Source: Lysobacterales bacterium
GTDB lineage: Bacteria; Pseudomonadota; Gammaproteobacteria; Xanthomonadales; SZUA-5
DNA length: 14,831 nt
Assembly (NCBI GenBank): GCA_022844165.1
Contig: JALHMH010000045.1
Span: 18,841-33,671 of the forward strand
Direction of reading: 5' to 3'
In this document: in pieces, positions 1 to 14,831 of the stretch
How the letters are laid out: each line of letters opens with the position of its first letter
How positions within the stretch are numbered: the first letter of the stretch is position 1
Position numbers and translations under genes: made by a program
The notes under the pieces: model-generated
What the model was told of the DNA's origin: nothing
Seen by the model: the letters and a program-made list of their open reading frames with translations, nothing else
The model's database searches: none

Positions 1-140
1 CCCAGCGGCATAGCCGCTGGGCGTTGTGCTCGGCACACGCCTGCGGCGTGCTCTGGCCAGTTCGCCCGGCCCAGCGGCATAGCCGCTGGGCGTTCGGCTC
101 GGCACACGCCTGCGGCGTGTAAGCGCCGAGCCTCACCCAC
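1..140. repeat. Tandem palindromic REP/BIME-like repeat, two ~50-bp units at 69-bp spacing (may continue left of the window)
   Basis: 1-50 and 70-119 are 48/50 identical. Each unit has hairpin CCCAGCGGC-ATA-GCCGCTGGG and hairpin CACGCC-TGC-GGCGTG. In copy 2 the second hairpin is extended by GGCTCGGC(96-103)/GCCGAGCC(125-132). The minus strand begins GTGG at 140, matching the GTRG REP tetranucleotide. Confidence 0.75.
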
Positions 141-199
141 TTGACACGGGCTCGCGTTGCGTCGAACCTTTGCTGCTCTGCACAAAACCGGCATGGCTC

Positions 200-1855
200 A
201 TGCGTAGCGACACCATCAAGGCCTTCCCAGAACGCGCTCCGGCTCGGGCAATGCTCCGGGCAACCGGCCTGACACCAGAGGATCTCGACAAGCCACTCAT
301 TGCAGTGATCAGCAGCTACAGCAACGTCACGCCGTGCAATATGCATCTTCGCGATCTGGCCGCTGCGGTGCAAAATGGCGTACGGCAGGCGGGCGGTACG
401 CCGATCGAAGGCAATACGATTGTCGTGTCCGATGGCATCAGCATGGGCACGCCGGGCATGCGCGCGAGCCTTGCCTCGCGGGACTGGATCGCCGATTCGA
501 TCGAGTTGTTTGTGCGCGGGCACTCCTTCGATGGCGTAGTCGTTCTGACCGGCTGCGATAAGACGATACCGGCCGCAGCAATGGCGCTGGCACGAATGAA
601 CATCCCAGGACTCGCACTTTACGGCGGCTCGATCATGCCGGGGCGCTTCCAGGACCGCGACGTCACGATCCAGGATGTATTCGAAGGTGTCGGCGCATGT
701 GCAGCCGGAAAGATGACGGCCGAACAACTGAAAGATCTGGAAGGCAAAGCCTGCCCAGGCGCTGGCGCTTGCGGTGGGCAGTTCACAGCCAACACCATGG
801 CCACGGCATTGGCCTTTCTCGGCATCGCAAGCATGGATGGTACGGATTTGCCGGCGCTCCATCCCCAGAAATCTGCTGCGGCCGAGACCGCCGGCAAGGC
901 TGCGGTCGATCTGGTCAAAGCACAACTGCTGCCTCGCCAGATCATGACACCACGAGCGTTCGAAAACGCCATCTCCGCAGTGATGCTGACCGGCGGATCG
1001 ACCAATGCCGTGCTGCACCTGCTGGCCATTGCGCGCGAAGCGGGCGTGCACCTGAATCTGGCAGACTTCGACGCAATCAGTCGCATCACGCCGGTACTCG
1101 CCGACCTTAAACCGGGCGGCAAGTACGCGGCACCGGACATGACGCTCGCTGGTGGTCTGCGGCTGGTCGCCCAGCGTCTAAAGCACCAGAATCGGTTGCA
1201 CGATGGAATCACTGTGAGCGGTGTCACCATGCATCGCGAAGCAGACGCCGCGCAGGAGCGCGCAGGCCAGAACGTGCTGCGCAGCTGGGATCAGCCGATC
1301 AAGCCCGAGGGCGGCATCGCTATTCTCAAAGGCACGCTGGCACCCGATGGCGCCGTTGCCAAGCTCGTCGGACATGATCGCCGACAACATATCGGGCCGG
1401 CGCGCGTTTTCGACAATGAACCGGACGCTTTCGCTGCTGTGCGTGAGGGTCGGATCGAGGCAGGTGATGTTATCGTGATTCGCCATGTCGGCCCAGCCGG
1501 CGCGCCCGGCATGCCGGAGATGCTTGCCGTGACTGCGGCTTTGGTGGGCGCCGGATTAGGCGACAGCGTAGCGCTCATCACAGACGGCCGCTTCAGCGGC
1601 GCCACGTACGGCTTTATGGTTGGCCACGTCGCACCGGAGGCGGCACGGGGAGGGCCGATCGCACTGATCGAAGACGGCGATCTGATTACGCTCGATATCG
1701 ATACTCGCCGCCTGGATGTCGACGCGCCCTTAGACCAAAGAGCTGCGCGTTATCAACCTAAGCCTGTTGTTGAATCCTATGGCGTCTTCTGGAAATACGC
1801 GCAACTGGTTGGCTCAGCGTCGGAAGGCGCGATGACCCATCCAGGTGCGATCTGA
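200..1855 (+). CDS. ilvD: Dihydroxy-acid dehydratase
   Basis: IlvD/Edd motifs [84 protein letters not shown] at 200 (MRSDTIK) is preferred over the TTG at 170. Confidence 0.96.
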
Positions 1856-1897
1856 CCCCGTTTCACCCTCTTTATCCAAAATCGAGTCCGAGAGACC

Positions 1898-2914
1898 ATG
1901 ACCAAACTGTATTCCGAACACGACGTGCAACCCGAAGCCCTGAAAGGTCAGCGGATTGCGATCTTAGGTTATGGCAGTCAGGGCCGCGCGCAGGCGCTGA
2001 ACCTTCGCGACTCGGGTTTCGATGTGATCCCGGCATTGCGGCCGGGTGGGAAAACCTGGGCACAGGCCGAAGCCGATGGCTTCAAGCCCAAGGAGCCCAG
2101 CGTCGCTCTCAAGGACGCGCACGTCATCAGCATGCTTCTACCGGATACCGAACAGCCCAAAGCCTATGAGCAGTGGGTAGCACCCAACTTGAAGGCCGGT
2201 TCGCTACTGATGTTCGCGCATGGTTTCAACGTCCACTACGGCACGATTGTGCCACCCAAAGACGTCGACGTGGCACTCGTTGCGCCCAAAGCGCCCGGTA
2301 AGCTGGTCCGCCGTCAATACGAAGAGGGCCGTGGCGTGCCGAGCCTGGTCGCGGTACATCAAGACGCGACGGGCACAGCCAAAGCACGGGCATTGGCATG
2401 GGCATGGGGCGTCGGTTCCGCGCACGCGGGTGTACTCGAGACCACTTTTGCCGAAGAGACGGAAACCGATTTGTTTGGCGAACAGGCGGTGTTGTGCGGC
2501 GGCGCCACAGAATTGGTGCAAGCTGGATTCGAGACGCTCGTGCAAGCGGGCTATCAACCTGAAGTGGCCTATTTCGAGGTCCTGCACGAGCTCAAGCTGA
2601 TCGTCGATTTGTTGTACGAAGGCGGCATGGCACGCATGCACCAGTTCATCAGCGATACCGCCAAGTACGGCGATCTGACGCGTGGCCCACGCGTCATCAA
2701 CGGCAATGCCCGCAAAGCGATGCGCGAAATCCTGGAAGAGATCCGCAACGGAACGTTTGCCCGCGAGTGGATTGCGGAAAACGCCAACGGCGCACCGAAC
2801 TACAAGGCCCTGCTCGACCGCGACCTCGCCCACCCGATCGAGTCGGTGGGCAAACGTCTGCGCGCGCGCATGAGCTGGCTGCAAGCAGCACAACCCACCG
2901 AGAAAACGGATTGA
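1898..2914 (+). CDS. ilvC: Ketol-acid reductoisomerase, class I (short, 338 aa)
   Basis: GYGSQG Rossmann motif, [61 protein letters not shown]. Starts 42 bp after the ilvD stop. Confidence 0.97.
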
Positions 2915-3002
2915 CGGCCGAACCCGATTCGAATGCCGAGTGAGCGCCGATCAGCGTATTGGTTCGTATCGTCGTTGACAGCGGAGATTACCGTGCCGCT
3001 AG

Positions 3003-3154
3003 CAGGCTGTTGAGAAACAGGCTGCGGGCGCGAACCCTGGATGGTTCGCACATGGGTCGAGCACGTAAGTGCTTGATCCATGGAGAGCGAGTCCGGACAT
3101 GTGCCGGACTCGCGACTTGAGAAACGCACAGGAAGTGCGTTTCTCAACATCGTG
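3003..3154. mobile_element. MITE-like non-autonomous element (152 bp), IS5/IS1182-like ends, highly structured interior
   Basis: Left end CAGGCTGTTGAGAAAC (3003-3018) and right end GTTTCTCAACATCGTG (3139-3154) form a 14/16 inverted repeat whose inner 11 bp are perfect. Flanks are CTAG (2999-3002) and CCAG (3155-3158), a possible target duplication. No transposase is present. The family assignment rests on recalled resemblance of the ends and is unverified. Confidence 0.7.
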
Positions 3155-3171
3155 CCAGGGCAGGAGATCGA

Positions 3172-3435
3172 GTGAACGAACACTTCGTTTCGCTACACGA
3201 GTTAAGCGCGATGGACGCGTTGTACGCCGAGCGATCGCCGAGTGGCCGTCCATCGGGTTGGGGGCCGCTGGTCGAGTCGTTGCGCGATGTGCGGCGCCTG
3301 ATCGAATCCGGTACGGCAGTGCGCATCGCCGACGGCCCAGTCCTCGGCAGTTGGTCTGAGTTTTATGCATGGGCGCATGGGCGTTACCACGCTCTCGAAG
3401 ACGGATACGACGCCTGGATCGGCGATGACAATTGA
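3172..3435 (+). CDS. Small hypothetical protein (87 aa), acidic and Trp/Tyr-rich C-terminus
   Basis: GTG start with AGGAG RBS at 3162-3166. Composition is protein-like (WSEFYAWAHGRYHALEDGYDAWIGDDN), unlike the Arg-rich shadow ORFs. Confidence 0.7.
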   Translation: MNEHFVSLHELSAMDALYAERSPSGRPSGWGPLVESLRDVRRLIESGTAVRIADGPVLGSWSEFYAWAHGRYHALEDGYDAWIGDDN

Positions 3436-3465
3436 GTCAGATCTTCTTAGAAGCGGCTTTGGCTT

Positions 3466-3828
3466 TTGCAGCCCCTGAAGTTTAGGATCAAACAAACCAT
3501 CGATCTGTCTCGCCCGGCGGTTACGCCAGTGGTTGCCGAAGTCTTGCTGTACGGCGCGCTCGTGTACGAATTGCGCGACGTGGCAACGGAACGCGATGCG
3601 ATGTTGGCCCGCCTCAAGGGTGCACTCGCCGCCGGTTTCCAGCGTGGAAGCTGGGACCTCAACCCGATGTTCGATGCCGTGTTGCCGCGACTGCCGGATG
3701 CTCGACAATCGTTCTATCGCAGCCTTGGGGATGCGCTTCTCGATCCTGATCGCGTGGCGGCCTTGGATTTGCTGCCCGAATGGCGCGCGTTGCAAGTGCG
3801 CGATCCGTTGGCACCGGATGCGGGCTGA
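3466..3828 (+). CDS. Hypothetical helical protein, possibly a 5'-truncated remnant of a larger gene
   Basis: The C-terminal ~95 aa look natural and amphipathic (AEVLLYGAL...LARLKGALAAGFQRGSWDLNPMF...LLPEWRAL). The TTG start is weak, there is no clear RBS, and the first ~20 aa look non-native. Confidence 0.5.
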   Translation: MQPLKFRIKQTIDLSRPAVTPVVAEVLLYGALVYELRDVATERDAMLARLKGALAAGFQRGSWDLNPMFDAVLPRLPDARQSFYRSLGDALLDPDRVAALDLLPEWRALQVRDPLAPDAG

Positions 3829-3982
3829 CCGAATGCGTGTCCTGATTTGATTAGGTGGCAATGTCAACAGCCGAGGGCGCCACGAAAGCGCTTTGTCGCC
3901 ACGCCCGGCGAGGGAAACCATCGATACCGGTCGCCGGATGTGCTTCATGCAGCGTTGGGCGCAGCCATCCACTGCGTTAACC

Positions 3983-4020
3983 GATGCGGCTCGATTTCGC
4001 GACGAAATCCGAGCCGCATC
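3983..4020. terminator. Strong hairpin between convergent genes, 14 bp after the S8 protease stop
   Basis: GATGCGGCTCG-ATTTCG-CGA-CGAAAT-C-CGAGCCGCATC: 17-bp stem with one bulge. No clear U-tract on either strand. Confidence 0.5.
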
Positions 4021-4034
4021 AGCCCATGAGACGC

Positions 4035-7000
4035 TTAACCCGCCGGAATGATGCGACGACGGGAAATAACAGTCGAGGCATTGGCCGTGTTGTTACTGCC
4101 GTTACTATCGTTCGCCGCACCTGCCGTAACGGTTGTGTTGAGCGTGCCGCTGGCAGTCGCAGGTACCGTCACGACGATCGTTGCGGTGCGCGTTGCGCTG
4201 GCAGGCGTTGCCCCGGCCCAGGTGCACACCACCGTCGGGCTACCGCTGCATGTGCCGCCGTTGCTGGCGACCGCAGACACAAAGATCGTCGGCGCCGGCA
4301 GGGGCAGCGAAATGCTGGCATTGTTCGCGCTGCCCGGCCCGTTGCTGGTCAGTGTCGCGACATACGTCAGCTGCGCGCCAGGCGACACCGGATCGGGACT
4401 GTCGCTCAGCGTGACACTGACATCGGCCGCTACCGAACAATTGGTTGCGCATACCGGCGATTGCCGCGTGATGCTGAGTCCCCAGCCGGCAAGAGAGCCC
4501 GAGTCGCCCGACAGATCATCGACCACATAAAGCGACCAAATACCGTTGGGATTTATCCCGTTGAAGTCGCTTAACGCACTGCCGTACGGTGCCGCCGGTG
4601 CCGGCGCGTTGAAGGTGTCGGTAGCGCCGATGTTGGTTGGGCGGAACGTACCAGAAACCAATGGGCCATTGTCTGGAAGCACGCTGGCTGCGCTGTCGCG
4701 TAAAGTGAAGTTCAGGTTCACCGCATCGGTTGAGCTGCCAACGTCCGACATGATCACCACGCGCTGCCCGCCCGGCCCGACCAACAGTATGTCGACATCA
4801 TCCGGGAACGTGTGGCTGAAGCTGTTCAAGCTGACCGCCACTTCCGTCACAGTCCCACTCAAACCGCTCACTGTGATGTTGCTGGGGTATGGATTGGCGA
4901 CACCCAGCGCTGCGATCGCGATGGGTGTGTTACTGCCAAAAAACGTCGTCGCGGACGTGGTAGCTCCCAGTACGAAGTTGAAACTCACGGTTCCCAAGTT
5001 GATCTGGCCATCTTGCAAAGCAAGCGTCGCGGTGATCGTGCCGCCGCAGCTGCCCGTCGCCGTAAAGGTGAAGGGTCGCGCCGCTGCCGCTCCGCCAGCG
5101 ATCAGACTGCCATAGGCCTGCGCCGCGCTCGGCGACGTAACGCCGCCGCTGCTTTGCAGGGTGGCGACTAGATTGGTGGTGTTCGCAACACCGACGTTCT
5201 GCAACGAGAAATCCACGGTCACGACTTCCGTTGGATCGACTGCTCCATTGTTCGGCGTGCAGCTGCCAGTCACCAGACTGGCGCCTGCTGCGGAGATCAC
5301 CGGCAGGCTCGCTGAGGTGGCGTTATGGACGACCAACGCGTAATGCTGATCGGTGGCATCTGCATTGCCGAGCACACCATTGCCGTTGAGCGCGGTTGCT
5401 CGAACGGCGACGGAAATCGGGGAACCGGCAGGCGTGCCGGCCGGCAACAGAACCTGCTCAACATTGTTACGCGTATCTGCGATGCCGCCCGTGGTGCTCA
5501 CGCCGGCGGCAAAGACGTTGCCTCGGTAAAGGTTACCCGCCACAGTCACTTCAAGGTCGAGATTATTGACCAACGCCGGATCGGCCACTGCGGGCGGATC
5601 GGTCCAGACCAGCGACACCCGTATCGGCGCAGCCGCCGACGACACGGTGCCGACAAAGGTACTGGTGTTGCCGACATTTTCGAGCGTCGTCGTTTGATCG
5701 ATGTATTGCGTGGCGATTCCGGTGTTCAGCACGCGACGGAGATTGACGCGCCCCCAGCCTTCGGCGCCATTCGGAATCGCGGCGGAAGCCGTACTGCCGG
5801 TCATCTCGGTGGCCCCGTTCAAGAGCGCCGCCTTGACCAACGCCGGCGATGGATTGGCGCCTGCATTCCCTGCTTTCCACCACTGCGTGAACAGCGCCGC
5901 AGCGCCCGCAACTTGCGGCGCGGCGTGTGAGGTGCCGCTGCTCCAGCGATGATTCGTGTCGATATTGCCGAACAAGGCGTCTGGCCCGGAGCGCCCGCCG
6001 CTGACCGCCTGCCCTGGGGCCGTAATGTCCGGTTTCACCCGACCATCGGCGGCAAAACCGCGCGATGAAAAGTCCGACACGTCTTCCAGACTGTTGGCAG
6101 CGCCGTCGATTTCTGGACGCAGGTTTTCCGATGACGCAACCGTAATCACATTCTTGGCGACTTTGGGGCGGGTCAGGCCGCTCGTCCCCTGATTCCCTGC
6201 CGAGAAAATAATGCTCAGCGGATCGATACTCGCCGCGGAGGAAGCGTCGCGCACGAAGCCGTCGAACTGCGCGGCGAGCGCGTCATAGGCATTGCCGTTC
6301 GTTCCCGCGCCCCAGCTGTTGTTGCTCAGGTTGCTGATGACGCCATTCAGGCCAGGGGTCGTCACCGCGTCGTTCGCGGTATTGGCCTCCACGCCTGTGT
6401 AACCAGATCGCAAGAACGGAATATTGACGATGTGCGCGTTCGGCGCGATACCGAGGCCATAGTTGTAGCCAGTGGGATCGAGCGTCGAGAACGGCGTGGT
6501 GCCGGCAATGATGCTCGCCTGCAGGTGGCCATGACCTTGTGCGCCAGCGGTTGCGCCGCGCAGCGGTCCGTTCACGGTGTTTGCGGCAGTCACGTAAAAA
6601 CCACCATCGCCGGGAATACCGACACCATCGTCGACAACGGCCACGGTCACGTTGTTGCCGGTCACGCCGAACTGCGCCAGCGGGTTATAGCCTGGAGGGT
6701 TCAGCACGTTTCCGACGAAGTTGCCGGCGACGATCTGCGCCGCGCGTTCGTCTTCGCGGGTCGGCGCGATGTACGGATCGACTGCAATGACGCCCGGCAA
6801 TGCGGACACCGACTTCAGATCCTCCGGCGCCAAGTACACGCGCAGCACATTGAAGTAGTTGTTAGGCAGGACCGCCTGGGCGATCACCTCTGGTTGTGAG
6901 CCAAATTGCTCAACCGTCTGACGCACCGATTCCAGACTAAAGCTCTCCAGCACAGCGATATCGTAGAGCGCCTTGAAGCTTTTGCCGAAGTTACCCGAGG

Positions 7001-7601
7001 GCTTGTCGTTCTGTGCTGCAAACACCCAATCGAGGGCAGGCGCGAGCTTGGCAGCGGCCGGCAGCGCGCCAACCCAACGTACCGTCGGCAGATCGGCCGC
7101 GGCCTCAACAGCACTGCGCCGGGCCTTCACCAGAAACGCCTGCTGCGGAAGGTACTGCAAAACGTCGAGACCACGCTTACGCAAATCGGCGAGCGTTGCA
7201 TCGCTCGCCGGCGCTGCGAGTTGCAGCACAAACACGCCTTCGCTGTCGGTCTTGACCCCGGCACAAGCGGCGCGCACAGAATCGGGGACTTCGCTGGCCG
7301 GATCGAAACTGAGATTTCGCAACTCAATGCGCGTGTCGAGCGGCCGCACGCGGCTTTCGATGAACTGCCCGGGCAGCGCCTGCCGCCCAGTCTTGGCCAC
7401 GCCAGAGACGATCACGTAATGGCCGTGATCGGCCACCACCGGGCCGAGAGATTTCGCAAATGCGTGATCGGCCGGAGTGGTTGTCTCAACGACACTCAGC
7501 TGTTTCAGCGCCGCGACCGGCGGCGCGCACAAATCTCCGCCAGACGCTGTTGAACTTGCCAGTACAACCAATCCGCCGATCCACCATCGCGACTGAACCA
7601 T
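4035..7601 (-). CDS. Secreted multidomain S8 (subtilisin-like) serine protease, ~1188 aa: signal peptide, prodomain, S8 catalytic domain, C-terminal jelly-roll, Ig-like domain, proprotein-convertase P-domain, DUF11-like domain
   Basis: Triad motifs VAVVDDG (Asp), GHGHLQASII (His) and GTSHAAPQVAG (Ser), oxyanion SAGNQG, FSSRG..DGRVKPDITAPG. LVWTDPP...LVNNLDL is a KP-43-type tail. HTFPDDVDILLVGPGG marks the P-domain, ADVSVTLSDSPDPVSPGAQLTY the DUF11-like domain. ATG at 7601 has a GGGGA RBS and encodes the signal MVQSRWWIGGLVVLASSTASG. Confidence 0.92.
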   Translation of the reverse strand: MVQSRWWIGGLVVLASSTASGGDLCAPPVAALKQLSVVETTTPADHAFAKSLGPVVADHGHYVIVSGVAKTGRQALPGQFIESRVRPLDTRIELRNLSFDPASEVPDSVRAACAGVKTDSEGVFVLQLAAPASDATLADLRKRGLDVLQYLPQQAFLVKARRSAVEAAADLPTVRWVGALPAAAKLAPALDWVFAAQNDKPSGNFGKSFKALYDIAVLESFSLESVRQTVEQFGSQPEVIAQAVLPNNYFNVLRVYLAPEDLKSVSALPGVIAVDPYIAPTREDERAAQIVAGNFVGNVLNPPGYNPLAQFGVTGNNVTVAVVDDGVGIPGDGGFYVTAANTVNGPLRGATAGAQGHGHLQASIIAGTTPFSTLDPTGYNYGLGIAPNAHIVNIPFLRSGYTGVEANTANDAVTTPGLNGVISNLSNNSWGAGTNGNAYDALAAQFDGFVRDASSAASIDPLSIIFSAGNQGTSGLTRPKVAKNVITVASSENLRPEIDGAANSLEDVSDFSSRGFAADGRVKPDITAPGQAVSGGRSGPDALFGNIDTNHRWSSGTSHAAPQVAGAAALFTQWWKAGNAGANPSPALVKAALLNGATEMTGSTASAAIPNGAEGWGRVNLRRVLNTGIATQYIDQTTTLENVGNTSTFVGTVSSAAAPIRVSLVWTDPPAVADPALVNNLDLEVTVAGNLYRGNVFAAGVSTTGGIADTRNNVEQVLLPAGTPAGSPISVAVRATALNGNGVLGNADATDQHYALVVHNATSASLPVISAAGASLVTGSCTPNNGAVDPTEVVTVDFSLQNVGVANTTNLVATLQSSGGVTSPSAAQAYGSLIAGGAAAARPFTFTATGSCGGTITATLALQDGQINLGTVSFNFVLGATTSATTFFGSNTPIAIAALGVANPYPSNITVSGLSGTVTEVAVSLNSFSHTFPDDVDILLVGPGGQRVVIMSDVGSSTDAVNLNFTLRDSAASVLPDNGPLVSGTFRPTNIGATDTFNAPAPAAPYGSALSDFNGINPNGIWSLYVVDDLSGDSGSLAGWGLSITRQSPVCATNCSVAADVSVTLSDSPDPVSPGAQLTYVATLTSNGPGSANNASISLPLPAPTIFVSAVASNGGTCSGSPTVVCTWAGATPASATRTATIVVTVPATASGTLNTTVTAGAANDSNGSNNTANASTVISRRRIIPAG

Positions 7602-7872
7602 CGAATCCCCCTGATCTGTGGTTGACGATGAGGATAACGCGAAGGTTCGGGCAAGCCCAGCAACGAAGTTTGACGACACAGAGGCACTTCCCGGCGAGAT
7701 CGGCTTCACCGAGTGGTCGTTTCGATTCAGCGCGGCTTGGTGAATCGCGCGCTGAGTTATCGTGCTTATTCGAATCCGCTGGCGACTTACTGACTGGCAA
7801 GTGCAAGAAACGTCGGGACAAGTTCGGTCTGGCTCGCGCATGATTGCAACGAATTCGGATTTGAGGTGCGCC

Positions 7873-8304
7873 GTGGCGACCATCCAACCAGACCAAAAAC
7901 CCAGCATCTGGCGCATTCTTGCGGCTACTCTCGCAGCGCAGATACTTCTCGTACTTGCGGCGGTCGCTTGGGTCGCGATTTACAGTCATCTGATCGCACC
8001 GGATCAACCCATGACTGCCTACCACGCGCATGCGCAAGTTTCAGGACCGTGGGTCTCTTTGATCGTCGGAGTTCCGGTCTTCCTGACTCTGTCCATATGG
8101 CTGGCGCGAGCAAGGCCTGCGGCAGCCAAATCCAGCGCGCTGTTGTTCGCAGCCGTTTACATCGCGTTCGACCTCGCGATCTTGTTGTTGTTGGCAACGA
8201 CCGCAATTCCGTGGGCAATGGTGATCCTGAACTATGTCGCAAAAACCGGTGCGGCCTGGTGGGGCGCGCACCACGCCACGCAAAGGTTTGAGCCTGCGGC
8301 ATGA
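7873..8304 (+). CDS. Small integral membrane protein (~143 aa, ~4 TM helices)
   Basis: Four hydrophobic stretches. GTG at 7873 has a GAGG RBS at 7863-7866. The stop overlaps the next ATG (ATGA, 8301-8304). Confidence 0.8.
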   Translation: MATIQPDQKPSIWRILAATLAAQILLVLAAVAWVAIYSHLIAPDQPMTAYHAHAQVSGPWVSLIVGVPVFLTLSIWLARARPAAAKSSALLFAAVYIAFDLAILLLLATTAIPWAMVILNYVAKTGAAWWGAHHATQRFEPAA

Positions 8305-9191
8305 ACCGCGATTGGCAGGCGCTGCAGTCGTTGTTGATGTTGATCCACACGCGGTTGGATGAGCCGCTGACGCTCCGACGGCTGGCCGATTTCGCCGGAC
8401 TATCCACTTTTCAGTTGCACCGCTGGTTTCAACGGCGCATCGGAGAAACACCGCGGGCCTATGTGGAGCGCCAGCGCCTGGAACAAGCGCGTTTTCGGCT
8501 GCTTGTGCAGAACGCGCCGTTGACGCGCATCGCGGCGGATTGTGGATTCAGCTGTTCGGACAGCTTCACAAGAGCATTCCGTCGTCGATACGGGGAGTCG
8601 CCAGATCGTTGGCGTGGCGAGTCAGCCCCCAAGAGCGATCCCAAAGTGATTGCCGACTCCGCCGGCAACCCAGAACCTACCCTGAGCGCCACCCGGCATG
8701 TACGATTGCAAGCGCTTCATCTGGCAACCCTGCGCCACATAGGACCTTACGAAAACGTGCCGCAAACGCTGTTCGATCGACTCGCATCATGGGCTGACCA
8801 ACGTTGCCTTCGTGAGCCTCGAATCTGGATGGGAATCGGCCATGACGCGCCCGGCATCACGCCGCCGCAGGCGTTGCGATTTGACGCGGCGCTGGTCATC
8901 GGTGAGACCTTTGCGCCCGATTCCGCCATTGCACATCAGATCCTTGCCGGCGGCGACTTCGCCATCACCACGCACGTCGGCCCGTATTCGACTTTGCCGC
9001 AAGCGTACGCCACGATACTTCAACGACTGCTCAAACACCGCCGCTGGACGCCCCGTGGTTTGCCCGCAATAGAAGTGTATCAATCCACGCGAGTGGACGT
9101 AGGCGCGTTAGTCAACCACACCGATTTGCTGCTGCCGATCGAATTGGTCGCGAGGCCCGAGAGTTGTCACGAGTATCGTCATGCGTCTTGA
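8301..9191 (+). CDS. AraC-family transcriptional regulator with C-terminal GyrI-like effector-binding domain
   Basis: N-terminal double HTH (LTLRRLADFAGLSTFQLHRWF...IAADCGFSCSDSFTRAFRRRYGESP). GyrI-like motifs RHIGPYE, HDAPGITPPQALRFDAAL, HVGPYSTLPQAY, IEVY. Confidence 0.93.
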   Translation: MNRDWQALQSLLMLIHTRLDEPLTLRRLADFAGLSTFQLHRWFQRRIGETPRAYVERQRLEQARFRLLVQNAPLTRIAADCGFSCSDSFTRAFRRRYGESPDRWRGESAPKSDPKVIADSAGNPEPTLSATRHVRLQALHLATLRHIGPYENVPQTLFDRLASWADQRCLREPRIWMGIGHDAPGITPPQALRFDAALVIGETFAPDSAIAHQILAGGDFAITTHVGPYSTLPQAYATILQRLLKHRRWTPRGLPAIEVYQSTRVDVGALVNHTDLLLPIELVARPESCHEYRHAS

Positions 9192-9411
9192 TTTTTCCCA
9201 CACGGTCAAAGGTAGATTGGCGTGATCGTTACGATGACGCTCACCCGCTCATCTGTTGAGTTGGTGTGTAGTGTGATTCTACTGAGCGTTCTTGGGGGTA
9301 CGTTACGTTGGCCTGATCGCGCGGCCGGGTGGTTCCAGAATTCGCCGCATAATGCACAGGTGGACTCTAATCGCGAGCACCAAAATCATGGCCACTCTCT
9401 CGAAACAGAAA

Positions 9412-10332
9412 ATGCGTCTCGCAGAAGGCGTAATTTTCTCGCTCGCCTGGCTGCAAATGTCCCTCGCATTCGCCGACGCGACCGCCTACCAATGGCGGCA
9501 GATCCACGCCGAAGCGCCGTGGCGCAAGACCTACAACTTCCAGATGATGACCATTGGCGACCGACTTTGGGTCTTCCATCCGGATGGTGCCTACAGCTCC
9601 GACGATGGCGATCATTGGCAACGCTCGAGATTGACGGACGCGGTGGGGAACCAGGCTTTTCTCGACTACGTGATTCACAACAACGAAGTACTCGCGCTCG
9701 GACATTTCGAAGGCAACATCGAAAAACACACCTTTGAGCCACGCATCCAGCGCACGGTTGATCTGACACGATGGGAGCCATTGGGCAACAGCAACCTGCC
9801 GAAACGGTTCTTCTATCACCCGTTCGTTTTCTCGGATTCGATCTGGCTGATCGGCGGCGAGGACCAGTCTCAGCAGTACGACGATATCTGGAGTTCGCGC
9901 GATGGCTTGCACTGGGAGCGCCGCGCTACGCGCCTCGCCTTCGGCCCGCGTAGCAATAGTCAGATTGTGCGGTTGGATGACTGGCTATATCTGCTCGACC
10001 ACGATGTCTGGCGCTCCAAGGATGCGCTGCATTGGCAACAGGTGTCGGCTGGCATCGTGCCTGGACAGCGCATCTTCGGCTACAAGGCCATCGTGTTCGA
10101 TGGGCGCATCTGGTTGTTGGGCTGCAACCGCGATGGTCGCTTTACCTCGCAAGTGCTGACCAGCGTCGATGGCGCATCCTGGCAGTCGCAGGAAGCGCCG
10201 TGGCTTCCGCGCGGCGGGATTGCAGCGGCGGTGTTTCAAGGCCGGTTGTACATGACCGGCGGCAAGTACGGCGGAACGCCGGAGCACACCGAGTTCAGAT
10301 ACGACAACGATCTGTGGGTGATGACGAAGTAG
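9412..10332 (+). CDS. Secreted beta-propeller protein with Asp-box/Kelch-like repeats (alternative start 9388)
   Basis: Signal-like MRLAEGVIFSLAWLQMSLAFA. Repeated S-x-D-G-x-x-W units (SSDDGDHW, SSRDGLHW, RSKDALHW, TSVDGASW) and Kelch-like strands (IWLIGG, IWLLG, LYMTGG, NDLW). Confidence 0.8.
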   Translation: MRLAEGVIFSLAWLQMSLAFADATAYQWRQIHAEAPWRKTYNFQMMTIGDRLWVFHPDGAYSSDDGDHWQRSRLTDAVGNQAFLDYVIHNNEVLALGHFEGNIEKHTFEPRIQRTVDLTRWEPLGNSNLPKRFFYHPFVFSDSIWLIGGEDQSQQYDDIWSSRDGLHWERRATRLAFGPRSNSQIVRLDDWLYLLDHDVWRSKDALHWQQVSAGIVPGQRIFGYKAIVFDGRIWLLGCNRDGRFTSQVLTSVDGASWQSQEAPWLPRGGIAAAVFQGRLYMTGGKYGGTPEHTEFRYDNDLWVMTK

Positions 10333-10485
10333 CAGAGCAGCAATCGGGATAGCTGGCGGCAGCGTCGTTGTTGCGCATCGATTTTCGGTACTTGCGACGT
10401 GCCCTACCTGCTGCGGGACCAAAGGCACATGATTCGGCGCCAGCCCACGGGCAAGATCGCACAAAGAGTCCGTGGAGGCTTGGCG

Positions 10486-11685
10486 ATGTCCTCGACCGTG
10501 TTCAACCGGTGGTTTTTCGCGGCACTGCTTGGCTATCAAAGCTGCGCTTCGGCGGAGTTTGTCGATGTCTCAGCCAGCAATTTGCCGCAAGCGGCGCTCG
10601 CAGATCGCAGCATGGATGTCGAATTCGCCGACCTCGATGGAGATCGCGATCCGGACATCATCGTCGCCAAGGAATTTGCACGCAACCTGTGGCTACGAAA
10701 CGATGGCAGTTTCAGCTTCTCGTTGGCGACCAACGCCATGCCAAATACAAACGAAGATTCCGAAGACGTACTCGCAGGCGACTTTGATGGCGACGGCGAC
10801 ACAGACGTGATTTTCGTCAGCGAGGACACAGCGACCAACGAGTATTTTGTCAACAACGGCTCAGGTGCTTTTTCAGTGAGCCCAAACACGTTGCCAGCGA
10901 ACACTGCATCCAACGCCGGGCTTGTGCACGATCTGGATGGCGACGGCGATCTCGATCTGATCATTGCGCGCAACAACGCGCGCGAACTCATCATGTTGAA
11001 CGATGGCGCCGGCGCCTTCACCGATGTCTCGAATACCTGGATGCCCGACGGCATCGTCGACATCACGCAGGACATCGAGTTAGCCGATGTCGACGGTGAC
11101 GGCGATCTGGATTTGTTGGCGGCGAACGAACCCAATAACGGCGGCCGCAATCGGGTCTATATCCGAAAGGGCAACAGCTTCGTTGACGAGTCGCAGGCGC
11201 GCATCCCATTGCGTGCAACGCGCGAAGAAACACGCGAAGTGGCTCATGGCGATGTCGACGGCGATCTCGATATCGACATCGTTTACGGCAATGTCGATTT
11301 CGCCAACGTCGACAACGCCGCCAACCGCATACTGATCAACAACGGCAGCGGCTTTTTCAGCGACGAGACCGCAACCCGATTGCCCGACATACGCCGCGCG
11401 ACGCTGGATGTCGATCTGGCCGACGTCGACGGCGACCTGGACCTGGACTTGTTGATCGCCAACTTCAGCTTTGGCTTGCAAGTCCAGCTCAACAACGGCG
11501 CTGGCGTATTCACCGAAGCCACCGCTCAGATCCTCGGCGCCTCGGCGTCCAATCGCAACACCATCGACGTCGAGTTCATCACTGCCGCCGGCGCCCGTTG
11601 GATCTATGAGGCAGGCTTCAACGCCGTCGACCGTCTGCTGCGCGAAAACACCGATGCACTTTTTGCGGATGGATTTGGGTCGTGA
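10486..11685 (+). CDS. Secreted FG-GAP/VCBS-repeat (Ca-binding beta-propeller) protein with C-terminal DALFADGF tail
   Basis: Six D-x-D-G-D-x-D-x-D repeats, most followed by N-[ND]-G-x-G-x-F. Signal peptide MSSTVFNRWFFAALLGYQSCASA. GGAGG RBS at 10474-10478. Confidence 0.9.
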   Translation: MSSTVFNRWFFAALLGYQSCASAEFVDVSASNLPQAALADRSMDVEFADLDGDRDPDIIVAKEFARNLWLRNDGSFSFSLATNAMPNTNEDSEDVLAGDFDGDGDTDVIFVSEDTATNEYFVNNGSGAFSVSPNTLPANTASNAGLVHDLDGDGDLDLIIARNNARELIMLNDGAGAFTDVSNTWMPDGIVDITQDIELADVDGDGDLDLLAANEPNNGGRNRVYIRKGNSFVDESQARIPLRATREETREVAHGDVDGDLDIDIVYGNVDFANVDNAANRILINNGSGFFSDETATRLPDIRRATLDVDLADVDGDLDLDLLIANFSFGLQVQLNNGAGVFTEATAQILGASASNRNTIDVEFITAAGARWIYEAGFNAVDRLLRENTDALFADGFGS

Positions 11686-11913
11686 TTGACCGAACTCGAG
11701 CAGACGCATGTGCTCAGATTGACTCGACGGGCCATATAAGCCAGCCTGCACGCCAATCACCGCGCTTGCCAACAGCTGCGGCAACGGTCCGATGGCGGCC
11801 TGCTCGGAAAGCTCGAAAACCCGAGGCGGCGACTGGCTCGATCACGCCGCTCGATCAAGGCGTCGCAAGGGGAAACTGCATACCAGCCCAGGGTGCAACC
11901 CAGGGTTGATCGT

Positions 11914-13008
11914 CTAGCGATCTGGCGAATCGGTTTGCCCCGGTGGCAGCGTCAGGCGCGGCAGTAGCTCGCTGGTGATGAGCTTGAGCGTCAGCAGATG
12001 CGGCTGGGGTTCGTTGAAGTTCTCGCTGGTGATCACGATGACGACCTGGCGTTCGGGATGCAGGAGCACGATGTTGCCGCCGCTGCCGGCCATGGCGGGC
12101 AGCGACAGCGACTGGCCATCGGTTCCCACGGGCAGTTTCATCAGCCACCATAGATAGCCGTAATCGGCGTCTGGCCGTGCGGTGGCTTTGGGGCTGAGCG
12201 AGGTTTGCACCCAGTGGGCCGGCACGACCTGTTTGCCATGATGGCGGCCGCCATCGAGGTACAGTTGCCCGAGTGTCCAGAGATCGCGGGTGCGCAGGCT
12301 CAATCCACCGCCGCCCTGCGCCAGACCCAGCGGCGAGTATTGCCATAGCGCGGATGGGATACCGAGCGGCGCGAACAGGCGCTGCTCAGCGTAAGCCGGC
12401 AGCGGTTGCCCAACAGCCGCTTGCAGCACGGCGCCCAGGGTTGTAACGCCGGCCGTGCAATAGCGAAAACTGCGCCCGAACGGCGAGTCGATCGGCTTGG
12501 CGATCCAGGCCGGATACCCCTGGATCGGCAGGTCAAGATAAAACTGCACCCAGTCTTCGATCAGGTACATGCGCTCTTCGTTGCCGCGCGAGTACGAATT
12601 CTCATCGTCGCATTCCAGCGCCGAGGACATGGTCAGCAGATCCTCAACGGAGATTGCGAGCTTGCGCGGATCCGCATGGGCCATTTTTCGACGCATCGAC
12701 CTCGGCAGGATGTCGAGGATCGGCACCGCGGTATCGCGCAGATGGCCGTCGGCGATCGCCAAACCGGTCAGCATTCCGGTTAGAGTTTTGGTCACCGATC
12801 GCGTGTTGCGCAGGGTGTCGCGATCGCCGCCTGCGGCGTAGTACTCAAACAGTACCTCGCCGTCTTGCGCCAGCAGCACGCTCGAAATCGATTTGAAATC
12901 GCCGCGCGTCAGCCGCTCGCGAACGCCATCGAAGGGCGCCTCGGCACTCGCAAACAGTGACATCAGCAAGAGGCTCAGCAAGCCAGACCAGCGGCAGCTC
13001 TTGTTCAT
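11914..13008 (-). CDS. Secreted serine hydrolase, beta-lactamase class C/AmpC-like superfamily (NylB/CubicO-like)
   Basis: SxxK motif RSVTKT, LLTMSS, FRYCT (catalytic Tyr), LFAPLGI, YGYLWW, MAGSGG. Signal peptide MNKSCRWSGLLSLLLMSLFASA. AAGGAG RBS upstream of ATG 13008. Confidence 0.9.
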   Translation of the reverse strand: MNKSCRWSGLLSLLLMSLFASAEAPFDGVRERLTRGDFKSISSVLLAQDGEVLFEYYAAGGDRDTLRNTRSVTKTLTGMLTGLAIADGHLRDTAVPILDILPRSMRRKMAHADPRKLAISVEDLLTMSSALECDDENSYSRGNEERMYLIEDWVQFYLDLPIQGYPAWIAKPIDSPFGRSFRYCTAGVTTLGAVLQAAVGQPLPAYAEQRLFAPLGIPSALWQYSPLGLAQGGGGLSLRTRDLWTLGQLYLDGGRHHGKQVVPAHWVQTSLSPKATARPDADYGYLWWLMKLPVGTDGQSLSLPAMAGSGGNIVLLHPERQVVIVITSENFNEPQPHLLTLKLITSELLPRLTLPPGQTDSPDR

Positions 13009-13069
13009 CGCAACTCCTTGGCAAAGTATGACGTTCGCTGCGGGTCGGACCGGCGCAACGGCAATCACT

Positions 13070-13903
13070 TTAGCCTTCGCGGTGAGATCGAACCGGTACG
13101 CTTGAAACCTGACTACGTTTCGCGGCGCGCCGCAGCATGCCGGGACGGACGCCAAGTTCCCGGCGCAGGCAGCGACCCAAATGGCTGGCGTCGACGAAAC
13201 CGCAGCGCAGCGCCGCAGCGTCGGCGCTGTGCCCTCGCGCCAGACAGCGCATCGCAGCGAGCGCCCGGAGGCGGCGCACGTATTGTCCGGGCGACACGCC
13301 CAGCGCGCGGCGGAAAACGCGGGCGAGGTAAACCGGGTGTACTTGCGCCGTGGCAGCCAGCGTTGCGACATCCGGCCAGCCGTTGGCCGAATGCAGGAAA
13401 TCGAGCGCCCGGCGGAGCACGGGCGCGTCCGGCGTCGCAGCGTCGGCACGGCCGAGGTTGCCCAGCAATTCGGCCAGCAGGCACTGCACGACCAGCGGCG
13501 TGCACGGATCATCGTTGGCGACGGCGCGCAGCAAGTTCATCGCCTGGCTCATCGCCATCGCACCGAGCCGCTGCGCTGGCGCCCGAACGCCGTCGGTGCT
13601 CGCCGCGAAGGCAGCGGCGGGCTGTGTCACAACGAGAAACAAACCGTCGCGACTTCGGAACCGATCGCGGTGCTCCACACCGGGCGGATTGAACACCAGC
13701 GTTGGTTCCTGGCAAACCGGCGGCATGCCAGCCGCAGTGCTCACATAGGCGCCGCCGAGCAGCAGGACCAGGTGCATCTCATCGTGCACATGCTCCGGCA
13801 CACTAGATTCGGGCACGGCCGGGCGCATCAACGAAACGTCGATATCGCCGGCTTGCCGCGCCAGCAAAATCCGCCCGCGCACAGATCCGTGCTCTGCCGA
13901 CAT
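13070..13903 (-). CDS. AraC-family transcriptional regulator (N-terminal cupin, C-terminal HTH), ~277 aa
   Basis: Cupin HVHDEMHLVLLLGG...FNPPGVEHRDRF. HTH VATLAATAQVHPVYLARVFRRALGVSPGQYVRRLR...CGFVDASHLGR. GAGGA RBS upstream of ATG 13903. Confidence 0.92.
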   Translation of the reverse strand: MSAEHGSVRGRILLARQAGDIDVSLMRPAVPESSVPEHVHDEMHLVLLLGGAYVSTAAGMPPVCQEPTLVFNPPGVEHRDRFRSRDGLFLVVTQPAAAFAASTDGVRAPAQRLGAMAMSQAMNLLRAVANDDPCTPLVVQCLLAELLGNLGRADAATPDAPVLRRALDFLHSANGWPDVATLAATAQVHPVYLARVFRRALGVSPGQYVRRLRALAAMRCLARGHSADAAALRCGFVDASHLGRCLRRELGVRPGMLRRAAKRSQVSSVPVRSHREG

Positions 13904-14471
13904 CGGTATCGTCCTCGTGGTTTTGCGATCCACGCACGCAAACTTCGCGCCAGAGCGGTCGATCGGCGAATGTCCACTGATCGGCGACAGCCGAGGGCCC
14001 GACTGTGGGCGACTCTCGCCATAGGGTTGGTGGTACTCGCCGATGTTGAACAGTTCCCGGGGTTGGTGCTCGTGAATTTCCCAAGCGTTCTGAAGGAACG
14101 CCGAATGTGCGCGCCATCTGCAACGCGTCCTCGGCGGGTGATTGGCCGGCAGTCTGGCGGTCTGCCACTCGATGCATCGATCAAGGCTGTTCAGGTCCGC
14201 TCGCAATGACCATTCGCGCCAAATATTTCAAAGTCGTCGGCGTCAACTTAGCAAGTTCATTCAAGCCAACCGGCGCAGTACGGCGCAAATTGAAACCAAC
14301 ACTGATGCCGACACTACTGGGTTCACCAATCCAAATGCCACTCAACCGGTAGATGCACTTTAAAGAGGAAATGAAGTGGGTTCGCTATCAACAGAGCGCT
14401 GTCCGAGAAATTCGTCTCCGCGTGTGAGCTCGCTTGATCATAACGTCCAACTGTATTTTTAGGTTGCCGCC

Positions 14472-14825
14472 ATGGATTTTTGGTACAAACAATTATGGGC
14501 TTACTTTAAATTGTTAGGCATCTGGGCCGGTCTTGCGATCATGGGGTCTCAGGCGAACGCTGCGACTCATGACAAGAGCGGTGCCTGGAAAGTGACCGCG
14601 ATCGGTAGCCAAGGCGGGCCATTTTTCGCTTTGTCCAGTCCCGCCACCTTCAATTGCCAATGGGGGTACTTCTACATCACCGGCACTGAAGCCCAGCAGG
14701 AATCTATGCACGATTTGGTTATGTCCGCCGCCCTGGCCGGAAAAACCGTGACCCGTATTGTCTACGATCAGGCGAGCAGTGGCGGATTGTGCAACGTGAG
14801 CTTGCTCATTGTACAAATGAATTAA
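14472..14825 (+). CDS. Small secreted hypothetical protein (117 aa, two Cys), possible OB-fold
   Basis: Signal-like N-terminus ending SQANA|A. The ~87-aa mature part has two Cys and a beta-strands/helix/beta-strands pattern. Followed by AAGGAG. Confidence 0.7.
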   Translation: MDFWYKQLWAYFKLLGIWAGLAIMGSQANAATHDKSGAWKVTAIGSQGGPFFALSSPATFNCQWGYFYITGTEAQQESMHDLVMSAALAGKTVTRIVYDQASSGGLCNVSLLIVQMN

Positions 14826-14830
14826 GGAGC
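14825..14830 (+). promoter_or_regulatory. Shine-Dalgarno for a downstream gene outside the window
   Basis: AAGGAG overlaps the TAA stop of the 14472 ORF. Confidence 0.55.
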
Positions 14831-14831
14831 T

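Follow-up and report, generated by a model that had tools for sequence, protein, structure and literature searches.

The 14,831-nt stretch of DNA analysed here (the window) holds a 152-bp non-coding element, within positions 2999-3158, in the intergenic gap between a ketol-acid reductoisomerase gene (ilvC) and a gene for a conserved hypothetical protein of 87 aa (ORF87) (Table 1). Homologues of IlvC were found at 99%, 91% and 85% identity, and at 70% in a MAG labelled 'Xanthomonadales bacterium'. ORF87 has 34 homologues (85-144 aa, 54-71% identity, one labelled Blastocatellia) and matches no Pfam family, and a 256-aa ORF on the minus strand (3202-3972) without homologues was treated as not real. 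The 152 bp contain no transposase gene; the ORFs that cross the element lack coding-type GC3 and are artefacts, either long antisense frames or out of frame. A second and different hairpin repeat lies at positions 1-130 of the window.

Anatomy and folding of the element

Table 1. Coordinates of the element, its parts and the adjoining genes (positions in the window)
Feature	Position	Strand	Basis or remarks
ilvC, ketol-acid reductoisomerase	1898..2914	+	Pfam KARI_N and KARI_C; ends 85 nt before the element
Left flank CTAG, presumed left copy of the 4-bp target duplication	2999..3002	.	Sequence
H1	3002..3025	+	9 pairs and one G-G mismatch, loop GAGA
Left terminal inverted repeat CAGGCTGTTGAGAAAC	3003..3018	+	Identical 16-mer on full-length IS5-family elements and all short elements
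H2	3030..3049	+	7 bp, loop CTGGAT
H3	3051..3082	+	14 bp including two G-T pairs, loop GTAA
H4	3087..3113	+	10 perfect bp
H5	3117..3147	+	13 perfect bp, loop AGGAA
Right terminal inverted repeat, CACGATGTTGAGAAAC on the minus strand	3139..3154	-	Repeat search
Right flank CCAG, presumed right copy of the target duplication	3155..3158	.	One base off CTAG
Conserved 87-aa hypothetical protein (ORF87)	3172..3435	+	Start codon 13 nt after the element

The inverted repeats and five back-to-back hairpins described in a preliminary description of this DNA are all present. The terminal repeats (3003-3018/3139-3154) match at 14 of 16 positions, and a repeat search lengthens them to 2999-3018/3139-3158 (20 nt, 85% complementary, 17/20), so that the CTAG and CCAG flanks prolong the symmetry. 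If at most one mismatch is allowed, the window contains the core TGTTGAGAAAC twice, once per element end (0.16 expected), and a third occurrence of TTGAGAAAC, at 3117, forms the 5' arm of H5. The left repeat contributes its outer 9 nt to H1, where they pair with a short inverted copy that carries the G-G mismatch; in H5, the partner of the right repeat is the inner portion of the terminal repeat in inverted form. Relatives have H1 as a perfect 13-bp hairpin with an internal CTAG at its end, where the window copy has CGGG. The variant right end recurs in copies from the Lysobacterales MAG Bin_30_3_3, and the window copy, the only one within the 14.8 kb, is 91-93% identical to a set of near-identical copies in the genome of its closest relative. 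With its CCAG right flank, mismatched H1 and lost internal CTAG, the window copy is an older, decaying insertion.

Folding was compared with 200 shuffles in each case, and in every case none of the 200 equalled the element. The minimum free energy of the plus strand as RNA is -96.3 kcal/mol (shuffles -53.4 ± 4.1, z -10.5) and that of the minus strand -85.1 kcal/mol (z -9.4), while the plus strand folded with DNA parameters reaches -57.7 kcal/mol (z -10.1) with the same five hairpins. Perfect hairpins of at least 8 bp gave 17 matches in the window, several of them nested in one hairpin, against a shuffle mean of 2.1; they cluster at positions 1-91 and 3087-3147.

Copies, partner transposon and insertion site

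The 20-nt end of the element was searched on two strands of 185,579 species genomes (596 Gb) with a pattern of 17 fixed and 3 two-fold positions, the left flank being fixed as CTRG. It was found at a minimum of 113 loci, where simple arithmetic predicts about 9 by chance, and it heads both insertion sequences (ISs) of about 1.25 kb that code for transposases and many short elements that have none. The full-length partner ISs carry inverted repeats of 16-21 nt and CTAG flanks; one whole IS makes up a contig of 1248 bp (L046, 17-nt perfect inverted repeat), and another locus (L041) shows a 21-nt inverted repeat at 296-316/1528-1548. Six ORFs adjoining the end were compared with Pfam, which assigned DUF772 and DDE_Tnp_1 to four and no family to two. 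All four partner transposases tested pass the IS5-family model NF033581 of NCBIfam (256-274 bits, cut-off 140) and fall below the cut-offs for IS1182 (187-210 versus 270), ISNCY and IS4, which bears out the IS5-family origin originally suggested for the ends.

Copies of the five-hairpin type were counted with a covariance model (threshold 70 bits, H1-to-H5 strand) run on the loci from the scan. At least 37 were found including that of the window, the other 36 being spread over 12 assemblies, mostly Lysobacterales; the known range takes in Lysobacterales, other Gammaproteobacteria and a Desulfarculus MAG. Several assemblies hold many copies: at least 9 loci with differing flanks in Bin_30_3_3 (one MAG), at least 7 loci in Co_metawrap_2246 and at least 6 copies in BA1A108. 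Two copies at different sites of the Bin_30_3_3 genome (L055 and L080) are identical over 160 nt, which argues for recent movement. At sites common to several assemblies (L028/L029/L070 and L039/L060), the element is present in all. Two candidate empty sites (L032 and L021) were ruled out, each being a five-hairpin element truncated beside a second MITE.

One end of IS type (L025) and two copies of the five-hairpin element (L102 and L105) stand together in one assembly, Tahibacter MAG4. Among the matches listed, full-length IS copies or their ends occur in cultured Rhodanobacter and Tahibacter strains and five-hairpin copies in MAGs only, and no IS of full length turned up in Bin_30_3_3, MAGs being prone to lose such copies. 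As expected for a multicopy IS, 21 of the 118 end matches listed are cut off by the assembly: they are no more than 250 nt from a contig end, and the element extends past it. A plasmid collection contained no match to the element (distant mode) or to the whole window (near mode), and only remote relatives of the full IS. The same ends also bound 21 other short elements, 15 of which fold as one hairpin, so the hairpin array is dispensable for end recognition. Free-standing elements of 41-51 nt (L011, L087 and L092) contain little beyond the two ends.

For the insertion site, the informative side is the far flank, which the search pattern left unconstrained: it reads CTAG in 27 of 48 complete short elements, as expected from the CTAG targeting put forward in the preliminary description. 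CTAG stands on both sides in 25 of the 48 (the left side being fixed to CTRG by the pattern), and the window copy has CTAG on the left and CCAG on the right. Variant far flanks among the 48 include CCAG (4, the commonest), CTAA (3) and TTAG (2), the last two fitting YTAR; IS5 itself inserts at CTAG/YTAR with a 4-bp duplication. The 27 CTAG far flanks fit the 4-bp CTAG duplication of IS5-derived MITEs by analogy, although a flanking CTAG, being palindromic, could equally be an extension of the inverted repeat. At L041, two abutting elements have a single CTAG in common. CTAG is rare in this genome: the window has 4, where 52.5 would be expected. At 24 of 71 element ends, an ORF of at least 100 codons stops in the TAG of the flank, compared with 13 and 5 in shifted control frames. 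These observations support CTAG as the insertion site, often overlapping TAG stop codons.

We conclude that the element is very probably a non-autonomous IS5-family MITE of 152 bp with 16-bp terminal inverted repeats, seated in a presumably duplicated CTAG. The evidence consists of ends shared with ISs, an IS5-type transposase encoded by those ISs, many copies at unrelated sites and CTAG on both flanks. The sequence is clearly no single copy, it has end-sharing ISs and its stems covary (see below), so that the MITE-like mobile element first proposed stands. Such a MITE would be moved in trans by the DDE transposase of the 1.25-kb ISs with the same ends; the enzyme would recognise the ends and insert the element at CTAG, duplicating four bases. 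Cut-and-paste chemistry and the 4-bp duplication are inferred by analogy with IS5 and MITEPsy1.

Two other origins were weighed against this one. A cluster of REP-type palindromes (BIME-like) spread by a RAYT tyrosine transposase, and not derived from a DDE transposon, would also place a short G+C-rich array of hairpins in an intergenic gap, and could draw in the different hairpin repeat at the start of the window. However, the five hairpins differ from one another and have no shared REP consensus, the block travels as one 152-bp unit within 16-bp repeats identical to those of an IS5-family IS, CTAG flanks it and the window has no RAYT gene; the shared IS5 ends already contradict this reading, which is highly improbable. 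We give equally little credence to a regulatory RNA specific to this locus, serving ilvC as 3' UTR, terminator or attenuator or the 87-aa gene as leader, as a position 85 nt past ilvC and 13 nt ahead of the start codon of a conserved small gene might suggest. The same element stands beside unrelated genes in at least 36 other places, none of Rfam matches it, and a terminator and promoter scan of 2800-3500 placed two terminator-like sites, both outside the element, and no promoter-like site inside it. The tail that follows the inner H5 stem, TTTCTCAA, counts 4 T among 8 bases and falls below the terminator rule of the scan; with no terminator-like site in the element, the idea that H5 of the window copy is a bidirectional terminator was abandoned. 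A locus-specific RNA is thus contradicted as the origin of the sequence, while a local side effect of the MITE on expression of ilvC or ORF87 is possible.

Conservation and possible role of the hairpins

The hairpins had been claimed to be more than chance spacer, and the comparison of copies agrees. Of the 46 pairs predicted for 17 copies aligned with MAFFT, 18 were altered on both sides. In a model-guided alignment of 27 copies, 92.7% of cells were paired compared with 75.2% in shuffles, although this alignment is fitted to the structure of the model and so favours pairing counts. Both-sided change affected 44 of its 57 pairs against 25.4 in shuffles, a value that none of 500 shuffles reached, and the covariation score was 0.458 against 0.154 when shuffled and at most 0.132 with partners slid; the shuffle control overstates significance here because the copies are related by descent. 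Both-sided changes were found in 5/7 pairs of H2, 13/14 of H3, 10/10 of H4 and 11/13 of H5 among the 27 copies. Within lineages, pair-breaking changes occurred in 12 of 186 paired columns of H2-H4, against variation in 21 of 78 unpaired ones (Fisher p 1.8e-5), a roughly fourfold deficit of pair-breaking changes. Across lineages that are 55-69% identical, and in the Desulfarculus MAG as well, the hairpins keep their number (five), order and size. As judged from these alignments, the five-hairpin pairing is kept by compensatory change between lineages at this level of identity.

In ordinary MITEs, end pairs with end in a single long hairpin. The interior of this family is unusual: it consists of five short local hairpins, with each terminal repeat paired with its own nearby inverted copy. 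By analogy with REP/BIME and bcr1 sequences, we tentatively suggest that the short stem-loops may function in either orientation once the nucleic acid is single-stranded, most likely during read-through from neighbouring genes, where they would place stable structures at gene ends while forming no long end-to-end duplex, making insertions tolerable and so allowing spread. A more specific version appears improbable, namely that a five-hairpin MITE lineage evolved a portable stem-loop module under single-strand selection, with its terminal repeats masked locally, and that this works as a stabilising or insulating read-through cassette at gene ends, which would explain its spread. A>G and C>T transitions outnumber G>A and T>C by 34 to 8 over stems and unpaired columns, and in a bolder version this asymmetry would be the trace of a life cycle that passes through a single-stranded intermediate or a transcript of fixed polarity.

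The preliminary description had taken G-U pairs and GNRA loops on the plus strand as a sign of selection at the RNA level. On that view selection acts on the hairpins specifically as RNA of the H1-to-H5 strand, and the family amounts to a mobile structured-RNA gene or module with one functional strand, which we consider unlikely. Several counts lean that way: G-U pairs exceed A-C pairs on the plus strand (51 cells at 18 sites versus 21 cells at 11 sites), uncompensated stem transitions within lineages gave 19 G-U and 3 A-C (binomial p 0.0009), and the plus-strand RNA is more stable by over 2 kcal/mol in about 25 of 33 copies and less stable by that margin in none. However, unpaired columns are biased likewise (15:5) and do not differ from stems (Fisher p 0.45), and with lineage-specific folds the counts are 23:9 for paired and 13:5 for unpaired columns. 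The G-U/A-C asymmetry is therefore no proof of RNA-level selection, since unpaired columns share the bias. The loop argument also weakened under comparison: H1 owes its GAGA to the terminal repeat, which is common to every element type, including the full-length IS, and the GTAA or GCAA loop of H3, found in groups A and B, is missing from group C and from L035 (group A2), which have no GNRA loop and in which both strands fold equally well. Even in the window copy, the two strands fold almost equally well (z -10.5 versus -9.4), contrary to a plus-strand claim, and a scan of this copy showed no sigma-70-like promoter inside the element. Relative to neighbouring genes, the copies lie both ways round (at 3' ends 7 sense and 10 antisense, at 5' ends 4 and 8), as judged from crude calls made with an ORF and codon-position GC filter and not from annotation. 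This mixture is compatible with an orientation-independent role and equally with no RNA role. Against the structured-RNA family first suggested, Rfam 15 at gathering thresholds gave no match over the whole window, and its E-value mode over 2850-3250 returned only a microRNA model at 22.4 bits against a threshold of 44, a chance hit.

A role for the single strand also competes with a reading in which the hairpins serve neither host nor element: in replicating DNA, template switches inside a quasi-palindrome, a known means of correction in E. coli, would carry a change over from one arm to its partner and keep the palindromes perfect, and the array would be a frozen accident, such as a TIR-TIR 'nano-MITE' fused with palindromic DNA. 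We hold this to be somewhat unlikely. It would account for stems that are mostly perfect, in recent copies included, and for strands that fold almost alike and orientations that are mixed. Possible precursors are at hand, since H1 with its internal CTAG resembles a 22-bp two-ended mini element, two-end elements of 41-51 nt exist and one copy (L037:2296-2467) has H1 as a full end-to-end hairpin. However, keeping the number, order and size of five hairpins at 55-69% identity would need long-term upkeep of each palindrome. The fourfold rarity of pair-breaking changes fits correction and selection alike, and the data do not separate the two.

An odd hairpin-dense spacer is thereby explained as a mobile element, and its 20-nt end motif and covariance model mark a large, apparently unnamed IS5-type/MITE family in many phyla, one that breaks assemblies (as in the 21 of 118 listed ends at contig ends) and sits on stop codons. 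The 16-mer end had no match in full-text literature, the papers containing a 12-mer were, by title and abstract, not on bacteria or transposons, and a description of the five-hairpin family was not found in the open literature (ISfinder and subscription journals lie outside this search). Since the same ends enclose two cargoes, one-hairpin MITEs and the covarying five-hairpin type, comparing them could reveal the role of internal structure in MITEs, be it host tolerance, effects on mRNA or nothing.

Comparison with known systems

The nearest named relatives found for the partner IS are the IS5-family elements ISAzs10, ISAtc5 and ISButh5. ISAzs10 likewise begins TAG|CAGGC, but its transposase and that of ISAtc5 share only about 55% identity with the partner enzyme, and at DNA level the match of the IS to ISButh5 is partial, at about 65% identity; the window element differs from all such ISs in having no transposase. 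The closest parallel for a derivative of this kind is MITEPsy1 of Pseudomonas syringae pv. phaseolicola, which has 100 nt, comes from the IS5-family ISPsy2, carries 18-nt repeats GGAAGGTCTGAAAAAGCC, makes a 4-nt duplication at CTAG or YTAA and was caught in transposition by a sacB trap (PMC3189936). Both are short and non-coding and have ends that closely match an IS5-family IS, and CTAG is an insertion site of MITEPsy1 and the probable one here; the repeat sequence is different, however, and the available part of the MITEPsy1 description mentions no hairpin array (PMC3189936).

The Correia (NEMIS) and ERIC elements are also MITE-like intergenic repeats of about 100-160 bp with folding transcripts. 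They form one long end-to-end hairpin, and their duplexes are targets of RNase III. The window family avoids end-to-end pairing, unlike the 15 of 21 other short elements with its own ends. Correia has been depicted as a typical MITE fold (PMC3184786). The same account describes bcr1 of the Bacillus cereus group as MITE-like, about 155 bp long, flanked by direct repeats and transcribed, with a multi-stem RNA structure kept by compensatory changes (PMC3184786). It gives bcr1 two independent stem-loops, a cruciform-like fold and 5-bp duplications, and names no partner IS for it (PMC3184786), whereas the window family has five serial hairpins, an IS5 partner and CTAG flanks. REP/BIME sequences of enterobacteria, Pseudomonas and Stenotrophomonas are described there as intergenic arrays of short G+C-rich hairpins that often lie between convergent genes and can stabilise upstream mRNA (PMC3184786). 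They differ in repeating one palindrome in alternating orientation, in having no terminal inverted repeats and in being linked to RAYT, whereas the window family brings five different hairpins together inside IS5-type ends.

The element and its IS5-family partner

The 152-bp element in the window belongs to the IS5-family MITEs. A preliminary description, made from the sequence alone, had listed a terminal repeat and five serial hairpins (H1 to H5), all of which were found at the positions tabulated here.

Features of the window, with positions, strand and main characteristics
Feature	Positions	Strand	Characteristics
Element	2999-3158		Between ilvC and the 87-aa ORF; flanks CTAG (left) and CCAG (right)
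Terminal inverted repeat	3003-3018/3139-3154		14/16 match; 17/20 with the CTAG/CCAG flanks
H1	3002-3025		9 pairs and one G-G mismatch; GAGA loop
H2	3030-3049		7 bp
H3	3051-3082		14 bp, two of them G-T; GTAA loop
H4	3087-3113		10 perfect bp
H5	3117-3147		13 perfect bp
ilvC	1898-2914	+	Pfam KARI_N and KARI_C
87-aa ORF	3172-3435	+	GTG start; AGGAGA ribosome-binding site between element and start; conserved, function unassigned; 34 homologues at 54-71% identity, one with a Blastocatellia label; no Pfam family
CTAG sites	2999, 5168, 11914, 13803		2999 is the MITE flank
Hairpin-rich repeat	1-130		Upstream of ilvD; extends past the window start
Subtilase	4035-7916	-	1293 aa, with P-domain and DUF11; ordinary for its family
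FG-GAP repeat protein	10399-11685		428 aa; ~150-nt internal DNA periodicity; ordinary for its family

A collection of 185,579 species was scanned with a 20-nt pattern that merged both ends of the element and fixed the near flank as CTRG. At least 113 loci matched (L001-L113, from genomes other than the window's own source), while simple arithmetic gives about 9 by chance. Among the matches listed, oriented read-outs showed that elements of several kinds share the 20-nt end, their hosts being Lysobacterales, other Proteobacteria, Myxococcota, Planctomycetota, Nitrospirota, Acidobacteriota and others; the elements included 48 complete short ones of 41-279 nt that carry both ends and no gene. Full insertion sequences bear the same ends: one 1248-bp contig (L046) is exactly one insertion sequence with a perfect 17-nt inverted repeat, and in L041 the element measures 1.25 kb and its repeat 21 nt. 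DUF772 and DDE_Tnp_1 were detected in four of the six ORFs adjacent to an end (the other two had no family), and all four proteins pass the NCBIfam IS5-family model NF033581 (256-274 bits, cut-off 140) while scoring under the cut-offs of the IS1182, ISNCY and IS4 models. The link to IS5-family MITEs drawn in the preliminary description is therefore borne out by identical ends on full insertion sequences encoding IS5-type transposases. Moreover, in 21 of 118 end matches among those listed a contig end is no more than 250 nt away and the element runs beyond it, as is typical of a multicopy insertion sequence. The nearest named relatives of the partner transposase in plasmids (ISAzs10, ISAtc5) share only ~55% protein identity, and at DNA level the nearest of those found, ISButh5, shows ~65% identity along part of its extent.

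Target sites and distribution of copies

Because the near flank had to read CTRG to be matched at all, the far flank is the sole unbiased witness of the target site. It was CTAG in 27 of the 48 complete short elements among the matches listed, and mostly one base off CTAG in the others (CCAG in 4, CTAA in 3 and TTAG in 2 of the 48); at L041, two abutting elements have the one CTAG between them in common. IS5 itself targets YTAR. CTAG is scarce in the window (4 occurrences vs 52.5 expected from base composition), and those at 11914 and 13803 are TAG stop codons at the low-coordinate ends of - strand ORFs. Across L001-L113, 24 of 71 element ends adjoin an ORF, 100 codons or longer, that ends in the flank TAG, compared to 13 and 5 in the two shifted control frames, implying that many insertions fall precisely on the stop codon of a gene. 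A target duplication would restore such a stop codon.

An HMM, followed by a covariance model, was built from 17 copies and applied with a threshold of 70 bits on the H1-to-H5 strand. Among the loci listed, 37 five-hairpin copies reached at least 70 bits, including that of the window, and the other 36 search rows were weak hits, on the reverse strand of those copies or on bare ends. The copy count in relatives proposed in the preliminary description thus gave 36 further copies in 12 assemblies among the loci listed, namely Lysobacterales Bin_30_3_3 (9 loci), Co_metawrap_2246 (7) and bin79 (3), two Tahibacter MAGs (3), a Lysobacteraceae, an Aquimonas and a Proteobacteria MAG (1 each), three other gammaproteobacterial MAGs (10) and a Desulfarculus MAG (1). 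One assembly, Tahibacter MAG4, contains an insertion sequence-type end (L025) together with two five-hairpin copies. The window copy shares 91-93% identity with those of Bin_30_3_3 and 74% with L035 (group A2); for groups B and C the values are 63-69% and 55-56%. The flanks differ among the Bin_30_3_3 copies, two of which match completely along 160 nt, and this argues for recent movement of the element.

The element also varies by whole modules. At one insertion site in three related MAGs (L028, L029, L070) the versions measure 177, 241 and 160 nt, the differences being insertions in the H2 region, and H3 is duplicated in three copies of ~194 nt (L045, L051, L077). The Desulfarculus copy (L010 1820-2020, 70 bits), from a different phylum, keeps the left end and the five-hairpin layout, but its stems differ and its right end has diverged, suggesting either that the element crossed between phyla or that the family is very old.

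Two other repeats were observed. A second MITE family in Bin_30_3_3 (L021 2094-2196; L032 1825-1927; L083 144-300) has CTAG flanks too and lies directly beside the five-hairpin element or next to its truncated copies; in L021 and L032 it is 103 nt long with 17-nt terminal repeats starting TGTGGTGTCCC. The repeat at window 1-130 contains a 69-nt unit twice (50 nt at 96% identity), each with a 9-10-bp perfect palindrome, and folds as RNA with z -5.5; a search of the 113 loci listed, allowing up to 3 mismatches, detected no copy of it.

Conservation of the hairpins at the RNA or DNA level

In every lineage the five hairpins recur, ordered alike and similar in size, but built from different stem sequences. 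Both sides had changed in 18 of 46 predicted pairs in a plain MAFFT alignment. In a model-guided alignment of 27 copies (A3), 92.7% of cells were paired vs 75.2% when shuffled, both sides had changed in 44 of 57 pairs vs 25.4 in shuffles (0 of 500 reached the observed value), and the covariation score was 0.458 vs 0.154 shuffled and at most 0.132 with partners slid; these covariation figures are upper estimates, because the alignment leans to structure and the sequences are related. Within lineages, pair-breaking changes affected 12 of 186 paired columns of H2-H4, while 21 of 78 unpaired columns varied (p 1.8e-5). Stem covariation, which the preliminary description had proposed to check, was recovered in both alignments; another of its checks, against Rfam, matched no family.

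Both terminal repeats are paired locally. On the left, the outermost 9 nt of the repeat form H1 with a short inverted copy, followed by an internal CTAG in groups A and B, and the right repeat pairs in H5 with an inverted copy of its inner part. In one copy (L037:2296-2467), H1 is a complete repeat-to-repeat hairpin resembling the free-standing 41-51-nt elements L011, L087 and L092. Of 21 further short elements that share these ends, 15 fold into one long end-to-end hairpin, and the partner insertion sequence lacks a comparable hairpin array; judging from these sequences, the array appears unnecessary for end recognition.

The preliminary description had proposed that the hairpins are selected as + strand RNA, and the evidence on this points both ways. 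In favour, the + strand has 51 G-U cells vs 21 A-C cells, within-lineage stem transitions yielded G-U 19 times and A-C 3 times, and + strand RNA is more stable by >2 kcal/mol in ~25 of the 33 copies listed and never less stable by that margin. However, unpaired columns share the bias (15 to 5) with no difference between classes, and lineage-specific folds give transition counts of 23:9 paired and 13:5 unpaired. Copies face neighbouring genes both ways (at 3' ends 7 are sense and 10 antisense, at 5' ends 4 and 8, based on crude gene calls and excluding the duplicates L028, L029 and L060 and the contig-end locus L013), and a scan found no promoter-like or terminator-like sites within the element. 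Folding energy lies far beyond shuffled controls for + strand RNA (z -10.5), - strand RNA (z -9.4) and + strand DNA (z -10.1). DNA-level processes that keep palindromes perfect exist, and one of these may maintain the hairpins instead. Read along the strand of the element, the transitions in A3 are asymmetric: stems have 19 changes of A>G or C>T vs 3 of G>A or T>C, and unpaired columns have 15 vs 5.

Comparison with known elements

No account of the end motif or the five-hairpin family was found in the open literature searched. IS5-family MITEs and their CTAG rule are already known: MITEPsy1 derives from an IS5-family insertion sequence, makes a 4-nt duplication at CTAG or YTAA, and has been captured in the act of transposition (PMC3189936). 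Its rule agrees with the flanks of the present short elements and with the CTAG target in the preliminary description. MITE-like repeats with a multi-stem fold maintained by compensatory change are known as well, bcr1 being one (PMC3184786). The distinctive trait of the family is its five serial co-varying hairpins, with the ends masked locally.
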